Shown here: piece by piece, positions 1 through 64,000 of the stretch
How the letters are laid out: the number at the start of each line of letters is the position of its first letter
Position numbering within the stretch: position 1 is the stretch's first letter
Assembly (NCBI GenBank): GCA_963743615.1
Contig: CAVUQF010000003.1
Span: forward strand, 60,999-124,998
Direction of reading: 5' to 3'
DNA length: 64,000 nucleotides
From: an uncultured Nanoarchaeota archaeon
GTDB lineage: Archaea > Nanobdellota > Nanobdellia > Pacearchaeales > GW2011-AR1
The notes under the pieces: model-generated
The model's input: only the letters and a program-made list of their open reading frames with translations
Databases searched by the model: none
Told to the model about the DNA's origin: nothing
Translations under genes and position numbers: made by a program

Positions 1-109
1 AGCAGTGATGGGGATGACGGCTGGTAAATAGTCATTTTCAAAGGTCTTCATTTGGATTTATATTTTTAGAGTGGGGTTTTCTTTTTATTATAATTAATTT
101 TAAATAGGG

Positions 110-457
110 GTGATTTTTTTGAAACTCATGATTAGTGATAAGAGATTAGAAGAATTGGCTAGGGGTTCACCTTGTGCACACGAATGGTGTTTCTATAAGG
201 AACTTATTTCTCATATGGAAAATGAACGGGATATAATTCAAGCTAGATTAATAATGGAGCTTAGATATTTCCGTTCTCGAGATAAGGGGACAAATCTTGG
301 CAAAGATGCGGAATTGGAATTTGTAAAGGAATATGCGAGAAAATATGCAGACGTTTATGACAATAATGATGGAGAGAATCTGACCTATGATGAAATATTT
401 GAAAGAGTGTTTGGATTCAAAAAGGTATATTTAGAGAATCCTATTTTATCTCCCTAA
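110..457 (+). CDS. hypothetical protein (115 aa)
   Basis: Intact ORF with no recognisable motif. The real start may be the downstream Met (MISDK...). Confidence 0.35.
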   Translation: MIFLKLMISDKRLEELARGSPCAHEWCFYKELISHMENERDIIQARLIMELRYFRSRDKGTNLGKDAELEFVKEYARKYADVYDNNDGENLTYDEIFERVFGFKKVYLENPILSP

Positions 458-491
458 TTAATCTTATAAACTTATTAATTCTAAAGGAAAT

Positions 492-755
492 ATGGACAAT
501 TTTCTTTACCATAATCTCTCTGAAGAAGAAAAGGAAAAGGTAAAAAGGGAAGCAAAAAAGATGCTAGATTCTTTTTCTGAGAAGATGTCTAAGGTAAAAG
601 TTTCTGATGAGGAACCCTCGGTGAGAAGAATGGATTTTGAAAGGGGAGAAAAAGATGGAGAGGAATGTGATTTATCTTTCAAAAAGATAATGTTTGATAA
701 TGCTCCAAATAAATCTGAAGATTTCATAATAGCTGAAAGGAAGAAATGGGAATGA
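492..755 (+). CDS. gatC: Possible Asp/Glu-tRNA amidotransferase subunit C (GatC-like, 87 aa)
   Basis: Small acidic protein with 'LSEEEKEKV...ML.SFSEKMSKVKVSDEEP', resembling the GatC consensus (LsEEE...l..il.yve.l.evd.egvep). It lies two genes upstream of gatA on the same strand. Confidence 0.45.
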   Translation: MDNFLYHNLSEEEKEKVKREAKKMLDSFSEKMSKVKVSDEEPSVRRMDFERGEKDGEECDLSFKKIMFDNAPNKSEDFIIAERKKWE

Positions 756-1156
756 AATATATAATCGCCTCCGGTCCAGTAATTATCGAGGATGGAAGAT
801 TGCTAGTTAATAGGGATGATAAGGATGATTTTTACAAACTTCCTGGTGGAACGATTGAGGAAGGTGTTGAAAGTTTGGAAGAGGCTTGTCACCGAGAAGT
901 TAAAGAGGAAAATAATGCAGTTATGAAAATTATAAAACCCCTACATCCCATGATTTTATGGAAGAATCCTCAAACAGTAGAAAAAATGTGCATACTTTTA
1001 ATTCACTACGAAGCTAAATTGCTTAATAGGGGAGAGATAAAACCAGTGTATCCAATTCAAGAAGTTAAATGGCGAGATATAGGAGACATAAAAAATGGGA
1101 AGTATAGTGTTGCACCTAACATAAAGTTTCTGATTGATAAAGGAGATATAAAATGA
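746..1156 (+). CDS. NUDIX hydrolase
   Basis: Nudix box 'PGGTIEEGVESLEEACHREVKEENN' (GX5EX7REVXEEXG). Overlaps the gatC-like stop and the gatA start, so it is probably co-transcribed. Confidence 0.7.
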   Translation: MGMKYIIASGPVIIEDGRLLVNRDDKDDFYKLPGGTIEEGVESLEEACHREVKEENNAVMKIIKPLHPMILWKNPQTVEKMCILLIHYEAKLLNRGEIKPVYPIQEVKWRDIGDIKNGKYSVAPNIKFLIDKGDIK

Positions 1157-2484
1157 CAACTGTTGAAAAACTAAAGAAGTATTTAGATGAAATAAAGAAA
1201 AATGATAAGCAAGGAAGCAAGATAAATGCCTTTTTGCATCTGCAGGATGAAAAAGAGTTGTTAAGGGAAGCAGAAGAGATTGATAAAAAAATGAAATCTG
1301 GAAAAGCGGGGAAGCTTGCAGGTAAAATTATTGCTGTAAAGTCTAATATAAATGTTAAAGGATTGATTGCTTCATGTGCGTCCCATGTTCTTGAAGATTA
1401 TAAGGCTCCTTACAATGCCACAGTCATTGAGAAAATTAGGAAAGAGGATGGGCTGATAATTGGCATGACAAATATGGATGAATTTGCTTCCGGAAGCAGT
1501 GGTGAAACCTCCGCATTTGGCCCAATAAAAAATCCAGTAAATTTAGAATTAATTCCAGGAGGTTCTTCAAGTGGGAGCGCCGCTTCAGTTGCAGCGGGTT
1601 TTTGTGATATGGCTTTGGGAAGTGATACAGGAGGAAGTATCAGGAATCCCGCGTCGCATTGCGGTGTTGTAGGAATAAAACCCACATATTCTTCTGTTTC
1701 AAGATATGGACTTATTGACTTGTCGATGAGTCTTGATCAGATTGGAACTCTTGCAAAGAATGTATCTGAAGCAGGTTTGTTATTGAGTGTTATAAAAGGA
1801 AAAGATGAAAGAGATTCAATATCCCAAGATTCTAAGGAAATTAATTTTGATGAAGTTGAAAGGATTTCCAAGAATTTTACGGTAGGTGTTTTAAATTTTG
1901 AATTGCAGAATAAGGAAATACAAAACCTAATTTTAAATAGAATAAATGAAACGGCTAAGAAGCATAATTGGAAAGTCGAAAATGTGACTATTAAAGATAT
2001 TGATTTAGCTATTGAAACTTATTATCCTCTTGTTTATGTAGAATTTTTTTCAGGGACAAGAAAATTTGATGGAAGAAGATATGGAAAGAAAATTGAAGAT
2101 GCTGCTGGAGAGGAAGTGTTAAGAAGGATTCTGGGGGGAAGTGAGATTTCCAAGGAAGAATATGGGAGTAGATATTACCAGATGTCTTTGAAAATCAAAA
2201 ATTTGATTGAAAAAGAGTTTTCTGAAATTTTTAAAAAAGTCGATTGCATTATTTCTCCTACTGTTTCAAAGTTGCCCCATAAAATAGGAACAAAAATTTC
2301 TGTGAAAGAAATGTATGAATATGATGCTTTGACGACTCCCTCCAACCTTGCTGGAAATTGTTCCATAAGTATTCCTGCAGGAAAGATTGGCGGAGTCCCT
2401 ATAGGAATGCAAATTATGTGTGACAAATTTCAAGAACAAAAGATGCTCCAAATTGCTAGAATGTTTGAGAAATCTTATTATTAG
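1153..2484 (+). CDS. gatA: Glu-tRNA(Gln)/Asp-tRNA(Asn) amidotransferase subunit A (amidase family)
   Basis: Amidase signature 'GGSSSGSAASVAAGFCDMALGSDTGGSIRNPASHCGVVGIKPTYSSVSRYG'; 443 aa. Confidence 0.85.
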   Translation: MTTVEKLKKYLDEIKKNDKQGSKINAFLHLQDEKELLREAEEIDKKMKSGKAGKLAGKIIAVKSNINVKGLIASCASHVLEDYKAPYNATVIEKIRKEDGLIIGMTNMDEFASGSSGETSAFGPIKNPVNLELIPGGSSSGSAASVAAGFCDMALGSDTGGSIRNPASHCGVVGIKPTYSSVSRYGLIDLSMSLDQIGTLAKNVSEAGLLLSVIKGKDERDSISQDSKEINFDEVERISKNFTVGVLNFELQNKEIQNLILNRINETAKKHNWKVENVTIKDIDLAIETYYPLVYVEFFSGTRKFDGRRYGKKIEDAAGEEVLRRILGGSEISKEEYGSRYYQMSLKIKNLIEKEFSEIFKKVDCIISPTVSKLPHKIGTKISVKEMYEYDALTTPSNLAGNCSISIPAGKIGGVPIGMQIMCDKFQEQKMLQIARMFEKSYY

Positions 2485-2529
2485 TTGTAGATAATAATCT
2501 TTAAAAATGAACTTCTGTTTTTTAGGATT

Positions 2530-3210
2530 ATGGATATTGGGGGAGTTAAGCTGGAATGGCTTGGACACGCTAGTTTTATGATAAAAAGTTTTGAAGGTAA
2601 GGTAATTTATATTGATCCTTATTTAATAAGTGAAAGTCTAGAAAAGGCGGATCTAATTTTAATAACTCATAGTCATCCTGATCATTGCAGTGTTGCAGAT
2701 ATAAATAAAGTAATAAAATCTAACTCAAGAATCGTTATTACTGCAGATTGCCAAAGTAAAGTTGTCAGAACAAATATTCCAATAAAAATTGAGATTACAG
2801 AACCAGGCAAAGAATTTGACTTTGGAAAAATAAGGATTTCAACAATTCCTGCTTATAATCTTACTAAGACCTTTCATCCAAAAAGTGAAGATTGGGTAGG
2901 TTATATAATCAAAGTTGATGGTGTTACAATTTATCACGCGGGAGATACAGATCTTATTCCAGAAATGCAAAAGCTTACAGGATATAAAAAACAGGGAACA
3001 GAATTTGTGGCTCTTCTTCCAATAGGAGGAAGGTATACTATGGATGTGGAAGAGGCATTAGAAGCGGTTAAGACCATAAAACCAAGTATTGTTATTCCAA
3101 TGCATTATGGCAACCAAATTGGTTCTCTTGAAGATGCAAAAGAATTTGTCAGATCTTGTGAAGAAGAAGGAATTAATGCAAAAATTCTCGAAATATTTAA
3201 CTCAAATTAA
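2530..3210 (+). CDS. Metallo-beta-lactamase-fold hydrolase (UPF0173-like)
   Basis: 'ITHSHPDHCS' HxHxDH metal-binding motif; 226 aa. Confidence 0.75.
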   Translation: MDIGGVKLEWLGHASFMIKSFEGKVIYIDPYLISESLEKADLILITHSHPDHCSVADINKVIKSNSRIVITADCQSKVVRTNIPIKIEITEPGKEFDFGKIRISTIPAYNLTKTFHPKSEDWVGYIIKVDGVTIYHAGDTDLIPEMQKLTGYKKQGTEFVALLPIGGRYTMDVEEALEAVKTIKPSIVIPMHYGNQIGSLEDAKEFVRSCEEEGINAKILEIFNSN

Positions 3211-3339
3211 TATCTTTTAGCTACCAATTTACTACAGAAGAATTTTTAAATAAGAAGCACCTCACTTCTTTAATATTAATTCAAACATCAAGTAGATTGG
3301 ATTAACGTTAGTTGATGAGGCGCTTTTTCTTTATAATAG

Positions 3340-3380
3340 TTGCAAATTTGCAAACTATTTAAACCTTTCTTGGAAAGGTT
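3340..3380. promoter_or_regulatory. ftsZ promoter region carrying two perfect palindromes that flank a TATA-like element
   Basis: TTGCAAATTTGCAA (3340-3353) is a perfect 14-bp palindrome. tatttaaa (3356-3363) is TATA-like. AACCTTTC-ttg-GAAAGGTT (3362-3380) is a perfect 8-bp inverted repeat. All lie 35-75 nt upstream of the ftsZ ATG. Confidence 0.4.
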
Positions 3381-3413
3381 TCAAAAAATTTGAAAGGAGG
3401 AAAAAAACAAAAG

Positions 3414-4499
3414 ATGGTACTAGACTTTGCAAAAGAAGCAATAGAAAATGCTGCTACTCATTCCATTAATTTTGATGACTTAAAGGCAGGAAAGGCAAAT
3501 ATCAAAGTTATTGGTGTTGGTGGATGCGGATGTAATACAGTAACATGGCTTTTTAACAAAGGTATTAATGGAGCAACTGTTTATGCAGTTAATACTGATG
3601 CTTTACACTTAAGTGTTACAAAGGCAGATGAAAAAGTTCTTATTGGAAAGGAATTGACAAGGGGACTTGGTGCAGGGGGTATGCCTTCAAAGGCACGTGA
3701 AGCTGCTAAAGAAGCTATTGTTGAGTTGAAAAAGGCTGTTGCCGGAGCAGATATGGTATTCGTTCTTGGCGGAATGGGTGGAGGTACTGGAACAGGTGCT
3801 GCACCAGTTGTCGCACAACTTGCAAAAGAATCAGGAGCTGTTGTTATTGGGGTTGTTACAATGCCTTTTGAAGCTGAAAAAGCAAGAATCGACAAAGCTG
3901 AGTTTGGTTTACAAGAGCTTAGAGAAACAACGGATACTACAATTGTTCTTGACAACAATAGACTTGTGGACATCGCAGGCCAACTTCCAATTGAAGCAGC
4001 TTTTGCTGTTGCTAATGAACTGGTCAGTACAATGGTAAAGGGAATTGTTGAAACAATTACTCTTCCAAGTTTAATTAACTTGGATTATGCAGATGTCTCT
4101 GCTATTATGAAAAATGGCGGAGTAGCTGTTATCGGAATTGGGGAGAGTGACTCTTCATCCCACAGAGTAACTGAAGCTGTTCAGCAAGCACTTACGAATC
4201 CTCTACTTGATGTGGATTACAAGGGTGCTACTGGAGCATTGATTCATGTTACATGTGGACCTGATTTGAAACTTGAAGAATTCGATACCATTGGAAGGAC
4301 TGTTTCAGAAAACTTGAACAATGAGGCAAATGTCATCATTGGAGCAAGAATCAATAAAGAATTCCAGGGAAAAGTTAGAGTTATTACAATTATGACTGGT
4401 GTTAAGTCTCCTTATGTGCTGGGAAGAGATGCAGATGAGGAGAGGAAGATTCCAGCTGCAAGGGAAATGTCTGACTTGGGAATAGAAGTTTGGAGATAG
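3414..4499 (+). CDS. ftsZ: Cell division protein FtsZ
   Basis: 'GVGGCGCNTV' and 'GGMGGGTGTGAAPVVAQLAKE' tubulin/FtsZ GTP-binding signatures. Start placed at the ATG at 3414, which follows GGAGG; an upstream in-frame ATG at 3390 is an alternative. Confidence 0.9.
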   Translation: MVLDFAKEAIENAATHSINFDDLKAGKANIKVIGVGGCGCNTVTWLFNKGINGATVYAVNTDALHLSVTKADEKVLIGKELTRGLGAGGMPSKAREAAKEAIVELKKAVAGADMVFVLGGMGGGTGTGAAPVVAQLAKESGAVVIGVVTMPFEAEKARIDKAEFGLQELRETTDTTIVLDNNRLVDIAGQLPIEAAFAVANELVSTMVKGIVETITLPSLINLDYADVSAIMKNGGVAVIGIGESDSSSHRVTEAVQQALTNPLLDVDYKGATGALIHVTCGPDLKLEEFDTIGRTVSENLNNEANVIIGARINKEFQGKVRVITIMTGVKSPYVLGRDADEERKIPAAREMSDLGIEVWR

Positions 4500-4534
4500 A
4501 AATCAAACAAAAATAAAATTAGTTTATTTGGTTG

Positions 4535-4568
4535 AACTCCGGAGAAATCCGGAGTTTTCTTTTTTTTA
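4535..4568 (+). terminator. Hairpin plus T-tract terminator after ftsZ
   Basis: AACTCCGGA-gaaa-TCCGGAGTT is a perfect 9-bp stem, followed by ttcttttttttaaa. Confidence 0.5.
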
Positions 4569-4593
4569 AATATTTAAAAATAGGGGAGATATA

Positions 4594-5034
4594 ATGTCCT
4601 TCATGGTGGACGTATTGACATTGGTCCTTGTTTCTCTTGTAGCAGTTTTATTTCTTGCAATTGGGTATTTTATAGGAAAAAAGATTACGGAACAGCTCGT
4701 TAAGAATAGTCTCCCAGGTATAAGGGAAGAAGCTATACAAAGATCACGGTCTGTTCTTGCTGGGCAATTTTCTGAACAATTGGCACCCTATCTTCCTGAT
4801 TTTCCTTTTAATCCTTCAGAAGCAAAGTTTATAGGAAAGCCAATTGATTTTATAGTCTTTAATGGAATGGATGAAAAAAATATTGATGAAGTTGTATTTG
4901 TTGAAGTTAAAAGCGGAAAATCTTCTCTGAATTCTAATGAAAGAAAGTTGAAAGAGACTATAAGGGAGAAGAGAGTGAGATGGGTAGAGTATAGAATTCC
5001 AGAAAATTTAACAAAAAGGAAATTTACAAATTAA
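4594..5034 (+). CDS. Membrane-anchored predicted endonuclease, archaeal Holliday-junction-resolvase-related (Endonuc_Holl/PF10107-like)
   Basis: N-terminal TM helix followed by 'SRSVLAGQFSEQLAPYLPDFPFNPSEAKFIGKPIDFIVFNG...VVFVEVKSGKSSLNSNERKLKETIREKRVRWVEY', collinear with the remembered family consensus. Confidence 0.55.
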   Translation: MSFMVDVLTLVLVSLVAVLFLAIGYFIGKKITEQLVKNSLPGIREEAIQRSRSVLAGQFSEQLAPYLPDFPFNPSEAKFIGKPIDFIVFNGMDEKNIDEVVFVEVKSGKSSLNSNERKLKETIREKRVRWVEYRIPENLTKRKFTN

Positions 5035-5585
5035 GTCTCAACACTGCGAGGAGTTTTCATCTTTTTATTTCCATGAGAATCAAAATATAAAATTTGGTCT
5101 ATTTCTATCTTCTTTCTTTTACTTGTTTTTCCAGAATCATATCCAATAGGGAAAACCGCTTCTAATTCCATTTTATCGGGGATTCTTAATGTTCTCTTTA
5201 TCATTTCATCATCAAAGTGACCAACCCAGCACGTGGATAATTTTTTATCTATCAAAGATAGCCAAAAATTTTCAATTGCAGCTCCTGCTTGTTGTCTAGA
5301 ATAAATTTTCCCCCTCTCTTTAAAGAGATTTGTCAATCTTGAAGGATCGGAGTAAACCACTACAAGATAATTTGCCGTTGCGATAAATGACTGCTCTGCG
5401 GCATCCGCAATTTTTTGTATTTTCTCCTTATCTTCTACGATGAGAAATTTCAACGTAAAATTACCTGCTGCACAAGGGGATGACCTTGCAGAATCAATCG
5501 CTTCAATAATTCTCCTCCAATCGGGTTTTTTGTTCTTGAAGTCTCGAACACTTTTTCTTGACTTTATTGCTTCGTCTATTTCCAT
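5031..5585 (-). CDS. Nitroreductase family protein
   Basis: 'KSRKSVRDF' N-terminal nitroreductase motif; 184 aa. Confidence 0.7.
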   Translation of the reverse strand: MEIDEAIKSRKSVRDFKNKKPDWRRIIEAIDSARSSPCAAGNFTLKFLIVEDKEKIQKIADAAEQSFIATANYLVVVYSDPSRLTNLFKERGKIYSRQQAGAAIENFWLSLIDKKLSTCWVGHFDDEMIKRTLRIPDKMELEAVFPIGYDSGKTSKRKKIEIDQILYFDSHGNKKMKTPRSVET

Positions 5586-5607
5586 AGCTTACTAAAGTAT
5601 TTTCTAT

Positions 5608-6726
5608 TTAAAAATTTATAACTCCTCCGCCAAGGACCTCTTTTCCCATATATATAACAATTGCCTGGCCCTCTGAAACTCCAGTTATCTCCTTTCCTAA
5701 AATAACTTCAAATCTTCTTTTATTCTTATTATAAAATAGACTAGATGGAATTAGTTCTCCAACTTGGCGGATTCTTGAATAAACTTTATATTTTTTATCT
5801 TCCCTAACAGGATTTATCCAATGAGGTTCTGTGATAATTATCTTTTTTCGATAAAGTAATGGATCTCCTTCAGGAGCAGCAATTATTATATTTTTTTTTG
5901 CATCTTTCCTTGCTACATACCATCTTTTGAGATTTTTCTTGTCCTTGCCTTTCCTATTGACTTCAAATCCATACCTCGGTCCGAGGCGCTGTCCTATTGT
6001 ATAATAGTAAATTCCATCATGCTCTCCGATTACATTTCCTAAGGGGTCAAGAATTTTACCTTTTTTTGGTTTTATTTTCTTTTTAAGGAAATCTTTGAGA
6101 TTTATTTTTCCAATAAAACAAATTCCCACTGTCGACTTTTTATTAAAATTTGGAAGGCCTGCCTTTTCTGCAATTTCTCTTACTTTCTTTTTAGTATAGT
6201 CTCCTATAGGAAATAAAGTATTTTTTAATTCTTCTTGTGTTAGTGTGTAAAGGAAATAGGATTGATCTTTTGATTCATCTTTTGCTCTTAGTAATTTAAA
6301 CTTCTTTCCAAATCTTTTGATTCTTCCATAGTGCCCGGTCACAATAAAGTCTGCGCCAATTTTCTTTGCCTCTTTTATTAAATTGGGAAATTTTATTTTT
6401 TTGTTGCAGTCAATATCAGGATTGGGAGTTATCCCTTTTTTATATTTCTTAAACATTTCTTCTATTACTTGTTTTTTATATTCTCTTTCATAATCAACGG
6501 TTATGAGGGGAATATCCAGCATTGAAGCAATTTTCACCGCCATTCTTCTTTCATCTTTCCAGCTGCATTCTCCAAATTCATTCTTGGTATCCGACCAGTT
6601 TTTCATAAAGACTCCAACAATTTCATATCCCTCCTTTTTCATAATTAGTGCAGCTACGCTAGAATCAACTCCTCCAGACATTGCAACTAGAATTTTTAAC
6701 TTTTTCATGATATAAATTTGGAACAA
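5608..6726 (-). CDS. mnmA: tRNA-specific 2-thiouridylase MnmA-like PP-loop ATPase
   Basis: 'KILVAMSGGVDSSVAA' PP-loop; 372 aa with the C-terminal MnmA-type domains. Confidence 0.8.
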   Translation of the reverse strand: MFQIYIMKKLKILVAMSGGVDSSVAALIMKKEGYEIVGVFMKNWSDTKNEFGECSWKDERRMAVKIASMLDIPLITVDYEREYKKQVIEEMFKKYKKGITPNPDIDCNKKIKFPNLIKEAKKIGADFIVTGHYGRIKRFGKKFKLLRAKDESKDQSYFLYTLTQEELKNTLFPIGDYTKKKVREIAEKAGLPNFNKKSTVGICFIGKINLKDFLKKKIKPKKGKILDPLGNVIGEHDGIYYYTIGQRLGPRYGFEVNRKGKDKKNLKRWYVARKDAKKNIIIAAPEGDPLLYRKKIIITEPHWINPVREDKKYKVYSRIRQVGELIPSSLFYNKNKRRFEVILGKEITGVSEGQAIVIYMGKEVLGGGVINF

Positions 6727-6760
6727 TAATCTATTTAAGAGTTACTTTTAAGGTAGTTTA

Positions 6761-7789
6761 ATGGGTTCCGCGAATGATTGGCTCGTTCCGCCTGCAATCC
6801 TTTATAATAATCCCGGAATAACTAAGGAAGAATTTGTTGATCTTCTTGATAAGACCAAGGCAGGAATTGGGAGTCTAGGGGATAATTTTGAAAATTGGAA
6901 AAAAGCTCCTTGGGATATTGATGGGAAGAATTTTGATTATCATAAGGGGTTGCATGGTCTGGCTGGAATTTTAGGTATGGACTATTCAGATGAGTTCAAG
7001 GCTATTTCTTGGAAAGATAAAGATTTAGAAGGATTTCCCTTATCTCCCCCTTATTTAGAAGTTAACCCTTTTTTTTCAGATTTTAAATGGCATTTGTCTT
7101 ATATGGTGCGTGTTCAAATTGGAAATGAGAATCCAAAGCAAAAGGAAGTGAAGGGATGGGAAAATAAATTTGTGAGGGAAGGAGATATTCTTACGGATGA
7201 TTATTACTTCGAATTTTTAGTAGACCAAGTTCTTGAAAGAAACCTTCTTTCAAGAGAAGATCGAGACGGGTGGGGAGAATTAAGACCCTTTCCAAGGAGA
7301 GTTGTAAAAATTTTAGGAAGGGAAGTTATACCTCAAGTGGAAAGTCATATCTTTTACTCTCTTCCATTATTATTAGAGAAGCACTCTTACTTTGATCCCA
7401 ACTTTATGTTTGATTTTTCTGCAGAGGCGGGAACATTTTCTAGCCGTCCTCTTACAAATGCGATGAATAAAAGGAGGGGTCTAAATTGGGAGCAAAGAAA
7501 TGGAAAGTATTATCTAGATATGAAAAAACTTCCAGCTATATCTTCATTCAACCCTGCTCAAGCAGGTTATACGGATTTGGTTGTGAGTTCGGAGGCTTTA
7601 AGGTTAAAAGCTTGGAAACTTTTTGCATTTCATGGGTATGAAAGAGACAGGACAGAATTTTTCTTTGAAGAATTTCCTGAAGCTAAAGAAGCGCATTCAA
7701 GGGCAGTTTGGGAGGGGTATACTTCAGAGTATGTAAGGAACAAAGGAATGACTATTAATGAATTCCTAAGATTTAGGATTGTTAGGTAA
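6761..7789 (+). CDS. hypothetical protein (342 aa, Trp/aromatic-rich, no signal peptide)
   Basis: Long intact ORF with no recognisable motif. Confidence 0.4.
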   Translation: MGSANDWLVPPAILYNNPGITKEEFVDLLDKTKAGIGSLGDNFENWKKAPWDIDGKNFDYHKGLHGLAGILGMDYSDEFKAISWKDKDLEGFPLSPPYLEVNPFFSDFKWHLSYMVRVQIGNENPKQKEVKGWENKFVREGDILTDDYYFEFLVDQVLERNLLSREDRDGWGELRPFPRRVVKILGREVIPQVESHIFYSLPLLLEKHSYFDPNFMFDFSAEAGTFSSRPLTNAMNKRRGLNWEQRNGKYYLDMKKLPAISSFNPAQAGYTDLVVSSEALRLKAWKLFAFHGYERDRTEFFFEEFPEAKEAHSRAVWEGYTSEYVRNKGMTINEFLRFRIVR

Positions 7790-7794
7790 ATAAG

Positions 7795-7867
7795 CGTCCC
7801 GGAGAGGACTCGAACCTCTGGCATCATGATTAACAGTCATGCGCTCTACCGACTGAGCTACCGGGAC
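7795..7867 (-). tRNA. tRNA-Asn (GUU)
   Basis: The reverse complement folds as a cloverleaf: acceptor GTCCCGG/CCGGGAC, D-arm GCTC..GAGC, anticodon stem CATGA/TCATG with loop CTGTTAA, T-arm AGAGG-TTCGAGT-CCTCT. Confidence 0.85.
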
Positions 7868-7914
7868 TTGTTTTTAGATGAAGAGATTATATATTTAAAA
7901 GTTTGTTTATTCTC

Positions 7915-8412
7915 TTATTTCAATCCTAAATCATTAATGGGCTTTATATGATGCTTTTCTAAGTATTTATAGACACTAGACTGTTTTGAACCTCTTATTA
8001 AACTTACAACTGCTTCTTGTGCAATTTTCATTTTTTCAGGACTTCCAATTATTCCAAGATCATTATTTCTTGCTTCAAAAAAACAGTCCGTAAGCTCTGC
8101 AAGCGTTCTTAGGGTTTTTCCTTTGGTTCCTATTACTCTTCCTCTTACTTCTCTCATATTTTTTCTTTTTGTAAAATCTTTTATACTTAAAATTTCTAGT
8201 GAAAGCTCCTTTTCTTTTATCATGATCGCAATTTCAGTCTTGAACCCAAAGTTTATTGCTTCTATTACCTTTTCGGCCTCATATTCATCTACGGGAGATC
8301 CATCAATAAAAAGCTCCTTGCCTCTATTAGATATTTTCACATTCAAGGCTGTTTCCAATTTTTCCTTTTCTTTTATGATGCTTCCGACTTTGTTTGATAT
8401 TATCTTTTTCAT
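7915..8412 (-). CDS. KH-domain RNA-binding protein (Dim2/Pno1/Krr1-like)
   Basis: KH motif 'GRVIGTKGKTLRTLAELTDC'; 165 aa. Confidence 0.55.
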   Translation of the reverse strand: MKKIISNKVGSIIKEKEKLETALNVKISNRGKELFIDGSPVDEYEAEKVIEAINFGFKTEIAIMIKEKELSLEILSIKDFTKRKNMREVRGRVIGTKGKTLRTLAELTDCFFEARNNDLGIIGSPEKMKIAQEAVVSLIRGSKQSSVYKYLEKHHIKPINDLGLK

Positions 8413-8855
8413 ATTAATCCTTCCTGTTCCAGAATTTCCTTGTGGTTATATGCAAGTTTCATCTCTTTTATTTCCTTAGGTTTAAACCATTTGACTTCAG
8501 AAGTCTCATCTTTAGGTTTTGGTTCTTCCAATATTTTGCAATAAACAGTAATGCTTAAACTTTGCTCGGGGTATTCTTTTGTTGGCAAATTCATAAGAGG
8601 TCTTCCATATTTGATAAATTTAGAATCTACTCCTAATTCTTCTTTCAATTCTCTTTCTATTGCTTGTTCAACTGTTTCACCATATTCTATCAAACCGCCA
8701 GGCAAACCCCAGTAATTTGGATAAGTTAACAAATTTTTGTCTCTTTTTCCTAAGAGTATTTCATCCTTTGAATTTCTTATTATTGCCGGTACACCCGGGG
8801 TTACCTTTTTATTGAAAAGAAGTTTCATACCCAATCTTAAAATCCCTTTAGACAT
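8409..8855 (-). CDS. NUDIX hydrolase
   Basis: Nudix box 'GLPGGLIEYGETVEQAIERELKEELG'. Confidence 0.7.
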   Translation of the reverse strand: MSKGILRLGMKLLFNKKVTPGVPAIIRNSKDEILLGKRDKNLLTYPNYWGLPGGLIEYGETVEQAIERELKEELGVDSKFIKYGRPLMNLPTKEYPEQSLSITVYCKILEEPKPKDETSEVKWFKPKEIKEMKLAYNHKEILEQEGLI

Positions 8856-8856
8856 T

Positions 8857-9210
8857 TTAGAATTCAGATGTTTCGTCTTTTAGATATCCTTCTTTTTTCA
8901 GCCAAGCAATCTGGTTTAGCCTGTATTTTAAGATAATGTCTGCCTTTTCTTTATCAAATTCCCATGGTTTTACAATGACAACATCTCCAGGACGTAACCA
9001 TAATTCTCTTTTCAATCTTCCTGGCACTCTACAATTCCTCGTTTTTCCATCAAGACAATTTACCATCATCTTATTTCCTCCTAATCTTTGTTCAACGATG
9101 CCAATGATTTCATCACCTTTTGGAAGAGGAGCTCTTGAGATGCTTTCTTGTTCTACTTCTCCACTTTTACCTTTGTTGAATTTCTTTCTTTCCATATTAT
9201 GATAAATCAC
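8857..9210 (-). CDS. eif1a: Translation initiation factor 1A (aIF-1A)
   Basis: S1-like OB fold: 'GKTRNCRVPGRLKRELWLRPGDVVIVKPWEFDKEKADIILKY'. Confidence 0.8.
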   Translation of the reverse strand: MIYHNMERKKFNKGKSGEVEQESISRAPLPKGDEIIGIVEQRLGGNKMMVNCLDGKTRNCRVPGRLKRELWLRPGDVVIVKPWEFDKEKADIILKYRLNQIAWLKKEGYLKDETSEF

Positions 9211-9247
9211 CGAGATGGGGATTTATAAAATTAAGTAATTGAATTTT

Positions 9248-9544
9248 TCACAATAATATCATAGTAAAGGGAATTCCTTGGATCTTTTTTACGCCTTCTT
9301 CCAGGACTATTCCTTGCTTTATTGCAAGTGCGACAGACTCTTTCCCAACTATGTTGAAGGTTGCATCCTCTCGAACCATTTTTTTTATTATTACAGAGGC
9401 TTCTTCTTCTGAAAGTTCTTCTCCTTTGTAAAAACTCTCTTTAACATCTAGTTGAAATGTTCCTTCTTCAAATTTCTTACCAATCAGTTCGGAGTCACAT
9501 ATTGCGACAATGTCACGGTGTGATCTTATGATTTTAACGAGCAT
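9248..9544 (-). CDS. Conserved hypothetical protein (98 aa)
   Basis: Intact ORF tightly packed between aIF-1A and a small Zn-ribbon gene. Confidence 0.4.
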   Translation of the reverse strand: MLVKIIRSHRDIVAICDSELIGKKFEEGTFQLDVKESFYKGEELSEEEASVIIKKMVREDATFNIVGKESVALAIKQGIVLEEGVKKIQGIPFTMILL

Positions 9545-9546
9545 TC

Positions 9547-9714
9547 TTATTTGATTTGTTTAGCTTGTTCTGCAGATAGGATCTTTGCCATATTTGTTCC
9601 GCATACAGCGCAGGTTCCTCTTGCCATGAAAGTTCCTCTGCTTGTCTTTTCTAACTTAACATTTTTCATTTCTCTCGATTCTTTACACTTCATACATCTT
9701 CCTTCTAGGGCCAT
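9547..9714 (-). CDS. Small zinc-ribbon protein (55 aa), absent from the ORF track because it is shorter than 60 aa
   Basis: Hand translation gives MALEGRCMKCKESREMKNVKLEKTSRGTFMARGTCAVCGTNMAKILSAEQAKQIK, with CxxC...CxxC. Confidence 0.4.
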   Translation of the reverse strand: MALEGRCMKCKESREMKNVKLEKTSRGTFMARGTCAVCGTNMAKILSAEQAKQIK

Positions 9715-9781
9715 TTTTTAACCTCCTTTGGTTTTTATTATGTTTTATTAGAAATTTTCTAGTTTTTTAAAGATTCTTATT

Positions 9782-10189
9782 TTATATTTTGCTTACGGGA
9801 CGTTTTGCTCCACATGCAAGGCAATGAATAAAAGTCATTCTGTCATCTTTTATTAACTCCGTGTCTGGTTTTCCACACTCTTTGCATAGCACAAATTCTC
9901 TTACATATACTTCGATTTTTTGATTAATTTTTGCACTTGGAACTTTTTGATTTAAAACTAATCTATCTCCCTCAATTTGCCCAGAGGATGCAAGCTCCTT
10001 CAGCAAAAATTTCTGAAAATGCTCCGGGTTTCTTCTTATATATGATGCTATCTGAAAAAAATTTGTTAATACTGTTTTCTTTCCCTCAAAGTGTCCCTCT
10101 ATTTTTGGAATTTCAAATCTTTCGCCATTTCCTTCTGGTTTTTTTATTTTTTTGAATGCATCTTCAAGTAGCTTTTCATAGGATTCCAT
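9782..10189 (-). CDS. eif2b: Translation initiation factor 2 beta subunit (aIF-2 beta)
   Basis: C4 zinc ribbon 'CKECGKPDTELIKDDRMTFIHCLACGA' and the eIF2beta/eIF5 domain. Confidence 0.8.
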   Translation of the reverse strand: MESYEKLLEDAFKKIKKPEGNGERFEIPKIEGHFEGKKTVLTNFFQIASYIRRNPEHFQKFLLKELASSGQIEGDRLVLNQKVPSAKINQKIEVYVREFVLCKECGKPDTELIKDDRMTFIHCLACGAKRPVSKI

Positions 10190-10254
10190 GATCTAGTTGT
10201 GGCAAGATAATTTATAAATGTTTTATAAGTTTAGCAGTATAATTTCGGGAAAGC

Positions 10255-11499
10255 TTAGAAGGAACCTGCAGGATACATTTGCCAAGAATTTCCTCCAGGG
10301 CATTCATAAGTGCCCCAACTTGAGGGGTCTGTTGCTTGCCAAATGCAATAATAGGAGTATACTGCACACCCAACTGGTCCTTTTGAGCTATATCCATTAG
10401 AAATTCCCCAATAAGTTCCATCGTTCTTGCAATATTCATATGTAACTCCGTTATTTGTTACACTACTTGTGCCGAAGGGGCAATTGGAGCAATCTGATCC
10501 AGACCATCCTTGACAATTCCCTGAGCCATCACAAGTTTCATCTGTACCGCAAGTTGTTCCTCTTGATAAATCGGAACTGGCACTTCCACTACATGTTCCA
10601 TCGCATCCGATTGTTTTTCCACCACAAATATCGCTTCCACAACTTTGTCCTAGATTAGAAGCGCAACATGAATATCCTTCATTAAGATCACCTTCTGGAG
10701 GGGGGAAATCATAAGAATTACCCCCTGCACAAGTCTTTCCACTTCCGCATGTTCCGCAGTTCAGAGTTCCTCCGCATCCATCACTAGACGTTCCACATGT
10801 ATCAACTAACTCTGAGCAGGTGTAACATGAACTAACACAATTCCCTGAGCCGTCACAGGTTGCATCTGTACCGCAACTTGTTCCTACTGATACATAAGAA
10901 GTTTCAGTACATGACCCATCACAAGCTGTTTTTCCATTGGTACAGGCATTTACCTGACAAGGGTTTCCCATATTAAAACTACAACAATTACCTCCCGCAT
11001 TACAACTCATCCCACTTCCAGTGCAAGTTCCACAAGTTCCTCCACATCCATCACTTCCACAATTTTTTCCAGTGCAGTCCGGAACACAGCAATAAGTTTT
11101 GCTATTGATTGCTTGTTGCAGACTTTCTCCCGATGCTAAATTAATTTCTGTAGCCAGATGACTTGGATTTGGAATGTTTACACTAGTGTAAGTTAATGGA
11201 CTAGAAGGATTGGGACAAAGCCTGTCTGGTGATTGTAGAGCTGAAAGAAGAGTCATTTCTCCATCCTTCACAGAAACCCAAATTTGGCTTGCATCATGTC
11301 CGGGATCAGGAGCAGTTCCTGCGGTATAAACATGAGTTTGTCCTAGAGTGCTAGATGTTATAGAGTTCAAATTTGTTGAAACTCCATCAATGCCCACAAC
11401 GACTTGATCTGCGGGGTGAGTTCCAGATGCGCTAATAAAAGTTATAAAGACAGAGACTAGCACTAAAGAAATTATCAGTATCCCCCTTTTATGGCTCAT
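10255..11499 (-). CDS. Secreted Cys/Gly/Thr-rich repetitive protein (414 aa)
   Basis: Signal peptide, then an N-terminal domain of roughly 150 aa, then more than 60 Cys in repeated modules (CGSDGCGGTCGTC, GTSCGTDATCDGSGNC, GTTCGTDETCDGSGNC). Confidence 0.6.
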   Translation of the reverse strand: MSHKRGILIISLVLVSVFITFISASGTHPADQVVVGIDGVSTNLNSITSSTLGQTHVYTAGTAPDPGHDASQIWVSVKDGEMTLLSALQSPDRLCPNPSSPLTYTSVNIPNPSHLATEINLASGESLQQAINSKTYCCVPDCTGKNCGSDGCGGTCGTCTGSGMSCNAGGNCCSFNMGNPCQVNACTNGKTACDGSCTETSYVSVGTSCGTDATCDGSGNCVSSCYTCSELVDTCGTSSDGCGGTLNCGTCGSGKTCAGGNSYDFPPPEGDLNEGYSCCASNLGQSCGSDICGGKTIGCDGTCSGSASSDLSRGTTCGTDETCDGSGNCQGWSGSDCSNCPFGTSSVTNNGVTYEYCKNDGTYWGISNGYSSKGPVGCAVYSYYCIWQATDPSSWGTYECPGGNSWQMYPAGSF

Positions 11500-11540
11500 G
11501 AAGATTATGACACCTTTTGACTTTTAATTCTTTTCTATTT

Positions 11541-12164
11541 TTATCCAAGATATCTTACTTTTCCGGGTCGGGGCTCAAATATGATTCCCTCTTCCAAAAA
11601 TTTTTGAATTTCTTGATTTATTATTTCTGCAGAAGTTTCTCTGTGGGCCATTATTATTTTGTCAACATAGACTCCCCCCTCTTCTTCTGACTTCTTTATA
11701 TCTTCCAAGATTTTGTCCCTTATTGATTCTTGTTGGCCTAAATTCTGAATTTTTGCAACCGGTGTTAATTTTTCAAGTTCTATCTTTCTTACAAGAAGAT
11801 ATTTAGGATCCTGAATTCTTACAATCTCTGGGGAGATGTAAACCTCATTATTGAAATTTCTTAAAACTCCTATAGTCACGATAGTCTGTCCTTGACTTAA
11901 ATTTTCTAGCCTTTCAATGTCATCCCCAAATGCTTTTATTTTTATTTGTCCAGATCCATCATCAAGCGTAAGGAAAGAGTATCTCTTCTCTCCTGTGCTG
12001 TCATATTTTTCTATTACGTTTCCAATAATATTTACTCTTATAATCCTTTTATCTCCTAATTCCAAGAATATGAATTTATCTGCTTCCATAATTGGCTTTC
12101 CAACTAGCAAATCTCCTATCCTTAACTTGTACGCGATGTTTCTTTTGAAATCTTGTTGTGCCAT
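11541..12164 (-). CDS. OB-fold protein, RPA2 (RPA32)-like with a C-terminal winged helix
   Basis: Central OB-fold pattern and a wH-like C-terminus; immediately downstream of mcm. Confidence 0.4.
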   Translation of the reverse strand: MAQQDFKRNIAYKLRIGDLLVGKPIMEADKFIFLELGDKRIIRVNIIGNVIEKYDSTGEKRYSFLTLDDGSGQIKIKAFGDDIERLENLSQGQTIVTIGVLRNFNNEVYISPEIVRIQDPKYLLVRKIELEKLTPVAKIQNLGQQESIRDKILEDIKKSEEEGGVYVDKIIMAHRETSAEIINQEIQKFLEEGIIFEPRPGKVRYLG

Positions 12165-12245
12165 GATTATATTTTTGCTAACTCTTGATTTATTATATCT
12201 CTTATAGATCTGTCTCCTGTTTCTTCTGATAATAATGGTTTCATT

Positions 12246-14291
12246 TTATATCTTCTGGATAAATCCTTGTTTGGGTTTAAATATAATACTGTTCTTTTCT
12301 AATTCTACTAAAGCATCCTCTATCTCACTTTGACTCATTCTATCTCCCAATTCTTTTTCTATTTCTTCTACAGGAATCATCTTCCCGATTTTTCCTTCAA
12401 GTTCTGAGATAATATCTCTTACTGCAAAAACTTTGTTCCTTTGTGAAGAGGTAATTCTGCTGCTAATTCTGTCAATGTCAAATGTTTTTGATTCATAATC
12501 ATATCCAACTTGCATAAGATAGTATTTCATAAGGTCAATGGCCCTTTTTGCATCTTCTTTTGTGGCGACTCCACTTAATCTTAATTTTGCAGAAGCTTCT
12601 GACATTCTTATTAGTGCCTCAAGTTGTCTTGCGGATATTGGAATGGGTCTCATTGCTCCTTCTGAAGCTATTGGAGTATTCCTTAATTCAACGTAAAATT
12701 TTTCTATCTCTTTCATTGCTTCCTGATTCAAAAGGGGTTTTATTTTTTGTCTTGCATATGCAATATATTTCCGGATAATACTTGTAGGAATAAGTGTTTC
12801 TGAAGATTCACTTTTTGTATGTTCATACAAAACATGCGCTGCGATTTTTTGATCTTTATCTCTATCGGGGATATCTCTTAATGTAAAAATAATGTCAAAT
12901 CGGTTTATCAGTGTTGGGGGTAGATCAATTTGCTGTGCAACGGGCTGATATGGATCGAACCTTCCAAATTTGGGATTTGCGGCTGCCAGAACGGAGGTCT
13001 CACTTCTTAATGTAGCTTGAATGTTTGCTTTTGAAATTGTAATCGTTTGTTGTTCCATGGCCTCGTGCATTGCACTTCTATCTTGGGGATCCATTTTTTC
13101 CAATTCATCTATACATATTATTCCTTTGTTTGCAAGAACCATTGCTCCCGCTTCAAGACTCCATCCTCGCAAATATTCATCCCTAACTACGGTAGCAGTT
13201 AATCCTGCACCGGATGCCGATTTTCCAACAACATATCTCCCTTTTGGAGAAATATCTGCAATATAACTTAGTGTTACTGATTTTGCGACTCCTGGATCAC
13301 CTATTAGCAATATATGAATATCCCCTCTCTTTTTTTGACCATCTGCGTATATTTTTCTTACTCCTCCAAATAACTGCAAAATTAGCGATTTTTTTATTTC
13401 CTCATAGCCCCAGACTCCTGGAACTATACTTTTTGCAAGATTATCAAATAAGTTAGGATCTTGCGATAATTCTATTATCTGCCTTTCATCTTCTTCAGAG
13501 ATATCCAATTCTTCAAAAGTTTCTTCCAAAGAGATTATATTATTTGTCTCAATTGCCAGTTCAAATCTTGTGGATACTCCTCCCCCCTGAAGAGGAACAG
13601 GAACTTCCTTCAAAACACCTATTACTTTTACTCTGCTTCCCGGTGTTGTTTTTTCTTCCATTTTTGGCTCAACTAAGTCCTCTTTTACAAAAACATTTAT
13701 TCTCTTGGGTTGTTCTCCTCCAGAAAGAGACTCGGGAGTTTCTTCTATTACTAATCTTTGCGTATCAACCATTTCTTTAGTTAGGAGTTTAAAACCTCCT
13801 CTTCTGCCGCAGGAACATCTCATTGGTTCTCTGAATTTTTTTTCAATTTGCAAAACAGAAAGTATTGTTCCACATGAAGGGCATTCAAATTTTGCATTTA
13901 CTACCTGTGGACGAACATCGGAAGATTGTTTTATTATTCCTTCCAAAATTATAAGTTCATCAAGATGTTTTGAACGGAGATCCCTTATTTTTAAACTTTG
14001 AGACTCTGGTAGATTGGTAAGTCTTACTCTTGGTTTGTTTATTAATCCTGACTCCTCTATTGCTATTTCAATAAGACTTAATGTTTCCTCAGGGGTTGCA
14101 AGAATTTCATCAGATAATTTATTTGAAAATTCAGTAATTTTCATAAAATCAAGGAAAATAACGTTATTTCCTTTTCTTATTGATTCTCCTAGCTCTTTTT
14201 TGTAGAAATCAAAGAAATTCTTTGCCTCAATAACAAGTTCATCCCTATTTGATTTTTTTGGCTCTCTTTTCTCTTCAATCTCTTCTTCCAT
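12246..14291 (-). CDS. mcm: Replicative helicase MCM
   Basis: Walker A 'GDPGVAKS', 'IDELEKMDPQDRSAMHEAMEQQTITISKANIQATL' (Walker B to sensor region), and Zn motif CPSCG...C..C. Confidence 0.9.
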   Translation of the reverse strand: MEEEIEEKREPKKSNRDELVIEAKNFFDFYKKELGESIRKGNNVIFLDFMKITEFSNKLSDEILATPEETLSLIEIAIEESGLINKPRVRLTNLPESQSLKIRDLRSKHLDELIILEGIIKQSSDVRPQVVNAKFECPSCGTILSVLQIEKKFREPMRCSCGRRGGFKLLTKEMVDTQRLVIEETPESLSGGEQPKRINVFVKEDLVEPKMEEKTTPGSRVKVIGVLKEVPVPLQGGGVSTRFELAIETNNIISLEETFEELDISEEDERQIIELSQDPNLFDNLAKSIVPGVWGYEEIKKSLILQLFGGVRKIYADGQKKRGDIHILLIGDPGVAKSVTLSYIADISPKGRYVVGKSASGAGLTATVVRDEYLRGWSLEAGAMVLANKGIICIDELEKMDPQDRSAMHEAMEQQTITISKANIQATLRSETSVLAAANPKFGRFDPYQPVAQQIDLPPTLINRFDIIFTLRDIPDRDKDQKIAAHVLYEHTKSESSETLIPTSIIRKYIAYARQKIKPLLNQEAMKEIEKFYVELRNTPIASEGAMRPIPISARQLEALIRMSEASAKLRLSGVATKEDAKRAIDLMKYYLMQVGYDYESKTFDIDRISSRITSSQRNKVFAVRDIISELEGKIGKMIPVEEIEKELGDRMSQSEIEDALVELEKNSIIFKPKQGFIQKI

Positions 14292-14403
14292 AAATAGACT
14301 GCAGTGTAGAGGTTTTTATAATTTTATATATAGAAATATAGCAAGATTCTTTCTACTAACAAAGCTTTTAAATAAGTTTTATACCTTATCTGGATAATGA
14401 TGT

Positions 14404-14525
14404 GAGCCTATAGCTCAGCCAGGTTAGAGCACCGCTCTTATATGATTGCAGTTCATATGAACTGCATCTCTCCCAGATATGTCTAAGAGAGGCGGGGGTC
14501 CACGGTTCAAATCCGTGTAGGCTCA
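14404..14525 (+). tRNA. tRNA-Ile (anticodon UAU) with a 47-nt intron at the canonical 37/38 position
   Basis: Acceptor GAGCCTA/TAGGCTC, D-arm GCTC-AGCCAGGTTA-GAGC, anticodon stem CCGCT/GGCGG, loop C-T-TAT-A with the intron at 14443-14489, T-arm CACGG-TTCAAAT-CCGTG. Confidence 0.7.
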
Positions 14526-14547
14526 TAAATTAACTATCAAAAAGGAG

Positions 14548-15030
14548 GTGAAAATGATAACAGGAAATGAGATTTTTGGGATGATGCAAAGTTATTCAAA
14601 TGGAATTTGGCCTGGAATGCAGGCGTGGGTAGCTCCCATGATTTTGGCATTTTCAGTGTTTTTTGCAATATTGGTTATTGGCGTCTGGATTTATACCTCT
14701 TTAGTGTATTCAGAGATTGCAAGGAAGCTTAAGTATAAAAAATCGTGGTTGGCTTGGATCCCTTTTGCAAGAAGTGCGATGATTCTTCAGATTGGAGGAT
14801 TTGATTGGCCTTTGGTCTTTTTGTTGCTTATCCCCATACTTGGATGGATTGCCGTGGGCATATTGTTGTTTATATCAAAATGGAGAATATTTGAGAAGAG
14901 GAAATATTCGGGTTGGCTCTCACTTATACCTCTGTTAGGTGTAATTCCTTACTTGCTAATTTTAGCAGAAATTGCCTCTTATGTAATCCTTGGATTTGTT
15001 GCATGGCAAGATAAAAAAGGTAGAAGATAA
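14548..15030 (+). CDS. Integral membrane protein (4 TM helices, 160 aa)
   Basis: Hydrophobic segments; no motif recognised. Confidence 0.5.
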   Translation: MKMITGNEIFGMMQSYSNGIWPGMQAWVAPMILAFSVFFAILVIGVWIYTSLVYSEIARKLKYKKSWLAWIPFARSAMILQIGGFDWPLVFLLLIPILGWIAVGILLFISKWRIFEKRKYSGWLSLIPLLGVIPYLLILAEIASYVILGFVAWQDKKGRR

Positions 15031-15117
15031 TTTTTACCTTTTTTTCTTTTTATTTTTTAGTTATATTTAAAAAGTTGTTAAAGGAAAGTTTGGTAAAGGA
15101 AATACGATGTCTTTTAC

Positions 15118-15190
15118 GCCCCGATAGTTCAGAGGCCAAGAATGCGGCCCTTTCACGGCCGTGACCCGAGTTCGAATCTCGGTCGGGGCA
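15118..15190 (+). tRNA. tRNA-Glu (UUC)
   Basis: Acceptor GCCCCGA/TCGGGGC, anticodon stem CGGCC/GGCCG with loop CTTTCAC, T-arm CCGAG-TTCGAAT-CTCGG. Confidence 0.85.
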
Positions 15191-15271
15191 TTAACTTTTA
15201 TAGATCTTGAAGATAGTTAGAGTCATGACAAAAAGATCAACAAACCCGGGTGGGCTTTTTTGACTACGAAC

Positions 15272-16624
15272 TCACCTTAAATGCTTTATCATATAAAATT
15301 CTTCTAAGCTGTAGCCTAATTTTCGATAATATTCACGTACTCCCACTCCAGATATTATTGATAACTTTCTGATATTATGTTGCCTTGTAATCTCTTCTGC
15401 TTTTTCCAGAAGCTTCTTCCCAAGCCCGATATGTTGTGTTGCATTCTCTTCTTTTTCTCCAATTTTAACTGAATGTCCGTAAACATGAAGTTCTCTTACA
15501 ATTGCGTTCCCATTTGAAATTCTTAATCTGAGCAAACCAAACAGAATATTGTTTTTATTTACAAATTGTAGGAAGAATTCTTTTCCATTTGAGGCATTGT
15601 ATTTTATAATATCCAGCTTTACTTTTGGATCTTCGTTTTTATTGAAGCCAACTTCTCTCATTCTTATTTCTTTTATCTTTTCTTTATTTTTCCTAAAGTT
15701 ATACTCAATATCTTTTCTTAGATCCAGTTTTTCAATTCCCTCTACTAATTTCTCTTTTGGAAATTCTCGTATTACTCTCATTACTCTACAATATTCTGGA
15801 ACTAGCCTCATCATTTTTTCAATAATTTCGCGCGTTTGTTCTTCTGTATATGGCTTGAAACCTATTATATTATAGGTTTTAGCAAGTGGAGAATCCTCAA
15901 TAATCTGACAAGGATAAATTTTTAGCTGATCTGGGCGGAATTCTTCATTGTCAAAGATTTGCTTGAATAATCTTAAATCTTTTTCAGGATTACTATAGGG
16001 GAGGCCGGGCATTATATGATATCCTAATTTGAAACCTGCATTCTTTAGGTTTTCGGATGCTTCTATTACATCTTTCACTTTATGTCCCCTATTTGTCTTT
16101 TTGTATATTTCATCATCAGGCATCTGAACTCCTATTTCAACTCTTGTGACTCCAAATTCAAGCATTCTCCTTATTTCTTCGGGGGAGCAAGTGTCCGGCC
16201 GGTTTTCTATACACATTGCGATGCATCTATGTTCTGCAGTTTCGTTCACTTTTTTTGCAGTTTCAAGATCAGGAGAATCAATTCCATTGAGTGCGTCATA
16301 GCATCTTTTTACGAATTCGTATTCATAATCTTTGGGATATTCTAAAAATGTTCCTCCAAGAATTATAATTTCAATTTTTTCTGTTGGATGGCCCATTTTA
16401 TTTAGTACATATAACCTGTTCTTTACCTGGGCATAGGGATCAAACTGCAAAGCTAAAGCTCTCATTATCGCAGGGCTTTTGTTTGTATAACTTTGGGGCA
16501 CATATTCTCCCCCGGGGCAGTAAATACATGTCCCGTGATTGCATTTTTTTGGTTTCAAAACAACGCTTAGGGGGGTTACTCCTGACATTGTTCTTACTGG
16601 TTTTTTTAATATTTTTTCTTCCAT
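15272..16624 (-). CDS. elp3: Elongator protein 3 homolog (tRNA U34 carboxymethyl-uridine synthase Elp3)
   Basis: Radical SAM cysteines 'CNHGTCIYCPGG' and a C-terminal GNAT motif 'QHIGLGKKLLEKAEE'. Confidence 0.75.
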   Translation of the reverse strand: MEEKILKKPVRTMSGVTPLSVVLKPKKCNHGTCIYCPGGEYVPQSYTNKSPAIMRALALQFDPYAQVKNRLYVLNKMGHPTEKIEIIILGGTFLEYPKDYEYEFVKRCYDALNGIDSPDLETAKKVNETAEHRCIAMCIENRPDTCSPEEIRRMLEFGVTRVEIGVQMPDDEIYKKTNRGHKVKDVIEASENLKNAGFKLGYHIMPGLPYSNPEKDLRLFKQIFDNEEFRPDQLKIYPCQIIEDSPLAKTYNIIGFKPYTEEQTREIIEKMMRLVPEYCRVMRVIREFPKEKLVEGIEKLDLRKDIEYNFRKNKEKIKEIRMREVGFNKNEDPKVKLDIIKYNASNGKEFFLQFVNKNNILFGLLRLRISNGNAIVRELHVYGHSVKIGEKEENATQHIGLGKKLLEKAEEITRQHNIRKLSIISGVGVREYYRKLGYSLEEFYMIKHLR

Positions 16625-16674
16625 AAATGTGCTTATTCAGAAACTCTTTTAAACTTTTTTAGTCTTTTAATTTT

Positions 16675-17310
16675 ATGAGAGTACCCAATCAAAGAATAGT
16701 TTGGAATAAAATCGCGGAGCCCTGGAAAAAGTTTAGAGTTAAACCAATTGAAGAAGTTACAGATTTCCTGAAAAATAAGAAGGGAAGGATCTTAGATCTG
16801 GGTTGCGGCAGCGGAAGAAACTTTTCCAGAATTGAAGGTATAACTTATGCGGTAGATTTCTCTAAAAGTATGATAGAATTTGCAAAACAATATGCGGATA
16901 AGGAAGGTTTTAATGTAGAATTAACAAAAGCTCAATCGGATGAATTACCTTTTTCAGATAATTTTTTTGATGATGCAATTTTTATTGCAGTTTTGCATTG
17001 TATTAAAGGGAGTAAAAAAAGGGAGAGGTCTTTAAGGGAATTATTTAGGGTGTTAAAACCAGATTCAGAAGCTTTTATAACAGTTTGGAATAAAAATCAG
17101 CAGAAATTTTCTGGCTCGAAAAAAGAGATTCTAATTCCCTGGAAACAGGATGGAGAAGAATATACTAGATATTACTATCTTTATGATAAAAATGAACTTG
17201 AAGAGTTGTTAAGGAAGGTTGGTTTCAAGATAGTGCAAATCAATGATGCTGAAAATCCTAGTGGACTATACTCAAAAAGGAATATTAATGTGATTGTGAA
17301 GAAGCCTTAA
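16675..17310 (+). CDS. Class I SAM-dependent methyltransferase
   Basis: 'ILDLGCGSGRN' motif I. Confidence 0.7.
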   Translation: MRVPNQRIVWNKIAEPWKKFRVKPIEEVTDFLKNKKGRILDLGCGSGRNFSRIEGITYAVDFSKSMIEFAKQYADKEGFNVELTKAQSDELPFSDNFFDDAIFIAVLHCIKGSKKRERSLRELFRVLKPDSEAFITVWNKNQQKFSGSKKEILIPWKQDGEEYTRYYYLYDKNELEELLRKVGFKIVQINDAENPSGLYSKRNINVIVKKP

Positions 17311-17810
17311 TTATTCTTTTTGAAAACATTAATCATATCAAAGAAGGACTTCTTTTGGAAATCAGTCATCTTATTTTCATCTAAACTTATTACAATTTTT
17401 AATAAACCAAACATTGAAAGGAAAACTGTTCCTGTCAAGAAGTTCTTCCCCTCTATTTTTTGCATTGAAAATATGAACTTTTGTATCCTGTTATTGACTT
17501 CCTGCTGCCTCATTTTTTCCATTATTTTATCTTGAATCTCTTCAAAGTCAAGATTGAAATCTACTATAATTTTTTCAGGAATTCTCTTATCCAGTAAATC
17601 CAAGGTTGCAAGCTTACCCTCTTCCTCCATCTGGAAACTGAATATTTTTTCTTTACCCGGAACGAAAAAATCTAAATGATGCTTGTTATCGTTTTCTTGC
17701 TTGTCTATAACAAAAAATCCCGAGCACAAATAAGCAGTTGGATTTTCTTTTATAAACTGTAAAAAGTCCTTTGACTTTTTGAGTTGTTCTAGATAATTTT
17801 GTATATTCAT
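17307..17810 (-). CDS. hypothetical protein (167 aa)
   Basis: Intact ORF overlapping the thrS start. Confidence 0.4.
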   Translation of the reverse strand: MNIQNYLEQLKKSKDFLQFIKENPTAYLCSGFFVIDKQENDNKHHLDFFVPGKEKIFSFQMEEEGKLATLDLLDKRIPEKIIVDFNLDFEEIQDKIMEKMRQQEVNNRIQKFIFSMQKIEGKNFLTGTVFLSMFGLLKIVISLDENKMTDFQKKSFFDMINVFKKNN

Positions 17811-19504
17811 TTTCTCTCTTTGATTTCTTCTTCTATTTTAGAGATAAAATCCTTAATTTTAAAGTTTTGTATCTTTGAATCTCCTCTTACTCTTGCAGCT
17901 ATTGTCTTATCTTTTTCCTCTTTGTCTCCGACAACAATTACGTATGGTATTCTCATGATTTCAGCCTCTTTGACTTTTGCAGATAAAGTAGTATTTCTAA
18001 AATCTGCATCTAACCTTATGTTGGGAATTTTATTGCCTATTTCTTCAACTACACTCTTGGCATATTTCTCGTTTCTATCTGTGAAGGATAAGACTCTTAC
18101 TTGGATAGGAGCAAGCCAAGTTGGCAAACGGCCGCTGGTATGCTCAATGAGAATTCCAATAAACCTCTCCAAACTTCCGTACTTAACAGTATGTAACATA
18201 ACAGGACGTTTTCTACTATTATCTTTGTCTACATATTCTAACTCAAATCTTTCTGGCATTGAAAAGTCCAACTGTATTGTTGATAATTGCCACGTTCTTC
18301 CTAGTGAATCTTTGACATGAAAGTCAATTTTAGGTCCATAAAAGGCTCCTTCGCCTTTATTGATTTGATATTTCATTTTTTTATTTTTAAGGACTTTTTC
18401 AAGGTTCTGTTCTGCCTTGTCCCACACTTCATCTGTCCCTATCCTTTTTTCAGGTCTTGTTGACAACTCTATATGATCAAATTCAAGATTGAACTTTTTA
18501 TAGAAAATATCAATTACTCTCATTATTTCAGAAATTTCATTCTCTATTTGCTCTTCTATACAAAAAATGTGTGCATCATCTTGGGTAAACTGTATTACTC
18601 TGAACAATCCTGCAAGAACACCAGACAGTTCAACTCTGTGCACTATTCCCATTTCTCCCACCCTCAATGGAAACTCCTTGTAGGATTTTGGCTTGTTTCT
18701 ATAAACAATCATCCCCCCTGGACAATTCATGGGCTTTACAAGGAATTTTCTTTTTTCATACTCTGTTGAAAAATTATTATCTTTATACTTTTCCCAATGT
18801 CCTGAAATTTGCCAGAGTCTTTGATCCATTATTTGGGGAGTCGATATTTCTACATATCCATTCCTTCTGTGAATCTCTCTCCAGAAATTTATCAGTTCAT
18901 TTTTTATTATTAATCCATTGTTATGCCAGAATACCATTCCAGGCGCAACTTCGTTAAAACTGTAAAGATCCATTTCATTACCTATTATTCTGTGGTCATT
19001 ATCTTTAAGCTTTGAATTATCAAGCTTCGTCTTTGAAATTTCTCTTAAGAGTTGCTTAGGGTCATACTGTTCATTTGTTCCTATTTTTGATTTTAGCTCT
19101 CTGCTGAGCTCTGATAAGGGATGTCCCTTTACTTTTAGTTCAAATTCTTTATAATACCCGAAAGGTGCCCTAATAACTTCAAAACCTTCCCTCTTTAATT
19201 TTTCCTCTGAATCTTTTAGAATTTTAATTGCTATGGCTGGAGCGGACAGATTTGATGATAAATGAGCATAAGGGTAGAGAACAATTCTGTTGGCATTAAC
19301 TTGTTTTGCAATCTCTTTTATATTTTTCACGTAGTCTTCGACTATTTCTTGATTATCTTCCTTTTCAACTGCGGTCAGAATGACAAGAGCTTCTTTTACC
19401 GTTTTTTCTTCTTTTTCCTTTTCTGAAAGGGGTTCAACATCTTTTAGCGCCTTTTTCAATGGTTTGAATTTTATGTAATCACAATGTAAACTTAAAAATT
19501 TCAT
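17807..19504 (-). CDS. thrS: Threonyl-tRNA synthetase, archaeal type with N-terminal DTD-like editing domain
   Basis: N-terminal 'MKFLSLHCDYIKFKP' editing-domain start; class II motifs 'FRVIQFTQDDAHIFC' and 'GAFYGPKIDF'; C-terminal anticodon-binding domain. Confidence 0.85.
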   Translation of the reverse strand: MKFLSLHCDYIKFKPLKKALKDVEPLSEKEKEEKTVKEALVILTAVEKEDNQEIVEDYVKNIKEIAKQVNANRIVLYPYAHLSSNLSAPAIAIKILKDSEEKLKREGFEVIRAPFGYYKEFELKVKGHPLSELSRELKSKIGTNEQYDPKQLLREISKTKLDNSKLKDNDHRIIGNEMDLYSFNEVAPGMVFWHNNGLIIKNELINFWREIHRRNGYVEISTPQIMDQRLWQISGHWEKYKDNNFSTEYEKRKFLVKPMNCPGGMIVYRNKPKSYKEFPLRVGEMGIVHRVELSGVLAGLFRVIQFTQDDAHIFCIEEQIENEISEIMRVIDIFYKKFNLEFDHIELSTRPEKRIGTDEVWDKAEQNLEKVLKNKKMKYQINKGEGAFYGPKIDFHVKDSLGRTWQLSTIQLDFSMPERFELEYVDKDNSRKRPVMLHTVKYGSLERFIGILIEHTSGRLPTWLAPIQVRVLSFTDRNEKYAKSVVEEIGNKIPNIRLDADFRNTTLSAKVKEAEIMRIPYVIVVGDKEEKDKTIAARVRGDSKIQNFKIKDFISKIEEEIKERK

Positions 19505-19590
19505 AGCAGAAGCAAAGTTGACAAGTTTATAAAATTAATTAGGATAAACTAAACAGAAACATTTAAAAGCATTTTTCTATCAAGGGATTT

Positions 19591-20205
19591 GTGAAAAAAA
19601 GTTCGTTGTTCACACTTTTATTTGCAATTAACAGTTTTATTCTGCCTTCTTTAGCAAGGGCTCCGCCAATGTCTGATTTGCCCCCTTTAGCTTATGAAAC
19701 TGGGCCCACATACGGTGGAGCTATTGAAAATTTTGTAAATGAGAAGAAAAACGAGGATTTTTTAAATTACAAGATTTATAATTTTAATAGCGATAGTGAT
19801 GATAGACTTTTGGCTAGGATGATCTTTGGAGAAGGGGAAAGTCTCAGCAGGGCGGAAAAAATCGAGATTGCCTATACAGCCATCCATAGGGTTGAGCAAG
19901 GGTATGATAAAAGTCTTAGAGGGGCTATACTCCGTCTTGATCAGTATTCTTGCTTTAATGAGGGTACAGATAATTCTATTTTCTTGAAGGACCCTCTAAG
20001 ACACAATCCGAAGGAGTTTTTTGCATCCTTAGAAATTGCGATAGGGATTTTGGAAGGTAAAATCAAAGATCCTAAGGATGGCGCAACTTATTATTATGAT
20101 CCTAAAGTGCTTAAGACTCCTCCAGAATGGACAAAAGGCTTAGAAGAAATCAAGAGACCTGGCTTTCATCATAGATATTATAAGGAGCGAAGGCTTAGCG
20201 CTTAA
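19591..20205 (+). CDS. Secreted cell-wall (peptidoglycan) hydrolase, SleB/Hydrolase_2 family
   Basis: GTG start, signal peptide, and 'LLARMIFGEGES...AIHRV...QYSCFN...GATYYYDP...HRYYK', collinear with the SleB domain. Confidence 0.65.
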   Translation: MKKSSLFTLLFAINSFILPSLARAPPMSDLPPLAYETGPTYGGAIENFVNEKKNEDFLNYKIYNFNSDSDDRLLARMIFGEGESLSRAEKIEIAYTAIHRVEQGYDKSLRGAILRLDQYSCFNEGTDNSIFLKDPLRHNPKEFFASLEIAIGILEGKIKDPKDGATYYYDPKVLKTPPEWTKGLEEIKRPGFHHRYYKERRLSA

Positions 20206-21322
20206 TCAAAAATTTCTCGATATCCTTTTTGGCTCCTTCTCTTTTTTTCTGGTGTTCTTGCAAAAATTTGTTTATCTTCTCTATTAGAATTTCTTTCAGT
20301 TCAGAGGTCATGAGAGTTCCAGATTTATAATTTTCATAAATTTTTTCAAGTTTTTTATCATCTGATTCAAAAAACATTTTTAGATACTGGAATGAAACAT
20401 CAATGTCTGGATTACCTCCCAGCTTTCTATGTTCTTCCAAAGTATCTCTCCCTCCAGAGAATGCATATTTCTTTATTTTTGTTTCAACTTCTTTTGGGGA
20501 ATCTGTTAGGGCAATGAAAGAATTTGGTTCTGAAGAGGACATTTTCCCTCCGCCGAGTCCTGGCATGAAAAGATGGTAGGTGGAACTTAGTTGCATGAAT
20601 TTAAAATCTTTAATTCTCTGGCTCATGTCTCTTGCTAATCTTATATGAGGATCTTGATCTATTCCTACCGGAACGATCACGGGGCAGGTCCCCTCAAGTT
20701 CGGGTAGCTGGACATGAAGCATGTCTGATGCTTGAAGTATTGATGAAATCATCTTTCCAGGACTTATCTCTCCATATATTGCCTTAAACTCACTGAAAGT
20801 GGAATACTTTGCAAGAAGGTTTTGAAGTCTGTAATATGCATTTGATTTTTTTGCATCTTTACTTCTCTCACTTTGGAAATATATTTCACATTTTTCAGGT
20901 TTTAATCCTAAGGCAATATAGTTGGTTATATACTGATCGATTGCAATCTTCCTGCTTTCTTCCAAACTTTGGCCTCTTGTGTTATATGCTTCTATATCTG
21001 CAACTGCAATGTAGATTTTTGCTCCTAACTTTTGATAAAAAATCATCTGCTGAGCAAGGATCATGTGTCCTAAGTGAAATTTTCCCGTAGGCATCAGTCC
21101 GGTCATCATAACAAATTTTCTTTTGTCCTTTATGGCATCCATAATTTTTTGTATATCTCTATGAGCAAAAATAATTTTTCTTCTAAATAGGACATTTTTG
21201 TTGAAAACTTCGGGTAATTCTTTTATTTGGGAAATTCCAAATTCTTTTATTAATTTTTCATAGTTTACATTTCCAGAAACTTCCCAAGGAGTGAAGTTGA
21301 TTTTTTTCTCCTTATTCATCAT
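20195..21322 (-). CDS. trpS: Tryptophanyl-tRNA synthetase (archaeal/eukaryal type)
   Basis: 'GKFHLGHM' (HIGH) and 'KMSSS' (KMSKS); N-terminal 'TPWEVSG'; 375 aa favours TrpRS over TyrRS. Confidence 0.7.
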   Translation of the reverse strand: MMNKEKKINFTPWEVSGNVNYEKLIKEFGISQIKELPEVFNKNVLFRRKIIFAHRDIQKIMDAIKDKRKFVMMTGLMPTGKFHLGHMILAQQMIFYQKLGAKIYIAVADIEAYNTRGQSLEESRKIAIDQYITNYIALGLKPEKCEIYFQSERSKDAKKSNAYYRLQNLLAKYSTFSEFKAIYGEISPGKMISSILQASDMLHVQLPELEGTCPVIVPVGIDQDPHIRLARDMSQRIKDFKFMQLSSTYHLFMPGLGGGKMSSSEPNSFIALTDSPKEVETKIKKYAFSGGRDTLEEHRKLGGNPDIDVSFQYLKMFFESDDKKLEKIYENYKSGTLMTSELKEILIEKINKFLQEHQKKREGAKKDIEKFLIKR

Positions 21323-21394
21323 TTCATCTCAATGTGAAATTTCTTTTTAAAATTATCCACAAATATATTTATAAATAATAATTCTATTATAAAA

Positions 21395-23446
21395 TTGGTA
21401 AAAATGAGGAAGATAATTTTTAGTTTGGTAATTGTATTTTCGTTGGTGTTCTTTTCTCATTCGGTTTTAGCTCTTCCTTCTTTTAATTCTCCACTTAATA
21501 GCATATACAACCTTGGAGATTTTGCTAATACTTCTTTGACTATTGATCAAGGCGGCAATTTTTCGGTGAATTTAATTTGTAATGGTGTTACCGAAAGGTT
21601 GAGTCCTCCCATCTTTGCCAGTCTGCCATCTATGAATATGCCCCCTATTCCTATACAGTTACAATTGACTTCTAGTCTCGTTGGGGCTAATTCCACTTCA
21701 TGCCAGTTGGAAGCTTCATTAAATGGGAACGCTATTTCTTCAAATGTTTTTCAAGTTTCAAACTTAGTTCAGGTTACAGTTTCTTCCAATGATACAGAGT
21801 TTAAGCCAGGAGATCAAGTTTCTATTCAAGGTGATGCTGTGAAAGTAAATGGACAGAGTCTTAATGGCATCGTTGGTTTGAATGTTTTAGGTCCAGGAAA
21901 CACTTCAATCTATCAAATTTCTAACTCGGTAAGTAACGGATATTTCTCATTTAATTTCTCTCTTCCTTCGGAGATTGCTGCAGGGCAGTATTTTGTTGTT
22001 TTGAATGCATATGAAACAGATCCATCTGGAGCTGAAACGAATGTTGGCTATTATAATTTTAATATACTTGTGGATCAAGTACCAACTAGCCTTAATTTGG
22101 TTCCTCAGAATACTGTTCAGAGCATCTCTCCCGGGCAAGGATACAGTGTTGAAGCCATTTTGTACGACCAGACTGGACAGGAAATGAATTCACTTGTCAA
22201 TTTCACGATAAATGAGACGAACGGGGGAATTATGCGTCAACAGGTAAGCACGGGGCAGTTTATTGAGATTCCTGTTAGTTATAATGATGCTCCGGGCACG
22301 TGGACAGTTTTTGCAAAGTCTAATAATCTTGATTCCCAGTTGAGCTTCGGGGTCTTAGAAAATAAAAATATTACCATCTCTGTACTGAATAGCACACTTT
22401 TAGTAACTAATGAAGGCAATGTTCCTTACACTGACCCAATTACAGTTAATTTTGGAAATCAATCTCTTGTCTTCAATGTTTCGCTAGGGGTCGGGCAGAG
22501 TCAAAAATATGTTTTAAATGCACCTAATGGAGATTACAATGTTGAAGTATCTAGTCTTGGAAGCAATTTATATTCTGGAGATCTATTCCTTACTGGAAAT
22601 GTTGTGAATGTCCAGCAGGCTTCGAAAGGAGTAGTAAGTTTTGTTCAATATCCCCTTGTTTGGATAGTTCTTATAATTATTTTGGTTGTGTTGATCTTCT
22701 TTTTCCTCAAGAAGTTGTATAAGAAGAAGTTCATGAGAAAGATAAACTTGAATAAGAGTTTTAAGTTAAGGGATGGAATTGTGATTAGCGAGGGGAAAGA
22801 TACTAGTTCAAATGGTCCTAAGTTTGTGAACAGCAGGAATGTTGCTGAACTTTCGCTATCTTTACAGGGGACTAAACACGGTTCAACTATTGTCTGCTTG
22901 GGAATAAGAAATTTTGCCGAGATAAAATCTGGGAAAGGAGGGGTAAACGAGACTATGAATAGGATAAGATCCATTTCAGACGAATTCAAGGCAGCGGTTT
23001 ACGAAAATGGGGCAAATATCTTCCTGATCTTTTCTCCAATGAAGACTAAATCTCAAAATAACGATTTAACTGCAATAAAGGCTGCAGAGCAGATTCAGAG
23101 AGTTTTACAAGACCACAACAAATTACTAAAGCAGAAAATAGACTTTGGAATTTCCATACATTATGGGATGATTGTTGCAAAGTTAGGAGTGAACAGCATG
23201 AAATTCATGAGTTTGGGCAATGTGATTTCAACAGCAAAGAAGCTTGCAGCCATCTCTCAAGGGCAAGTTTTCCTTAGTAAAGAAGTTAGGGATAGAATTG
23301 CCACAGATGTTAAGACTGAAATGCATTCCAGCGGAGATATGAGTTACTACACTCTTCTTGAAATAAGAGATAGAGAGAAAAATCAGAAATTCATCAAAGA
23401 TTTCATGAATAAAATGGATAAAGAAGAGAAAGAGAACAAATCTTAA
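21395..23446 (+). CDS. Surface protein (683 aa) with an N-glycosylation-rich ectodomain, one TM helix, and a cytoplasmic nucleotide-cyclase (CHD/GGDEF palm)-like domain that is probably catalytically degenerate
   Basis: Signal peptide; many N-x-S/T sequons; TM 'LVWIVLIIILVVLIFFFL'. The C-terminal 'STIVCLGIRNFAEI ... IDFGISIHYGMIVAKLGVNSMKFMSLGNVISTAKKLAAISQGQVFLSKEV' is collinear with the class III cyclase consensus but lacks the metal-binding Asp residues. Confidence 0.5.
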   Translation: MVKMRKIIFSLVIVFSLVFFSHSVLALPSFNSPLNSIYNLGDFANTSLTIDQGGNFSVNLICNGVTERLSPPIFASLPSMNMPPIPIQLQLTSSLVGANSTSCQLEASLNGNAISSNVFQVSNLVQVTVSSNDTEFKPGDQVSIQGDAVKVNGQSLNGIVGLNVLGPGNTSIYQISNSVSNGYFSFNFSLPSEIAAGQYFVVLNAYETDPSGAETNVGYYNFNILVDQVPTSLNLVPQNTVQSISPGQGYSVEAILYDQTGQEMNSLVNFTINETNGGIMRQQVSTGQFIEIPVSYNDAPGTWTVFAKSNNLDSQLSFGVLENKNITISVLNSTLLVTNEGNVPYTDPITVNFGNQSLVFNVSLGVGQSQKYVLNAPNGDYNVEVSSLGSNLYSGDLFLTGNVVNVQQASKGVVSFVQYPLVWIVLIIILVVLIFFFLKKLYKKKFMRKINLNKSFKLRDGIVISEGKDTSSNGPKFVNSRNVAELSLSLQGTKHGSTIVCLGIRNFAEIKSGKGGVNETMNRIRSISDEFKAAVYENGANIFLIFSPMKTKSQNNDLTAIKAAEQIQRVLQDHNKLLKQKIDFGISIHYGMIVAKLGVNSMKFMSLGNVISTAKKLAAISQGQVFLSKEVRDRIATDVKTEMHSSGDMSYYTLLEIRDREKNQKFIKDFMNKMDKEEKENKS

Positions 23447-25080
23447 TTCTTTAGTTTTTCTACTATCTTATCGAAGTTAATTTCGCACAATGCGACGGGC
23501 ATTCTTATTTTCCAATTCTTTAATATCTTTGGATGTACTTCCCCAACAAACCCTATTTTTTCATCTTCAAGTATTATTTCTCCAACTCTCCCGTCAATAA
23601 AGTAAGTTGGGGGATCCTTTGGCTCATTGAATTTTGCTTTTAGGTCCAACATCTTAAATAAATAGTTCAAACTCTGTTTTATCTCTGTGAAATTACCTGG
23701 GGAAATTGCAATTGAGAGACTATTCTCCTCTTTTATATTTTCACCGTACTTGAAGACTTTGCCTACCTCGAATATCCTTTGAGGGAAATCATTGTTAACA
23801 TTTTCAGAAAATATCTTTAGCAGATAATGAGTTAAATTCTCCCTAAGGATGTTATAATCTGTTTTGGAATTTTCAATAGGGATGTACTTAACTTTTTCAT
23901 TTATACCCATTTTTTCGAATTGATCTTTTAGGGTTGTTAAATGATAATTTGATACTTCTTGCACATTCAGCCCGGTTAATATTTCAGATATTTTCCTTTT
24001 TATTATTTCTTTCGGATTCTCCTGGCCTATTGTGGATATTTCTGGAATTTCCGGAATTAGTTTTTCATACCCATAAGCAATAGCAATATCTTCTATTAAA
24101 TCAACCTCCTGGAGTATGTCTATTCTCCAAGGAGGTATCTCAACAGTATTCTTATTGCAATTGTATCCCATCTTTTCAAGTAATTTTTTCACATCATTTT
24201 CCTTTAAGTTAAGTCCTAATAGTTTGTTTACATTTTCAATATTAATCAATTTCTTTTCAGTTTCAAAGTTTGGGAATATCTTTTTCTCTTTTCCATAATC
24301 TACTTCAACTTCATATATCTCCCCCCCCATATCTGCAAGGGCAGATACTAAAATATTCAAACATTTTTCCAAAACATTAAGTTCGAATCCGGAACATTCA
24401 ACGAAGACATCCTTTGTTTTTTCCGTAACTCTCCCTGTTGTTTGAGAATTTATTATAGGGGGCATGCTTAGTACTCTATTTTCAGCATCGACAAATATTG
24501 GAAATTTGGCTTTTCCAGATAACAAATAGGCATACTCTTTTCCTGTCGGGTGTTTTTGTAATATTTCCAGTCCAGACATTTCTCTATCAGATTCCAATGG
24601 GATAAATTTGATTTTATCAGGTTCAAGCGCTTTGAAAGTTACGGGGAATTTTATCTTTTCCAATGGATAGATACCTATTGCTAATTTTCTTCTTTTTCTT
24701 CCAAGGGTTATATGCAGCTTTTCTTGAATTTCAATCAATTCTTTTATCTTATCAGAATCTAATTTTATATTTTTTATAACTACACATGCTGTGTAAGGTC
24801 TTATCTCTTTCAGAGAATTGTCCACGATAATTTTATAGTCCGATTTGTTTATCCTGTATTGGATAAGGCCCATCTTTTTTTCCAAAAATGCTAAGAATGC
24901 CCTTTTGAATCCGTGATAAGATAGTAGGTCTGGCCTGTTTGGGAATATTTCTATCTGCAGTTCTTCATTAGTAACTTTATCGATTGGTGTTCCAAACAAT
25001 GCAATCCTTTCTTCCATTTTCTCGTCAAATTTCCCAATTTCTTTTTCGAATTGCCGTCTGTTTAAAGTTACAATTGCCAT
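23443..25080 (-). CDS. pheT: Phenylalanyl-tRNA synthetase beta subunit (archaeal)
   Basis: 545 aa with B3/B4 and catalytic-like domains; adjacent to pheS. Confidence 0.8.
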   Translation of the reverse strand: MAIVTLNRRQFEKEIGKFDEKMEERIALFGTPIDKVTNEELQIEIFPNRPDLLSYHGFKRAFLAFLEKKMGLIQYRINKSDYKIIVDNSLKEIRPYTACVVIKNIKLDSDKIKELIEIQEKLHITLGRKRRKLAIGIYPLEKIKFPVTFKALEPDKIKFIPLESDREMSGLEILQKHPTGKEYAYLLSGKAKFPIFVDAENRVLSMPPIINSQTTGRVTEKTKDVFVECSGFELNVLEKCLNILVSALADMGGEIYEVEVDYGKEKKIFPNFETEKKLINIENVNKLLGLNLKENDVKKLLEKMGYNCNKNTVEIPPWRIDILQEVDLIEDIAIAYGYEKLIPEIPEISTIGQENPKEIIKRKISEILTGLNVQEVSNYHLTTLKDQFEKMGINEKVKYIPIENSKTDYNILRENLTHYLLKIFSENVNNDFPQRIFEVGKVFKYGENIKEENSLSIAISPGNFTEIKQSLNYLFKMLDLKAKFNEPKDPPTYFIDGRVGEIILEDEKIGFVGEVHPKILKNWKIRMPVALCEINFDKIVEKLKN

Positions 25081-25081
25081 T

Positions 25082-25528
25082 TTATTTCCTTATCTCTTCT
25101 CCAAGTTTTTTTAGTTCTTCAATTGATTTTTGCGGGCCTAATTGTGTTGAAATATAACCCTCATACTTTTCAAAGAATACTTTATCTTTTGCCCACATTT
25201 CTTTAAATTTTTCGTCAAGTCCATGAATAGGATATAATTTTACGTGAACATGATTTATTCCCAAACCTTCCATGACTATTGCTACCCTTTTTACTTTCAG
25301 TTTCTTTTCCAATAGCTTTGCGACTTTTTTTGTAGCCATCATTAAGGCTACATAATCCTTCTCAGACATATCTGTTGCGTCACTATCATAATGAGACTTT
25401 GTTATAACTAAAGTGACTCCTTTAGTATTTGGGTTAATATCCAATATTGCAATGTGCTTTTCATCTTCCCAAATCTTTATAGAGGGCATTTCACCCTCTA
25501 TTATTTTACAGAATATACAATTTTCCAT
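25082..25528 (-). CDS. HIT family (histidine triad) nucleotide hydrolase
   Basis: 'NCIFCKII' and the 'GINHVHVKLYP' histidine triad. Confidence 0.7.
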   Translation of the reverse strand: MENCIFCKIIEGEMPSIKIWEDEKHIAILDINPNTKGVTLVITKSHYDSDATDMSEKDYVALMMATKKVAKLLEKKLKVKRVAIVMEGLGINHVHVKLYPIHGLDEKFKEMWAKDKVFFEKYEGYISTQLGPQKSIEELKKLGEEIRK

Positions 25529-27045
25529 TATGTTTTAGTCCAGAATTTTATTTCTCTAAGCATTTTCAAATCATTTTTGTACAGTTCTCTTAGATCTTTT
25601 ATTTTATAGTAATCGATCAAAATTCTGTCAAATCCGGGTCCCCATGCAAGTACAGGTATACTCTCTCCCAGGAGAGGTATTGTGACTTCCGGTCTAAATA
25701 TTCCTGCTCCTCCTAGTTCTAACCAAACTTTTCTGTCGGAGTTCCAAGCATCTATTTCTACGCTGGGCTCCGTATAAGGGAAGTAACTTGGTCTGAATCT
25801 AATTTTCTCAAAACCCATTTTTTCGAAGAATTGTTTTAAATAGCCTAATAAGTGTCTGAAATTTGCATTTCTATCTACAACTATACCTTCCGTTTGATTG
25901 AATTCAAATCCATGACTCCAATCTACTGTTTCATTTCTAAAACATTTTCCCAGTGCAAAAAATTTCTGGGGCAGTTCAGAAATTTTTAGTTTTGAGAGTG
26001 TTTGCGCGGAGATACATGTTGTGTGTGTCCTTAAGACGACTTTTTTTGCCTCTTCTTCATCCCAAGAGTACTGCCATCCCTTGCTTCCATCTATTCCTTT
26101 TTCATGACTTTCTTTTATTCTCCTTACAATTTCTTTTTCAGGAAGAGTAGTTTTTTTATTAATAAAGAAAGTATCTTGCATTTCTCTTACAGGATGATCT
26201 TGTGCTGTGAATAGGGCATCAAAATTCCAGAATGAACTTACGACAATATCTCCACTCATTTCTCTGAATCCCATTTCTGTCCAAATTTTTCTTGCGTAGT
26301 CTGAGGCCTGATTTACGAAGTGCCTTTTTCCTCCGTTTATCTCTGGGACAGGGGAAACTACATCATATGTCCTAAATTTTTTACCTTTCCATAATTTTTC
26401 AGATTTTATAATCCCTGGAGTCAGTTGTTCTATCAAATTTTCTGACTTTATCCTAGATTTTATCAGTTGCTTTCCCTTATCTGTCACTTTTAGTCTTATG
26501 TCCTTTTCTTCCCTTATTTCAATGATATTCCTTCTTTTTTGCAATTCTTTGAATATAATTACCTGTTCGGGGGATAATGAATTTTGATTTAGAGGCAGGC
26601 TCTCAATAAATATCTCTTCAGGCATTTTTTTTGATGATTCATCATTTCCAGAATTTAGAATTATTCTATTATTTACAATATCTATCAAGGATTTTCTTTT
26701 TAGGGCTCCTAAAGACACTCTAAACTCATCATCAGAGAGATTGCTTTGCTTTTGTGTATCTTCTAGAGGTAGTATCCTTTTTTCCTTCAAAAGGCTTAAT
26801 AGCCTTCTTTCTGGCAAGCCCTTTTTTTTGTATAGTATCCCGTTTACCCCAAGATCAATAATCTTTTTTTTATCATATTCTAAAGTTACAATCTCTTTAT
26901 TTTTTAGATATTCTAGGGACCTTATAACTGAAGTTTTATCTAGATTTGATTTTTTGCAGATGGAGACTATATTTTTGTCTTCCAAATAAGGTAATATCTT
27001 AATTTCATTTGGGCTTAAAGATTCCAAAACTTTTTTTATATCCAT
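25528..27045 (-). CDS. pheS: Phenylalanyl-tRNA synthetase alpha subunit
   Basis: Class II motifs including 'FRPSYFPYTEPSVE' and 'GAGIFRPEV'. Confidence 0.85.
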   Translation of the reverse strand: MDIKKVLESLSPNEIKILPYLEDKNIVSICKKSNLDKTSVIRSLEYLKNKEIVTLEYDKKKIIDLGVNGILYKKKGLPERRLLSLLKEKRILPLEDTQKQSNLSDDEFRVSLGALKRKSLIDIVNNRIILNSGNDESSKKMPEEIFIESLPLNQNSLSPEQVIIFKELQKRRNIIEIREEKDIRLKVTDKGKQLIKSRIKSENLIEQLTPGIIKSEKLWKGKKFRTYDVVSPVPEINGGKRHFVNQASDYARKIWTEMGFREMSGDIVVSSFWNFDALFTAQDHPVREMQDTFFINKKTTLPEKEIVRRIKESHEKGIDGSKGWQYSWDEEEAKKVVLRTHTTCISAQTLSKLKISELPQKFFALGKCFRNETVDWSHGFEFNQTEGIVVDRNANFRHLLGYLKQFFEKMGFEKIRFRPSYFPYTEPSVEIDAWNSDRKVWLELGGAGIFRPEVTIPLLGESIPVLAWGPGFDRILIDYYKIKDLRELYKNDLKMLREIKFWTKT

Positions 27046-27067
27046 TAAAAACTAACAAGTCATTATT

Positions 27068-27514
27068 TTATAAATCTTTTATCATCCAGGTGGGCATTCC
27101 AAGTGAAAGACCCAGAGATTGCAAATCATACTTACTTCTTTGGTTGCTGACAGATATAAATTCCATATTTAATTTTTCCTTGCTGCAGATTCTTATATTT
27201 TGTTTTATTCTTGAGATTATTTCTGATTTTTCATTTCCCTTTGAGTCTATTATTTCATCTAAGAAGATCCCAATCTGAATCTTATTATTTTTTGCAATTT
27301 TAGACATAACTGAATTTAATCCGGAATTCCTCTGCTTTTGCCGATCTTTTCTTCCCTTTTGTTTTATTAACAATAAGGAAATTTTCTCTTTCTCTAAAAT
27401 TTTTCTGTTTAATTCGTCATTGTTGCTCGTAAAAACTATTCTATTTTGGTTATTATCTTTTATCGCCTTTCTTGCCTTGTCAAAATTATTTTCTTCTATA
27501 ATTATAGAGCTCAT
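27068..27514 (-). CDS. hypothetical protein; possibly a reduced RNase P protein subunit Rpp30-like fold
   Basis: Pattern 'IQIGIFLDEII...NIRICSKEKLNMEFISVS...LGLSLG' loosely resembles the p30 C-terminal half. This is weak. Confidence 0.3.
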   Translation of the reverse strand: MSSIIIEENNFDKARKAIKDNNQNRIVFTSNNDELNRKILEKEKISLLLIKQKGRKDRQKQRNSGLNSVMSKIAKNNKIQIGIFLDEIIDSKGNEKSEIISRIKQNIRICSKEKLNMEFISVSNQRSKYDLQSLGLSLGMPTWMIKDL

Positions 27515-28191
27515 TTTTCCTTATTTTTTACATCCAATTTTTTAATTGTAATATTGGAACCATCTTGTTTGGAAGATGTTTCATGAACCTTAAAATCTTT
27601 CTTAAATAATTTAATAGCTAATCCAATCATGAAGATAACCGCCCCAATTATAATCATTCTTGTAAACTCGTAATGGGACTGGGAGAAAAACAATGAACCT
27701 ACTGATGAAACTAGTGAATTAGAGAACTTAGACAGTATTTGGTTTATTAACAATAAAGGTAAAGAAGCAATGATGATCAAACTTCCCACTATAAAAAACA
27801 GGTTATATTTTTTCTCTACTAATAATAATACTATGGCTACAATTAGCGCAGAGATAGCTAGAAATATGTAGGTTAGGTTACTCCAGTAGTTATCCGATTT
27901 TTCAGATACTAGAAATGTTGCAGAATAATTGCTAAAACATTTCCAATATGAACAGTTATAATTTGTATAATACCAATTTTTTACAAAGCTACTTATTAAG
28001 GCAGAGTCATTGGTTACCTGTTTAGGCAGATCAAACTGTTGGATTATAACCTGAGAAAGGGAAGGTATTTGATTTTGTATATTACTATATTTTAGGGAAG
28101 AAGATAAATCCCAAGATATTCCTAGAGAAATTAAGGACAAGAGTAATAATATAGTAAATAAGCTCAGAAAGAGTTTTCTTATCATCCTCAC
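27511..28191 (-). CDS. Membrane protein (226 aa)
   Basis: N-terminal signal/TM and C-terminal TM helices. Confidence 0.5.
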   Translation of the reverse strand: MRMIRKLFLSLFTILLLLSLISLGISWDLSSSLKYSNIQNQIPSLSQVIIQQFDLPKQVTNDSALISSFVKNWYYTNYNCSYWKCFSNYSATFLVSEKSDNYWSNLTYIFLAISALIVAIVLLLVEKKYNLFFIVGSLIIIASLPLLLINQILSKFSNSLVSSVGSLFFSQSHYEFTRMIIIGAVIFMIGLAIKLFKKDFKVHETSSKQDGSNITIKKLDVKNKEK

Positions 28192-28217
28192 TCAAATTTA
28201 TTTTAATTTATAAATCA

Positions 28218-29093
28218 TTACATTCTTTCTAGGACTTCAATCCTTTTTTCTATCGGAGGATGTGTAGATCCTAAATTTTTTAATGGACTTGAAAAAAATA
28301 GAGGAGCTATAGCCTTTGAAACTTTTTTCTCAGGTTGGTTTTCTGCTTTAATTTTCTTTAATGCATCAATAAGTCCTCTTGGATATCTTGTGAACTTAAC
28401 TGCAGAAGCATCTGCCGTGTATTCTCTCTTCCTTGAAATTGCTAGTTGAACAAAATACACTGCAATAGGAGCGATTATTGCAAGAACTACTCCAATTAAA
28501 ATAAATAACCCCTCATTCTTTCTATTATTTCCATTTTGGAACCACAAACTTCTGAGAAATATCTGAGATATTATTGAAATCATCCCGATCATTACTGCTG
28601 CTAAAGTCATATATCTTATATCATAATTTGCAATGTGTGACATTTCATGAGCCAGTACTCCTTCAAGTTCTTTTTTTTCAAGTTTATCTAGTGCCCCCTG
28701 TGTTACACAGACAACAGCGTGTTTTGGGTCTCTTCCGGAAGCAAATGCATTTATTTGGGGAGAGTTCATGACATATAATTTCGGCATTGGCAACCCACTT
28801 GCAATTGTCAAGGATTCCACAACGTCATAGAACTGCTTGTGCTTTATTTTGTCTGCTTCTTTTGCGCCAACACTTGAAATCGCTATTTTATCCGAGTGAT
28901 AGTAATTTACTATTATGTAAAATATAGAAAAGATTATTGCAATTATCATGATAAGGAAAAAATAGCTGGGATCAAATGCAAGAGATATGACATATCCAAG
29001 TAAAATCAAAACCGCAAAGACACAGATTATCAAAAGGAAGGATTTTATCTTATTTCTAGATATTTGATCCCTAAAATCAATGTGCTCCGGCAT
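28218..29093 (-). CDS. htpX: Zinc metalloprotease HtpX (M48 family)
   Basis: 'HEMSHIANYD' HExxH motif with flanking TM helices. Confidence 0.85.
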   Translation of the reverse strand: MPEHIDFRDQISRNKIKSFLLIICVFAVLILLGYVISLAFDPSYFFLIMIIAIIFSIFYIIVNYYHSDKIAISSVGAKEADKIKHKQFYDVVESLTIASGLPMPKLYVMNSPQINAFASGRDPKHAVVCVTQGALDKLEKKELEGVLAHEMSHIANYDIRYMTLAAVMIGMISIISQIFLRSLWFQNGNNRKNEGLFILIGVVLAIIAPIAVYFVQLAISRKREYTADASAVKFTRYPRGLIDALKKIKAENQPEKKVSKAIAPLFFSSPLKNLGSTHPPIEKRIEVLERM

Positions 29094-29176
29094 GAGGTAA
29101 AAATCCTATTTTGATTTATTAATCTATTGTATAAATAAATTTAATAAGTTCTTTATCTTGCTTAAATGTAGGTTAT

Positions 29177-29617
29177 ATGGAAATAAAAAGCGTCTTTGAA
29201 GATGGCGAGCAAATTCCAGTTAGATATACTTGTGATGGGGAAGACATTAGTCCTCCTTTAGAATTCTTGAGTGTTCCCTCAAATGCAAGAAGCCTTTTGT
29301 TAATTATTGATGACCCAGATTCTCCTTCAAGAGTCTGGACACACTGGATATTGTGGAATATTAGCCCTGATATGAGAGAAATTGAAGAAGGTACCATCCC
29401 TGAAGGGGCGGAAGAAGGGATCAATGATTTTGGGAATTGTGGATATGGGGGACCGTGTCCTCACTCTGGAACCCATAAATATCAATTTAAACTTTATGCC
29501 TTGGATACTTTAATTAGTCTGTCTCCTGGTTCTACAAAAGGGGAAGTTGAAGAAACGGTAAAAGGGCATATAATTGATAAAGCACTTCTGGTCGGATTGT
29601 ATTCTCGAAACAGCTAG
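29177..29617 (+). CDS. YbhB/YbcL (PEBP/RKIP) family protein
   Basis: 'DPDSPSRVWTHWILWNI' and 'GPCPHSGTHKYQFKLYALD'. Confidence 0.8.
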   Translation: MEIKSVFEDGEQIPVRYTCDGEDISPPLEFLSVPSNARSLLLIIDDPDSPSRVWTHWILWNISPDMREIEEGTIPEGAEEGINDFGNCGYGGPCPHSGTHKYQFKLYALDTLISLSPGSTKGEVEETVKGHIIDKALLVGLYSRNS

Positions 29618-29625
29618 AGTAAGTT

Positions 29626-29636
29626 TTATAAACCAA
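29626..29636 (+). promoter_or_regulatory. TATA-like box (ttttataaacc) about 20 nt upstream of the L41e ATG; implies a leaderless or short-leader transcript
   Basis: AT-rich TATA-like motif at archaeal promoter spacing. Confidence 0.3.
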
Positions 29637-29654
29637 AATTCAAATTCTATTAAC

Positions 29655-29771
29655 ATGAAACGTTCTAGTCGTAGATGGAAGAAAAAGCATCAAATGAGAT
29701 GGAAGTGGCAAAGGAAGAGACTTAGAAAGGAAAAGAGAAAGCGTAGACTGAAGAGAGAGAGAAGTAAGTAA
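29655..29771 (+). CDS. rpl41e: Ribosomal protein L41e (38 aa, extremely basic)
   Basis: Hand translation gives MKRSSRRWKKKHQMRWKWQRKRLRKEKRKRRLKRERSK, which matches the archaeal L41e pattern (MKRRxRKWKKKxRMRWKW.KKR.RRLKR.R). The ORF track instead shows a 65-aa ORF starting upstream. Confidence 0.6.
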   Translation: MKRSSRRWKKKHQMRWKWQRKRLRKEKRKRRLKRERSK

Positions 29772-29849
29772 ACTTTCCATATTTTGGTTTGTTGGGCTAT
29801 AATCTATTCTTAATACAATAATCTTTATAAGTTTCTTTGGAAAAGTTAT

Positions 29850-30815
29850 ATGATGGTTAGCGAAATCTGGACTGAGAAATATAGGCCTGTTAAATTTTCT
29901 GAAATGGTTGGGCAAGATATGGTTGTAAGCAGAGTTGAATCACTTACAAAAACAATGAATATCCCTCATCTTCTTTTTGCGGGGCCTGCGGGAACGGGAA
30001 AGTCAACTTTAGCCCTGATTATTGTCAAGGATTTATTCAAGGAAAACTGGAAGGATAATTATCTTGAGTTGAATGCTTCTGATGAGAGAGGTATAAATGT
30101 TGTAAGGGATAAAGTTAAGAGTTTTGCTAAGACAAAATCAATTGAATCAGTTCCATTCAAAGTGATATTCCTTGATGAAGCCGATGCTCTTACGCCTGAA
30201 GCTCAGCAGGCATTGAGAAGAACTATGGAAAATTATTCATCTACCTGTAGGTTTATTTTGTCATGCAATTATTCCACCAAGATTATTGATCCTATTCAGT
30301 CAAGATGTGCTATTTTTAGATTTAAGCTTCTCGAAAAGAAAGATATAGAGAAAGTTATACAGAAGATTGTTGAAAAAGAGAAGTTTACTATAACTCCAGA
30401 GTGCACAGAGGTTTTGTATGAAGGGAGTGAGGGGGATTGCAGAAGATGCATTAATTTGCTTCAGGCTACGGCAGCAATTTCTCCATCGATAACTATTGAT
30501 CTTGTCTCAACTGTGGTTTCAAATACAAAGCCAAAAGATGTCAAAGTTGTTTTGGATTATGCAATTTCGGGAGATTTTCAGACTGCTAAGGAGAAGCTTT
30601 TTGATATAATGCTTAAAGAATCTGTTTCTGGCCAGGATGTTATTAAGTCGATTCAAAAAGAGATCTGGAGTCTTCCTGTCGAACCTGAGATTAAAGTTAA
30701 GCTTACAGAAAAAACAGGTGATGCGGAATTTAGGATTGTTGAAGGTAGTGATCCTTTCATTCAGCTTCAAGCTCTTCTTGCAAGTTTTGTTCTTGCAGGT
30801 TTGGGAAAGGGGTAA
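29850..30815 (+). CDS. rfcS: Replication factor C small subunit
   Basis: 'FAGPAGTGKST' Walker A, 'DEAD' Walker B, SRC motif 'SRCAIFRF'. Confidence 0.9.
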   Translation: MMVSEIWTEKYRPVKFSEMVGQDMVVSRVESLTKTMNIPHLLFAGPAGTGKSTLALIIVKDLFKENWKDNYLELNASDERGINVVRDKVKSFAKTKSIESVPFKVIFLDEADALTPEAQQALRRTMENYSSTCRFILSCNYSTKIIDPIQSRCAIFRFKLLEKKDIEKVIQKIVEKEKFTITPECTEVLYEGSEGDCRRCINLLQATAAISPSITIDLVSTVVSNTKPKDVKVVLDYAISGDFQTAKEKLFDIMLKESVSGQDVIKSIQKEIWSLPVEPEIKVKLTEKTGDAEFRIVEGSDPFIQLQALLASFVLAGLGKG

Positions 30816-30889
30816 AATGGTACAATTTTCAAGGCTGTATTCTGGAACAATTGAAAAGTTAACTAAACAGGGATGTTGCTCTTACTAAA

Positions 30890-32059
30890 ATGCCTTGGGT
30901 TGAGAGATATAGGCCGAGGAAGTTTTCTGAGATTAAAGGGCAGGAAAATGCAATAGATAAGCTTAAATCTTTTATCAAAAATTTTGGGAAAGGAAAGAAT
31001 GCGATGATTCTTTATGGCCCTCCGGGAACAGGTAAAACAACTCTTGCATATGTTGCTGCAGGCGAAACAAATTCTGAAATTTTCGAATTAAATGCCTCTG
31101 ACTTAAGGAATAAAGATAGATTAAGTGAAGTCCTTAGACCTGCATTGGAACAAAAGTCTCTTAGTAATGATAAAAAAATCATTCTTGTTGATGAAGTTGA
31201 TGGGATATCAAAAGAAGATTGGGGGGGATTACCTGAGCTTACAGATTTAATTGAATCGGCCTCCTGGCCAATTGTATTAACTGCAAATGACATCTGGGAC
31301 AAGAATTTTGCAAAGTTAAGGAAGAGTTGTGAAATTGTGCAACTGAAAGAGATTGATTACAAAACGATAAAGGATGTTTTGATTAATATATTGAAAAAAG
31401 AGAATAAATTACTGGATTTAAACTTACTAACAGGGATTTCTGTAAAAGCTAAAGGTGATTTACGGGCGGCTATAAATGATTTGCAGATTGCTTCAGGGAT
31501 GGAAGATCCATCTAAGATACTTGAAGATGAAAGAAATAAAGAGACAGATATATTTAATGCATTAAGATTAATATTTAAAGAAAAACCAACGGAAAATACT
31601 CTTAAGATTTTTGATTCTGTTAATATGCCTATTGATCAAATCATGCTTTGGATTGAAGAAAATATCCCTACAGAGTACAAAAATGAAGAACTGCAGAAAG
31701 CTTATGACGCTTTGAGCATGGCAGACGTCTTTAAGGGAAGAATATACAAGCAGCAGTACTGGAGATTTCTTGTTTATGAAAATATCTTATTAAGTTATGG
31801 AATTGCGTCTGCTAAGGAGGGGGTAAAAAGAGGATTTACTAGCTACAAGAAACCAGATAGAGTTCTTAAGATTTGGCTTAATAATCAGAAGACTGCTAAG
31901 AAAAAATCAATTGCGCAAAAGTATGCAGAATATGTTCACGTCGGGGAAAAGCGAGCAATGTTTGAGTTTCCTCTCATCAAATTGATACTAAAAAATCCAA
32001 GCATCAGGAAAGAGCTGAAGTTGAATACTGAAGAAGAAGAGTATCTGGATAAACCCTAA
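30890..32059 (+). CDS. rfcL: Replication factor C large subunit
   Basis: '[10 protein letters not shown]' and 'LVDEVDG'; 389 aa. Confidence 0.8.
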   Translation: MPWVERYRPRKFSEIKGQENAIDKLKSFIKNFGKGKNAMILYGPPGTGKTTLAYVAAGETNSEIFELNASDLRNKDRLSEVLRPALEQKSLSNDKKIILVDEVDGISKEDWGGLPELTDLIESASWPIVLTANDIWDKNFAKLRKSCEIVQLKEIDYKTIKDVLINILKKENKLLDLNLLTGISVKAKGDLRAAINDLQIASGMEDPSKILEDERNKETDIFNALRLIFKEKPTENTLKIFDSVNMPIDQIMLWIEENIPTEYKNEELQKAYDALSMADVFKGRIYKQQYWRFLVYENILLSYGIASAKEGVKRGFTSYKKPDRVLKIWLNNQKTAKKKSIAQKYAEYVHVGEKRAMFEFPLIKLILKNPSIRKELKLNTEEEEYLDKP

Positions 32060-32412
32060 TTAAGAGGAATAGCTCCTTCAAGGAGATATTTTCCATCCTC
32101 AGTAGCGTAAATTGGCAGGACTTCATTCTGATATGAAACATATATTTGGTAGACTCCACTCATTTCTGTTACATTCTTGAGTTGTATTGAGCTATTGGTT
32201 TCTGAGTTAAGGAAAGCTATTGCCTTTTGTCCTGCCTGATTTGGCGAAATTTTCTGTGCATTAAACTGACTGACTCCCATTATGGAAAATACTATGAAAA
32301 TTATCGCAACAAGGAGAAGTACTCCCAAGATTAATATAAGAACTATAAGAGGATTTTTTGGAAGCTTTATCTTTACGTATTCTTCACCCATTTTTATCTT
32401 AATCTTATGCAA
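32056..32412 (-). CDS. Membrane-anchored small protein (118 aa)
   Basis: One N-terminal TM helix followed by an extracytoplasmic domain. Confidence 0.45.
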   Translation of the reverse strand: MHKIKIKMGEEYVKIKLPKNPLIVLILILGVLLLVAIIFIVFSIMGVSQFNAQKISPNQAGQKAIAFLNSETNSSIQLKNVTEMSGVYQIYVSYQNEVLPIYATEDGKYLLEGAIPLN

Positions 32413-32467
32413 CTTTAAAAGCTTTTTGTATCAATAATTTTTTATACTTGTTAATGCTTTATTTATT

Positions 32468-33508
32468 ATGGGATTAAATATAAGTGATATAATTCCTAGA
32501 GAAGAGATAGAGATTTCTGATTTAAAAGGAAAGACTCTTTGTGTTGATGCTTTTAATACTTTATACCAATTTTTATCAAGTATCAGACAACCGGATGGGA
32601 CTCCTCTTATGGATAGTAAAGGAAGGATTACAAGTTATTTGTCTGGGATATTTTATAGAAATATAAGTCTGCTTTCAGAAGGGATTAAACTGGTATATGT
32701 TTTTGATGGAAAGCCTCCAGATTTAAAATATAAGACTCATGCAAAGAGAAAAGAGAAAAGAGATATTTCTGAGGAGAGATATGAAGAGGCAAAGCAGGAA
32801 GAAAATATTTCCGATATGAGGAGATATAGTAGCCAGCTTGTTAGGCTTAATAGCGAAATGATTGAAGAGAGCAAAGAGCTGCTGATCGCTATGGGAATTG
32901 CAGTTGTGCAGGCTCCAGGAGAAGGAGAAGCTGAAGCATCATACCTTGCAAGGATAAAAGAGGGTGTTTATGCAAGTGCAAGTCAAGATTATGATAGCTT
33001 ATTATTTGGAACTCCAAGATTAGTAAGAAATCTTACTCTTGCAAGAAAAAGAAAAACTCTTAGAGGGTGGGTTGAAGTAAGTCCGGAGATAATTGATTTA
33101 GAAAAAGTTTTCAATTCTCTTAATCTTAATCTTGATCAGTTAATCTGCCTTGGAATTTTAGTTGGGACAGATTATAACCCTAAAGGAATTCCTGGTATAG
33201 GGCAGAAAAAGGCTCTACAGATCGTTCAGAAGCATAAACAGCCCATTATGATATTCAAAAGCGTTGAGGAGCAACTTAACAATCTTAGTGAGGAAGATAA
33301 ATTTGACTGGAGAGAAATTTTTTCATTATTTCATAAAGCGGATGTTAGTGATGCTAATATCAAATTTAGTAAGCTAAACAAATCGAAGATAAAGAAAATA
33401 CTAGTTGAGGAGCATGATTTTTCTGAGGAGAGAGTAGATAAACAGTTGGAGAGACTGGAAGAAATTGAAGAAAAGAGTAAGCAGAAGGATTTGAAGAAGT
33501 GGTTTTGA
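32468..33508 (+). CDS. fen: Flap endonuclease FEN-1
   Basis: XPG-N/XPG-I motifs 'DAFNTLYQF' and 'APGEGEAEASYL', plus the H3TH region 'LGILVGTDYNPKGIPGIG'. Confidence 0.85.
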   Translation: MGLNISDIIPREEIEISDLKGKTLCVDAFNTLYQFLSSIRQPDGTPLMDSKGRITSYLSGIFYRNISLLSEGIKLVYVFDGKPPDLKYKTHAKRKEKRDISEERYEEAKQEENISDMRRYSSQLVRLNSEMIEESKELLIAMGIAVVQAPGEGEAEASYLARIKEGVYASASQDYDSLLFGTPRLVRNLTLARKRKTLRGWVEVSPEIIDLEKVFNSLNLNLDQLICLGILVGTDYNPKGIPGIGQKKALQIVQKHKQPIMIFKSVEEQLNNLSEEDKFDWREIFSLFHKADVSDANIKFSKLNKSKIKKILVEEHDFSEERVDKQLERLEEIEEKSKQKDLKKWF

Positions 33509-34483
33509 TTACTTTTGGCTTTTTAATCTTTTAATCTCATCTCTTACTCGTACCATCTCCTCGAATATATCTCTTAATTTTGGATCAGTAGGATTTAGTT
33601 TTTGAACATCATTGTAAGAAATTTGAAGTTGATTGTAAGCCTGTATCAGGGAACCCAAACCTGCAGTGGAAGTAATTTGTTTTCGAAGATTTTGTTCTGA
33701 CTGCTGTTCTTGTTGTACCTTCTGATTCTCCTCCGCCATTTTTCTTTGTTCTTGGGCCTTTATAGCTGCTTCTTGTTTTGCATAATCTTCCGCAGCTACT
33801 GCCATTCCTTTTGCTCTTACTTCCTCGTTTCTTTCATCTCTAAGGTATCCTATGTCTTTTCTTTCGATTTTTTTGAGGTTTTGCTCTTGTCTTTCTTTCT
33901 TCTTCAGATTTAGGTTTATGTTAAAAGAAGGTCCTTGTACTTTTAGATCTGGAACTTCTCTTCTTCCTACTACTACTTTTTTTTTAAATAGAAATGCTAT
34001 TAGCCAAATGGCGAGAAGTCCTAGTCCAATATATGTAGCGAGTTCTGTTGAGTAAATTAAGCCGGAGCCTGCTAATCCTAAAAATACTAAACCCAAGATG
34101 AAGAGTGCCCATAACTTAAGTTTTATTAGCAGAAAAATAATGAATGCAACGGCAAGTATCGTTGCAATGGTATAAAGTGTATCATTAGAAATTCCAAATC
34201 CTGAAAATATATTCTGTACATTCGTTGCACTATTTATACCATAAACAATTAGTAATGATACACATATAGAGATTACAGCCGGAACTCCTTTGTTCCCTTT
34301 GAACATTTTGGATGTTGCAAAATATATTATCGCGAAGAATAAAATGAAAAGGACAGATAACAATACTGTGCTTGGGTCTATGGTTGAAAGAAAATCACTC
34401 AAAGAAAAAGTTTGGGCTGAGATGAATCCTATTGAAAATAAGGACATGATAATACCACTGAAAATCAGACCTTTTTTACCCAT
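33509..34483 (-). CDS. Membrane protein with C-terminal coiled-coil region (324 aa)
   Basis: Four N-terminal TM helices and a K/E/Q-rich coiled-coil tail. Confidence 0.5.
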   Translation of the reverse strand: MGKKGLIFSGIIMSLFSIGFISAQTFSLSDFLSTIDPSTVLLSVLFILFFAIIYFATSKMFKGNKGVPAVISICVSLLIVYGINSATNVQNIFSGFGISNDTLYTIATILAVAFIIFLLIKLKLWALFILGLVFLGLAGSGLIYSTELATYIGLGLLAIWLIAFLFKKKVVVGRREVPDLKVQGPSFNINLNLKKKERQEQNLKKIERKDIGYLRDERNEEVRAKGMAVAAEDYAKQEAAIKAQEQRKMAEENQKVQQEQQSEQNLRKQITSTAGLGSLIQAYNQLQISYNDVQKLNPTDPKLRDIFEEMVRVRDEIKRLKSQK

Positions 34484-34564
34484 CTACTAAAATAATCTGC
34501 TGTTTTTATAAATCTTGTCTTTAACGCACAATAGCTTTTTAATAAATGGATTATATACTACGCT

Positions 34565-35350
34565 ATGGTTAATGGTTCATTTGATATTCTTGGAAATATA
34601 GCTATCGCCAAATTTCCGGATAGGACTAAAGTTATTGACAAGAAGTCTTTTGCCAAAGATTTAATCAACAGAAACAAATCAATTAAGACTGTTTTAGAAA
34701 AAACAGGGAAATTCAAAGGTAGATTGAGGAAACAGAAGACAAAATATCTCTTTGGTGAAAGAACAAAAGAGGCTCTATACCATGAAAACGGTTGCGTATT
34801 TAGGTTTAATGTAGACGATGCTTATTTTTCTCCAAGATTAAGTAATGAAAGACTTGAAATTGCAAAGAAAATAAGAAATGGAGATAAAGTACTTGTTATG
34901 TTTGCGGGGGTGGCTCCTTATTCCATTGTTATTGCAAAGCTTTCTAGGGCAAAGGTTGTTTATTCCAATGAGATAAATAAAAGAGCAAATGATTATGCAA
35001 AACTTAATATAAATTTGAATAAGCTTAAGGAGAGAATAGTTCTGGTCTCGGGGGATATAAAAAGAGTTGCAGATAAACTTTTTCATGAAAAGGAATTTTT
35101 CAATGTTATTGTTATGCCTCGCCCACAATTAAAAGACAATTTTTTAAGAGAGGCTTTTATGGTGAGTGTTAAAAATACGATAATCTACTATTATGATTTC
35201 TGTAAGCAGGATGAAATAAGTTCAGTGAAAAATATGATTGAAAGGGAGGCTAAAAAAAATAAGAAAAAGATTAAAATTTTGAATGTCAAAAAAGCAGGTG
35301 AGATTTCCCCTTATAAGTACAGAATAAGAGTTGATTTTAAAGTAGTTTGA
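34565..35350 (+). CDS. Trm5/Taw2 (Met-10+) family tRNA methyltransferase
   Basis: 'FDILGNIAIAKFPD' and the Met-10+ SAM fold 'VLVMFAGVAPYSIVIA'. Confidence 0.65.
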   Translation: MVNGSFDILGNIAIAKFPDRTKVIDKKSFAKDLINRNKSIKTVLEKTGKFKGRLRKQKTKYLFGERTKEALYHENGCVFRFNVDDAYFSPRLSNERLEIAKKIRNGDKVLVMFAGVAPYSIVIAKLSRAKVVYSNEINKRANDYAKLNINLNKLKERIVLVSGDIKRVADKLFHEKEFFNVIVMPRPQLKDNFLREAFMVSVKNTIIYYYDFCKQDEISSVKNMIEREAKKNKKKIKILNVKKAGEISPYKYRIRVDFKVV

Positions 35351-35414
35351 ATGTATTTACTTTATAATAGTAACATTAAGAAAGATTTATAAATCAAATA
35401 ATTCTTCATTTTTT

Positions 35415-35876
35415 ATGAGTAATAATAAGAGTGTTGAACAAAGGGTTCATGAGCTTTATGACAATGTTAGGAATTTGCCTAATCAAGATTCCCCTGATGT
35501 AAATTCTCCAAGGGCTTATTTTAATCTTTTAAGTTCAAAAGTAGGGGATAGAATCTCTTTTGGAAGTCAGGAAGTAAAAGGTAGAGAAAGTTCTTTTAGA
35601 CTGGGAATTTCAGGATCATTTCTATCTTCTGAAAGATTGAGCCCCTCTGAAAGGTTAAGGGCTTATCAAAATTATATACTCCCTTTATATGAAGCCTCGG
35701 GGTTGGAAGGTTTTGCCAAACAAGGTAGTGTTCAGGAGTCTAGGGCATGTAATAACCTTCTTAGTAGTGTAATTTATGTGAATACTGGTGAAACTGAATT
35801 AGTGATAAGAAGCCCAAAGTTTGGATATTTTCCTCTTTTAGGTAATAGAGTTATAGGCAGAATTAGGAGAGTTTAG
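35415..35876 (+). CDS. hypothetical protein (153 aa)
   Basis: Intact ORF convergent with the HerA-like gene. Confidence 0.4.
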   Translation: MSNNKSVEQRVHELYDNVRNLPNQDSPDVNSPRAYFNLLSSKVGDRISFGSQEVKGRESSFRLGISGSFLSSERLSPSERLRAYQNYILPLYEASGLEGFAKQGSVQESRACNNLLSSVIYVNTGETELVIRSPKFGYFPLLGNRVIGRIRRV

Positions 35877-37186
35877 TACAGCCCTTTTTCTGTGCTTATT
35901 GCAGTTGGAGCTTCTCCGCCATGCCAGGTGAATCTTGGACGAACTCTCATAGGATAAATTCTTTCGGAGTTGTCATCTAGAATTATTGCAGAACCTTTCA
36001 ATGATGGTAAGTCGTTCATATATTTGTTTATACTGTCTGTGAGATAGCTTTGCATTATATAACTTAATGCGTCCAAATCTGGTTTTGCAGTAACCCTATG
36101 TGAGATAACAATATCTGATTGAGTCATAACATCTTTATGGATTTGACCTGGTTGTTGTGTTGCCAAAACAAGAGAAACTCCGGGTTGTCTTCCCTCTCTT
36201 AATAACTGTATTAAGGCATCTGTCGCAGCAGTCTTTCCATTAAGCGGGAGGAATTCATGAGCTTCATCAATGAAAATCCAGGTTAAGGGGGTGTCTTTTA
36301 TGCTTGTGGAAGAAAGATAATTTGCTCCTTTTCCTATTGCATCAATTTCTTCTTTTTTTCTAGAGTCCATTCTTTCATTGAAAATTTTCCTGCAGATCAA
36401 ACTGATTACCAGAGCTCTTACATTAAATGTTCCTATAGAATTGTAAACACTCAAATCTAGGATAGATGTTGTTCCTGAAGGAATTAAATCTCTTATCTGA
36501 GTTGCATCTTTTCCTTTTTCAGAAAAGACTCCCCATGTTCGTGCCGCCTCAAATAAGGATATGGCTGCATTTTTAATCTCTTGGGGAGATTTATCATCTT
36601 CTTTAAATTGCTCAATTATATCCCCTACTCCAAATCTCCCTTTAGACTTTAATCCGGTTATTGTTCTTTCAATCAAAACTGAAATTGGATTTATCATATT
36701 AAGCTCAAAAGTTATAATCCAATCCTCTGGATTTAATTCTGTTACGTCAAGAGCAAATCTTTCGTCAACAGGAACCCCTTTTTGCACATAACTATCATAG
36801 TGACCGAAGGGAACAAATACTTTTGCTGGCAGACTTTTTGTTTTGAGTCCCCATTCTTGCAATAAATCCCTATCTTTTTCATTTCTAAATTTCATTGTCC
36901 AGTAAATGCCCATAGTGTCAAAAATTAATGATGCAATATTTTGGTTAATCTCTTTTGGAAGGTTTGTGAGCTCTTCCGCAATTGCCCCTAAAGTATAACT
37001 TTTTCCTGAGCCTCTTTTTCCAGCGACTAGAACAACATGACTTCTTACAACATCCATGAGAATTCTGTTGCTTAGAGAAGTGTACTGTCCCATCTTTACA
37101 AACCCTTTTCCTATAAAAACGAGTCCTCTATCACCAAACTTTTGTTTGTCTGAGGCATCTCTGCCGATTATAATATCGTATGGCAT
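35873..37186 (-). CDS. HerA-like (DUF87/COG0433) P-loop ATPase, short form
   Basis: HAS-barrel-like N-terminus 'IIIGRD...', Walker A 'GKRGSGKSYT', Walker B 'WIFIDEAHEFL', and 'LLREGRQPGVSLVLATQQP'. Confidence 0.65.
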   Translation of the reverse strand: MPYDIIIGRDASDKQKFGDRGLVFIGKGFVKMGQYTSLSNRILMDVVRSHVVLVAGKRGSGKSYTLGAIAEELTNLPKEINQNIASLIFDTMGIYWTMKFRNEKDRDLLQEWGLKTKSLPAKVFVPFGHYDSYVQKGVPVDERFALDVTELNPEDWIITFELNMINPISVLIERTITGLKSKGRFGVGDIIEQFKEDDKSPQEIKNAAISLFEAARTWGVFSEKGKDATQIRDLIPSGTTSILDLSVYNSIGTFNVRALVISLICRKIFNERMDSRKKEEIDAIGKGANYLSSTSIKDTPLTWIFIDEAHEFLPLNGKTAATDALIQLLREGRQPGVSLVLATQQPGQIHKDVMTQSDIVISHRVTAKPDLDALSYIMQSYLTDSINKYMNDLPSLKGSAIILDDNSERIYPMRVRPRFTWHGGEAPTAISTEKGLY

Positions 37187-37253
37187 ATAATAACGAATCG
37201 GTTTTTATTTATCAAACTTTCCTTTTTAGACTTAGAAAAGACGATTTTAAATC

Positions 37254-37529
37254 TTATTCTCTTCTATTTCTTTCTTCTTGGTAAGCTTCTCTCTGCATAT
37301 TTCTAAGACCCTCTAAAATCTCTCTCAATTTAGGGTCTTTGCTTCCACTTAGTTCCACTATATTATCTATACTCATTCCATGAGCTGTTAAGATTTCTGA
37401 TTTTGGTCCGAATCCGTTCACTCTATATCTTCTAAGTTCTCTATTAAATTCTCTATTTGCTAGGACGTGTCCAGGCACTCCGCTATAATCGTCGTTAGTG
37501 CTGTCAATATTATTCGGTAAATCTTCCAT
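37254..37529 (-). CDS. hypothetical small protein (91 aa), upstream of and co-directional with the HerA-like gene
   Basis: Intact ORF ending 68 nt upstream of the ATPase gene. Confidence 0.4.
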   Translation of the reverse strand: MEDLPNNIDSTNDDYSGVPGHVLANREFNRELRRYRVNGFGPKSEILTAHGMSIDNIVELSGSKDPKLREILEGLRNMQREAYQEERNRRE

Positions 37530-37608
37530 GTAATTTAAGGAAATTAATCATTTTTAAGCTTTGTGAACTTTGGCTTAATTTTAAATAATTCTAATATTAT
37601 TCTCCATT

Positions 37609-40062
37609 ATGAAAACTAAGTTTATTCCTGTAGATTATGACTATTTTGACTTTGAAGGAAGGAATTATGCTAAAATTATTGGGAGAGATGATGCCGGAAA
37701 AAGAGTGTGCCTTATCGATTCCTGTGATGTGTATTTTTGGGCAGTTTTAAGGGACAATGTAAATGAAAAGCAAATCCAGAAACTTAAAGATAGAATAGAA
37801 AAGATACAATTAAGCATAAAAGGGAGAAGGACAAAAGTCGAGAATGTTGAGTTACATAGCAAGAAGTTTTTAGGCAAAGAGGTTAAGGCTCTTAAAATAT
37901 TTGCCACAAACTATAAAGATCTCCATGACATTGCGGATGAACTTGGAATGGATGAGATAGAAAAAAGGAGAGGTTATGATTTAGGTTTTGTAACCCATTA
38001 TATAATTGAGAAGAAAATTGTGCCTTTGAATTGGTATGAAATTGAAGGAGAAATTTTGAATAATAGTCAAGAGTTTGGAGGAATTGATTCCGCTTTGGAT
38101 GTGGATTTATGTGTTAAATTAACTTCTTCTAAGGAAATTGATAAGAGAGAATTTAGTCCCAAAGTTTTAGCTTTTGATATTGAGACAGATGAATTTAGGA
38201 TAGGAAAGGGAAAAATTTTAATGATTTCTCTTATTTCAGATAATTTTAAGAAAGTTATAACTTGGAAAAGAGTAAAAGAAAAAATAGATTTTGTCGAATA
38301 TGTAAAAGATGAAGCGGAGTTAATTGAAAAATTTGTCGAATATGTAAAAAAAATTTCTCCTGATTTTATCACAGGATATTTTAGTGATGGATTTGATATG
38401 CCCTATCTCAAAGCAAGGGCTGAGGAGAATGGAGTAAAGCTATCTATTGGACTTGATGGGAGCCAGCCTATTTTTCACAGAGGTAATATTCTTACTTGCA
38501 AGGTTGATGGAATTGTCCATATTGATTTGTTGAGATTTGTTAATACAGCATACTCTCAATATATGCAGTCTGAGACACTATCCTTGAATGATGTTGCAAA
38601 AGAGTTTCTTGGCGATACCAAGAAGGGGTTTGAGTTTAAATCAACTTCAGAAATGTCTGAATCGGATTGGAAAGATTATTTTGGATATAATCTCCATGAT
38701 TCAACTCTTACTTACAAATTATTTTTAAAATTTTGGCCTGATTTGCTGGAATTCTCAAGGGTAATGCAGGAGCCCACTTTTGATGTTTCGAGAAATGGAA
38801 TGTCCAAGAATGTTGAAGATTATATTATACATAACCTTAGTAAGTTCAATGAAATCCCTGAGAAGAGGCCAGGACATGATGAAATTGGAAAGAGAAGAGT
38901 AAGAGAAAAGTATGAAGGAGCTTTTGTATTTCAGCCAACGCCAGGATTGTATGAGGATGTGGTCTTCTTTGATTTTACGAGTTATTGGCCAAGTATAATT
39001 GTTACATTTAATCTCTCTTCTTCCACGCTTCTTGAAAAAAAGGAGAAGGATTCTTTAGAAGTTAATATAGGAAATGATAAGATTTATTTCAGCAAGAAGC
39101 CTGGGTTTTTTCCAGAAATGCTGAAAGAGATTATTCTTCTAAGAAAGAAGTATAAAGCGGAATTAAAGAAAAAAGAAGATGCAATTACAAAGGCAAGAAG
39201 CAATGCTTTCAAACTTCTCGCAAATGCATCTTATGGATATCAAGGATTTTTTGGGGCTAGATATTATTGCCCCGAGGCTTCTGCTGCTACAACTTCTATA
39301 AGCAGAGATTTTATTAAAAAGATGATTGAGGATATTGACAAATCAAAGTTTAAGACGGTATATTCTGATACAGATTCTATTGCCTTCTTAAAAAATGGCA
39401 AAACAAAAAAAGAAGTTTCTGATATTTTGGAAAAACTTAACAATATGCTTCCAGGTATAATGGAGCTCGAAATAGAAGATTTCTACAAAAGAGGGATATG
39501 GGTTACAAAGAGGACTGGAGAATTTGGAGCAAAGAAAAAATATGCTCTTATTGGAGAGGAAGGGAAGCTGAAAATAAGGGGATTTGAAACCGTCAGAAGA
39601 GATTGGTGTGATCTAGCAAGAGAAACTCAGAATAAAGTTTTGAGGATGATACTTGAAGATGGAAATGAGATTCGGGCCCTAAATTTTGTAAAAGAAGTTT
39701 CCAGGAAGCTCAAGGATAGAAAAATAGACAAGAAAGAGATTTTGGTCAGAACTCAGCTTAAGAAGCCGATTTCGGAGTATAAAGCTATCTCTCCCCATGT
39801 TATTGCAGCTAAAAAAATGGAGGAACAAAAGATTCCAATAGACGAGGGGGCCTTAATAGAGTATTATATCGCGGACACTGGCGAAAAGAAGAAATTAGTA
39901 AGAGATAGGGTAAAGCTGGCACATGAAGATGCAGATTATGATATTGACTATTACCTAGAGCATCAAATTCTTCCTGCTGTTGAAAATATTTTTCAAGTAT
40001 TTAATATAAATATTAATACAATTTTGAATAATAAGAAACAAACTACCTTGGAAGGGTTTTAA
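37609..40062 (+). CDS. polB: Family B DNA polymerase (PolB)
   Basis: Exo I 'FDIETD', motif B 'KLLANASYGY', motif C 'YSDTDSI'. Confidence 0.9.
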   Translation: MKTKFIPVDYDYFDFEGRNYAKIIGRDDAGKRVCLIDSCDVYFWAVLRDNVNEKQIQKLKDRIEKIQLSIKGRRTKVENVELHSKKFLGKEVKALKIFATNYKDLHDIADELGMDEIEKRRGYDLGFVTHYIIEKKIVPLNWYEIEGEILNNSQEFGGIDSALDVDLCVKLTSSKEIDKREFSPKVLAFDIETDEFRIGKGKILMISLISDNFKKVITWKRVKEKIDFVEYVKDEAELIEKFVEYVKKISPDFITGYFSDGFDMPYLKARAEENGVKLSIGLDGSQPIFHRGNILTCKVDGIVHIDLLRFVNTAYSQYMQSETLSLNDVAKEFLGDTKKGFEFKSTSEMSESDWKDYFGYNLHDSTLTYKLFLKFWPDLLEFSRVMQEPTFDVSRNGMSKNVEDYIIHNLSKFNEIPEKRPGHDEIGKRRVREKYEGAFVFQPTPGLYEDVVFFDFTSYWPSIIVTFNLSSSTLLEKKEKDSLEVNIGNDKIYFSKKPGFFPEMLKEIILLRKKYKAELKKKEDAITKARSNAFKLLANASYGYQGFFGARYYCPEASAATTSISRDFIKKMIEDIDKSKFKTVYSDTDSIAFLKNGKTKKEVSDILEKLNNMLPGIMELEIEDFYKRGIWVTKRTGEFGAKKKYALIGEEGKLKIRGFETVRRDWCDLARETQNKVLRMILEDGNEIRALNFVKEVSRKLKDRKIDKKEILVRTQLKKPISEYKAISPHVIAAKKMEEQKIPIDEGALIEYYIADTGEKKKLVRDRVKLAHEDADYDIDYYLEHQILPAVENIFQVFNININTILNNKKQTTLEGF

Positions 40063-40502
40063 TGTGCTCCGGCCATTGATTTTTCTATTTTATCTGACGC
40101 AGCTTTATCGAGGTTTGCCTCAGATTTTTCTCTTTTTCGTGCATTTATCTGTCTTTCATTTTCGAGATATCTACTTATCCAATTGTTCAATACTCCTCTG
40201 TACTCCCCTTCCGCATTAACTTTTGGATTATAACGAGCATAACTATTAATAGCATTAACTCTATTGATTATATCCTTCTCTGTGTCTTTTAATACTTTTA
40301 GTGGATTGTATCCTTCCTTTAGCTCATGCTCTTTTCTTATACAATGCCCAAGATCTCGATAATTTCTGGATTCTGCATAAAACAGATTTCCTACGATTCC
40401 CATCTCTATGTATCCTTCTTCAAACATTATATACTCAAGTGGAAGGTTATTTGATCCTATTATTGCATTTATTCTTCTTTCTTTAAGGTTAGTTAAGTCC
40501 AT
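40059..40502 (-). CDS. hypothetical protein (147 aa)
   Basis: Intact ORF. Confidence 0.4.
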   Translation of the reverse strand: MDLTNLKERRINAIIGSNNLPLEYIMFEEGYIEMGIVGNLFYAESRNYRDLGHCIRKEHELKEGYNPLKVLKDTEKDIINRVNAINSYARYNPKVNAEGEYRGVLNNWISRYLENERQINARKREKSEANLDKAASDKIEKSMAGAH

Positions 40503-40556
40503 TTTATAACTACTATAAAGTGACTATTTAAAGCTTATGATTTTCGAATTTTGTCC

Positions 40557-41414
40557 TTATTTAATCCAGTGTAAACCTTCAAAATCAAACTTGAAATCAA
40601 TGCATCTAATCCCGAAAGCTTTCTTAATTTTTTGCTTATCCCCAAAGAAAAGAATACATCCCCCCCCTCCAGAGCCACAGATTTTTGCAGCAGTTGCTCC
40701 ATTTTGCTTTCCTAACCTTATCATTTTCTGAATATTTTTTGGGACAATGGTTGGGTTAAGTTTTGCTCTTTCTTCTGTTTCTTTATTCAATAATTCTGCA
40801 AATCTTGTCAAATCCTCTTTTTCGAGTGCATCTTTCATCTGGATTGCAATTTCTTTTATTCTTAGAAAATTTTTGACTTTTTTGCCCTTTTTCAGACCTT
40901 CAATCATTTTACCATTTGTGTTTCCCGAGAAATGTGGTTTTCCTGTATAGACTAGGATCAATTTGCTTTCAAGCTCTTTTATCAATGAAGGCTTTAGCTT
41001 TAACCTGTGAATTATAACCTTATTGTCTTTGAATTCAAGAAAATTTATCCCCCCCAATGCTCCTGCATATTGATCCTGCTTTCCGCCAACAAGTCCCATG
41101 GCTTGTTCTAATTTATATGCTTCTTCGGCTAGGGCAATTTTATCGCTTTCATTTTCAAACTTTTTTTTGACAATAAGAGAAAGCCAAACTAGGTTCATTA
41201 CCCCGCTGGTTCCTAATCCGGAAGATGTGGGGATGTTTCCCGAATAAGATAAAGAGACTCTTTCATCACTTGCTGAAAGTTCCCCCGTAATATATCGATT
41301 TATTGCGGCGTTTAATACTGCTCCACCGTACATTTTTGGGAAAGGCTGGACATCTGTTGTTCCGCCCCCAAAGTCAAATCTTACAGGAGCTTTAACTCTT
41401 TTTACCTCTTTCAT
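40557..41414 (-). CDS. GHMP-family sugar kinase (HddA/fucokinase-like)
   Basis: N-terminal 'APVRFDFGGGTTD', GHMP motif 'PTSSGLGTSG', and C-terminal 'KICGSGGGGCILFF'. Confidence 0.55.
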   Translation of the reverse strand: MKEVKRVKAPVRFDFGGGTTDVQPFPKMYGGAVLNAAINRYITGELSASDERVSLSYSGNIPTSSGLGTSGVMNLVWLSLIVKKKFENESDKIALAEEAYKLEQAMGLVGGKQDQYAGALGGINFLEFKDNKVIIHRLKLKPSLIKELESKLILVYTGKPHFSGNTNGKMIEGLKKGKKVKNFLRIKEIAIQMKDALEKEDLTRFAELLNKETEERAKLNPTIVPKNIQKMIRLGKQNGATAAKICGSGGGGCILFFGDKQKIKKAFGIRCIDFKFDFEGLHWIK

Positions 41415-41447
41415 TAAGTTATTAAATACCCTGCCTTTTTATTTTTT

Positions 41448-42401
41448 ATGCAAAAATACCCATTGAAGCAAATGTTTGAAGAGAGAATGAAATTATTACT
41501 TGGAGATGAATTTGAACAATTTACTGAATCTTTGAATAAGGAACCAATATGTTCAATAAGAGTAAATGAGCTTAAAACTTCTGTATCAGAATTGAAGAGA
41601 AAACTTGAAGAGAAAGGATGGAAAATTTCTCAACCGATTAAATCTCGCCCAGAAATAATTACTGTTGATTCCAAATTAGAGCCGGGAGAATTGGGCAGAA
41701 CTTTCGAACATCTATTAGGGTATTATTATGTTCAAGAAATTTCCAGTATGCTTCCAGTTATTGTTTTAAATCCTAAACCAGATGAGAGAATATTAGATTT
41801 GTGCGCTTCACCGGGAAGCAAAACAACGCAAATAGCTTCGTTTATGAAAAATTCTGGTACAATCATTGCAAATGAGCCAGACTTTGGAAGAATGAAAATT
41901 CTTTCTTCAAACCTTGAAAGATGTGGGGTTAGCAATGCAATTATTACGAGAAGAGAAGGAAGCAGGCTTTGTGACGAACTTTATGAAAATGGATTTGTTT
42001 TCGATAAGATCCTTGTTGATGCTCCCTGTTCTGGAGAGGGAACTATGAGAACTAATCCAAAAACTGCAAAAATGTGGAATGCATATGGAATGAAGAAGAT
42101 GTCTTTTATACAGAAGAAGCTTATCTCTTCCGCAATAAAGCTTCTTAAAGTTGGAGGAGAATTAGTTTATTCAACCTGCACTTACGCTCCTGAAGAAGAT
42201 GAGGAAATAATTGATTTTGTTCTCAGGAGATTTCCAGAGATAAAGATTGAGAAAGTGTCTTTGCCTATAAGACACCACACAGGCATTCTTAAGTGGCAAG
42301 ATAAAGAGTATTTGGAAGATGTTAAATCTTCATGCAGGATTTTTCCTTTTGATGAAAATACAGAGGGATTTTTTATAACTAAACTTAGGAAAGTAAAATG
42401 A
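41448..42401 (+). CDS. NOL1/NOP2/Sun-family RNA (cytosine-C5) methyltransferase
   Basis: 'DLCASPGSKTTQIA' and 'DAPCSGEGT'. Confidence 0.8.
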   Translation: MQKYPLKQMFEERMKLLLGDEFEQFTESLNKEPICSIRVNELKTSVSELKRKLEEKGWKISQPIKSRPEIITVDSKLEPGELGRTFEHLLGYYYVQEISSMLPVIVLNPKPDERILDLCASPGSKTTQIASFMKNSGTIIANEPDFGRMKILSSNLERCGVSNAIITRREGSRLCDELYENGFVFDKILVDAPCSGEGTMRTNPKTAKMWNAYGMKKMSFIQKKLISSAIKLLKVGGELVYSTCTYAPEEDEEIIDFVLRRFPEIKIEKVSLPIRHHTGILKWQDKEYLEDVKSSCRIFPFDENTEGFFITKLRKVK

Positions 42402-42865
42402 TACAAGTATTAAATCAGAAGCAGATACAAGAAGTCCACAGAAGTCTTAGAGAACAATTTGGAATAGACAAGATTCCCGGGAGAATCATGAAACTTGGTG
42501 AGGAAAAGCTATTCTTATTTACAGGGGACGCAGCCGATGAGGAGATAAAGAAACTTGAAAATATAGTTCCCGTAGAAAGACTTGGAGTTTATTTTGCCAA
42601 AATTATAAGGGAAGATGTGAAATTAAGTATAGAGGGTTCTCAGATTTTGAAGGAGCAGGTTAAAAAGAATATATTTGAGTTGGATGATGAACAGGCCGAA
42701 AAGTGGATGATGGGTCAGGAATTGAATCTTAAGTCTGGGAAGAAAGGATTTGTTGTTATGAAATATGAAGATAATTTTCTAGGGTGCGGAAAGGCTTCCG
42801 AAGAAAAGATCAGCAATTTTGTTCCAAAAATGCGAAGATTAAAAAATAGAGAAGTGAGAATATAA
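42398..42865 (+). CDS. Possible Nip7-like protein (N-domain plus PUA-like C-terminus)
   Basis: 155 aa overlapping the NSUN stop; the C-terminal 'KKGFVVMKYEDNFLGCGKA' looks PUA-like. Nip7 partners Nop2 in eukaryotes. Confidence 0.4.
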   Translation: MIQVLNQKQIQEVHRSLREQFGIDKIPGRIMKLGEEKLFLFTGDAADEEIKKLENIVPVERLGVYFAKIIREDVKLSIEGSQILKEQVKKNIFELDDEQAEKWMMGQELNLKSGKKGFVVMKYEDNFLGCGKASEEKISNFVPKMRRLKNREVRI

Positions 42866-42867
42866 TA

Positions 42868-43872
42868 ATGACCGAAAAAAATTACGGAGGAGCAGCTCCT
42901 TTCAGGAAGCAGGGGAAAGGCGTGAAGGAAGTATCAGGGACTAAATTTATGGAGAGGGAAAAAAAGGTAAGAATGGAGTCAGAAGAGTCTGACTTTGAGA
43001 AGCAAAAGATTCTGAAGGCGGGAAAAATAGCTTCGGAAGTTAGAGAATATATAAAACAGATTGTGAAAAAAGATGCTCTTCTTTTTGATATTGCAGAAAA
43101 AATTGAAGGAAAAATAAAAGAACTTGGGGGAAAGCCTGCATTTCCCACTAATTTGAGTATCAATGATATTGCAGCCCATTATACTCCCTCTTTTGATGAT
43201 AAAACAAAGGCTTATGGATTATTGAAGATTGATTTTGGAGTTCATGTTGATGGATGGGTTGCAGATACCTCGATTTCAATGGATCTTGATAATACTGAAG
43301 AGAATAAAATATTGATCAAGGCTGCGGAAGAGGCTTTGGCAAATGCGCTTAGAATTGCAAAAAGTGGAATAATGTTTAGCGAAATTGGAAAAGAGATAGA
43401 GAAGACAATTGGATCTTATAAGGCTAATCCAATAATTAACTTAACAGGACATTCAATTTCTCATTATGACTTGCATTCTGGTGCGACCATACCAAATTAT
43501 GACAATGGGTCAAAGAGTATTATGGAAGAAGGAACATATGCAATAGAGCCTTTTACCACTTTTGGAAACGGGAGAGTTTATGATGGAAAACCTTCCGGAA
43601 TATATTCTTTGGTTGATGAGAAGAATGTTAGGAGCCCTATCGCCAGAATGGTTCTTGATCTTGTGATTCGAGAGTACTCTACTTTGCCTTTTTGTTCTAG
43701 GTGGATTGTTAAAGAATTAGGTCAGAGTGCATTGTTTGGACTTAAGCAGTTGGAAGACAATGGCAATCTCACGCAGTTTGATCAGTTGATTGAAGTTTCT
43801 CATAGAAATGTAGCTCAGGCAGAGCATACCTTAATTATTGAGAAGGATAAAACTCTAGTTACAACAAAATAA
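42868..43872 (+). CDS. map: Methionine aminopeptidase type 2
   Basis: 'DFGVHVDGWVADTSISM' and 'HSISHYDLH' pita-bread metal ligands. Confidence 0.85.
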   Translation: MTEKNYGGAAPFRKQGKGVKEVSGTKFMEREKKVRMESEESDFEKQKILKAGKIASEVREYIKQIVKKDALLFDIAEKIEGKIKELGGKPAFPTNLSINDIAAHYTPSFDDKTKAYGLLKIDFGVHVDGWVADTSISMDLDNTEENKILIKAAEEALANALRIAKSGIMFSEIGKEIEKTIGSYKANPIINLTGHSISHYDLHSGATIPNYDNGSKSIMEEGTYAIEPFTTFGNGRVYDGKPSGIYSLVDEKNVRSPIARMVLDLVIREYSTLPFCSRWIVKELGQSALFGLKQLEDNGNLTQFDQLIEVSHRNVAQAEHTLIIEKDKTLVTTK

Positions 43873-43874
43873 TT

Positions 43875-44729
43875 TTATTTGATAAATTTTATCTTGTTGA
43901 TTTTGCCTTTTTTGTCATCCAAGTCTATTACCACCGCTCTTCCATCATGAGCTGCTCCCGGGTTTACGCAAACAGTTTTTCCTACTTTTTGCTCTCCATA
44001 AGATTCATGAATATGGCCCCCAAGATGCAGTAATGGCTGATATTTTTCTACCATTTCTCTTGCAAGTTTAGAACCTGCATGTTTATTCCTTGCTTCTTTA
44101 TGAGCTTCTTTAGATGTTATTTTATCAAGTTTGGTATGATATATAATGTTGTGAGATACAAAAATTATTCTTTTTAGTTTGTTTTCGTTTTTAAATTTTC
44201 TAAAAAGCTTTTCCAACTTTTCTTTATGATTTCTGTAATTTTTACCTTTTGGTTCTCCCGGAGCACTATGCCCCCTCATTCCAATAAAAATATAATTTCC
44301 AAATTTGAAATAGGAATAATCAAATCTTTTTATCCTCTTATATTTCTTAATTATATCTGGAAAAGCATTATATTCCATCCAATTTGGCATTGATCTTTCT
44401 CTTTTCTCAGGCATATCGTAGACATCAGGAGGAGGATAGTCCACATTCCCAAGAACAGTGTATACTGGAATATTGAGACTGTTTAATTCCTTTAATGGTT
44501 TTTCACCAAGTCTAAAATCTTCAAGAACTAATTTTCTGTATTTTTTCTTTCCTATGAATTCCCATAACTCTTTCTCGTTTCCGTAACAATATTTGAACCA
44601 GATTTTTCGATAATGAAAAGGAGGGAAATCTCCTATAGAAATAATTAAATCAATTTTTTGATTTTTTATAATCTTCTTGAATTTGGAAGGGAACTCTCCA
44701 TGGAAATCCCCAATAACAAGAGCTTTCAT
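43875..44729 (-). CDS. Calcineurin-like metallophosphoesterase
   Basis: 'LVIGDFHGEF' and 'GGHIHESYG'. Confidence 0.7.
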   Translation of the reverse strand: MKALVIGDFHGEFPSKFKKIIKNQKIDLIISIGDFPPFHYRKIWFKYCYGNEKELWEFIGKKKYRKLVLEDFRLGEKPLKELNSLNIPVYTVLGNVDYPPPDVYDMPEKRERSMPNWMEYNAFPDIIKKYKRIKRFDYSYFKFGNYIFIGMRGHSAPGEPKGKNYRNHKEKLEKLFRKFKNENKLKRIIFVSHNIIYHTKLDKITSKEAHKEARNKHAGSKLAREMVEKYQPLLHLGGHIHESYGEQKVGKTVCVNPGAAHDGRAVVIDLDDKKGKINKIKFIK

Positions 44730-44801
44730 AGAGGATTAATTTAGTAAATGTTTTTAACTCTTTCTCATAAGGTAAAAATATCCTTTTTGATGGTATTTTA
44801 A

Positions 44802-47138
44802 TTATCCTAGATAACTTCCACCAGAAGGGATTGAAACTCTTGCAGATCTTATGAAATTTTCTTCCATCTTTTTATATACTTCAAATGTTGATTTTGTCAC
44901 ACTTGGACGAACTTTATTTAGCGCTTCTTCAAAATGTTTCTTTTGAACATATTTTGCATCAGGGGACTCTCTTAGCGAAAGCATAGCGGCCTCTCTAGCG
45001 AATGCTTCCAGATCAGCGCCAGTATATCCTTCTGTTTGCTTGCTAAATTCTTTGAGTAACTCTTCTCTTTCTTTTTCGTTCAATAATTTCTTTCCATCCC
45101 CCAGGGGCATTTTTGCAGTATGAATTTTAAGGATGTTTTCTCTTGCTTTTTCAGTTGGAGCATCAACTAGCAAGATTTTATCAAATCTTCCTGGTCTTAG
45201 TAGTGCAGAATCAAGCATATCTGGACGGTTTGTAGCTCCAATAATAATAACATTATTCAAATTCTCTAGACCATCCATTTCTGCAAGCAACTGATTAAGG
45301 ACACGCTCTGTAACTTTTGTGCCCGTATCCATCCCCCTCTTTCCTGCTAATGCGTCTATTTCATCAAAGAAAATTATGCAAGGAGCAACCTGACGAGCTC
45401 TTTCAAATATTTTTCTGACCCCTTCTTCAGATTTTCCAACCCACATACTCAATAATGATGGACCTTTTACCTGAATGAAGTTTGCTTCTGATTCTGTTGC
45501 AACAGCTTTTGCTAACAGAGTTTTACCTGTTCCAGGAGGACCATAGAGAAGGATTCCTCTGGATGGACGAATTCCCATTCTTTCGAAACTTTCAGCACGT
45601 TTCATAGGCCATTCAACAGCTTCTTTAAGTTCTTGTTTGATGTTATCCAATCCTCCAACACTTTCCCATTCAATATTTGGATTCTCAACAAGAACTTCTC
45701 TCATTGCGCTAGGTCTGACTATTTTTAGGGCTTCTACAAAATCTTCATGTTTAACAATCATTTTTTCCAAAACTTCAGGGGGAATTTCTTCCTCCTTGTC
45801 GAGTTTTATTTGGGGGAGGAATTTTCTAAGAACATTCATTGCTGCCTCTTTTGTCAAGGCTTCCAGATCTGCTCCGACAAATCCATGAGTTACACTTGCC
45901 AATTCATTAAGATTTACGTTCTTTGCCATTGGCACACCTCTTGTATGAATCTTGAGAATTGATAATCTTCCTTCTTTTCTTGGAACATTTATTTCTATTT
46001 CTCTATCAAATCTTCCAGGCCTACGTAATGCAGGATCAATAGAATTAACTCTATTTGTAGCTCCAATAACAACAACTTTTCCTCTCGATTTTAATCCGTC
46101 CATCATGGTTAGTATCTGTGATACAACTCTTCTTTCGACTTCTCCAGTTGTTTCTTCTCTTTTTGGGGCAATTGCATCAATTTCATCTATGAATATGATC
46201 GATGGAGCTGTTTTTTCTGCTTCTTCAAATATATCTCTAATTTTCTTTTCAGATTCACCGTAGAACTTTGACATTATTTCCGGACCATTGAGAAGAATGA
46301 AGTTTGCTTCTGATTCTGTTGCAACAGCTTTTGCTAACAGAGTTTTACCTGTTCCAGGAGGACCATGAAGCAGGACTCCTTTTGGAGCTTCTATCCCTAA
46401 CTTTCTGAACAGTTCTGGGTGCTTTAATGGAATTTCCACCATTTCTCTTATTTTTCTTATTTCCTCACTTAACCCTCCAATATCCTCATAGTTTATCTCT
46501 GGGATATTTTCTTCTGAAACCTCCACAGCTTTTGAATTTAGAGTGACTTCTGTGTTTTCAGTTATTTTAACTGGTTGATTTGGATTTGTTGAAACAACGA
46601 TGAATCTTATTTGTGTTATTCCTCCACTGAAATTTCCAAAGCCCATTTTTCCAAGAATATCATTTAAATCTCCGAAAATGTCTCCCATGTCTCCAATGTC
46701 ATCAGACATCATATCCCTTCTTCTTTGAACTCCCCCCAATGCGATGATATCCCCTTTCATTACTGGCCTTCCTAGCAGTCCTCTTTTCAATCCTTCAGAA
46801 TCGCCCTGGATCATAACTCCTTGCTGTGCCGGTGCTATAATTATTTTTTTTGCTTCTTTGACATCTGCTTTTAGAACTGTTATGACATCACCGATTCCTG
46901 TTTTAGCATTCTTTCTCATGATTCCATCAATTCTTATTATCCCTTCTCCTACATCTGCAGGATATGCACGGTCTGCAATTGCAATTGTCTCCCTTCCACC
47001 TTTGATTATTATTGGATCTCCTCTTCGGATGTCCAACTCTCTCATGATTTCTGAGTCTATCCTTGCGACCCCCTTATATGCATCGTCTTGCAATGCTTCC
47101 ACAACTTTCAATTGAATATTTTCTTTTTTAGTTGCCAT
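44802..47138 (-). CDS. cdc48: Cdc48/VCP-like AAA+ ATPase (double AAA)
   Basis: Two '[17 protein letters not shown]' Walker A motifs, two DExx boxes, and an N-terminal double-psi barrel. Confidence 0.9.
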
Positions 47139-47496
47139 GTTTTATCTCCCCTTTTGCGAGTTCCTCAAAGTTTAGCGAAATTCTTCCTATATCTTCAAAG
47201 CATAATCTTACCATATCGTTCATCATTTTTCTTTGTGATTCCATAAAAGATACAATTTCCTTTGGAATTGAAACTGCGTAGCTGTTTCCGACAAGCCTCA
47301 TTTTGACACTAAACTCTTTATTTCTTAGCCCCATAAATTTATTGTATTCTTCCATATCATGTGGATGAAATATTCTATCATTACACTTTGGGCATACGAC
47401 TGCTCTTAATAGAAATCCGTTCTTCGCTACGCTTACCTTTTTCATCTCCGTATTGCATTTGTTGCAAAGTATGGTATTGTCGAATACGTCTGCCAT
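47128..47496 (-). CDS. Zn-ribbon plus SpoVT/AbrB-like putative transcription regulator (122 aa); overlaps cdc48 by 11 nt
   Basis: 'CNKCNTE...CPKCN' zinc ribbon followed by 'VKMRLVGNSYAVSIPKEIV', a swapped-hairpin AbrB-like segment. The upstream part of the listed 168-aa ORF is a translated promoter repeat. Confidence 0.5.
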   Translation of the reverse strand: MADVFDNTILCNKCNTEMKKVSVAKNGFLLRAVVCPKCNDRIFHPHDMEEYNKFMGLRNKEFSVKMRLVGNSYAVSIPKEIVSFMESQRKMMNDMVRLCFEDIGRISLNFEELAKGEIKHGN

Positions 47497-47529
47497 TGTG
47501 TATATGTTTATGTATACACATGGTTGGAT

Positions 47530-47543
47530 ATATTTATAAATAT
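47530..47543 (-). promoter_or_regulatory. Palindromic TATA-like element ATATTTATAAATAT, 34-47 nt upstream of the regulator ATG
   Basis: Perfect 14-bp palindrome containing a TTTATAAAT TATA box. Confidence 0.4.
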
Positions 47544-47560
47544 TTCGGTGCGGGTGGCTT

Positions 47561-47611
47561 TGCATATAAATGTGATTCTGCACATAAATGAAGATAGTTT
47601 GCACATAAATA
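47561..47611. promoter_or_regulatory. Three direct repeats TGCA(Y)ATAAAT(G/A) spaced 18 and 21 bp apart, upstream of the regulator/cdc48 operon
   Basis: The three copies are at 47561-47572, 47579-47590 and 47600-47611. Confidence 0.45.
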
Positions 47612-47826
47612 ATAGAACTTAAAATTTGAGGCAAAGAGATTTTGCGCGTCGGATTGGATGCTTGAAACTTGTCCGCTAATCCGATATTTATCCCTTCTCC
47701 TAGCGTAGGAGATAAATGCTTACTGAAATGCCTAACCTTACCGCGATTTCACGCGCGTATATACAACCATAAGAATTTCCTCCTATCTTTGTGATTTAGG
47801 TACAAAGCTCAATTTCTTTATAAATA

Positions 47827-48024
47827 TTATTTCTTTCTTTTATTCCTAATTAGGAGAATACATATGACTACTGCCAATATAGAAATTCCAAACATAATCC
47901 AAGAGTATAAAATTGGATTACGACCTTGAATAATTTTCCAAACATTGATTATACTCATAAGACCAACACCTATCCAGAAAGCAACAGCCCATTCTAATTG
48001 TCTTTTGTTTTTCATTACCAGCAA
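47827..48024 (-). CDS. Small membrane protein (65 aa, 2 TM helices)
   Basis: Hydrophobic ORF. Confidence 0.4.
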   Translation of the reverse strand: MLVMKNKRQLEWAVAFWIGVGLMSIINVWKIIQGRNPILYSWIMFGISILAVVICILLIRNKRKK

Positions 48025-48298
48025 ATTAAGATAGGGTATTTTAAAAAGCTGTCTAAAATCTACAGCTTCTTTTTTGGAAGAAGCCTCTTTACTAGTCTAA
48101 TTTTATCTCTTTTATTTCTAGCCTTGATTTTTCTCATGAAGACTTTTCTTGATTCTCTCCTTCCGCCTGTTTTGAGTTTCATTTTATTTGCAATAAATCT
48201 CCATTTAATAATTTAATGTTTCCAACTTTTAATTGAATTTCTTTGTTTATGGATTTATAATCCAAAATTATTAAAAGGTTAGAAGTGTCTTTTTATAA

Positions 48299-49093
48299 AT
48301 GGAAGCTCACATGGAGCCAGTCAATAAGGTAGAAGAGAAGATTATTGAAATAGGAATAAAGATAGCCAGACGAGGAGAAGGGGCAGTATTCATTCTTGGA
48401 GACAAGCTAAAGAATTACAAGTTTCTTGTTCCTCAAGATGTAAGGTCATTTAGCATAATTGATAATCCTAAGACTGCGGAATCGCTTGCATTACAGGATG
48501 GATGCGTGTGGGTTGATCAAATGGGAATTTTGAAAGGGTATGGAATAGCTATGACCAGACTTAATCCCATAATGAATAAAGGTACCAGACATGCCAGCGC
48601 TTCTTACGCTTCCAAACAGGGGAATAAAGTATTTTTGATCTCCCAGGAAGACAAAAAAATAAAGATTTTTATTAAAGGCAAAATAGTCATGGAGATAGAT
48701 GCTCTTGAAAAAGGAATAGAGAAAAAAACCAGTGAGATAGTGAGCATTTTCGAGAGTTTGGGCGCGGGAACATTAAGTGTTATGATAATGGGGGCTGCTT
48801 CCGCATTGATACCCTCTTTGTCTATGTTTGCATTTCCAATCTTGCCAGGGATAACTATCTTTACTTCGCTTTATGCATCTGCAAAGTCTATAAGGAATCT
48901 CCCTCCTGAGGGGGGCGAGAAGAAAAGAAGGATAATGAAGATTGTTATAGGAGGTATTGTTATAATCTTAGGTGTTGGAATTATGTTGATCCGTTCCAGT
49001 GTGGATATAAGACTGCGTTTGCTGACTGGAGGGGTTATCTCAGTTATTGGTTTCTTTGTCGCTTTTACGAGTAGAAAAAGGAAAGTAGAATGA
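48299..49093 (+). CDS. DAC (diadenylate cyclase, DisA_N)-domain protein with a C-terminal triple-TM anchor
   Basis: 'GAVFILGD' is followed 39 aa later by 'DGC', then 25 aa later by 'GTRHASA', then 'KVFLISQEDKKIKIF'. Spacing and motifs mirror CdaA (GALIV...HDGA...GTRHRAA...VVVSEETG). Three C-terminal TM helices follow. Confidence 0.65.
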   Translation: MEAHMEPVNKVEEKIIEIGIKIARRGEGAVFILGDKLKNYKFLVPQDVRSFSIIDNPKTAESLALQDGCVWVDQMGILKGYGIAMTRLNPIMNKGTRHASASYASKQGNKVFLISQEDKKIKIFIKGKIVMEIDALEKGIEKKTSEIVSIFESLGAGTLSVMIMGAASALIPSLSMFAFPILPGITIFTSLYASAKSIRNLPPEGGEKKRRIMKIVIGGIVIILGVGIMLIRSSVDIRLRLLTGGVISVIGFFVAFTSRKRKVE

Positions 49094-49725
49094 GCTCCAA
49101 GAAGGTGAAGAATTTTTTTAAAAAATTCTGGTTTTTACTTTGGAAAGATAATAGTTTCAAAGGATGGATTTTCTCTCTGATGTTTATTTTTGTTTTTATA
49201 AGATTTCTTTTCTTTCCTTTGCTTGCTTTAACGACAGGGACCTCTCTTCCTCTTGCAATTGTTGAATCGTGCAGTATGTATCACCAAGGGAATATTTTTT
49301 CTGACTTTAATTCTTGGTTTCAGAGGCATGATTTGAAGTATGAAGCATTAAATATAACAGAACAACAATTTGATAGATTCAGTTTGCATAATGGATTTGG
49401 TAAAGGAGATATTCTCTTTATTGTGGTGGTAAAACCGCAAAATATTCATGTTGGAGATATAATAGTGTATAATGCGCAGCAGCAGGCTCCAATTATTCAT
49501 AGAGTTATAAATATCACCAATAATAGTGGGACGTATTTCTTTTCGACAGAAGGAGATAATAATAACGGGCAGCTGAGTTTTGAGAATGGAATAAACCAGA
49601 ATCAAATTATTGGAAAAGCTTCATTTATGGTGGCTCCTTATATTGGATGGATAAAACTGATATTTTATCAAAATCAAGAGCCAGTTTATGAGAGGGGCTC
49701 TTGTTCGGAAACTCCCTCAAGTTGA
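49090..49725 (+). CDS. Signal peptidase I (archaeal Sec11/S26-like)
   Basis: N-terminal TM helix; 'ESCSMYHQG' SxSMxP-like catalytic Ser box; 'GDIIVY' box. The start overlaps the DAC gene stop (ATGA). Confidence 0.6.
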   Translation: MSSKKVKNFFKKFWFLLWKDNSFKGWIFSLMFIFVFIRFLFFPLLALTTGTSLPLAIVESCSMYHQGNIFSDFNSWFQRHDLKYEALNITEQQFDRFSLHNGFGKGDILFIVVVKPQNIHVGDIIVYNAQQQAPIIHRVINITNNSGTYFFSTEGDNNNGQLSFENGINQNQIIGKASFMVAPYIGWIKLIFYQNQEPVYERGSCSETPSS

Positions 49726-49780
49726 TAAACAAACATTTTTAAATAAATTCCCCTCATTAAGGAATATTATTTTATCTAAA

Positions 49781-50098
49781 ATGGAATTTTGTCCTAAGTG
49801 CGGAGCTGTTTTGATTGAAAAAACAAAAAATCTGGGTTGTCCTAGGTGTGGATACTCTAGCAAGACCAGCAAGGCAAAGGGTAAAATCACAACTTCAGAA
49901 AAGATGGTAGAACATGAAGATATAGGGGTAGTTTCGGATAAGGGAGAACAACCTTTGCCAGTAGTTCTGTTTAATTGTAGAAAATGCGGAAATGACAAGG
50001 CATATTTTTGGACAATTCAGACACGTTCTGGTGATGAGGCTGAGACAAAGTTCTTTAAGTGTACAAAGTGCGGGAATACTGTTAGGGAATATAGATGA
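49781..50098 (+). CDS. tfs: Transcription factor S (TFS)
   Basis: N-terminal Zn ribbon 'CPKCGAVL...CPRCG' and a C-terminal TFIIS-type ribbon 'CRKCGNDKAYFWTIQTRSGDEAETKFFKCTKCG'. Start placed at MEFCPKCG inside the longer ORF. Confidence 0.8.
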   Translation: MEFCPKCGAVLIEKTKNLGCPRCGYSSKTSKAKGKITTSEKMVEHEDIGVVSDKGEQPLPVVLFNCRKCGNDKAYFWTIQTRSGDEAETKFFKCTKCGNTVREYR

Positions 50099-50099
50099 T

Positions 50100-50531
50100 T
50101 TATTTTAACTTATCCTTATACAGTCTAAAAAATTCTGGCTCTAAAGAGTGCAATGGACTTGGTAGATTATCTAAGGTGAACCATCCTATTTCGTCAAATT
50201 TATGAGGCTCACCATTTTTTACCTTATTTTTGTCAACTAGAACAGAGAAGTCCAAAGTGATCCAATGAGTCTTTTTTCCTTCATTTAATCTATGGCAGTC
50301 TCGATATCCAAGAAATTTGTAACTCAAAACATCCGTGCTATACTCCTCTAATATTTCTTTTTTAAGAGTATGTTCTACACTATCATGAACTTCGAGAGCT
50401 CCTCCTCCAATATCCCATCTCCCTTGCTCATCCCTACAATTTTTGGAGCGCTTGTTCATTAAAAAGTTTCCCTCATTATCATGACAAAGAAATACTACTG
50501 AAATTCCAGTGTAATCTATCCCAACTTCCAT
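50100..50531 (-). CDS. NUDIX hydrolase
   Basis: Nudix box 'GGGALEVHDSVEHTLKKEILEE'. Confidence 0.7.
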   Translation of the reverse strand: MEVGIDYTGISVVFLCHDNEGNFLMNKRSKNCRDEQGRWDIGGGALEVHDSVEHTLKKEILEEYSTDVLSYKFLGYRDCHRLNEGKKTHWITLDFSVLVDKNKVKNGEPHKFDEIGWFTLDNLPSPLHSLEPEFFRLYKDKLK

Positions 50532-50573
50532 GACTAATCTCTTTTAAGAATTGGATATAAATATTTCTATACT

Positions 50574-50843
50574 CTAGGTTGTTTTCTTTTCTATTCTTTC
50601 GGCATACCCACATTTGCCACATTTTATCATGACTAAGTCACTTTCATCAGAATACTGGGCCCCTAAATCAAGCAACTCCGCTTTTCCATAACCGCACTTC
50701 TTGCATTTGTGATTAAATGTTGCAAATATATCTTCATCTTTAACTACTCCTTCTCCTATTTTTTTGTGTCTGATCCTCTCCTTTTCAATTATTTTGTGCG
50801 GCATTTTTGTAGTAAGAGATAGATATTTAAAGAATTTTCCCAA
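50574..50843 (-). CDS. Possible transcription elongation factor Elf1-like zinc-ribbon protein
   Basis: Basic N-terminus followed by C-x2-C-x23-C-x2-C, matching Elf1 organisation. The true start may be the internal Met (MPHKII...). Confidence 0.4.
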   Translation of the reverse strand: MGKFFKYLSLTTKMPHKIIEKERIRHKKIGEGVVKDEDIFATFNHKCKKCGYGKAELLDLGAQYSDESDLVMIKCGKCGYAERIEKKTT

Positions 50844-50855
50844 ATTTTATTGCAT

Positions 50856-50929
50856 GGTTCCGTAGCTCAGCTTGGTAGAGCACTGGACTCTTAATCCAGG
50901 TGTCGGGGGTCCAAATCCCCTCGGGACCA
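50856..50929 (+). tRNA. tRNA-Lys (CUU)
   Basis: Acceptor GGTTCCG/CGGGACC with a U-G pair, D-arm GCTC..GAGC, anticodon stem CTGGA/TCCAG with loop CTCTTAA, T-arm GGGGG-TCCAAAT-CCCCT (C at position 55). Confidence 0.7.
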
Positions 50930-50932
50930 CTT

Positions 50933-51268
50933 TTAATCTTCTTCTGCCTTTGTATCCTTGTTTTTTAGCTTGTCCCAGAATTCTGCTCTTTCTATGCCTG
51001 CATAAAAATGACTTTTTCCCTCTTTTCTAAGCCTCCAATAAATCAAATTACCATTAACGGTATCAATCCTTCTTGCAACTTTTATCAAGGCTCTTTTTGC
51101 TGCGGATAGGGCTTGAGGTTTGGAATTTGGGTTTTTTAGTCTCTTCTCCTCTTCTTTCTTCCATTTCAAAACTTCCTTCATTTCTTCTTGCGCTTCTTTA
51201 TATTTTTCTTCAATCTCAGTTTTGGTTAGAGGGGGAAATTTTATTCCTCTGTATCCATTATTGACCAT
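50933..51268 (-). CDS. hypothetical protein (111 aa, charged)
   Basis: Intact ORF. Confidence 0.4.
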   Translation of the reverse strand: MVNNGYRGIKFPPLTKTEIEEKYKEAQEEMKEVLKWKKEEEKRLKNPNSKPQALSAAKRALIKVARRIDTVNGNLIYWRLRKEGKSHFYAGIERAEFWDKLKNKDTKAEED

Positions 51269-51300
51269 TATAAGATAAAGGAGATATTTCTTTTAAAATC

Positions 51301-51492
51301 TTAGTGGTGCTTGAAGAATTCTATCTGCCTAAAACGTTTTAAGACTTTATCATAAGGTCCTTCTTCAACCAAGACTTTTGTTTGGGCTTCATTTAATAGT
51401 CTAAAAGTATAATCTTCAACAGATCCTTCAATTTTTTCTTTTCCTGGATATTTCTTCCATCTTCCACCACCTTTTCTGTATTGGAGAACCAT
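51301..51492 (-). CDS. hypothetical small protein (63 aa)
   Basis: Intact ORF. Confidence 0.3.
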   Translation of the reverse strand: MVLQYRKGGGRWKKYPGKEKIEGSVEDYTFRLLNEAQTKVLVEEGPYDKVLKRFRQIEFFKHH

Positions 51493-51522
51493 AATTATCT
51501 CAGATGAATATTATATATAAAA

Positions 51523-52266
51523 TTAATCTAAGTCCTTGACTTTTCCGAAATCATATACTTCATCTTTTCCTATTACAAAAATTTCAGAATTAAGAACAGC
51601 TTCTTTTGGGAGTATAGAAAAATATTTCTGGTAATCTTCCTTGTAATCATTTACGCTCGTTCCTTCTATTATTTCAAAAAAGCTTGGAAGTATAATAATC
51701 TCTTTTTTTTGGAATTGTGTTACTAAAAAACATTTGAATTTCTCTCTTTTTACATTTGCTTGATCTGAAATTATAACAGAAGGATGCATATGCCCCATTA
51801 CGATTGTCTTTATTCTTTCATCATAGATTTCGGGAAAGGACATATGTCCGTGGATAAAGCAGACATCATCTTTTATGTAATAATTTTTCATCTTTTTTCC
51901 AGAATAGTCTATTTTGTCATGATTTCCTTTTATAAGGATAATCTCATTATCATCAAAATATTTTTTAAGAAAATCTAAAACTTCATCAAACATTCTTCTT
52001 TCACCGAATTCAAATCCAAAATAGTGCTTTATATCCCCTAGAAAGACTATTTTTTTCATTTCAAATCCTTTCTCTTTTATTGCGGTGAAAATTTTTTTTA
52101 AGTCTTCTATAGTTTCTTTTGTCTGGCTTTCGGGAATTGCCACTCCGGACTGCCTGAGCATTAGTTCATAACCTAAATGTAAATCTCCAACAGCCAGAAT
52201 TCCGCTTTTTGGGAAAAATACAGTTTTGTCTATGAAGGTATAATCTTTTGGTTCTTGTTTTCTCAT
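51523..52266 (-). CDS. Calcineurin-like metallophosphoesterase (ICC-like)
   Basis: 'AVGDLHLG', 'GNHD' and 'GHMH' motifs. Confidence 0.7.
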   Translation of the reverse strand: MRKQEPKDYTFIDKTVFFPKSGILAVGDLHLGYELMLRQSGVAIPESQTKETIEDLKKIFTAIKEKGFEMKKIVFLGDIKHYFGFEFGERRMFDEVLDFLKKYFDDNEIILIKGNHDKIDYSGKKMKNYYIKDDVCFIHGHMSFPEIYDERIKTIVMGHMHPSVIISDQANVKREKFKCFLVTQFQKKEIIILPSFFEIIEGTSVNDYKEDYQKYFSILPKEAVLNSEIFVIGKDEVYDFGKVKDLD

Positions 52267-52514
52267 ATGAAATTTCCTTTCCTAATATTTATATACTTCA
52301 CTGTCTTTTGTAAGTTATGAGATTTTTACAGCAATGTAGAAGTCTGAAGTGCAGAAGGCCTTTCGGAATTTTGCCGGAAATGATAAAGGGAAATATCTCT
52401 AAGACAGTAAATTGTCCTCACTGCGGGCATAGTAATAAGATAACAAATCTGACCTTACAACGGTTTAAACTTATGTTCTGATTAAATTTATAAACTTATT
52501 TTTTATAATTCTGT

Positions 52515-52637
52515 TATGGCATCGACACCAAAAGGTCCTCAAAAGATGAAGCTAGACTACAATATTGATAGGCAGACTTATGACGATTTTGTGAGAGCAT
52601 GCAGCAGAAAAGGCCTTGCCCCCCAAATTGTTGTTGA
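52515..52637 (+). pseudogene. Small RHH-like ORF interrupted at a C7 homopolymer. It reads 40 aa as given. With 6 C it would read a 53-aa MASTPKGPQKMKLDYNIDRQTYDDFVRACSRKGLAPQIVVEKLMKKFTETGQM ending at 52677
   Basis: Hand translation; the poly-C tract is at 52618-52624. Confidence 0.25.
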
Positions 52638-52683
52638 AAAGTTAATGAAGAAATTTACTGAAACTGGACAGATGTAAGTTTAG

Positions 52684-55281
52684 CTAGTATTCTAGACCCA
52701 TGCTCCTACTGATTTCTTTAAGATGGAGTTCATGCATTCTTCTAAGGAAAGCTTGCTTATCTTCTATTCTTATCAAATCTGAATACCCCTGAATAATTAA
52801 ATTTGTTGCGAATGGGGATGGGATAATTGTATCAATGAATTTTATTTTTACTTTCCCCTCTTTTATCCAGCCTATAACTTTTTTTGCATTTTCAATATCC
52901 ATCAAATCTTCCAGGACTTCTCTTCTTGCCTCCCTTAAAATTGGAAATTCGTTTGTTATCTTTTTTACAGCGTGAAGAAGGAAATGGCTTTTCATTTGCT
53001 GCTTTCCTACGGTCTTGTTCATTCCCTTGTAATTTCTTAGAATCATAAGAGAACGAGTTGCACAGTGTCGGAATCTTCTTGCAAGTACATCTGTTTTTTC
53101 AATTGCTTCTTTTAAGACTTCATCAAGCTTGTCTGGAGTCAGATAATTAAGTGCCTTGTCAATGTTTAGCTTTTCTCCTGCAAGGTAAAATCCATTATCA
53201 TTTATTCCCACTTCGACATCTCTGCTTCCATCTTGCCCTACAAGGAAGCCCAAGGCACGTGACAGGGCATCATTTACACGCCTGCCATACATGCTATGGA
53301 AGATAAGAGATTTTTTCTCGGCTCTATATCTTTCGACAATCATAAGCTTTTCATTTGGGATTCCCATAAATTTATGCTGTTCATAAAAATATTCATAAAT
53401 CTTCTTTGCGGTATCCTTTGGAACATACAAATATTCGCAGATAGAATCTTCGATTTCTCCTCTTTCCTTCTTGGCTGAAAATTTCTCATGCATTAACAAT
53501 CTGAATTTGTTTATTTCCAATCCAGAATCAAAACTAAGGGGAAGCATTTCAGAAAACCAGGAAGGAATTGTTGGGGAGAGCTGTTCTGCAGAGTTTACGT
53601 AAAGATTCATTCCCCGGGAGTATGAATATTGATACTTCCTTCCTCCGAGAACAAATACATCCCCTTTTTTCATTCTCTCCATAAATCCTTCATCAATGAA
53701 TCCAAGCTGTTCTTGAGTTTTTGCATTTTTTACAGTTATGAACGATTCATCTGGAATTGTTCCTATATTTGTCATGTAAAGAACTCTAGCCATTTTTCCT
53801 TTTTTCCCAATCTGTTTTGTGGTTTCATCATACCAGATTTTTCCGTAAACATAATTCTTTTCAAGATCATAATCTCCTGAAAGGTAGCTTATAATATCCA
53901 GGAAATCTTTTCTCTCAAGAGTGGAGTAACAGTAACTTCTTTTTATCGTTGTAAATAGCTCCTCTATATCCCAGATTTTGTAAATTGCCATGCCATAAAT
54001 TTGCTGTGCAAGCACGTCAAGGCAATTTCTTGGAAATTTGATTTTGTTTATTTTTCTTTCAATCATCTCTTTCTGAATTACCGAACACTCAACTAAATCA
54101 TCCCTATCTGTTACAATGAATCTTCCCTTTGCCGTATCATGAAACTTGTGCCCGGATCTTCCAAGTCTCTGCAGGGCTCTTGCGCTTGATTTTGGTGAAC
54201 CAATCATGATTACTAGGTCAATATATCCGATATCAATTCCAAGCTCCAAACTTGTGGAACAAACGACAACTTTCAATTCTCCATTTCTTAATCTTTCTTC
54301 AACATCAAACCTATGACTTTTTGAAAGCGATGAGTGGTGTGCTGCTATATTGCTATCTCCATATTCTGTAGGAAATTTCTCTTTTAAAGTGCTTACAATT
54401 CTTTCTGTTGCGGAACGGGTATTTGTGAAAATAAGTGTTGTTTTATGCTCTTTTATCAGTTTTCCTAACAGATCATACATGCTATTGAAAATATTTACAT
54501 CTTCAATCAGATTATTTGTTGGAGTGAGAACGGCAATGTCTAATTTTTTGGCCATTGGAACACGGGCAATCAAAACTTCTCTATCCGCTCCTTCTCCAAC
54601 CAAAAATTTTCCAACTTCTTCCATTGGTTCTATTGTTGCACTTAGCCCTATTTTTGTAGGCCAGATGTTGCTTATTTCATTTAGCCTTTCCATTGTAATG
54701 TTGAGATAAGTTCCTCTTTTGTTGTCAAATGCATGAATTTCATCTATTATGAAGAATTCAACGGCTTTCAGGTTTTCTACGAATTTTGGGCTGGTTAAGA
54801 CGATAGCGAGAGATTCTGGGGTGGTTACAAGAATATGTGGTGACTTTCTTGCCATCTTTGCCCTTTCTGCAACAGTAGTATCTCCCGTTCTTAATCCAAT
54901 TCTAATCGGTTGAAGCTTGATATTCTTTTTTTCAGCCAGTGCCTTTATCTCTTCAAGAGGCTCTATCAAGTTTTTGTGAATATCATTACTAAGAGCCTTC
55001 AAAGGAGAGGTATAAACGGCATAAACTCTATCCTCAAGGCTTCCGTTCTCTGCCTGGATGATTAAGTAATTCAAGATAGACAAGAAAGCTGTTAGGGTCT
55101 TAGTACCCCCTGTTGGGGCGGATATAAGAATGTCCTTCCTATTCCAAATATTCAAAACACCATATTCTTGGGTTGGTGAAAGGGCTTCAAACTTTGAAAA
55201 GAACCATTCTCTAACCAAAGGGTGAAGTATTTCCTTTGTTTCTTTTGTTGAGTTTCTCTCTGCCTGTATTATTTTTACCAT
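52684..55281 (-). CDS. lhr: Lhr-like SF2 (DExH) ATP-dependent helicase
   Basis: 'APTGGTKTLTAFLSILN' (Lhr-type motif I), 'DEIH' motif II, 'SAT' motif III, helicase C domain and a long C-terminal region; 865 aa. Confidence 0.7.
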   Translation of the reverse strand: MVKIIQAERNSTKETKEILHPLVREWFFSKFEALSPTQEYGVLNIWNRKDILISAPTGGTKTLTAFLSILNYLIIQAENGSLEDRVYAVYTSPLKALSNDIHKNLIEPLEEIKALAEKKNIKLQPIRIGLRTGDTTVAERAKMARKSPHILVTTPESLAIVLTSPKFVENLKAVEFFIIDEIHAFDNKRGTYLNITMERLNEISNIWPTKIGLSATIEPMEEVGKFLVGEGADREVLIARVPMAKKLDIAVLTPTNNLIEDVNIFNSMYDLLGKLIKEHKTTLIFTNTRSATERIVSTLKEKFPTEYGDSNIAAHHSSLSKSHRFDVEERLRNGELKVVVCSTSLELGIDIGYIDLVIMIGSPKSSARALQRLGRSGHKFHDTAKGRFIVTDRDDLVECSVIQKEMIERKINKIKFPRNCLDVLAQQIYGMAIYKIWDIEELFTTIKRSYCYSTLERKDFLDIISYLSGDYDLEKNYVYGKIWYDETTKQIGKKGKMARVLYMTNIGTIPDESFITVKNAKTQEQLGFIDEGFMERMKKGDVFVLGGRKYQYSYSRGMNLYVNSAEQLSPTIPSWFSEMLPLSFDSGLEINKFRLLMHEKFSAKKERGEIEDSICEYLYVPKDTAKKIYEYFYEQHKFMGIPNEKLMIVERYRAEKKSLIFHSMYGRRVNDALSRALGFLVGQDGSRDVEVGINDNGFYLAGEKLNIDKALNYLTPDKLDEVLKEAIEKTDVLARRFRHCATRSLMILRNYKGMNKTVGKQQMKSHFLLHAVKKITNEFPILREARREVLEDLMDIENAKKVIGWIKEGKVKIKFIDTIIPSPFATNLIIQGYSDLIRIEDKQAFLRRMHELHLKEISRSMGLEY

Positions 55282-55342
55282 AGAATCTTAGTTATATATT
55301 TTCAATTATATAAGTGTTTCAAGTTCTATACAAGGCGAGATT

Positions 55343-55609
55343 TTATTTGACAAGATTTTGTATAAGCTCAATGTGATCAGCTACTTCTTTTCCTTTCTTT
55401 GTAAGCTTTATCAGCTTTACTCGCCCCTTTTTCTCAAACAGAACTAGCCCTAATTTTTCAAGGGTTTGCAAAATCTTTACAGCGTGGCTGTAAGTGCAGT
55501 CAACTTCTTTTGCAAGAATGCTGCCATATCTCATCCTTGTATTCTTCTTCAAGAAAACCAGCATCAAGGCAGGCTTTCTCCTGAAAAAAATGTCGAAATT
55601 GTCTTTCAT
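55343..55609 (-). CDS. Winged-helix transcription regulator (small, MarR/PadR-like)
   Basis: 'GSILAKEVDCTYSHAVKILQTLEKLGLV' HTH followed by a wing; divergent from the SGNH gene pair. Confidence 0.5.
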   Translation of the reverse strand: MKDNFDIFFRRKPALMLVFLKKNTRMRYGSILAKEVDCTYSHAVKILQTLEKLGLVLFEKKGRVKLIKLTKKGKEVADHIELIQNLVK

Positions 55610-55789
55610 TTTGAGATATGTTTTTTAATGTATATATCCAGATGGTAGGGTCCTTTTAAATCTTTCGAACTATTCGGCTTTGTAAATTAAGTCGATAATT
55701 TAAGGGACTTTTTTTACAGAAGTTACTTTATTTACAGAGCTAAAATATTAAATAAATTTAAATAATTTGGGCATATTTTAGGTACGAAA

Positions 55790-57133
55790 ATGAGAAAAGA
55801 AATGGCCAAAAAAGAAGTGAGCAAAAAACAGAAAGCAATGAGATATTTTCTCTGGACCATTCTGGGAGTTGTTGCAATAATAGGGATGATTGCAGCACAG
55901 ACTATAATTTCTGATCAGCAAGTCCAGACTGATTACATAAATGCTTCAAATATAAGTTATAATGGCGGGCAACTGGGTTTAAATCCAAGCAATGGGGTTC
56001 TCATTGGAGATAGCACAACAGCTGCTTATGTAGGTCAGAATAATATTGCATATTATCTTCTCACAAATGCAGATACTTTAATGGGAACAACTATCACGAC
56101 GGATGCAGTTCCTGGGCAAACAATTCAGCAGCAGCAGGCGGTATGGGACGCAGATGCAAACAAGGCAAATTATGATTGGATAATTGTCATGGTTGGATTA
56201 AATGACTGCATAAATTATAGTGATACTTCTGCCAATATCCTCTCAAGATATCAGACCTTTATCAATGATATTGATTCAAGCAAGAAATCAAGTGCTATCG
56301 TTATAATCGCAACAATGACACCTGCAAGACAGCGTTTTTATGATTTATACGGCTCGGTAAATGGATCGATAGATTATCAATTGTGGCTTGATGTGAATAA
56401 TGGAATAATGGGCAACGGGGCAAATGCTATACAAAATGTTTCTTACAGAATAGATGAGCATACTATTGCATTAAATGACGGAAATGGAAGTCTTGCTTCT
56501 TTCTATAATGTAAGCGATAATGTTCACGAGAACAATCTTGGAAGGCAGTTAGTAGCAAACGCATTCAGGAAAACATTAAACCAGGCAGGTTATTTAACTA
56601 ATGTCCCAAGTGAGATTATCGATAATTATTTCGGGAACATAAACAATACGATCTACCTTAAAGGGGGATGGTTAAATTACTTGCAGATTCAATCAAATTC
56701 AAGTGCAGGAACAGAACCAAGCGGAGATATTATTCAGCTTCGTGTCGGAAATTGGAATACTGGAGGTAACTCTGGAATCTCGATAAGCAGACCTGCAAAT
56801 TACAGGACTTCTGGATTGTATTTCCAGACGGGAACAACTAATGATTGGTTTATAGGAACTCCTTACAATGGAGGTGCTGCAAGCACTTCTTTGACAATAG
56901 GAAGCTCTGCAGCCATTTCGGCTGAAAAGATGATAATAACAAATTCAGGAGATGTTGGAATAAATACAATCTCTCCGAATGAGACTCTATCAATAAATGG
57001 AATGATGCAGTTAAATGAGACCTTATCTCCCCCATCATGCACCGCAACTTCCAACGGGAGCATTGCAAGAAATGCAACTGGTTTAATATATTGCAATCTC
57101 GTAGGTAATTGGGTTTATCTGTATACAGGATAA
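55790..57133 (+). CDS. Membrane-anchored extracellular SGNH/GDSL hydrolase with a fibre-like C-terminal region and a Cys-containing terminal knob (paralog 1)
   Basis: Signal anchor; SGNH blocks 'LIGDSTT', 'GLNDC' and 'DNVHEN'; C-terminal 'SGDVGINTISPNETLSINGMMQLN' and 'PPSCTATSNGSIARNATGLIYCNLVGNWVYL'. Confidence 0.6.
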   Translation: MRKEMAKKEVSKKQKAMRYFLWTILGVVAIIGMIAAQTIISDQQVQTDYINASNISYNGGQLGLNPSNGVLIGDSTTAAYVGQNNIAYYLLTNADTLMGTTITTDAVPGQTIQQQQAVWDADANKANYDWIIVMVGLNDCINYSDTSANILSRYQTFINDIDSSKKSSAIVIIATMTPARQRFYDLYGSVNGSIDYQLWLDVNNGIMGNGANAIQNVSYRIDEHTIALNDGNGSLASFYNVSDNVHENNLGRQLVANAFRKTLNQAGYLTNVPSEIIDNYFGNINNTIYLKGGWLNYLQIQSNSSAGTEPSGDIIQLRVGNWNTGGNSGISISRPANYRTSGLYFQTGTTNDWFIGTPYNGGAASTSLTIGSSAAISAEKMIITNSGDVGINTISPNETLSINGMMQLNETLSPPSCTATSNGSIARNATGLIYCNLVGNWVYLYTG

Positions 57134-57137
57134 AAAA

Positions 57138-58364
57138 ATGGATGAAATAAAAACTAAGCATAAAGTATTAAGATATTCTCTCTTTACATTATTTGGAATT
57201 CTTTTGCTGGTTGTAGGAGTTTATGCTACCACAATAATCTCGGATCAGCAAACTTCTACTCCTTATATAAATGCTTCAAATATCTCATGGATTACGAATA
57301 ATAACAAAGAAGTTGTATTCGAGGGCGATAGCATTACTGATTATGTCAATAAGCCAAACTCGACATGGAGCTTGAATGTTTCTAACTCTTCCTTGTTTGC
57401 TGATGCAGTTTTTTATAATGTTGCAATGACTGGAGATACTGTCTGTAATATGACGACAGAATATGCTTCTCAAGTCCATCCTCTCGCTCCAAAGAATAAT
57501 CAGACAAATGCGTACTTCTTTTTATGGGCCGGAACAAATGATCTTTATTATGATTCAAACTCTTCAACCATTCTCTCTTGCCTTGAGATAGAATGGGCTA
57601 TGGCTCGTGCAGATGGATTTAAAGTCGTTGCGGTTACAATCACAAATAGATCGGGAGTATATATCTTAAATGGAACACAAGAGAGCAATAGAACTGCATT
57701 GAACGGAGGAATAATAGCAGCTTCTTCCCAATATGATTATTTGATAAGAGCCGATTTGATTCTTCCAGATCCAACAAACACAACCTACTTTGTTGATGGA
57801 TTGCATCCAACTCCCGCAGGTTCTTATCTTATAGCTTCGAATTTTGTCAATAACTTTTATTCTAATCCTTATAATGAACTGAATAACTGGGAGGGAAATC
57901 TAGGAATTGGAACAACAACTCCCCCAACTGCATTAACTATAGTTGCCCCAGAAAGTTCAACCAATGGAATATTAAAGTTGCAAGTTCAGAATGGTCAGCC
58001 ATTCGATTTTGCAGGAATTTCTTTCTTTGCAAAAAGTCAATCTCCGACAGCAGGATCTCTTAATTGGATGATTTCAACAAATTATAACCAATATGGAGAG
58101 CTTAATTTTCTTAGAAGCACCAGTTCATCAACAAATCCTACAATAAGCACTTTAGATCTTATGAGTAGCGGAAATGTTGGAGTGAATACAACAGCTCCAA
58201 TTTCAACTTTGGAAGTAAATGGAAATGCAACAATAGACCAGCTTATGAATCTCTCTGTGATGAATATTCCCCCATGTGGAGCTTCGACTAATGGAAGCAT
58301 AGCTCGAAATTCAAGTGGAGATTATGTATGCGGAGCAAACGGAGTATGGAAGTTCTTGGGATAA
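57138..58364 (+). CDS. Membrane-anchored extracellular SGNH/GDSL hydrolase with a fibre-like C-terminal region (paralog 2)
   Basis: Shares with paralog 1 the N-terminal 'TIISDQQ..T.YINASNIS' and the C-terminal 'SGNVGVNTTAPISTLEVNGN' and 'PPCGASTNGSIARNSSGDYVCGANGVWKFL'. SGNH blocks 'FEGDSIT', 'GTNDL' and 'DGLHPT'. Confidence 0.6.
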   Translation: MDEIKTKHKVLRYSLFTLFGILLLVVGVYATTIISDQQTSTPYINASNISWITNNNKEVVFEGDSITDYVNKPNSTWSLNVSNSSLFADAVFYNVAMTGDTVCNMTTEYASQVHPLAPKNNQTNAYFFLWAGTNDLYYDSNSSTILSCLEIEWAMARADGFKVVAVTITNRSGVYILNGTQESNRTALNGGIIAASSQYDYLIRADLILPDPTNTTYFVDGLHPTPAGSYLIASNFVNNFYSNPYNELNNWEGNLGIGTTTPPTALTIVAPESSTNGILKLQVQNGQPFDFAGISFFAKSQSPTAGSLNWMISTNYNQYGELNFLRSTSSSTNPTISTLDLMSSGNVGVNTTAPISTLEVNGNATIDQLMNLSVMNIPPCGASTNGSIARNSSGDYVCGANGVWKFLG

Positions 58365-58365
58365 G

Positions 58366-59439
58366 ATGGAAACTAATTTAAAAAAAAAGACTGAACTGAT
58401 TTTTCTTTTAGCTTTTGCCTGCCTGATAATTCCTCTTGCTTCTGCCGTAACTTTAAGTTCTGGGGTATTCTTTGTAAGTGGGTTAAATTCTAGCATAACT
58501 ATTAATTTTCCCGTGGCTTTTGATTTATTAAACATCTCTAACGACTCTATAGTTTTTTACAATCTTAGTTATGTTCATCCTTCTAGCTGTAATGGGCAAT
58601 CTTCATTTTATAATGTTTATAGTTATGCTACTTCAAATCAAAATACTACTCTAGACCAGGTATTGCCTAGTATATCTTGTGTTGTGACCGCTAATAGCTC
58701 TTCTTCGGGGTCTGGATCAGGGGTAACTAATTATCCTCTGCTTACAACAGTTAATTCTTCCCAATCCAACGAAGCAAATTTTTCTTTAAGTACGTCCGTG
58801 TTACAAGTATTACCAATAATAAATGAGAGCCAACTTACAACAATAGAATTAGGTAATTTTTCTGGGAGTTTGACTCGAGTGGATATTATCACAAACTATA
58901 CTGTTTCAAATGTTTCTGTAAATATTTCACAAGTAAGTATAATATATCCCAATTTAGAGATAAATATTTCCGGATTTAATTATCAGTCCTTCAAAATTAC
59001 AACTCTTGGGATAAATGATTCATTAATAAAAAGTGTAACGCTGGATTTTCGTGTGAACAAAAGTTGGATTATCGTTAATAAGCTGAATTTTTCTAAGGTA
59101 ATACTACTTAGGAATACGGGGGGTGTCAAATGGATGCAATTGCAGACGATCTTTAATTCAAATGATTCTAACTATTATTATTATAATGCTACCTCTCCTG
59201 GATTTTCAAGTTATACCATATTTGCTCCATTAATTAATCCGGTATTTATTGGAGGCAGCGGGAATCGTCTGAATAATAACCTGGGAGTTATTGTCTCTAT
59301 TTTGGCAATAGTTTTTATAATTATTTGGGAGATTTTACAAATGAGGAAAAGGATATTATTCGGCAGTTCTCACAGCTTTCTTAAATTTATTAAAAAAAGA
59401 CATTATAAAAAGTTTTCTTTGAGAAAGAAGTGGAAGTAA
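58366..59439 (+). CDS. N-glycosylation-rich surface protein with signal peptide and a C-terminal TM anchor plus basic tail
   Basis: Starts 'METNLKKKTELIFLLAFACLIIPLASA'; many N-x-S/T sequons; C-terminal 'GVIVSILAIVFIIIWEIL' followed by K/R-rich residues. Confidence 0.55.
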   Translation: METNLKKKTELIFLLAFACLIIPLASAVTLSSGVFFVSGLNSSITINFPVAFDLLNISNDSIVFYNLSYVHPSSCNGQSSFYNVYSYATSNQNTTLDQVLPSISCVVTANSSSSGSGSGVTNYPLLTTVNSSQSNEANFSLSTSVLQVLPIINESQLTTIELGNFSGSLTRVDIITNYTVSNVSVNISQVSIIYPNLEINISGFNYQSFKITTLGINDSLIKSVTLDFRVNKSWIIVNKLNFSKVILLRNTGGVKWMQLQTIFNSNDSNYYYYNATSPGFSSYTIFAPLINPVFIGGSGNRLNNNLGVIVSILAIVFIIIWEILQMRKRILFGSSHSFLKFIKKRHYKKFSLRKKWK

Positions 59440-59470
59440 GTTTTATTAAATCTTAGTAGTTTTTTATAAT

Positions 59471-60085
59471 ATGACTCAGAAAAAGTCCAGAATTTTGGCG
59501 GTAGGGGATATTCATGGAAATACTCGCTTTGTGAGACAGCTAGCTGAGAAAGTTAAGGAACAAAATATTGATTTAGTGATATTGGCTGGAGATCTTGTTC
59601 TTTCAGAAGATCAGGTAACAGGCATTATTGGTCCCTTTGCAAAGTTCAAAAAGAAAGTTCTTTTGATTCCCGGGAATCATGAAACTCCGGCAACAATTGA
59701 TTTTCTTGCGGGAATGTATAACAATGTAAAAAATATTCATGGATACTCTTTTGTGAAAGATGATCTAGGGATATTTGGAGCGGGAGGAGCAGATATGGGA
59801 ATAAATATGATAAGTGATTCTGAGATCTTTTATTTATTAAAGAGAGGATATGAAGGAGTTAAAGGCCTGAAGAAAAAAATAATGGTAACACATATGCATC
59901 CCCAAGGAAGTAAATCAGAATTTTCGGGGTTTGAGGGTTCGGAGGCAATAAGAAATGCAATAAAATATTTTCAACCAGACATTTTAATTAACTCACATAT
60001 ACATGAGGCAGGGGGTATGGAAGAAACAATTGGCAAGACTAAGGTGATAAATGTTTCTGGAAAAGAGGCAATTTTTGAAATATAA
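59471..60085 (+). CDS. Calcineurin-like metallophosphoesterase
   Basis: 'AVGDIHGN', 'GNHE' and 'THMHPQG'. Confidence 0.7.
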   Translation: MTQKKSRILAVGDIHGNTRFVRQLAEKVKEQNIDLVILAGDLVLSEDQVTGIIGPFAKFKKKVLLIPGNHETPATIDFLAGMYNNVKNIHGYSFVKDDLGIFGAGGADMGINMISDSEIFYLLKRGYEGVKGLKKKIMVTHMHPQGSKSEFSGFEGSEAIRNAIKYFQPDILINSHIHEAGGMEETIGKTKVINVSGKEAIFEI

Positions 60086-60133
60086 CCTTTAAATTGTAAT
60101 AAAGAATATAAACACAATAAATCCCCCTCTTAT

Positions 60134-60688
60134 ATGGGTGAAGAAGTAGAAGTTAAGTATTTGATTAAAGAGGGGAGTAGTTTATTTGCAACGGATACGT
60201 TTCGTTCGCTTTATGGGTCCGTTCATGGTCTGGAAAATGATGTTTTAACTAATGGGGATCACATTAAGCAAGGCTATCTTGATTTGCCTACAGGAATTTT
60301 TGTAGCAAGAGGATTAGGATTAAGTTATGACTTTAATCCAACCGAAGCGCGTCTCAGATATAGAGAAGGAAAGTTTTATTTTACCTTAAAAGGAGAAGGA
60401 GGGACAAGCCGACCGGAAGAGGAAGTGGGAATTGAAGAATCTGTTTTTAATTGCTATTGGAATTCTACTTTGGGAAGAAGAATTGAAAAGTTTAGACTTG
60501 TTAAAAGCTATGAACCTATTCCTGAACTTAATGTTGAATTTGATGTGTTTATTGATGGCAGAGATCTTGTTTTGGGTGAAATAGAAGTCCCTTCGTTGGA
60601 AACATTAAAATTATTAAAACCATTAGGTGAAGATGTTAGTGAAGAGCCTAAATACAAAAATAAAAATTTAGCTCATTTTTGGAGTTAG
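60134..60688 (+). CDS. CYTH-domain (triphosphate tunnel metalloenzyme, CyaB/ThTPase-like) protein
   Basis: N-terminal 'EVEVKYLI' ExExK motif; size of about 180 aa typical of standalone CYTH. Confidence 0.45.
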   Translation: MGEEVEVKYLIKEGSSLFATDTFRSLYGSVHGLENDVLTNGDHIKQGYLDLPTGIFVARGLGLSYDFNPTEARLRYREGKFYFTLKGEGGTSRPEEEVGIEESVFNCYWNSTLGRRIEKFRLVKSYEPIPELNVEFDVFIDGRDLVLGEIEVPSLETLKLLKPLGEDVSEEPKYKNKNLAHFWS

Positions 60689-60711
60689 ACTCCAATTTGT
60701 ATAAAAACTAT

Positions 60712-61215
60712 CTACTTTACGTATAAATAAACATGACCCAGTCTTTTTTTAGGTTCCCATTTTGGGAATGTCCAGGTGTTTGAAATTATTTTCGTTCCTT
60801 TTTTCAATTCTTTTCTAAGCTTCTCTTCAAGTTCCGGCATTATGTAACTTATTTGGAAGGAAGTGATTATGTTGAATTTTGAAAAATCTTGCTTGAAGAA
60901 ATTTTTCCAATGTATAAATGCATTATTTTGCAGCCCTAATTTCTTTATCTTCATTTTGGAAAGCCAGACAAGGAAGGGATTTATTTCAAAACCGTGGGCC
61001 TCTGCCCCATATTTTGCAAATTCAATTACAATTTTTCCGTCTCCAGAACCAAGATCCGCCATTTTCTGTCCTTTCTTTATATCTGCAAGTTTAATTATCT
61101 CTTCCACTGCTTTGTTTGAGCTTGGCTGAAAGGGAGCTCCAAAGAAAAATGAGGAGAGCCATGAAAAGAAAATTAGGAGTATTATTATAAGAATAACAAG
61201 CAGGATGTTAAACAT
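60712..61215 (-). CDS. Membrane-anchored class I SAM-dependent methyltransferase (167 aa)
   Basis: N-terminal TM helix then 'ADLGSGDGKIVIE' motif I. The ORF-track extension to 61500 overlaps the topA start and is discounted. Confidence 0.55.
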   Translation of the reverse strand: MFNILLVILIIILLIFFSWLSSFFFGAPFQPSSNKAVEEIIKLADIKKGQKMADLGSGDGKIVIEFAKYGAEAHGFEINPFLVWLSKMKIKKLGLQNNAFIHWKNFFKQDFSKFNIITSFQISYIMPELEEKLRKELKKGTKIISNTWTFPKWEPKKRLGHVYLYVK

Positions 61216-61287
61216 TTTTAATAATAGTCGTGTTGATTTAAAAATCTTTATAATAAAGTTAAAAAAGCCCGTTTTTATATTAGAAAC

Positions 61288-63588
61288 ATGCATAAAAAGC
61301 AAATAAAGACGCGCGCAGAGGCAACTGCAGAAGAATATTTTCCTGTTGGTCAGAAGGATATAAAGCATGCTGTTGAAAAGAAGTATGGTGAAGAAACTAG
61401 TCCTGTATCGGAGATAAAAAAGCGTAAAGTTGTAAAAAGGACTGTTAAGAAAAAAGCGGCAAGATCTACTAAAAAAGGAAGTACAACATTTGAACCCCAA
61501 AAAGTAAAACTAAAAAAAGAGGGCTATGAATTGATTATAACCGAAAAGCCCCAGGCTGCCGGTAAGATTGCAACTTCTCTAGGTAAATCTGTTTCAAGAA
61601 ATATTGGTGGAGTTTCATATTATGAAGTTGAAAGGAATGGAAGAAAAATCTTGGTTGCATGTGCTGTAGGACATCTCTTTACACTTACTCAGAAGAATTC
61701 TGGCTCTCAGATTCCCGTTTTTGATTTGTATTGGGCTCCAAATTATCTTGTAAGAAAAAAAGATTTTACAAAGAGATATTATGATGTAATTTCAAGACTT
61801 GTAAAGGGGGCTTCTTCTGTTACAATAGCAACAGATTATGATATAGAAGGAGAGGTTATTGGATTGAATATTGTAAGATATTTGTGCGGTCAGGAAGATG
61901 CAAACAGAATGAAATTTTCAACACTTACAACATCAGAACTTAATTCATCCTATGAAAGCAAATCTCCAACTTTAAATTGGGGCCAAGCAATTGCAGGAGA
62001 AACTAGGCATTATTTAGATTGGATCTACGGAATAAATCTCTCTAGGGCCTTGATGGATGCAATAAAAACAACTGGAACATTCAAGATAATGTCCATTGGA
62101 AGAGTTCAAGGGCCTACACTTAATATTATTGTGCAAAAGGACAGACAGATTGAAGAGTTTAAATCGCAGAAGTACTGGCAGGTTTTTATTAGTGTCAAAA
62201 ATTCTCACACATTAGAATTGAAATATGACAAGGATATATTTGATAAGAAAGAACTTGATAAGTTTGATAAATTAAAGGGAAGAAAAATTTTGTTAAAGAC
62301 AGAAAAGAAGAGCCAGATTCTTCCCCCAAATCCTCCGTTTAATTTGACTGTTCTGCAGACAGAATCATACAGACTTTTTGGATTTACTCCTTCAAGAACT
62401 TTGCAGATAGCTCAATCTCTTTATCTTGGAGGAATGATTTCTTACCCTAGAACTTCAAGTCAGAAACTTCCATTCTCAGTTGAATATAAAGAAATACTGA
62501 AAAAATTATTAAAAAATTACAAGATTGCGAAATTAGCGGTGAGAGATAAGCCTGTAGAAGGTGGGAAGAATGATCCTGCGCATCCTTCAATTTTTCCAAC
62601 AGGAGAAAATATGGATGCAAACCTTGGAAGTGATGAAGCTAAAGTTTATGATTTAATTGTTAGAAGATTTATTTCCGTCTTCTGTGATGATGCCGTTGTT
62701 GATAAAAAAACAATCTCCGGAGTTGTTGATAATCTCAGATTTTTAACTAGCGGTTCTTCTGTGAAGAAAAAAGGATGGATTGAAGTTTATCCAATAAAAA
62801 TTGATGAAAGAGAAATTCCGGATGCGAATGGTGAATTTGAAATAATGAATGTAAGAAATGAAGAAAAGGAAACACAACCCCCAAGAAGATATTCTCCTGC
62901 TTCTATTTTAACTGAACTTGAAAAGAGAAATCTAGGAACAAAGGCGACTAGGGCAGCGATACTTGAAACTTTATATGATCGAAGTTATATTCAAAATAAC
63001 CGGAGTATCGAAGCCACACCCTTGGGAATGTCTCTTATTTCAACACTTGAAAAGTACTCTCCTATTATAATTGACGAAAAACTGACAAGACAATTCGAGA
63101 AGGAGATGGATTCAATACAAAATTCGCACAAAGGGTTTGTAGAAAAAGAAAATAAGATTATTGATGAAGCAAAAACTTCCTTGAACAAAATTCTTGATAA
63201 TTTCAATGAAAACAAAGGTAAGATAGGTAAGGAATTATTAGAAGCAAATTTAGATTTAAGAGAGCAGCAAAAAAGGGAAAATTTACTCAACTTATGTCCA
63301 AAGTGCAAGCAAGGGAATTTAACAATAATGTATTCAAAGAAGACCAGGAAGTATTTTGTTGCATGCAATAAATATCCCGATTGTAAGAATACTTACACTT
63401 TGCCGCCTAATGGAATAATAAAAAAGACAGATAAAATATGCGAAGAATGCGGCTTTCCAATGCTGATGAGAATTTCCAAAGGAAAGAGACCATGGATTTT
63501 CTGCTTTAATCCAGAATGTATTACCAACAAAAAAAGAATTGAGGATTACAGAATGAAAAAAGAAGCTGAGGGTAATACTAGTAATTAA
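61288..63588 (+). CDS. topA: Type IA DNA topoisomerase (topoisomerase I/III) with C-terminal zinc ribbons
   Basis: Toprim 'ELIITEKPQAAGKIA', the catalytic-Tyr region 'GGMISYPRTSSQ', and C-terminal 'CPKCKQG...CNKYPDC' and 'CEECGF...CFNPEC'. The Lys-rich 80-aa N-terminal extension is unusual. Confidence 0.85.
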   Translation: MHKKQIKTRAEATAEEYFPVGQKDIKHAVEKKYGEETSPVSEIKKRKVVKRTVKKKAARSTKKGSTTFEPQKVKLKKEGYELIITEKPQAAGKIATSLGKSVSRNIGGVSYYEVERNGRKILVACAVGHLFTLTQKNSGSQIPVFDLYWAPNYLVRKKDFTKRYYDVISRLVKGASSVTIATDYDIEGEVIGLNIVRYLCGQEDANRMKFSTLTTSELNSSYESKSPTLNWGQAIAGETRHYLDWIYGINLSRALMDAIKTTGTFKIMSIGRVQGPTLNIIVQKDRQIEEFKSQKYWQVFISVKNSHTLELKYDKDIFDKKELDKFDKLKGRKILLKTEKKSQILPPNPPFNLTVLQTESYRLFGFTPSRTLQIAQSLYLGGMISYPRTSSQKLPFSVEYKEILKKLLKNYKIAKLAVRDKPVEGGKNDPAHPSIFPTGENMDANLGSDEAKVYDLIVRRFISVFCDDAVVDKKTISGVVDNLRFLTSGSSVKKKGWIEVYPIKIDEREIPDANGEFEIMNVRNEEKETQPPRRYSPASILTELEKRNLGTKATRAAILETLYDRSYIQNNRSIEATPLGMSLISTLEKYSPIIIDEKLTRQFEKEMDSIQNSHKGFVEKENKIIDEAKTSLNKILDNFNENKGKIGKELLEANLDLREQQKRENLLNLCPKCKQGNLTIMYSKKTRKYFVACNKYPDCKNTYTLPPNGIIKKTDKICEECGFPMLMRISKGKRPWIFCFNPECITNKKRIEDYRMKKEAEGNTSN

Positions 63589-63591
63589 GAT

Positions 63592-64000
63592 CTATTCTAC
63601 TGTTACAGATTTCGCAAGGTTTCGGGGTTTGTCCACATCTAGTCCTTTTAGATCTGCAATAGAATATGCAAGAATCTGAAGAGGAATCACATTAAGTATT
63701 GGAGATAATTCTTCTAATGTTTCTGGAACCTCAATTGTATAATCTGCAATTTTTTTAATTTCAGAGTTATTTTCATTTGTTATTGCTATTATAACTCCAT
63801 TTCTTGCTCGGACTTCTTGCATATTGCTTAGTATCTTGCTAGAAGTGTCTGATTTTGTAGCAATAAATACAGTTGGCATATTTTCATCAACTAGGGCAAT
63901 AGGTCCGTGTTTCATTTCTGCGGCAGGGTATCCTTCTGCGTGGATATATGAAATTTCTTTTAACTTCAGCGCACCTTCCAATGCTACTGGGAAATTTATC
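63592..64000 (-). CDS. glmS: Glucosamine-6-phosphate synthase (GlmS), C-terminal SIS domain; gene truncated by the window edge
   Basis: '[20 protein letters not shown]' and the characteristic C-terminal end '...[11 protein letters not shown]'. Confidence 0.75.

What the first reader, a model, noticed from the sequence alone, without database searches (positions are those of the whole stretch)
21395..23446. Receptor-like surface protein with an intracellular, apparently degenerate nucleotide-cyclase (CHD/GGDEF palm)-like domain
The 683-aa protein has a signal peptide, a roughly 400-aa N-glycan-sequon-rich ectodomain, one TM helix and a 240-aa cytoplasmic tail. The tail is collinear with the class III cyclase homology domain. 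STIVCLGIRNFAEI corresponds to V-T-I-L-F-A-D-I-v-g-F-T. IDFGISIHYGMIVAKLGVNSMKFMSLGNVISTAKKLAAISQGQVFLSKEV corresponds to lRvGIhtGpvvaGviG.kr..YtvwGdtVNlAsRlEs.a.pgqIlvSe. The metal-binding Asp residues and the catalytic Asn/Arg are replaced (GIRNF, GNVIS, AKKL). This suggests a signalling pseudo-cyclase or an effector-binding module attached to an extracellular sensor or adhesin.
Basis: partly seen in the sequence, partly recalled or inferred. Interest (0 to 1): 0.6.

Follow-up and report, generated by a model that had tools for sequence, protein, structure and literature searches.

The report
Archaeal surface receptor with dead cyclase domain
This gene from a tiny symbiotic (DPANN) archaeon encodes a single-pass membrane protein with four immunoglobulin-like domains outside the cell and, inside, a domain folded like an adenylyl/guanylyl cyclase that has lost its metal-binding catalytic residues in every relative examined, so it is most likely a non-catalytic binding or signalling module of a previously unannotated, conserved protein family.

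The parts
21395..23446 (+). Whole ORF (683 aa from the TTG; likely true start is the ATG at 21404, giving 680 aa). The stop codon overlaps the PheRS-beta stop convergently by 4 nt.
21365..21385 (+). AT-rich TATA-like element (tttataaata) about 30 nt upstream of the ATG, within the 72-81-nt divergent intergenic region shared with TrpRS. This is a putative promoter, inferred only.
   Evidence: sequence inspection
21395..21472 (+). Sec-type signal peptide (residues 1-26, cleavage after VLA).
21473..21763 (+). Ectodomain beta-sandwich D1 (residues 27-123). It is the most variable domain and holds the two invariant Cys (C62, C103; a disulfide is inferred).
21764..22072 (+). Ectodomain D2 (residues 124-226), a macroglobulin MG2-type domain (Pfam PF01835, E = 5e-10, above the gathering cutoff).
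22082..22357 (+). Ectodomain D3 (residues 230-321), a beta-sandwich with the invariant YDQTG motif.
22370..22618 (+). Ectodomain D4 (residues 326-408), the membrane-proximal beta-sandwich with the invariant NxGNVPY motif. It is as conserved as the cytoplasmic domain.
22652..22714 (+). Single transmembrane helix (residues 420-440).
22715..22840 (+). Basic juxtamembrane linker (residues 441-482, net charge +8). It is the least conserved region and is 32-99 aa long across the family. There is no helical cyclase-transducer element.
22841..23368 (+). Degenerate class III cyclase homology domain (residues 483-658). Metal Asp1 is G503, metal Asp2 is N541, the base-specifying position is E537, the Asn is S612 and the Arg is K616. 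Family invariants are N506, T551, N556 and N575.
23369..23443 (+). Family-specific C-terminal amphipathic helix (residues 659-683) with conserved F666 and F670. Canonical CHDs do not have it.

Best explanation
The gene encodes a type I membrane receptor or adhesin of a DPANN (Nanoarchaeia/Pacearchaeota-type) archaeon. Shown here: outside the cell it carries a stalk of four macroglobulin/Ig-like beta-sandwich domains whose distal domain is variable and whose membrane-proximal domain is highly conserved. Inside, tethered by a flexible basic linker, it carries a class III cyclase homology domain that has lost the two-metal catalytic centre in every family member examined. Inferred: the domain does not make cyclic nucleotides. 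Like other CHDs it probably pairs head-to-tail with a second copy, so bringing two receptors together outside would assemble the cytoplasmic dimer, or the reverse. The former active-site cleft is now lined by conserved Lys/Arg (K505, K532, K615, K616, K640; Lys at the first metal position in most members) and by family-specific invariant polar residues (N506, T551, N556, N575). It would then act as a metal-independent binding pocket for an anionic ligand such as a nucleotide or other phosphorylated molecule, or as a docking surface for a partner protein. The protein would couple a cell-surface binding event, plausibly host contact in these episymbionts, to a cytoplasmic binding state by clustering or dimerisation, not by a rigid coiled-coil transducer.
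Against: No binding or activity data exist, and everything functional is inference. So the 'Lys-rich pocket' is inferred from alignment to CHD active-site positions. E537 (72%) and D/E540 (49%) leave some acidic character near the hairpin. The window covers only 64 kb, so a catalytically competent CHD partner elsewhere in the genome is not excluded. One earlier 'AC-like ATP-binding protein' (6YII) later proved to be an active pyrimidine cyclase (PMC11224242), which is a warning against calling pseudoenzymes from sequence alone. Host contact as the extracellular signal is speculation based on the DPANN lifestyle.
Confidence: 0.55

Rival explanations
1. Structural envelope protein. The four beta-sandwich domains form part of the cell surface layer or a host-attachment fibre. 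The cytoplasmic CHD-like domain is only a dimerisation or anchoring plug, perhaps sitting on the acidic membrane surface through its Lys-rich face and basic linker, with no ligand sensing or signalling.
Against: A mere plug would not need 186/186 invariant polar residues (T551, N575) and 99% conserved Lys-Lys at former active-site positions. The tail is the most conserved part of the protein. A 683-aa protein with only four Ig-like domains is small for an S-layer lattice protein.
Confidence: 0.22
2. Complementing (C2-like) subunit. The tail supplies base-recognition and transition-state residues (E537, K/R616) to a heterodimer with a second CHD encoded elsewhere in the genome that carries the two metal Asp residues. 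This would give one active and one regulatory site, as in mammalian AC C1/C2, sGC alpha/beta or the chytrid NeoR/RGC pairs.
For: The residue pattern resembles AC C2: both Asp are lost and a basic residue is kept at the Arg position. E537 aligns with the guanine-specifying Glu of guanylyl cyclases in two independent alignments. Heterodimeric CHDs with one dead site are well documented (PMC12264004).
Against: No other CHD is found in the 64-kb window. The transition-state Asn is Ser/Thr in most members, and the second specificity position is Met/Thr, not Cys/Asp. Class III cyclases are rare in archaea (PMC8646023). DPANN genomes are very small.
Confidence: 0.1
3. Non-canonical active enzyme. The homodimeric tail still catalyses a nucleotidyl-transfer or cyclisation reaction using alternative residues (E537, D/E540, N506, Lys) or an unusual substrate.
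For: Strong purifying selection acts on pocket positions. The 6YII precedent shows an 'inactive' CHD that proved to be the pyrimidine cyclase PaPycC. There is weak HMM similarity to PycC models (E = 7e-5).
Against: Two-metal-ion catalysis in all known palm-domain cyclases needs the Asp pair, and PycC retains it. Here 0 of 186 members have acidic residues at both positions, site 1 is usually Lys, and no acidic residue is invariant anywhere near either site.
Confidence: 0.08
4. Pycsar-like or other anti-virus defence cyclase.
Against: The similarity is generic at the CHD level and weaker than to ordinary cyclases. There is no effector gene next door; the neighbours are TrpRS, ThrRS, PheRS and HIT. 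Conserved chromosomal synteny and single-copy core distribution are unlike a defence island. The membrane-receptor architecture and the missing metal Asp pair do not fit.
Confidence: 0.02

Closest known systems
Class III nucleotidyl cyclase catalytic domains (CHD; Pfam PF00211, COG2114), for example Synechocystis Cya2 (2w01), P. aeruginosa CyaB (3r5g) and M. tuberculosis Rv1625c
   Different: Both metal-binding Asp are missing family-wide, with site 1 usually Lys. The Asn is Ser/Thr. The conserved His at the start of alpha3 is N556. The Gly of D-I-x-G-F is an invariant Asn (N506). There is an extra N-terminal beta-strand and a C-terminal helix. The query is below the Pfam gathering threshold.
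Mammalian adenylyl cyclase C2 domain and other naturally degenerate CHDs (sGC subunits, chytrid NeoR)
   Same: The metal Asp pair is lost while a basic residue is retained at the Arg position. In those proteins the degenerate site acts as a regulatory ligand pocket (forskolin, or GTP; PMC12264004).
   Different: Those domains work in obligate heterodimers with an Asp-bearing partner and keep the Asn and the base-specifying pair. Here no partner is seen and those residues have also changed.
Receptor-type cyclases: animal receptor guanylyl cyclases (GC-A, 9bcv) and trypanosome receptor adenylyl cyclases (GRESAG4, 1fx4)
   Same: Single-pass type I topology with an extracellular binding domain and an intracellular C-terminal CHD. 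GC-A's cyclase domain is among the top Foldseek hits (E = 8e-11).
   Different: The ectodomain is a string of MG/Ig-like sandwiches, not a periplasmic-binding-protein fold. There is no kinase-homology domain and no coiled-coil or transducer helix. The CHD lacks the catalytic metal site. The host is an archaeon.
LapD-type receptors and other degenerate GGDEF/EAL sensors
   Same: A membrane receptor whose cytoplasmic, catalytically dead nucleotide-cyclase-superfamily domain serves as a ligand sensor linked to surface adhesion. This is a works-like analogy only.
Macroglobulin (MG) domain proteins: alpha-2-macroglobulin, complement C3/C4/C5, CD109, bacterial A2M
   Different: There are only four beta-sandwiches, with no thioester domain, no CxEQ motif (the protein has only three Cys) and no bait region. 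It is anchored by its own TM helix.

Membership tests
Class III nucleotidyl cyclase (CHD, PF00211) | CHD fold (beta1-alpha1-alpha2-beta2-beta3-alpha3-beta4-beta5-alpha4-beta6-beta7-beta8 palm variant) | tested here: met
   [not shown]
Class III nucleotidyl cyclase (CHD, PF00211) | Sequence match to the family profile at or above the curated threshold | tested here: not met
   The query scores 18.1-18.8 bits against a gathering score of 21.9. Only 10 of 30 members match at E <= 1, best 8.4e-6. Remote homology is still supported by hhalign (E = 1.1e-4) and by the profile against the PDB (E = 2.5e-4).
Class III nucleotidyl cyclase (CHD, PF00211) | Two metal-binding Asp (end of beta1 and the beta2-beta3 hairpin) | tested here: not met
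   G503 and N541 in the query. 0 of 186 family members are acidic at both positions. Site 1 is Asp in 5 of 186 and site 2 has no Asp.
Class III nucleotidyl cyclase (CHD, PF00211) | Transition-state Asn and Arg on alpha4 | tested here: not met
   The Asn position is S612 (family T61/S49/N20 and others). The Arg position is K616 (family K152/R32), a conservative substitution and true Arg in only 17%.
Class III nucleotidyl cyclase (CHD, PF00211) | Purine-specifying pair (Lys/Asp for ATP, Glu/Cys for GTP) | tested here: not met
   The first position is E537 (72% Glu, as in guanylyl cyclases). The second is M605 (Met/Thr), so neither canonical pair is present.
Class III nucleotidyl cyclase (CHD, PF00211) | Head-to-tail dimer with interface active sites; cyclase activity | not testable with these tools
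   No multimer prediction or assay was available.
GGDEF diguanylate cyclase | GG(D/E)EF hairpin motif and GGDEF-type fold | tested here: not met
   [not shown]
Receptor-type cyclases (receptor GC / trypanosome receptor AC) | Type I single-pass topology: extracellular domain, TM helix, intracellular CHD | tested here: met
   Hydropathy and the positive-inside rule; domain models.
Receptor-type cyclases (receptor GC / trypanosome receptor AC) | Helical coiled-coil or cyclase-transducer element directly before the CHD (plus a kinase-homology domain in animal GCs) | tested here: not met
   The segment before beta1 is modelled as a beta-strand plus loop at pLDDT 86-95. The linker is 32-99 aa long and is the least conserved region. 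There is no kinase Pfam hit.
Alpha-2-macroglobulin / complement thioester proteins | MG domains | tested here: met
   [not shown]
Alpha-2-macroglobulin / complement thioester proteins | Thioester domain with CxEQ motif, and bait region | tested here: not met
   The ectodomain consists only of four beta-sandwiches. The only Cys residues are C62, C103 and C501.
Pycsar PycC defence cyclase | PycC profile match, adjacent cNMP-activated effector, intact catalytic Asp pair | tested here: not met
   Only weak hits at about 18-20 bits. The neighbours are aaRS and HIT genes. The Asp pair is absent.

The most novel reading that the evidence does not exclude
The family could be a lineage-wide, metal-independent nucleotide or second-messenger receptor built from a cyclase fold. 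It would couple the cytoplasmic state to host attachment in Nanoarchaeia, either as outside-in contact sensing or as LapD-like inside-out control of an Ig-like adhesin. That would make it the first signalling device defined for these uncultivated episymbionts, and an archaeal example of the 'extracellular domain, single TM, intracellular CHD' receptor plan otherwise known from eukaryotes.
Probability: 0.12. Interest if true: 0.8.

Novelty: new variant of a known kind. Interest (0 to 1): 0.55.

Why it matters
DPANN archaea have tiny genomes and depend on contact with host cells, yet almost nothing is known about how they sense or hold on to hosts. This protein is conserved, syntenic and single-copy across a large, entirely unannotated family: 461 representative clusters, every source name seen being 'hypothetical protein'. 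It pairs a surface Ig-like stalk with the most conserved part of the protein, a cyclase-fold domain that cannot bind catalytic metals. Class III cyclase domains are rare in archaea (PMC8646023). A whole family of receptor-linked pseudo-cyclases would add a clear case to the short list of CHD pseudoenzymes. It would also give experimenters a concrete target for studying DPANN-host interaction, namely tail ligand screening and localisation at contact sites. For annotation, it shows that Pfam thresholds miss this domain.

Full report
OBSERVATION. All homologues begin MRK..., so the ATG at 21404 is the likely start. An AT-rich TATA-like element lies about 30 nt upstream, in the short divergent intergenic region shared with TrpRS. 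A hydropathy scan finds exactly two hydrophobic segments. One is an N-terminal signal (residues 6-30, with an A-x-A-like cleavage site in all family members). The other is a TM helix (about 420-440) followed by KKLYKKKFMRK, which places the C-terminal 243 residues in the cytoplasm. The 'sequon-rich' remark is weak: 12 N-X-S/T sites against 8.3 +/- 2.5 expected from composition.

CATALYTIC RESIDUES. I retrieved real CHD sequences from the PDB (AC5, AC8 and AC9 C1 and C2, and Rv1625c), aligned them as A3, and compared the two profiles with hhalign. The result was E = 1.1e-4 over 142 columns starting at beta1. The mapping, given as Rv1625c residue to query residue, is as follows:
- Metal Asp D256 maps to G503.
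- The Gly of D-I-x-G-F maps to N506.
- The base-specifying K296 maps to E537. The independent HMMER alignment to the guanylyl cyclase Cya2 also puts E537 on Cya2's Glu.
- Metal Asp D300 maps to N541.
- D365 maps to M605.
- N372 maps to S612.
- R376 maps to K616.

I then aligned 186 family sequences: the close homologues plus the 150 best 50%-identity representatives from an exhaustive search. No sequence is acidic at both metal positions. Site 1 is K96/N32/R14 with Asp in only 5, and site 2 is Y64/N58/F16 with no Asp. A column-by-column scan rules out alignment slippage. Within +/-3 residues of site 1, no column exceeds 3% Asp+Glu. In the beta2-beta3 hairpin the highest values are 72% (E537) and 49% (position 540), and neither is invariant.

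Basic residues are conserved at or next to former active-site positions: K505 94%, K532 91%, K615 99%, K616 99% and K640 94%. The family also has its own invariants: T551 and N575 (186/186), N556 (184/186) and N506 (177/186). The tail and the membrane-proximal ectodomain D4 are the most conserved parts of the protein (majority-residue fraction 0.62). The juxtamembrane linker is the least conserved (0.43) and varies from 32 to 99 residues. The segment just before beta1 is modelled as a strand and loop, not a helix. So the coiled-coil or cyclase-transducer element typical of membrane cyclases is absent.

FAMILY AND CONTEXT. The exhaustive profile search finds 461 representatives at E <= 1e-30 and 606 at E <= 1e-10. 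Every full-length protein among the 150 listed has the domain at the C-terminus of a protein of about 650-850 aa. Source names, where present, are 'hypothetical protein' from Nanoarchaeota or Pacearchaeota MAGs. The nearest GTDB representative is a Candidatus Nanoarchaeia MAG with identical gene order. In homologues only 28-34% identical, the gene is still divergent from TrpRS, with ThrRS close by, while the downstream genes differ. In the window the neighbours are archaeal ThrRS, a secreted Hydrolase_2 protein, TrpRS, PheRS beta, HIT and PheRS alpha. The rest of the window is housekeeping: FtsZ, MCM, PolB, Cdc48, Lhr and topoisomerase I. There is no paralogue and no other CHD in the window. 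This behaves like a vertically inherited core gene, not a mobile or defence gene. PADLOC gives only weak CHD-level PycC hits.

INTERPRETATION. What is shown is the type I topology, the four MG/Ig-like domains, a true CHD fold, family-wide loss of the two-metal centre, strong purifying selection on the tail, and the lack of a helical transducer. The rest is inferred. The tail probably does not synthesise cyclic nucleotides. Like other CHDs it probably dimerises head-to-tail. The former active-site cleft, now Lys-rich with new invariant Asn and Thr residues, would bind an anionic ligand or a partner without metal. Coupling between outside and inside would work by clustering or dimerisation. Literature supports regulatory roles for degenerate CHD sites, such as forskolin in tmAC and GTP in chytrid NeoR/RGC heterodimers (PMC12264004). 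It also reports that class III cyclases are rare in archaea (PMC8646023).

One case calls for caution. 6YII was deposited as an 'AC-like ATP-binding protein' and is now regarded as the active pyrimidine cyclase PaPycC (PMC11224242). That enzyme keeps its metal Asp pair, unlike this family, but it is the reason I retain a small probability for non-canonical catalysis. I also retain a heterodimer (C2-like) rival that could not be tested from a 64-kb window.

VERDICT. The protein founds, or belongs to, an unannotated family specific to DPANN archaea of receptor-like proteins with a degenerate class III cyclase domain. It is a new variant of a known kind. Interest is moderate (0.55). It would rise substantially if the tail proves to be a second-messenger or host-contact sensor.

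Noticed in passing
window 19591..20205 (+); also L005 769..1386: A 204-aa secreted protein with a Pfam Hydrolase_2 (SleB-type cell-wall/peptidoglycan hydrolase) domain, E = 9.5e-8 and above the gathering score. It sits between ThrRS and TrpRS in an archaeal housekeeping region and is conserved in the closest GTDB relative. A peptidoglycan hydrolase in a DPANN archaeon could point to interaction with bacteria.
   Followed up: partly
window 21322..21404; L001, L003, L004, L005: The divergent arrangement of TrpRS and the receptor gene, with ThrRS close by, is conserved in homologues down to 28% identity, while the downstream genes differ. The intergenic region is only about 70-90 nt, which implies back-to-back promoters.
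   Followed up: partly
window 21395..21404: The ORF finder starts at a TTG, but all family N-termini begin MRK. The ATG at 21404 is therefore the probable start, giving 680 aa.
   Followed up: yes
window 23443..23446: The stop codons of the receptor gene (+) and PheRS beta (-) overlap convergently by 4 nt, leaving no room for an intergenic terminator.
   Followed up: no
window 10255..11499 (-): A 414-aa ORF with no Pfam match at E <= 1e-5, among otherwise well-annotated housekeeping genes.
   Followed up: no
[not shown]
   Followed up: yes
window 55790..57133 (+): A 447-aa protein with a GDSL-type lipase/acylhydrolase domain (E = 2e-9) in this DPANN genome fragment. It may be relevant to scavenging host lipids.
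   Followed up: no

Follow-up and report, generated by a model that had tools for sequence, protein, structure and literature searches.

Organization of the Zn-ribbon–cdc48 locus

The window, i.e., the 64-kb stretch of DNA analysed here (G+C content 34.6%), harbors on its - strand a gene for a small Zn-ribbon protein, which is the upstream partner of a cdc48/VAT-type gene with an ORF of 778 aa (Table 1). As had been predicted, the two reading frames overlap by 11 nt: the stop codon of the Zn-ribbon gene begins at 47128 and the ATG of cdc48 is located at 47138. For comparison, 80 orthologous loci were taken from species-representative genomes, and their upstream regions were aligned on the TATA box. 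The start of cdc48 lies between -41 and +40 nt relative to the stop of the Zn-ribbon gene in at least 57 of these 80 loci.

Homologues of the Zn-ribbon protein were found in bins of Pacearchaeota, Woesearchaeota and Nanoarchaeota, which assigns the window to a DPANN archaeon. The 28 aligned homologues are 68–83% identical and all of them begin with M-x-D-I/V-F-D-N, the equivalent of the start MADVF (ATG at 47496) in the window. The 168-aa ORF at this position thus represents an over-extension into non-coding DNA, exactly as the original prediction had proposed, and what lies upstream of the true start is promoter DNA. The stretch from 47497 to 47611 is probably the control region of a two-gene operon in which the Zn-ribbon gene is followed by cdc48.

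Table 1. Genes and promoter features of the Zn-ribbon–cdc48 locus (positions in the window).
Feature	Position	Strand	Remarks
cdc48/VAT-type double AAA+ ATPase gene	44802..47138	-	Pfam CDC48_N, CDC48_2 and two AAA domains
122-aa Zn-ribbon protein gene	47128..47496	-	short MazE/AbrB-like beta-hairpin motif (VKMRLVGNSYAVSIPKEIV)
GTATAC-like box 2, CATATACAC	47498..47506	-	just before the ATG
Inferred transcription start	47508..47513, near 47511	-	about 29-32 nt from TATA start; 5' leader of about 12-17 nt
GTATAC box 1, TGTGTATACAT	47510..47520	-	palindrome; about -1 to -10 from inferred transcription start; candidate operator
Perfect 14-bp palindrome, ATATTTATAAATAT	47530..47543	+	
TATA box, TTTATAAA	47533..47540	-	inside the palindrome; same place in 78/81 orthologues
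BRE, CCGAAA	47543..47548	-	8 nt downstream of proximal box; conserved in orthologous promoters
Proximal box with GCC extension, ATTTATATGCAAAGCC	47556..47571	-	consensus TTTATGTGCAAAGCC; TATA start 29 nt after the TTAT of the box
Middle box, ATTTATGTGCAGAA	47576..47589	-	identical to consensus aATTTATGTGCAgAA; 18 nt upstream of proximal box
Distal box, ATTTATGTGCAAAC	47597..47610	-	fits distal consensus ATTTATGTGCAA of 41 arrays; 21 nt upstream of middle box
GC-rich island	47644..47757		
Degenerate inverted box copy, ATTTAGGTACAAAGC	47794..47808		

The core promoter and its palindrome

Within the control region, CCGAAA is followed after a single T by TTTATAAA (47548–47533). This BRE/TATA arrangement is kept in 78 of the 81 orthologous loci, as befits an archaeal core promoter, and it is a strong and canonical one that is ordinary. 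The BRE of the orthologues reads (C/A)(C/A)(G/A)AAA and is located immediately 5' of the TATA box. The layout of nearly all of them is (C/A)(C/A)(G/A)AAA-N-ATTTAAATAG, then TGTGTATACA, then 4–6 nt and finally GTATA(T/C)AC, and the corresponding version of the window is CCGAAATATTTATAAATATATCCAACCATGTGTATACATAAACATATACACAATG. The original prediction had singled out the perfect 14-bp palindrome with its embedded TATA box. Both the palindrome and the TATA box are there, and the palindromy itself is retained only in the closest relatives (L002, L082). Since most orthologues keep the TATA box as TTTAAATAG, without a palindrome, the comparison identifies the element as the BRE/TATA promoter and its palindromy as incidental, a by-product of the symmetric TATA box.

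The transcription start is predicted near 47511 because the ATG follows the TATA start by 30–33 nt in the orthologues L013, L022 and L043, a distance which implies that their mRNAs are leaderless, and because a second gene of the window with a TATA box at 10218 has its ATG 29 nt further on.

GTATAC boxes as an operon-specific candidate operator

Two GTATAC-type boxes are located between the TATA box and the ATG in 78 of the 81 orthologous promoters (96%) and are essentially absent from control promoters within the same orthologous loci. In the window, box 1 lies between the TATA box and the inferred start, and box 2 just downstream of the latter. In 1.35 Mb of archaeal DNA a TATA box is combined with two GTATAC-like boxes at 71 sites, all of which are located upstream of the Zn-ribbon gene, 69 of them within 520 nt and the other two further away. 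The pattern GTATAC-N3-9-RTATAYAC is present once in the 64-kb window (0.00 expected), and no further occurrence of either the GTATAC double box or the TGCAYATAAAT repeats discussed below was detected elsewhere in it. The GTATAC boxes thus behave like an autoregulatory operator in that they accompany the gene across species and are missing from other promoters. If the operon has a specific operator, possibly an autoregulatory one, these boxes, which the original prediction had missed, are the foremost candidate.

Archaeal regulators with binding sites between TATA box and transcription start are usually repressors (Phr, MDR1, TrmB-like). The GTATAC boxes most likely form an operator on which a dimeric repressor would block the recruitment of RNA polymerase, and this repressor could be the Zn-ribbon protein itself. 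Phr and HSR1 of Pyrococcus and Archaeoglobus are reportedly winged-helix heat-shock regulators repressing an AAA+ (Cdc48-type) ATPase and hsp20, and in Archaeoglobus the heat-shock regulator is said to head an operon containing a cdc48-type gene. The locus resembles these systems in the palindromes between TATA box and inferred start, the cdc48-containing transcription unit and the small putative regulator in first position. It differs from them in the sequence of the palindrome and in the Zn-ribbon protein, which has no detectable relation to the winged-helix regulators. The GTATAC operator and the obligatory pairing of the Zn-ribbon gene with cdc48 would be indicative of a dedicated control circuit, or of a cofactor, for the main unfoldase of reduced genomes.

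Conservation of the three repeats in orthologous promoters

On the + strand the repeats read TGCATATAAAT at 47561 and TGCACATAAAT at 47579 and 47600, with start-to-start distances of 18 and 21 nt. The three phased copies of TGCAYATAAAT that had been described are real, and their coordinates and spacings were confirmed: the 64-kb window contains three exact matches, all of them at 47561–47611, vs. 0.16 expected, and none of 100 shuffles reached this number. The three boxes are kept in L082 (92% protein identity) and in L085/L154 (83%), while the spacers between them have diverged, which argues for selection on the repeats rather than for chance. Only a degenerate remnant of the boxes is present in L003 and L004, which exhibit about 83% identity.

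Among 78 orthologous promoters, 14 carry a box of the form (T)TTAT(R)(Y)RCAAAG(CC) at a fixed distance of -25/-24 from the start of the TATA box. L012 and L033 have another copy at -43, and a similar pair is visible in L029. Lineage-specific diverged variants (ACACAAAGCC, GTGCAAGCC) occupy exactly the same position in distant orthologues. At least one box is present in about 25% of the orthologous promoters, and about 75% have none. In the 0.49 Mb made up by the window and the 80 orthologous loci, the layout of proximal box plus TATA is almost confined to this operon. The comparison of orthologous promoters, which had been proposed as a check, therefore documents selection on the boxes in close relatives and the lack of the array in most promoters; the repeats do not accompany the Zn-ribbon gene throughout.

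A three-box module in metagenomes

When metagenome contigs were scanned for two neighboring boxes, at least 120 loci were obtained. Only three of the 99 matches in the 80 scan loci that were examined precede the Zn-ribbon gene. The same triple array was found in 41 distinct metagenome loci with a single consensus, namely ATTTATGTGCAA, about 8 nt, aATTTATGTGCAgAA, 3–4 nt and TTTATGTGCAAAGCC, or, written as a string of three boxes, ATTTATGTGCAA - ATTTATGTGCAGAA - TTTATGTGCAAAGCC. The array of the window with its distances of 21, 18 and 29 nt is canonical. The geometry of the module is conspicuously rigid. Middle and proximal box are spaced by 18 nt in 37 of the 41 arrays, distal and middle box by 20 nt in 24 arrays and by 21 nt in the other 17, and the distance from the proximal box to a TATA-like start has a sharp peak at +29/+30 nt, which comprises 28 of 47 TATA-like hits. 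With a strict pattern a TATA-like start is located at +27 to +32 in 20 of 40 arrays, with fewer among the GC-richer Hadesarchaea loci. The boxes always point toward the gene and the proximal one ends 8 nt from the BRE. Their common GTGCA and the box-specific 3' extensions (AA, GAA, AAGCC) are better conserved than the T-rich part. The module thus exhibits a fixed distance upstream of the BRE, orientation toward the gene and conservation of boxes whose spacers and flanks are not conserved, which are hallmarks of an upstream activating site (UAS).

Exact-sequence look-ups assigned contigs with arrays to Woesearchaeota (L166) and Hadesarchaea (L112, L181, L125/L140), and the G+C content of the tabulated array-bearing loci ranges from about 27% to 54%. 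Domain searches identified a thermosome (twice), GrpE, a CBS-pair protein, a PrsW protease, SET, SNase, an exonuclease, ribosomal protein L21e and aIF-1A among the products of the genes behind the arrays; thioredoxin-like, TFB, HerA-like and IlvD-like genes were called by sequence only. One array precedes a 5S rRNA gene, which begins where the transcription start would be expected. A description of the module was not found in the open-access literature, which was searched by motif string and by topic.

A heat-shock or proteostasis regulon, to which the thermosome, GrpE, cdc48 and thioredoxin-like genes seem to point, was considered and rejected. Six thermosome promoters of Woesearchaeota (130 kb), which were picked irrespective of the motif, have no array, thus arguing against a fixed regulon, and arrays are also located at 5S rRNA, L21e, aIF-1A and IlvD-like genes. 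The promoter of aIF-1A in the window itself has no box, and a clear common functional theme of the array-bearing genes is not apparent. Since the module precedes unrelated genes and about three quarters of the orthologous promoters do without it, autoregulation via the three repeats, which the original prediction had considered possible, is not the economical interpretation. The phased operator or promoter array of that prediction stands as a conserved promoter-upstream element that is not private to the regulator–cdc48 operon. The repeats are probably the docking site of a general factor, not the private operator of one gene.

Long 21-nt and 16-nt tandem arrays with the same core (L102, L110, L139, L158, L176, L120) were considered as iterons and are taken as chance pattern matches. 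L158, the sole tandem array whose neighbor genes were examined, harbors a long ORF with an N-terminal signal, apparently a bacterial TonB-dependent receptor, and looks like part of a bacterial contig.

The Zn-ribbon protein and its putative role

The protein had been labelled a Zn-ribbon plus SpoVT/AbrB-type DNA-binding protein. The AbrB part is restricted to a hairpin with sub-threshold scores. All 28 family members match PF04014 (MazE/SpoVT-AbrB) over about 16 residues and always below the gathering score, with a best E of 4.9e-4. The match of the window protein (residues 67–82, profile positions 2–17 of 48) reaches 19.8 bits vs. a cut-off of 24.7, and that to NCBIfam doc_partner 23.1 vs. 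55.9. In an AlphaFold2 model of the monomer (pLDDT 71.8) a Zn-ribbon is followed by a helix, a beta-hairpin at 65–76 and a long helix; hairpin and helix would provide at most half of a swapped-hairpin beta-barrel. Foldseek searches against the PDB retrieved only small Zn-ribbon proteins (best E 0.048) and no significant relatives, and a PDB sequence search with the protein returned nothing significant. The identity as an AbrB-type regulator is thus weakly supported. The protein may act as a transcription factor encoded at the head of its own operon, or as a cofactor of Cdc48, which fits equally well because of the tight coupling to cdc48, and it may not bind DNA at all. Weak, non-significant matches to a ubiquitin-binding zinc finger were seen in 23 of the 28 family members.

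An extension of the original prediction, in which this protein binds the three repeats much like MraZ (see below), autoregulates its own operon and controls the other array promoters as a global regulator, is unlikely. The motif is present in the entire family, although the assignment stays below threshold and lacks support from the fold search, and the coupling with cdc48 suits a cofactor just as well. The array is enriched at the operon, with a frequency of about 25% in orthologous promoters vs. roughly one array per 50–100 kb elsewhere, and 3 or 4 of the 41 arrays precede the Zn-ribbon gene; yet 75% of the orthologous promoters are without the array, whereas 96% keep the GTATAC boxes. Such a regulator would also be in accordance with the presence of proteostasis genes (thermosome, GrpE, PrsW, thioredoxin-like) among the array bearers and with the core of the box, TGTGCA, which differs by one base from the GTATAC half-site TGTGTA, many orthologues reading TTTATGTGTATACA. 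The arrays extend, however, to Hadesarchaea, for which no homologue of the Zn-ribbon protein is among the named hits.

Mobile element ends and degenerate TATA boxes as alternatives

The patchy distribution of the array among orthologous promoters is also reminiscent of a mobile element. The array could be the footprint or end of a mobile or copy-and-paste element, for instance subterminal binding sites of a transposase or integrase or a MITE-like unit, that preferentially inserts just upstream of BRE and TATA and has no dedicated cellular regulator. Near-identical spacers are shared by different loci of one lineage (L112, L127, L135, L181), and the sequences of L166 and L194 agree for another 10 nt beyond the array, after which they diverge into an inverted array. 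Head-to-head arrays are present in L162, and the array of L153 abuts an apparent 3' half of a tRNA. Most loci whose flanks exceed 5 kb on each side, however, contain a single array without an inverted partner. In the window, the degenerate inverted copy of the box would bound a 254-bp unit that includes the GC-rich island, and the window is about 500 bp longer here than L003–L005. This putative right end is an 80% inverted 15-mer that is wrongly spaced from its TATA box, the flanks at the putative ends were read and show no target-site duplication, and L082 and L154 keep the array without the GC-rich island. The diverged variants at a fixed position are what an old, evolving binding site would leave behind. 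The module has no match in 2.9 million viral contigs, and a viral origin was rejected. Terminal repeats of a transposon or MITE were rejected as well, as most loci with long flanks have no inverted partner end and no target-site duplication was seen in the window, and we regard the mobile-element scenario altogether as improbable.

It is similarly improbable that the boxes are degenerate TATA boxes (TTTATGTG vs. TTTATATA), which would serve as tandem weak promoters or as a local reservoir of TBP/TFB, with the distal box driving a divergent transcript from the other strand (CACATAAATAA) across the GC-rich island. The box is two positions off the TATA consensus, both A-to-G changes, and the proximal box of the window only one. 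G/C pairs inside a TATA box, however, disfavor the binding of TBP according to established structural knowledge. A conserved BRE is missing next to the boxes, and their best-conserved portions are GTGCA and the 3' extensions, not the TATA-like T-rich part. Real-looking TATA boxes of Hadesarchaea share the frame, reading ACTTTTTTAACAAAGCC (L112, L181), and the HhpR UAS of Pyrococcus yayanosii, an archaeal upstream activating site (PMC11705074), has CATATAAA in common with the proximal box of the window. With respect to divergent transcription, the GC-rich island begins, on the + strand, about 35–40 nt after the distal box, and L082 has a divergent ORF of 35 aa whose start is about 47 nt away from this box; the island, however, is not conserved in relatives and has no significant structure.

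The GC-rich island was also considered as a non-coding RNA or as a part of the module, and rejected as both. No Rfam family matched it at the gathering score, a relaxed cut-off of E 10 gave no convincing hit, and its folding z-scores are -1.03 (+ strand) and +0.49 (- strand). No relatives of it were detected in about 200 loci, and close relatives with the array do not have it.

A probable generic upstream activating site

The position of the module and its fixed geometry fit an upstream activating site. Archaeal regulators that are bound upstream of the BRE usually activate (Ptr2, TFB-RF1, EarA, GvpE). In this model a sequence-specific protein would occupy the boxes as a head-to-tail oligomer and would contact TFB/TBP, thereby aiding their assembly on the adjacent BRE/TATA, a mode of action that is described for Ptr2, TFB-RF1, EarA, GvpE and HhpR. 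On the basis of the observed conservation, geometry, distribution and GTATAC specificity, we consider it fairly probable that the control region combines three layers, namely a core promoter, the GTATAC operator and a generic three-box UAS, where the binding of proteins, activation or repression, the transcription start and the nature of the factors are predictions from the DNA sequence. Some observations fit the UAS less well: a strict TATA match at +27 to +32 is restricted to about half of the arrays, the head-to-head arrays of a few loci (L162, L194) leave no room for a promoter, and the near-identical spacers within one lineage hint at a copy-and-paste spread.

A more far-reaching, tentative proposal, which we put forward as a possibility, is that the array is a portable archaeal enhancer, i.e., a rigid three-site platform 8 nt upstream of the BRE that is common to DPANN and Hadesarchaea across the phylum boundary. 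The respective factor, conserved and shared by both groups, might be an activator of its own kind or a relative of TBP/TFB, and it would boost the assembly of the transcription machinery at any promoter that acquires the array.

Comparison with known regulatory sites

Several archaeal activator sites are reportedly located upstream of the BRE, namely those of Ptr2 at rb2/fdxA in Methanocaldococcus and of TFB-RF1 in Pyrococcus, the multi-copy archaellum sites of EarA and the UAS of GvpE. Like these sites and the HhpR UAS, with which the proximal box shares CATATAAA, the module lies directly upstream of BRE/TATA, is oriented toward the gene and comprises several copies at a defined distance. In contrast, its box sequence is not known to match any of these archaeal UAS motifs, and its three head-to-tail boxes have their own 3' extensions and near-invariant distances of 18, 20/21 and 29/30 nt. 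The known archaeal UAS moreover reportedly serve narrow regulons in one lineage, whereas the module is found in two phyla at functionally unrelated promoters. The module seems to act like an archaeal UAS and differs in its head-to-tail boxes with their extensions, the rigid geometry, the spread over two phyla and the unrelated genes.

Three regularly spaced 15-bp palindromic boxes are said to be present in the control region of the gene for Ss-LrpB itself, an Lrp-family protein of Saccharolobus solfataricus with a private regulon. Three phased sites upstream of the gene for a small, putative DNA-binding protein are common to both systems and conform to the cooperative model of the original prediction. 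Here, however, the repeats are direct, the gene does not belong to the Lrp family and the array is generic. MraZ, a bacterial protein of the AbrB superfamily that is encoded by the first gene of the dcw operon, reportedly binds TGGGN direct repeats with a spacing of about 10 bp in its own promoter. The first position in the operon and the direct repeats are reminiscent of our locus, but MraZ consists of two full AbrB-like domains, whereas an AbrB-type fold is represented here by the sub-threshold 16-residue motif.

To our knowledge, gene regulation in DPANN and Hadesarchaea has never been studied experimentally, and these lineages are largely uncultivated. A 55-bp module that is shared by two phyla and located at chaperone, translation, transcription-factor and rRNA genes provides a concrete entry point to their regulation. 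It may serve as a bait for the binding factor and help to predict which genes are co-regulated in metagenome-assembled genomes, and it is a candidate part for strong promoters. If the proposal of a portable enhancer proves true, the module and its target genes would give these uncultivated lineages their first defined regulatory element and regulon. Among the Hadesarchaea genes that carry the array is one for a CBS-only protein, which offers a lead to the factor.

Conserved leader of the orthologous promoters

In at least about 25 of the 80 orthologous loci, including L008, L018, L021, L024, L028, L053, L054, L063, L068 and L078, a conserved 5′ leader separates the GTATAC boxes from the ATG of the Zn-ribbon gene; the window has no such leader. 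It runs from (C)ACCTCTTTTCAACC through a hairpin and ATAATCA to the ATG. Both arms of the hairpin stem differ from one species to another (GCCGTGTC/GACACGGC, GCCACGTC/GGCGTGGC and CGCCC/GGGCG), and CACCUC is similar to the 3′ end of the 16S rRNA. The leader is a candidate RNA element for cis-regulation of the Zn-ribbon/cdc48 operon.

Two weak matches of the Zn-ribbon family, both insignificant, would gain interest should the protein prove to be a Cdc48 cofactor: sub-threshold matches to the ubiquitin-binding zinc finger PF18439 in 23 of 28 members, and an alignment of the family profile with a stretch of the thermosome alpha subunit (E 0.03).

Box types and array variants

The ATGTG-type array of Hadesarchaea loci is followed by a second repeat set (see table), which shares its frame and differs in the centre (ACTTTTTAAACAG, ACTTTAGGAGCAAAA, ACTTTGGGGGCAAAGCC); its last repeat again ends in CAAAGCC. 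This combination suggests that the array boxes represent a family of box types with the constant frame TTT-N5-CA(A/G)A.

The Woesearchaeota locus L166 (10890-10960) and the metagenome locus L194 (10580-10680) are identical up to 10 nt beyond the array. Past the shared part, L166 runs into a BRE/TATA motif and a TFB gene, and L194 into an inverted array. Two head-to-head arrays, separated by 9 nt, are present in locus L162 (1689-1765). Both cases could reflect either rearrangement at the arrays or joins made during assembly where a dispersed repeat occurs. On the Woesearchaeota contig L207, whose thermosome promoter lacks the array, a single proximal-type box (TTTATGTGCAAAGCC) is located upstream of an unannotated 65-aa ORF (MGQQEVFDFLRKNEGKWWTSKEIPKELNTSVGSVTTTLTKLRKREEIQF...) in the region 7780-8080; judged by eye, the ORF resembles small winged-helix DNA-binding proteins.

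Coordinates of repeat sets, promoters and genes
Feature	Location	Strand	Remark
Second repeat set after ATGTG-type array	L181 ~1710-1790
Second repeat set after ATGTG-type array	L112 ~5205-5260
Second repeat set after ATGTG-type array	L122
Second repeat set after ATGTG-type array	L087	-
Locally GC-rich stretch	window 47612-47830		core 47644-47757; flanked by the repeats and a 65-aa membrane ORF
Good TATA box ahead of GC-rich stretch	window 47827-47817	-
10-codon ORF MVVYTRVKSR ahead of GC-rich stretch	window, ATG at 47771	-
40-aa very basic ORF (MKLKTGGRRESRKVFMRKIKARNKRDK...)	window 48060-48182	-	conserved, 55-66% identity
Consensus BRE/TATA (AAAACATTTATAAA)	window 10218	-	gene 9782-10189
tRNA, 122 nt	window 14404-14525	+	Rfam

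Upstream region and other promoters of the window

In L003, L004, L005, L083 and L084, the 40-aa basic ORF is conserved (55-66% identity) directly upstream of the Zn-ribbon gene. In the window, about 500 extra bp separate it from the promoter, comprising the 65-aa membrane ORF, the GC-rich island and the array. Along with the TATA box and the 10-codon ORF, an AGGAGG precedes the island on the minus strand. The GC-rich stretch has no Rfam match, no significant folding and no relatives among about 200 loci, and it is missing in L082 and L154, the close relatives that keep the array; it may be the remains of a gene, an insertion specific to this lineage or a transcript without structure.

The TATA-to-start distance for this organism was calibrated on the promoter of gene 9782-10189, where the ATG follows 29 nt from the TATA start, thus implying a leaderless mRNA. 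Another BRE/TATA motif begins at 14367, 37 nt upstream of the tRNA, which presumably has an intron, since ARAGORN did not report it.

Follow-up and report, generated by a model that had tools for sequence, protein, structure and literature searches.

The open reading frame at 48299-49093 on the forward strand of the window (by which we mean the whole stretch of DNA analysed, 64 kb from an uncultured Nanoarchaeota archaeon) probably encodes an active, membrane-tethered diadenylate cyclase (DAC) of an uncharacterised DPANN (Nanoarchaeota-type) family, an activity that we infer from sequence comparison. Its DAC domain, spanning approximately residues 8-134, appears to retain all the residues that bind substrate and metal and would make c-di-AMP from two ATP molecules in the cytoplasm. 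Archaeal housekeeping genes (MCM, CDC48, a Lhr helicase, topoisomerase I, and four tRNAs) lie in the window, whose G+C content is 34.6%, and the nearest relative of the 264-aa DAC protein comes from a Candidatus Nanoarchaeia MAG. A sister-species protein that shares 83% identity with it bears the NCBI name 'diadenylate cyclase'. The public gene call for the 264-aa protein itself (P0002) starts at Met75, with half of the domain missing and no Pfam hit, which may be the reason that the protein looked unannotated. The gene and its same-strand neighbours are arranged as follows:

48299..49093, + strand: DAC and membrane-anchor gene; ORF of 264 aa, with 17 close homologues and 126 genome loci
49090..49093, + strand: ATGA stop/start overlap, with TGA (49091-49093) over ATG (49090-49092)
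49090..49725, + strand: archaeal Sec11/SipW-type signal peptidase I gene; ORF of 211 aa, assigned by TIGR02228 (76.6 bits) and motifs
49781..50098, + strand: transcription factor S (TFS/RpoM-like) gene, the third on this strand; Pfam TFIIS and RPB9 zinc ribbons

The diadenylate cyclase domain and its active site

The catalytic domain and its motif equivalents map to the following positions:

48320..48700, + strand: DAC (DisA_N) catalytic domain, residues 8-134
48497..48505, + strand: DGC, residues 67-69, the equivalent of the DGA motif, aligning to DGA of CdaA
48539..48541, + strand: Tyr81, the equivalent of Tyr187 of L. monocytogenes CdaA, aligning with the Y of CdaA 'AYLPLS'; invariant in 82/82 family members
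48581..48598, + strand: GTRHAS, residues 95-100, the equivalent of GTRHRA (RHR motif) without the second Arg
48641..48649, + strand: S115-Q116-E117, the equivalent of the S-E-E strand of CdaA (VVSEET), aligning to its 'vSEE'

The original prediction, made from the sequence alone, described a DisA_N-like N-terminus with the core motifs of diadenylate cyclases, and Pfam, family-profile, and Foldseek searches all confirm it. The Pfam DAC model (PF02457) matches residues 22-128 significantly (E 2.4e-6), covering model positions 7-118 of 119. The window protein scores 27.6 bits against a gathering score of 27, which is 0.6 bits over, while its relatives score 35-58 bits. A single-sequence phmmer search of the PDB with the window protein returned nothing relevant, and a family profile was needed. 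Built from 17 sequences and run against all PDB sequences, this profile placed 19 diadenylate cyclases (CdaA, CdaM, CdaS, and DisA) at the top with a best E of 4e-5, and every significant match was a diadenylate cyclase. Profile-profile alignment (hhalign) to DacZ-type DAC domains gave 99.4% probability with an E of 6e-22 over 129 columns.

An AlphaFold model of the monomer, built on the 17-sequence alignment, reaches a pLDDT above 90 for residues 8-134 and displays the mixed alpha/beta DAC fold. Foldseek matched the model to the PDB with a probability of 1.0, with only DisA, CdaA, and CdaM among the 50 matches listed and a TM-score of approximately 0.6 on the CdaA catalytic domain; the predicted fold is that of a DAC and not an unrelated one. 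Identity to solved DACs is 12-19%. Judged by these profile matches and the predicted structure, the N-terminal domain of the 264-aa protein is a genuine diadenylate cyclase domain. Its motifs stand where they had been placed, with GAVFILGD at residues 28-35, DGC at 67-69, GTRHAS at 95-100, and VFLISQEDKKIKIF at 111-124.

Residue conservation was read from an alignment of 82 distinct family members. Within the DAC part, R25, G28, Q46, K58, E61-S62-L63-A64-L65, D67, G68, G76, Y81, G82, G95-T96-R97-H98, S115, E117, K120, and D134 are invariant in all 82. Alignment to CdaA equates D67-G68 with D171-G172, R97-H98 with R203-H204, and S115 and E117 with the VSEE strand. Roles given here to conserved residues other than the Tyr187 equivalent, DGA, and RHR, such as metal binding by Asp/Glu, follow from the alignment and from what we take to be their general function in these enzymes. 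D171-G172 and R203-H204 are in B. subtilis CdaA numbering (PMC8573169), and CdaA Tyr187 stacks the adenine and is described as crucial for catalysis (PMC10167629).

The family consensus motifs are DGA (95%), GTRHSA (S in 92%), and SEED, and the window protein carries minority variants at each: DGC (3/82), RHA (6/82), and SQE (4/82). Residue 69, the third of DGA, is Ala in 78 members, Cys in three, and Ile in one. Residue 99, the third of RHR, is Ser in 76 and Ala in six; it is never Arg. An RHR-to-AAA substitution abolishes the activity of M. tuberculosis DisA (PMC3328451), a triple change in which the third residue is not isolated. We therefore looked at the same position in 117 DacZ-type sequences (PF21755 plus PF02457), a set that serves as a proxy for the tested DacZ enzymes of H. 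volcanii, M. jannaschii, and P. yayanosii. Arg occupies the third RHR position in one of the 117, and some other residue, mostly Trp, Ala, Glu, or His, follows G[TS]RH in 74; the remaining 42 gave no match to the G[TS]RH search pattern. The DacZ-type class contains biochemically proven cyclases (PMC10249747, PMC12699388). Since the second Arg is rare in this DacZ-type set too, it does not seem to be a general requirement, and by sequence the full RHR appears to be specific to CdaA, DisA, CdaS, and CdaM.

The membrane anchor and the known cyclase classes

Downstream of the catalytic domain, the protein consists of a linker and a membrane region:

48704..48754, + strand: conserved charged linker, residues 136-152, LEKGIEKKTSEIVSIFE, with L136, K138, E141, and E152 each at least 92% conserved
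48755..48877, + strand: hydrophobic Gly/Pro-rich hairpin 1, residues 153-193, an uncharged span and the family-wide anchor
48878..48937, + strand: basic loop, residues 194-213, with 6 K/R and 2 D/E; predicted cytoplasmic
48938..49066, + strand: second hydrophobic hairpin, residues 214-256, a lineage-specific extension with hydropathy peaks at 219-230 and 246-250

The linker, modelled as helical with low confidence, would join the DAC domain to the Gly/Pro-rich hairpin such that the DAC and the basic tail both lie inside the cell. The span of the first hairpin contains no charged residue in any of the 82 members and is 35 residues long in 75 of them (41 in the window protein); G155, G157, P183, G184, and F188 within it are invariant in 82/82. 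In the 82 members, the first 15 residues of the following tail contain a median of 4 K/R and no D/E. At 35 residues, the span exceeds what one helix needs yet falls short of two full crossings, which, together with the basic tail, points to a hairpin inserted from the cytoplasmic side. The sequence fits a hairpin whose entry and exit both lie on this side, and with both of its ends cytoplasmic the ATP-using DAC domain would stay inside the cell. No N-terminal signal sequence was found in the window DAC protein.

The original prediction counted three C-terminal transmembrane helices. A C-terminal membrane region is indeed present; the count is not upheld, as hydropathy resolves the uncharged span 153-193 followed by hydrophobic segments at 214-230 and 241-256, the second pair of segments following the 6-K/R loop and preceding a KRK tail. 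Four predicted membrane segments in two hairpins fit the window protein better than three helices do, with the caveat that AlphaFold confidence in the membrane part is only 55-70 (pLDDT). The second hairpin, which appears to have been added in the window lineage, occurs in the window protein, its sister, P0003, P0025, P0033, P0060, and P0079, and its alignment occupancy is approximately 4% of the 82 genome members.

DAC catalysis needs two DAC domains face to face. For this reason the most likely task of the hairpins is to keep the protein dimeric or oligomeric at the membrane and to set or gate cyclase activity, much as the N-terminal helices of CdaA do. Oligomerisation via the hairpin is our inference, and the enzyme might in addition serve osmotic or envelope homeostasis.

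By profile-profile comparison the nearest DAC domain is that of DacZ (CdaZ/DacY-type; Euryarchaeota and some bacteria), which shares with the family DGA, a GTRH without Arg after it, and archaeal hosts. DacZ, however, is soluble and has an N-terminal PK_C-like domain (PF21755/PF02887) and a C-terminal DAC, whereas the window protein has an N-terminal DAC, lacks the PK_C-like domain (neither PF21755 nor PF02887 matches in a Pfam search), and carries a hydrophobic hairpin afterwards. Against the DacZ model NF041371 (cutoff 430) the window protein reaches 14.5 bits, in an alignment limited to the end of the DAC domain. A further difference concerns the S-x-E strand, whose Glu is invariant in the DAC-hairpin family but variable in the DacZ-like set. 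CdaA (DacA; Firmicutes and many other bacteria) is likewise membrane-tethered but has the reverse order, with three N-terminal transmembrane helices, a linker, and a C-terminal DAC with full RHR, in place of which the window protein has a Gly/Pro-rich hairpin anchor and no second Arg. The CdaA model TIGR00159 gave no match at E <= 1 in the window protein. CdaA genes lie in a cdaA-cdaR-glmM operon, whereas no cdaR or glmM neighbour is found in the window or at the 82 family loci. DisA, among the top Foldseek matches at a probability of 1.0, is the only one of the five characterised classes with an N-terminal DAC. In DisA this domain leads into a helical spine and a C-terminal HhH DNA-binding domain, and the protein assembles into soluble octamers, whereas the C-terminus of the window protein is hydrophobic and neither NF010009 (DisA) nor an HhH domain gives a match. 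CdaM and CdaS have N-terminal appendages (one transmembrane helix and two regulatory helices, respectively) and the full RHR, all absent from the window protein. On its predicted layout, the window protein fails the defining architecture of CdaA, CdaM, CdaS, DacZ, and DisA, and the expectation of a domain order unlike that of known cyclases, with an N-terminal DAC and a C-terminal anchor, holds against all five.

Galperin is said to have classified 22 DAC families in 2023. As summarised in a review, the same work predicted DACs in several candidate archaeal phyla. No paper joining 'DAC domain' with 'C-terminal transmembrane' was found in the literature searched, which excluded the 22-family classification, and the top-ranked papers on Woesearchaeota, Pacearchaeota, and Nanoarchaeota do not mention diadenylate cyclase. 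c-di-AMP is in fact undocumented in DPANN archaea, in line with the original statement that it is poorly documented there; a 2025 paper even describes dacZ as absent from them (PMC12699388).

Family distribution, selection, and gene neighbourhood

When 1.84 billion cluster representatives were searched with HMMER, 355 proteins passed E <= 1e-3, of which 102 passed E <= 1e-10. Full-length members nearly all measure 190-210 aa and align along their whole length, and in the usual form, of approximately 195-205 aa, the DAC is followed by a linker, a single uncharged Gly/Pro-rich hairpin of 35 residues, and a basic tail. Scanning one genome for each GTDB species answers the earlier call for a survey of related genomes: the DAC-plus-hairpin architecture recurs, with at least 126 genomes encoding a relative. 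Of these, 80 were retained, and their labels are almost all Pacearchaeota, Woesearchaeota, Nanoarchaeota, or Nanoarchaeia, with single cases of Parvarchaeum and Aenigmarchaeum. The labels Methanosarcinales, Patescibacteria, and Bacteroidales, on another three of the 80, probably reflect binning errors. The family is deeply diverged, at 40-50% identity. A scan of viral contigs found no relatives, and a viral origin of the family was rejected on this ground.

Between the window gene and its sister-species counterpart, dN/dS is approximately 0.04 overall, a rough value given that synonymous sites are saturated. By part, and with the same reservation, it is approximately 0.02 for the linker and first hairpin and 0.16 for the C-terminal extension. 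This pairwise sequence comparison shows strong purifying selection on the DAC gene, with a C-terminal extension that appears less constrained.

The downstream ORF (49090-49725) is a Sec11-type signal peptidase, as originally proposed. It scores 76.6 bits against TIGR02228 (cutoff 51.85), in a match that covers only residues 101-195 owing to an insert, and it contains the Ser, His, and GDNN boxes (SCSM at residues 60-63, IIHRV, and GDNN at 155) together with one N-terminal transmembrane helix. The TFS gene begins 55 bp downstream of the peptidase ORF on the same strand, its start backed by a 105-aa gene call at the syntenic locus L001. A sigma-70 promoter/terminator scan, which is uninformative in AT-rich archaeal DNA such as this, gave 13 sites against 9.8 expected.

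Across the family, the surroundings of most loci are of a housekeeping kind, with RpoN, RpoL, EF-1alpha, or RadA. Clustering of four genes on each side revealed no neighbour in more than 10 of the 82 loci; the most regular, RNA polymerase subunit N, lies immediately downstream in eight. Operon-based functional inference was rejected, as no partner is conserved over the 82 loci. The loci of P0003 and P0005 consist of runs of small unknown ORFs resembling mobile-element DNA.

The ATGA overlap had been taken to imply co-expression with the secretion machinery. The overlap itself is real (49090-49093), and one could suppose that the DAC protein and the peptidase form a co-translated functional pair in which the cyclase regulates secretion or is processed. 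The same arrangement and overlap recur in the sister species (loci L001, L002, L003, and L012) at 83% identity, and the second hairpin co-occurs with the peptidase neighbour in the window and sister genomes. The peptidase neighbour with this overlap is nevertheless confined to the sister species: at the other approximately 78 loci no signal peptidase lies within 5 kb of the DAC gene, which largely refutes the idea, and P0003 has the second hairpin but no peptidase neighbour. The DAC protein, moreover, has no signal sequence and must keep its catalytic domain in the cytoplasm to reach ATP. In the 64-kb window, four-base overlaps are shared by at least six pairs of unrelated genes on the same strand and by several convergent pairs. 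Because such overlaps are common here and the peptidase is present only in the sister species, the overlap carries no functional message; it reflects compact gene packing, an accident of one lineage and not a functional module. We regard a functional pair as very improbable.

Alternative readings and wider meaning

Of the approximately 73 window ORFs, the Pfam scan covered 36, while the Rfam scan covered the whole 64-kb window. Among the 36 genes there is no DHH-DHHA1 or HD c-di-AMP phosphodiesterase, no RCK_C, CBS, or PII-like receptor, and no K+ transporter, and the window as a whole contains no ydaO c-di-AMP riboswitch. Three calcineurin-like phosphoesterases are present, and nothing links them to c-di-AMP. 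The lack of c-di-AMP partners among the scanned window genes says little about the whole genome.

This lack would nonetheless suit a catalytically dead protein of DAC fold, a pseudo-enzyme serving as a membrane receptor or regulator through binding of ATP or c-di-AMP, a reading also consistent with the second RHR Arg missing from 82/82 members and with the DGC variant and marginal Pfam score of the window protein. Pseudo-enzymes usually lose catalytic residues, however, and every other catalytic or ligand-contact position (Asp, Glu, His, Thr, Ser, and the stacking Tyr) is 100% invariant here at 40-50% identity. The RHx state is moreover the rule in the proxy set of DacZ-type cyclases, and the same two observations leave unsupported the original suggestion that the variant motifs DGC and RHA might mark a pseudo-enzyme. 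A receptor would also need a cyclase elsewhere, and DacZ is reported absent from DPANN (PMC12699388). Invariant residues, the DacZ-type RHx state, and purifying selection together favour an active enzyme, as far as sequence can speak to it, and we consider a pseudo-enzyme quite unlikely. Another reading keeps the activity and changes its product or purpose: a DAC-fold nucleotidyltransferase could make a different cyclic or linear dinucleotide or, instead of housekeeping c-di-AMP signalling, report infection or host contact, as DACs of CBASS and other anti-phage systems do. The divergence of the domain from solved DACs (12-19% identity), the mobile-element-like surroundings of P0003 and P0005, and the weak anti-phage match of a distant relative (P0132, detailed below) lean this way. 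Yet no effector or defence gene is conserved beside the family, none of its members was found on viral contigs and most loci are housekeeping, and the adenine-stacking Tyr and the ribose- and phosphate-contact residues are those of c-di-AMP synthases, so that a different product or role seems unlikely.

We therefore return to an active, membrane-tethered diadenylate cyclase as the preferred reading. Many bacteria, as well as haloarchaea, use c-di-AMP as an essential second messenger, and in a large part of DPANN we find another kind of DAC, well conserved, with its catalytic residues intact and its anchor at the opposite end of the protein. Should the enzyme be active, c-di-AMP signalling would extend to genome-reduced symbiotic archaea, the protein would offer a small (approximately 200 aa) natural model for membrane control of DAC pairing, and the third RHR residue would be an unreliable marker of activity. 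A bolder and rather doubtful proposal, though one we think worth stating, is that Pacearchaeota, Woesearchaeota, and Nanoarchaeia generally make their c-di-AMP with the DAC-hairpin family, which would form a sixth, mechanistically distinct class, in which the hairpin senses the state of the membrane (tension, lipid packing, or host contact) and gates DAC pairing. If true, c-di-AMP would be an osmotic or attachment messenger of ultra-small, genome-reduced DPANN symbionts that are now described as lacking the pathway. The DAC enzyme family itself is already known, and with a sister protein labelled diadenylate cyclase at NCBI the system is not new in kind. Its significance lies with the family as a whole, in DPANN c-di-AMP and a conserved hairpin that may control the cyclase, and not with the window locus or the peptidase neighbour.

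Two relatives show features of their own. The distant DAC relative P0132 weakly matches the NCBIfam anti-phage model NF053872 (E 8e-5). P0023 contains a possible intein that neither Pfam nor the PDB confirms, with a single sub-threshold TIGR01445 match falling at the right place.

Gene start and immediate neighbours of the DAC gene

The public call of the window DAC protein (P0002, 100% identical) is only 190 aa long. Because it begins at Met75, the N-terminal half of the DAC domain is missing from it, and it carries no Pfam annotation. The family alignment supports the long form of the gene, with its start at 48299 (compared region 48299-48521). Upstream of this position, the window contains just a 283-bp intergenic gap (48016-48298), where, in the syntenic locus of the sister species (L001), a 448-aa gene without known function (4575-5921) directly precedes the DAC gene. 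On the 3′ side, the signal peptidase encoded at 49090-49725 (+) matches TIGR02228 across residues 101-195 only and contains ~35 additional residues (~64-100) after the catalytic Ser box (SCSM) and before the conserved GD box, an insertion that is unusual for a Sec11-type peptidase.

Other members of the DAC family

In P0023, a family member from the representatives search, a segment of ~329 aa (residues 93-421) splits the DAC domain exactly after the GTRH of the catalytic motif. The insert opens with CLSSDTEILT and closes with FITGN, followed by SAAYTAS; these look like the N-terminal Cys block of an intein and a C-terminal Asn with a +1 Ser. Judged from these termini, an intein-like segment may lie within the catalytic motif, an assignment we hold with low confidence. 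TIGR01445 (intein_Nterm) aligns with residues 93-162 at 11.7 bits (E 0.41), and the insert has no match in Pfam or PDB.

The DAC homologues P0003 (locus L004, 1-12771) and P0005 (locus L010, 1-5140) lie within long same-strand runs of small ORFs that have no Pfam matches, and L004 additionally carries an MCM fragment. Both loci resemble plasmid, viral or integrated-element DNA, yet the viral contig collection yielded no relative.

Other genes of the window

Three genes for calcineurin-like metallophosphoesterases fall inside 16 kb of the window:

43875-44729 (-), calcineurin-like metallophosphoesterase
51523-52266 (-), calcineurin-like metallophosphoesterase
59471-60085 (+), calcineurin-like metallophosphoesterase

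One of them, located downstream of the DAC gene at a distance of 2.4 kb, is syntenic in the sister genome. They are conceivable candidates for cyclic-nucleotide phosphodiesterases, with nothing tying them to c-di-AMP.

Four further features are as follows:

63592-63915 (-), SIS-domain ORF of 107 aa near the window edge
55790-59439 (+), tandem paralogues of 447 aa and 408 aa, then a 371-aa protein
14404-14525 (+), tRNA (Rfam, 122-nt span, 54.6 bits)
19669-20205 (+), 178-aa protein matching PF07486 (Cell Wall Hydrolase, a bacterial-type, SleB-like family; 33.6 bits)

In bacteria, CdaA has links to GlmS and GlmM. The SIS-domain ORF is similar to the SIS region at the C-terminus of GlmS, but it is located 14 kb from the DAC gene on the opposite strand, so no link is implied. 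Both tandem paralogues combine N-terminal hydrophobic segments with GDSL-lipase/acylhydrolase domains, and the 371-aa protein that follows has no family match. The tRNA, absent from the ARAGORN calls, is probably an intron-containing archaeal tRNA. The PF07486 protein is unexpected for an archaeon and is of possible relevance to host interaction.

Follow-up and report, generated by a model that had tools for sequence, protein, structure and literature searches.

Three adjacent genes in a 64,000-nucleotide stretch of archaeal DNA (the whole of which is referred to here as the window) encode two mosaic esterase-fibre proteins and a membrane-anchored glycoprotein. We interpret them as a modular system that displays enzymes for glycan de-O-acetylation on the surface of a DPANN archaeon, itself probably a relative of Pacearchaeota or Woesearchaeota. 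The activity would probably be directed at another cell, and we give this interpretation about an even chance of being correct. The products of genes A and B would be exported, N-glycosylated mosaics with a common scaffold, predicted to run from an export signal through a 20-residue N-peptide, a payload and one trimeric beta-helix unit to a C-terminal cap. Their payloads are two different putative SGNH carbohydrate esterases, catalytically complete as judged from their motifs, each with apparent close kin in phage tail modules. The features of the locus are listed below (MAT, mosaic adhesive trimer).

55343-55609, minus strand: winged-helix (wHTH) gene, 88 aa, divergent from gene A
55702-55737, no strand: two tandem 18-nt direct repeats, AAGGGACTTTTTTTACAG and AAGTTACTTTATTTACAG, 83% identical, between the wHTH gene and gene A
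55790-57133, plus strand: gene A, ORF of 447 aa, predicted secreted SGNH-A esterase with fibre unit and Cys cap
55790-55897, plus strand: A, N-terminal segment with a basic start and 18-19 hydrophobic residues, ending I-A-A before Q; signal peptide or signal anchor
55898-55960, plus strand: A, conserved N-peptide QTIISDQQVQTDYINASNISY, with two sequons; 16/20 residues the same in B
55985-56587, plus strand: A, SGNH hydrolase domain (Ser75, Gly109, Asn138, Asp243, His246)
56627-57019, plus strand: A, fibre unit, one copy, of the MAT and phage tail-fibre beta-helix type
57020-57130, plus strand: A, C-terminal Cys cap (Cys417, Cys435, Trp441)
57138-58364, plus strand: gene B, ORF of 408 aa, predicted secreted SGNH-B esterase with fibre unit and Cys cap
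57138-57230, plus strand: B, N-terminal hydrophobic segment ending V-Y-A before T; signal peptide or signal anchor
57231-57293, plus strand: B, conserved N-peptide TIISDQQTSTPYINASNISWI, common to A
57303-57860, plus strand: B, SGNH hydrolase domain (Ser65, Gly99, Asn134, Asp220, His223)
57885-58253, plus strand: B, fibre unit, one complete copy between GNLGIGT (253) and GNVGVNT (345)
58254-58361, plus strand: B, C-terminal Cys cap (Cys380, Cys398, Trp404)
58366-59439, plus strand: gene 3, 357 aa from ATG 58366, predicted N-glycosylated surface protein of the PGF-pre-PGF type, membrane-anchored at its C-terminus
58486-58680, plus strand: gene 3, conserved N-domain (FYNLSYVHPSSC ... LPSISC) with a Cys pair
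58846-59223, plus strand: gene 3, PGF-pre-PGF domain (NCBIfam match, residues 161-286)
59281-59349, plus strand: gene 3, transmembrane helix near the C-terminus, with a tail rich in Lys and Arg after it

Every feature of the initial annotation was found at the coordinates assigned to it there. Genes A, B and 3 form one operon, since the gaps between them are only 4 bp (A/B) and 1 bp (B/3); the longest ORF of gene 3 begins at GTG 58315, within gene B, and the ATG one base past the stop codon of B yields a product with a signal-like segment at its start. Genes A and B are intact and real: among independent contigs from NCBI, ENA and Illumina-based Logan assemblies, the exact A protein is present on 6 and the exact B protein on 7, Illumina assemblies included. 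At the DNA level, moreover, A and B share just one repeat, a 53-nt stretch (77% identity) coding for the N-peptide. They are not an assembly duplication, in agreement with the initial annotation, to which they did not look like one. The locus is chromosomal and vertically kept, as supported by its housekeeping flanks (Lhr, TopA, MCM, PolB and aminoacyl-tRNA synthetases) and by the proximity of the module to RadA and NDK in three genomes.

Upstream of A there is indeed a divergent winged-helix gene, as had been noted (Pfam HTH_27 at 23.8 bits, above the cut-off of 22.2, with weaker matches to many other wHTH families), but the idea of a dedicated regulator gains little from comparison. In three loci a small DNA-binding gene lies divergently upstream, but no two of them are of one family: the window has the HTH_27-type gene, the Pacearchaeota locus L002 has an ArsR-type wHTH gene in the equivalent place, and the third product, of 64 aa, is AbrB-like by eye only. 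Similarity between the 88-aa protein and its ArsR-type counterpart is limited to 25 aa (E 4e-4). The tandem 18-nt repeats are a possible operator, in an AT-rich region where chance could account for them.

An extracellular location for the proteins of the block is indicated by three properties taken together: their N-terminal hydrophobic segments (in A, Kyte-Doolittle windows exceed 1.6 from residues 16-24 onward, with small residues at -3/-1), an excess of N-x-S/T sequons, and charged residues that are rarer than in cytoplasmic neighbours. Sequons number 19 in gene 3 and 17 in B, against 7.9 +/- 2.3 and 9.0 +/- 2.4 in shuffled sequence; A shows less of an excess (13 versus 8.7 +/- 2.6), and the counts of cytoplasmic neighbours are at the expected level or lower.

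Both A and B carry the SGNH core proposed for them, with Pfam Lipase_GDSL_2 scores above the cut-off of 32.9 bits (38.6 and 39.6 bits, respectively) and a complete catalytic set (GDS 73-75, GLND 136-139 and DNVH 243-246 in A; GDS 63-65, GTND 132-135 and DGLH 220-223 in B); all four catalytic blocks are intact in the two proteins and conserved in family alignments. AlphaFold2 (AF2) models the domain of B (residues 61-240) with block-mean pLDDT of 84-99, the greater part exceeding 90, and that of A mostly at 70-94, falling to 58-67 near residues 221-250. The A domain matches the acetyl-xylan esterase Axe2 (E 2e-3), the top PDB matches of the B model in Foldseek include carbohydrate esterases of characterised function, acetyl-xylan esterases among them (7toh, E 1e-9), and the B domain matches the PHROG family 'lipase' (E 4e-14).

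The two proteins align over their full length at 27% identity (BLASTP E 1e-25), far above chance, and the similarity is unevenly distributed: 80% identity in the N-peptide, 43% in the Cys cap and 26% in the esterase core. The earlier description of A and B as tandem paralogues thus suits their ends, whereas the cores belong to two different subfamilies. The N-terminal motif described as TIISDQQ.QT.YINASNIS is shared except for the Q of its.QT. part, giving the pattern TIISDQQ-x-x-T-x-YINASNIS with a variable stretch that is VQTD in A and TSTP in B. Among relatives traced to a genome, the closest to each core are different phage tail-fibre proteins: for A, P0002 (43% identity over the SGNH domain), located in a siphophage tail module with tail genes before it and a lysozyme gene shortly after; for B, the homologue P0011 is flanked by tape-measure/tail genes and an integrase. 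Other close esterase homologues, outside those traced to genomes, are short lipoprotein-like esterases. On this sequence evidence, A and B are mosaics on a common scaffold and not simple duplicates.

Profile matches bear out the suggestion that the Gly/Thr/Asn-rich C-terminal region is fibre-like, and identify it by homology as a single copy of the trimeric beta-helix unit that makes up phage tail fibres and the MAT fibres of Bdellovibrio. With A and B as its only members, a profile matched the MAT structures of Bd2133 (8OND, E 9.3e-10), Bd3182 (E 1.6e-3) and Bd1334 (E 3.4e-3), a wider profile matched five MAT structures (E 4e-22 to 8.5e-5), and B alone matched PHROG tail fibre 18345 (E 2.6e-5) and, at E 0.06, PDB 8OJN (Bd3182). 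Of the two GxVGIGT-type motifs in A, the first is degenerate and the second reads GDVGINT (residue 387); P0158, a full-length orthologue of A (41% identity, E 6e-96), has the first motif intact (YLGIGT). As monomers, the units reach block-mean pLDDT of only 28-45 (A) and 42-62 (B) in AF2. A profile spanning the whole protein, the esterase half as well as the rest, had matches in 72,691 representative proteins, the top library matches being giant proteins with 12-56 matched stretches each, mostly fibre unit; by its matches, the unit belongs to a very large superfamily. The shared Cys module is likewise present, with Cys pairs 417/435 and 380/398. Across eight aligned caps P, C, C and W are invariant, and the two conserved Cys of this module of roughly 30 residues probably form a disulfide; AF2 gives the cap three short strands in B (pLDDT 82-86) and short beta-strands in A (block-mean pLDDT about 52-74). 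In contrast to the variable tips of MAT fibres, the cap is constant among paralogues within one genome, so a docking or folding role fits it better than target recognition.

Gene 3 matches the PGF_pre_PGF model TIGR04213 at 52.4 bits (cut-off 28, E 5.5e-14), and hydropathy windows reach 2.6 over its transmembrane helix (residues 306-328); with its many sequons, the protein is decorated and C-terminally anchored as first described. Its N-domain is the best-conserved block in the gene 3 family alignment, and using that domain as a search pattern recovered four further loci. In all, at least seven related loci, Pacearchaeota and Nanoarchaeota (both DPANN) among them, have a two-gene module, in which the first gene encodes signal and N-peptide, variable payload, fibre unit and Cys cap, and the second an anchored glycoprotein. 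The order of scaffold protein followed by gene 3-like protein holds in the window, L002, L013-17, L018, L025, L026, L027 and L028. On the common N-terminus and cap are found SGNH-A (P0158), SGNH-B (P0007, P0008) and a five-fold propeller-like repeat (L027); the 345-aa scaffold protein of L002, whose N-terminus is 44% identical to that of B over 41 aa, has fibre repeats only, without a payload. P0010 and P0013 are fusions, gene 3-type proteins with an SGNH-B domain inserted immediately behind the signal peptide, and gene 3 is 36% identical to the C-terminal 330 aa of P0010 (E 2e-36). The recurrent pairing and the fusions point to a functional link between the scaffold proteins and gene 3 and strengthen the view of a single cell-surface module. 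In a comparison of seven loci, conservation of the gene 3 N-domain is high and the caps are of at least two types, with no co-variation between the two that would support docking. In a related population the homologous genes are frame-disrupted, which implies that the enzymes are dispensable at least part of the time.

We propose that the fibres trimerise and stand on the cell surface, with the gene 3 protein most likely serving as the pedestal that displays them, and that the displayed esterases would strip O-acetyl (or similar acyl) groups off surface glycans. The likeliest target would be the envelope of another cell contacted by the archaeon, in a manner resembling that of phage tail-fibre esterases, which bind and edit their own receptor. 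An episymbiont-host reading of the esterases is a plausible conjecture, and fibre-mounted esterases are plausible candidates for how DPANN symbiont-type archaea handle the surfaces of other cells.

The glycans edited might instead be the archaeon's own: the esterases could, for example, de-O-acetylate the N-glycans of the gene 3 protein or S-layer, fibre and cap only keeping the enzyme within the envelope. Such self-maintenance would agree with the constant adjacency of gene 3, whose product is richer in sequons than any other in the block, with the esterases built into the glycoproteins P0010 and P0013, with an N-peptide and cap that are constant per genome, as expected for binding a self component, and with fold relatives such as PatB that handle cell-wall O-acetylation. 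Yet both cores are nearest to phage tail-fibre proteins that work on foreign surfaces, the exchange of payloads (propeller-like or none) resembles an adhesin repertoire more than a housekeeping enzyme, and the frame-disrupted copies speak against an essential envelope role; we regard this explanation as possible but unlikely. Reversed chemistry on an unchanged architecture has a slim chance at best: SGNH enzymes include O-acyltransferases, so that sequence alone leaves the direction of the reaction unfixed, and the domains might acylate surface glycans as PatB, OatA and AlgX do. The significant fold matches include structures of PatB, and SGNH transferases have the same catalytic blocks (PMC9487903), but the block encodes no membrane-bound acyl-donor partner comparable to PatA, the OatA N-domain or an MBOAT, and the closest relatives are phage fibre proteins of the esterase type.

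We consider it improbable that A and B are ordinary secreted enzymes of the acetyl-xylan-esterase type, releasing acetate or unmasking environmental polysaccharides for nutrition, with the fibre unit serving to space the enzyme or to bind carbohydrate as a stalk. Acetyl-xylan esterases are indeed among the solved structures that match best in sequence and fold; however, neither the block nor its neighbourhood contains glycoside hydrolases or sugar transporters, a trimeric phage/MAT fibre unit with an anchored partner is unlike free polysaccharide-degrading enzymes, and, of the homologues whose genome could be traced, the closest are fibre proteins of phages. The phage relatives of both cores and of the fibre unit, and a GC content slightly raised in the block (0.374 against about 0.345), could also point to an integrated archaeal virus, of which the block would be a receptor-binding module left behind or domesticated. 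Against such an origin, which we hold to be very improbable, stand the housekeeping flanks, a locus without integrase, capsid, portal or terminase genes, export signals in place of virion-attachment domains, the similar RadA/NDK chromosomal setting in three genomes, and a partner that is a typically archaeal PGF-pre-PGF protein.

Display of esterases on surface fibres, the reading we prefer, has several partial parallels. The SGNH fold is carried by many phage tail fibre or spike proteins, many structural relatives of A and B are annotated as tail fibre or spike esterases, and deacetylating phage tail fibres have been described (PMC9569702, PMC8471582). These resemble A and B in fusing an esterase to a trimeric fibre module, with core identities that reach 35-43%, but the phage proteins (P0002, P0011) begin with a virion-attachment domain and lie in tail gene modules, whereas A and B begin with an export signal and have housekeeping neighbours and a membrane glycoprotein partner. 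The MAT fibres of Bdellovibrio bacteriovorus (Bd2133, Bd3182, Bd1334 and Bd2439) are intertwined trimers on the predator surface (Caulton et al. 2024, PMC10769870). Like A and B they contain the homologous beta-helix unit between GxVGIGTxxP...L.V.G motifs; they are exported, surface-displayed (a prediction for A and B) and mosaic, with one constant part for presentation, and their owner lives on other cells, as is plausible for the archaeon. They differ in size (600-1,500 aa with many units, against one unit), in the conserved, beta-rich N-domain, about 130 aa long, that follows their signal peptide in place of a 20-aa N-peptide, and in a variable part that is a C-terminal tip (S74, TNF-like, lectin or beta-sandwich) and not an internal enzyme; only A and B have a small constant C-terminal cap, no S74, an archaeal host and a dedicated anchored partner gene. 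Gene 3 resembles archaeal PGF-pre-PGF / PGF-CTERM glycoproteins (TIGR04213) in its model match, sequon richness and C-terminal anchor; it differs in lacking a detectable PGF-CTERM sorting signal (no match to the PGF-CTERM model at E <= 1), having a plain transmembrane helix and basic tail, and in its Cys-pair N-domain, which is conserved and specific to the small gene 3 family. Influenza C HEF and coronavirus HE place an SGNH-fold O-acetyl esterase on a trimeric surface spike that recognises and edits its glycan receptor; their lectin and fusion domains are entirely different, and the likeness is one of principle only. The initial annotation held that the block matches no described system, which is too broad for its parts, as SGNH-on-fibre proteins are common in phages, the fibre unit belongs to a very large superfamily and PGF-pre-PGF is a curated family. 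We found no description in the literature of SGNH, fibre unit and PGF-pre-PGF together in DPANN archaea.

Four genes occupy the interval in question: a divergently transcribed winged-helix gene (wHTH), two genes for putatively exported SGNH proteins (A and B), and a gene for an anchored glycoprotein (gene 3).

Genes of the block (window positions)
55343-55609, minus strand: wHTH gene, 88 aa, divergent
55790-57133, plus strand: gene A, open reading frame of 447 aa
57138-58364, plus strand: gene B, open reading frame of 408 aa
58366-59439, plus strand: gene 3, 357 aa, with a sensible start at the ATG at 58366

The spacers measure 4 bp between A and B and 1 bp between B and gene 3, and therefore the three genes almost certainly form a single transcript. 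The region between wHTH and A is 180 bp long and contains two tandem 18-nt direct repeats, 83% identical (55702-55737), and an TTTAAATA element at 55757-55764, about 26 nt before the ATG of gene A. The repeats may be an operator and TTTAAATA a TATA box, or both may be chance occurrences in AT-rich DNA.

The window is archaeal chromosome. It has a GC content of about 34% and carries MCM, a family-B DNA polymerase, Cdc48, an archaea-specific ThrRS editing domain, PheRS, Lhr and TopA; a noisier, longer assembly of the same genome also reaches RadA, Nre and TFS. A 122-nt tRNA gene, evidently intron-containing (14404-14525, plus strand), fits an archaeal origin, and the taxonomic assignment is based on such marker genes together with the named relatives. 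The flanks of A and B consist of Lhr, a metallophosphoesterase, TopA and similar genes, and a provirus is rejected on the gene content of the window and its surroundings. Nor are A and B an assembly duplicate or an artefact: they share a single DNA repeat (53 nt, 77% identity), and the exact proteins are found on 6-7 independent contigs, Illumina-based and long-read assemblies included. In the second assembly of this genome (ERZ25039472 contig_32807), compared with window positions 57128-57548, gene B has a 1-nt deletion and many other genes are split; these errors explain why P0001 and P0006, the database cluster representatives derived from it, are A and B in shortened or frame-shifted form. 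Every motif quoted in the initial annotation is present, A and B align from end to end (27% identity, E 1e-25), and that observation as a whole is confirmed.

The constant parts of A/B-type proteins are their two ends.

Amino acid identity between A and B, by region
20-residue N-peptide after the hydrophobic segment: 80%
C-terminal Cys cap: 43%
Fibre unit: 29%
Esterase core: 26%

In a related population, one A-type protein (P0158) and two B-type proteins (P0007, P0008) have a near-identical N-terminus and an identical cap, ending in NNSGLYYCNSTQSWTLIVAG. The cap, a Cys-containing module already noticed as common to A and B and upheld by its own 43% identity, has an invariant Pro, Cys, Cys and Trp in the alignment and is modelled by AF2 in B as three short strands (pLDDT 82-86). 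Neither the cap nor the N-peptide had a family match in Pfam, PHROG or NCBIfam, and an IlvGEDA-leader match over the start of the cap (E 0.27) was rejected as noise. A homology search with the cap only, by a word-index method that is probably insensitive for a 50-aa query, returned three fragments, one of them named Nanoarchaeota archaeon. At the other end, A and B have a hydrophobic segment that ends in IAA|Q and VYA|T, respectively, where the -3 and -1 positions are small, consistent with cleavage at these sites, and only about 20-25 residues lie between this segment and the SGNH domain.

A and B have all the sequence and fold features of bona fide SGNH hydrolases, and the corresponding activity is predicted. 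PF13472 (Lipase_GDSL_2) scores 38.6 bits in A and 39.6 bits in B (cut-off 32.9), and the SGNH core recognised in the initial annotation is intact in all four blocks: block I, GDS at 73-75 in A and 63-65 in B, with the nucleophiles Ser75 and Ser65; block II, Gly109 and Gly99; block III, GLND at 136-139 in A (Asn138) and GTND at 132-135 in B (Asn134); and block V, DxxH, with D243/H246 in A and D220/H223 in B. The block II Gly and the block III GxND together constitute the oxyanion hole. In an alignment of 38 sequences G132 is invariant, and the nucleophilic Ser, N134 and D135 are each at least 90% conserved. Residues 61-240 reach block-mean pLDDT values of 84-99 in the AF2 model of B, which finds 120 PDB matches at E <= 1e-3, of which the top ones listed are SGNH/GDSL-type esterases; the best include characterised carbohydrate esterases (acetyl-xylan esterases and a sialate esterase) and uncharacterised GDSL-family structures. 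The acetyl-xylan esterase Axe2 is matched by the sequence of A alone.

By motif, both domains are catalytically complete, and they fall into two subfamilies, SGNH-A and SGNH-B. The tandem genes, first described as paralogous, are not closely so in their esterase cores, which are 26% identical and retrieve separate families. Searching with A among 5.8 billion sequences yielded only four relatives other than itself, all with phage-fibre-like N-termini; the best (P0002, 43% identity) follows tail genes and shortly precedes a lysozyme gene on a siphophage-like contig. For B, 32 relatives were recovered by sequence search, and P0011 (35% identity over 79% of the query) is encoded between tape-measure/tail genes and an integrase. 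Among the best hits in a library of viral structures are proteins with the annotation tail-fibre esterase, tail spike or minor tail protein, and a scan of viral contigs added only the phage already recovered and an unrelated phage lipoprotein esterase. Phage tail fibres with deacetylating activity are on record (PMC9569702, PMC8471582).

The C-terminal region, described earlier as fibre-like, contains a unit that proves homologous by profile to the fibre unit of phages and of the mosaic adhesive trimer (MAT) fibres of Bdellovibrio. A profile built solely on the C-terminal half of each of the two proteins matches the MAT proteins Bd2133 (8OND, E 9.3e-10), Bd3182 (8OJN, 1.6e-3) and Bd1334 (8OML, 3.4e-3), and when widened by six relatives it matches five MAT structures (E 4e-22 to 8.5e-5). 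The fibre region of B by itself gives weak matches to 8OJN and to a PHROG tail-fibre family; weak family matches within the region are DUF7265 (E 8e-4) and ComC_SSD (E 0.01). There is one copy of the unit in A and one in B, the latter (residues 252-366) framed by GNLGIGT and GNVGVNT; the first boundary motif is decayed in A and intact in its orthologue P0158. An exhaustive HMMER search with a full-length profile, esterase half included, gave matches at E <= 1e-3 to 72,691 representative proteins; the highest-ranking are 2-8 kaa long with 12-56 matched stretches each, mostly of the fibre unit, which shows the unit to be, as judged by homology, a very large superfamily. MAT fibres are intertwined trimeric beta-helices, seen on the predator surface and bearing phage-like S74 or other tips (PMC10769870). 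The fibre regions of A and B are modelled with low confidence by AF2 as monomers, as expected for an intertwined trimer, and A and B would trimerise through this unit.

Gene 3 encodes a PGF-pre-PGF protein without PGF-CTERM. It matches TIGR04213 over residues 161-286 (52.4 bits, cut-off 28, E 5.5e-14) and has a signal-like N-terminus, an N-domain with a conserved Cys pair, and a C-terminal TM helix with a Lys/Arg tail. NCBIfam contains no PGF-CTERM model matching it at E <= 1, and the PGF tripeptide is absent before the TM helix. With 19 sequons against 7.9 +/- 2.3 expected, its initial description as a glycosylated surface protein with a C-terminal anchor stands. The putative regulator fared less evenly: the wHTH protein exceeds the Pfam HTH_27 cut-off (23.8 against 22.2 bits), but the upstream DNA-binding gene is conserved in position only, being of HTH_27 type in the window and of ArsR type on a Pacearchaeota contig (L002), while at a further locus (L013) the upstream gene encodes 64 aa and is AbrB-like by eye only.

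Co-occurrence of these genes, proposed at first as a check, is found in related genomes, where a scaffold protein and a gene 3-like protein recur as a pair and also as fusions. In two relatives of B (P0010 and P0013), SGNH-B lies within a gene 3-type protein, immediately behind its signal peptide; P0010, from a MAG named Candidatus Pacearchaeota archaeon, is 36% identical to gene 3 (E 2e-36). Upstream of the fusion, L002 encodes a 345-aa protein with a similar N-terminus, two fibre units, a Cys-containing C-terminus and no esterase, which is preceded by the divergent ArsR-type wHTH gene. The pattern of the gene 3 N-domain was found at four further metagenomic loci, each with a scaffold protein immediately upstream, and L013-L017 and L018 represent two additional loci.

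Scaffold proteins upstream of gene 3-like proteins
L025: cap-ending fragment
L026: fibre-only protein
L027: five-fold propeller-like repeat as payload
L028: unassigned middle domain; gene 3 shortened

Given this recurrence, the conserved unit is a two-gene module. Its first gene encodes an export signal and N-peptide, a variable payload, the fibre unit and the Cys cap, and its second a signal, the Cys-pair N-domain, PGF-pre-PGF and a TM anchor. As read from these proteins, the payload is swapped on a constant scaffold. The linkage to the anchored glycoprotein is tight and recurrent, and includes a natural fusion. Across the few loci at hand, no co-variation between cap type and gene 3 N-domain was visible. 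A genome-collection scan with the SGNH-B family found three archaeal MAGs only; because the loci in two of them, both Woesearchaeota, consist of a single gene (signal, SGNH-B and a different Cys-ended C-terminal domain) with neither partner nor regulator, the full block is not universal.

Several relatives depart from this plan in detail. At L027:1571-2824 the N-terminus and Cys cap are the same and the esterase is replaced by a fivefold repeat with units of some 42 aa (GITQDLRDNSFWI.D..DDFIYHVSSLGVNQSDGFSASFAG), which has only weak matches to the propeller-type Phytase-like and Arylesterase families. P0009 (614 aa) and P0070 (844 aa) have SGNH-B embedded between several fibre units and end in a PDFVFEK(D/N)Y...KHLP...coiled-coil domain in place of the Cys cap. 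Homologues of gene B in the related population have a broken reading frame in the esterase half, while the window copies are intact. At L013:2267-3485 (also L014-L017), in five Illumina samples, a break at SGNH block II leaves pieces of 104 + 297 aa; a second paralogue at L018:63-1339 and in L019 has an out-of-frame (AG)17 directly after the ATG, restorable by (AG)15 or (AG)18, and a T8 tract with a +1 shift. Phase variation through simple-sequence repeats, pseudogenisation and assembly error could each account for these disruptions.

Two other genes in the window have surface-type features. One (10255-11499, minus strand) encodes what may be a further secreted or surface protein, of 414 aa, with a signal-like N-terminus, 40 cysteines in repeated CGxDGCGGxCGxC-type motifs, zero N-x-S/T sequons and nothing matching in Pfam. 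The other (21395-23446, plus strand; 683 aa) may be a surface receptor: a signal peptide and an MG2/Ig-like ectodomain with 15 sequons are followed by a TM helix and by some 230 aa of cytoplasmic domain without a Pfam match.

The proteins of the block carry predicted features of export and glycosylation, and a mechanism can be proposed in which the cap closes or registers the trimer formed by A or B, much as the foldon of T4 fibritin is a small C-terminal trimerisation cap, and the gene 3 protein holds A and B at the cell surface. We propose docking at the gene 3 N-domain because the fusions join the payload to the N-terminal end of that domain, the end that a docked fibre and cap would reach. 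So displayed, A and B would remove O-acyl groups from surface glycans. The initial interpretation is supported in part, with host recognition being what we infer. Our first-ranked reading, with about an even chance of being right, is that A and B edit or recognise another cell's surface, because the nearest relatives of both cores, phage receptor-binding proteins, act on foreign surfaces, and because DPANN lineages of this kind are commonly seen as depending on other cells. That the archaeon remodels its own glycans ranks second, as a distinctly less probable account. It is less likely that A and B scavenge nutrients, a reading to which the acetyl-xylan esterases among the fold matches would point, or that their SGNH domains are acyltransferases, as might be suggested by the peptidoglycan O-acetyltransferase PatB, which comes lower in the fold-match list of B than the esterases. 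That the block is a viral remnant is also less likely: its esterases have phage relatives, but its flanks are housekeeping genes.

Action on another cell can be extended to a more elaborate proposal, which we consider rather unlikely in its entirety: Pacearchaeota/Woesearchaeota-type DPANN would possess a dedicated host-interaction apparatus built of short trimeric fibres of phage/MAT stock. Payloads (either type of esterase, a propeller-like domain, or nothing) would be swapped on the constant scaffold, through which the fibres would dock on a PGF-pre-PGF membrane pedestal, and the esterases would recognise and de-O-acetylate host envelope glycans. Simple-sequence repeats may turn the fibres on and off, a step suggested by the (AG)17 and T8 frame disruptions in relatives, and the host may even be a bacterium, considered here because both cores show bacteriophage kinship.

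To our knowledge, how uncultured aquatic DPANN (Pacearchaeota, Woesearchaeota) recognise and hold other cells is largely unknown. The block offers concrete, testable candidates for such recognition, as a comparative lead and not as a categorically new system. A and B are small, expressible and assayable on defined acetylated glycans, and their substrate, if identified, would give a clue to the host. For fibre display, a simple hypothesis follows from the natural fusions and from the conserved association with an anchored glycoprotein. If A and B were ordinary envelope-maintenance esterases, the result would be a modest gain in annotation for a set of unnamed proteins.

The fibre module is common to the two best-understood systems of foreign-surface recognition, phage receptor-binding proteins and Bdellovibrio MAT adhesins, and A and B would, by analogy, work like phage tail-fibre esterases and MAT adhesins. 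With MAT proteins they share the beta-helix/prism unit homologous to those of Bd2133 and Bd3182. However, the published MAT proteins have a 130-aa N-domain where A and B have some 20-25 residues between hydrophobic segment and SGNH domain, and a variable C-terminal tip or S74 where A and B have a 30-aa Cys cap common to the paralogues; no Pfam match to Peptidase_S74 was found in A or B at E <= 1. Because they lack both this N-domain and such a tip, A and B should not be filed as MAT proteins, and we count the constancy of the cap, in contrast to the variable MAT tips, and the absence of visible co-variation between cap type and gene 3 N-domain as weaknesses of the favoured reading, action on another cell. 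Phage tail fibres are characterised by a tail-module setting and an N-terminal virion-attachment domain, both found in the phage relatives P0002 and P0011, whereas A and B have housekeeping flanks and an export signal; lacking the tail-module context and the virion-attachment domain, they do not belong with the phage tail fibres. No functional name is attached to any close relative that was recovered, and in the searchable literature on DPANN and the papers citing MAT fibres no account of the module was found, in DPANN or other archaea. The MAT/phage-fibre module is thereby extended to archaeal cellular genomes, where it carries an internal enzyme and not a tip domain. Its building blocks are familiar; what is new is their arrangement, an internal swappable payload between constant ends with a dedicated anchored partner, and the archaeal host in which it is found.
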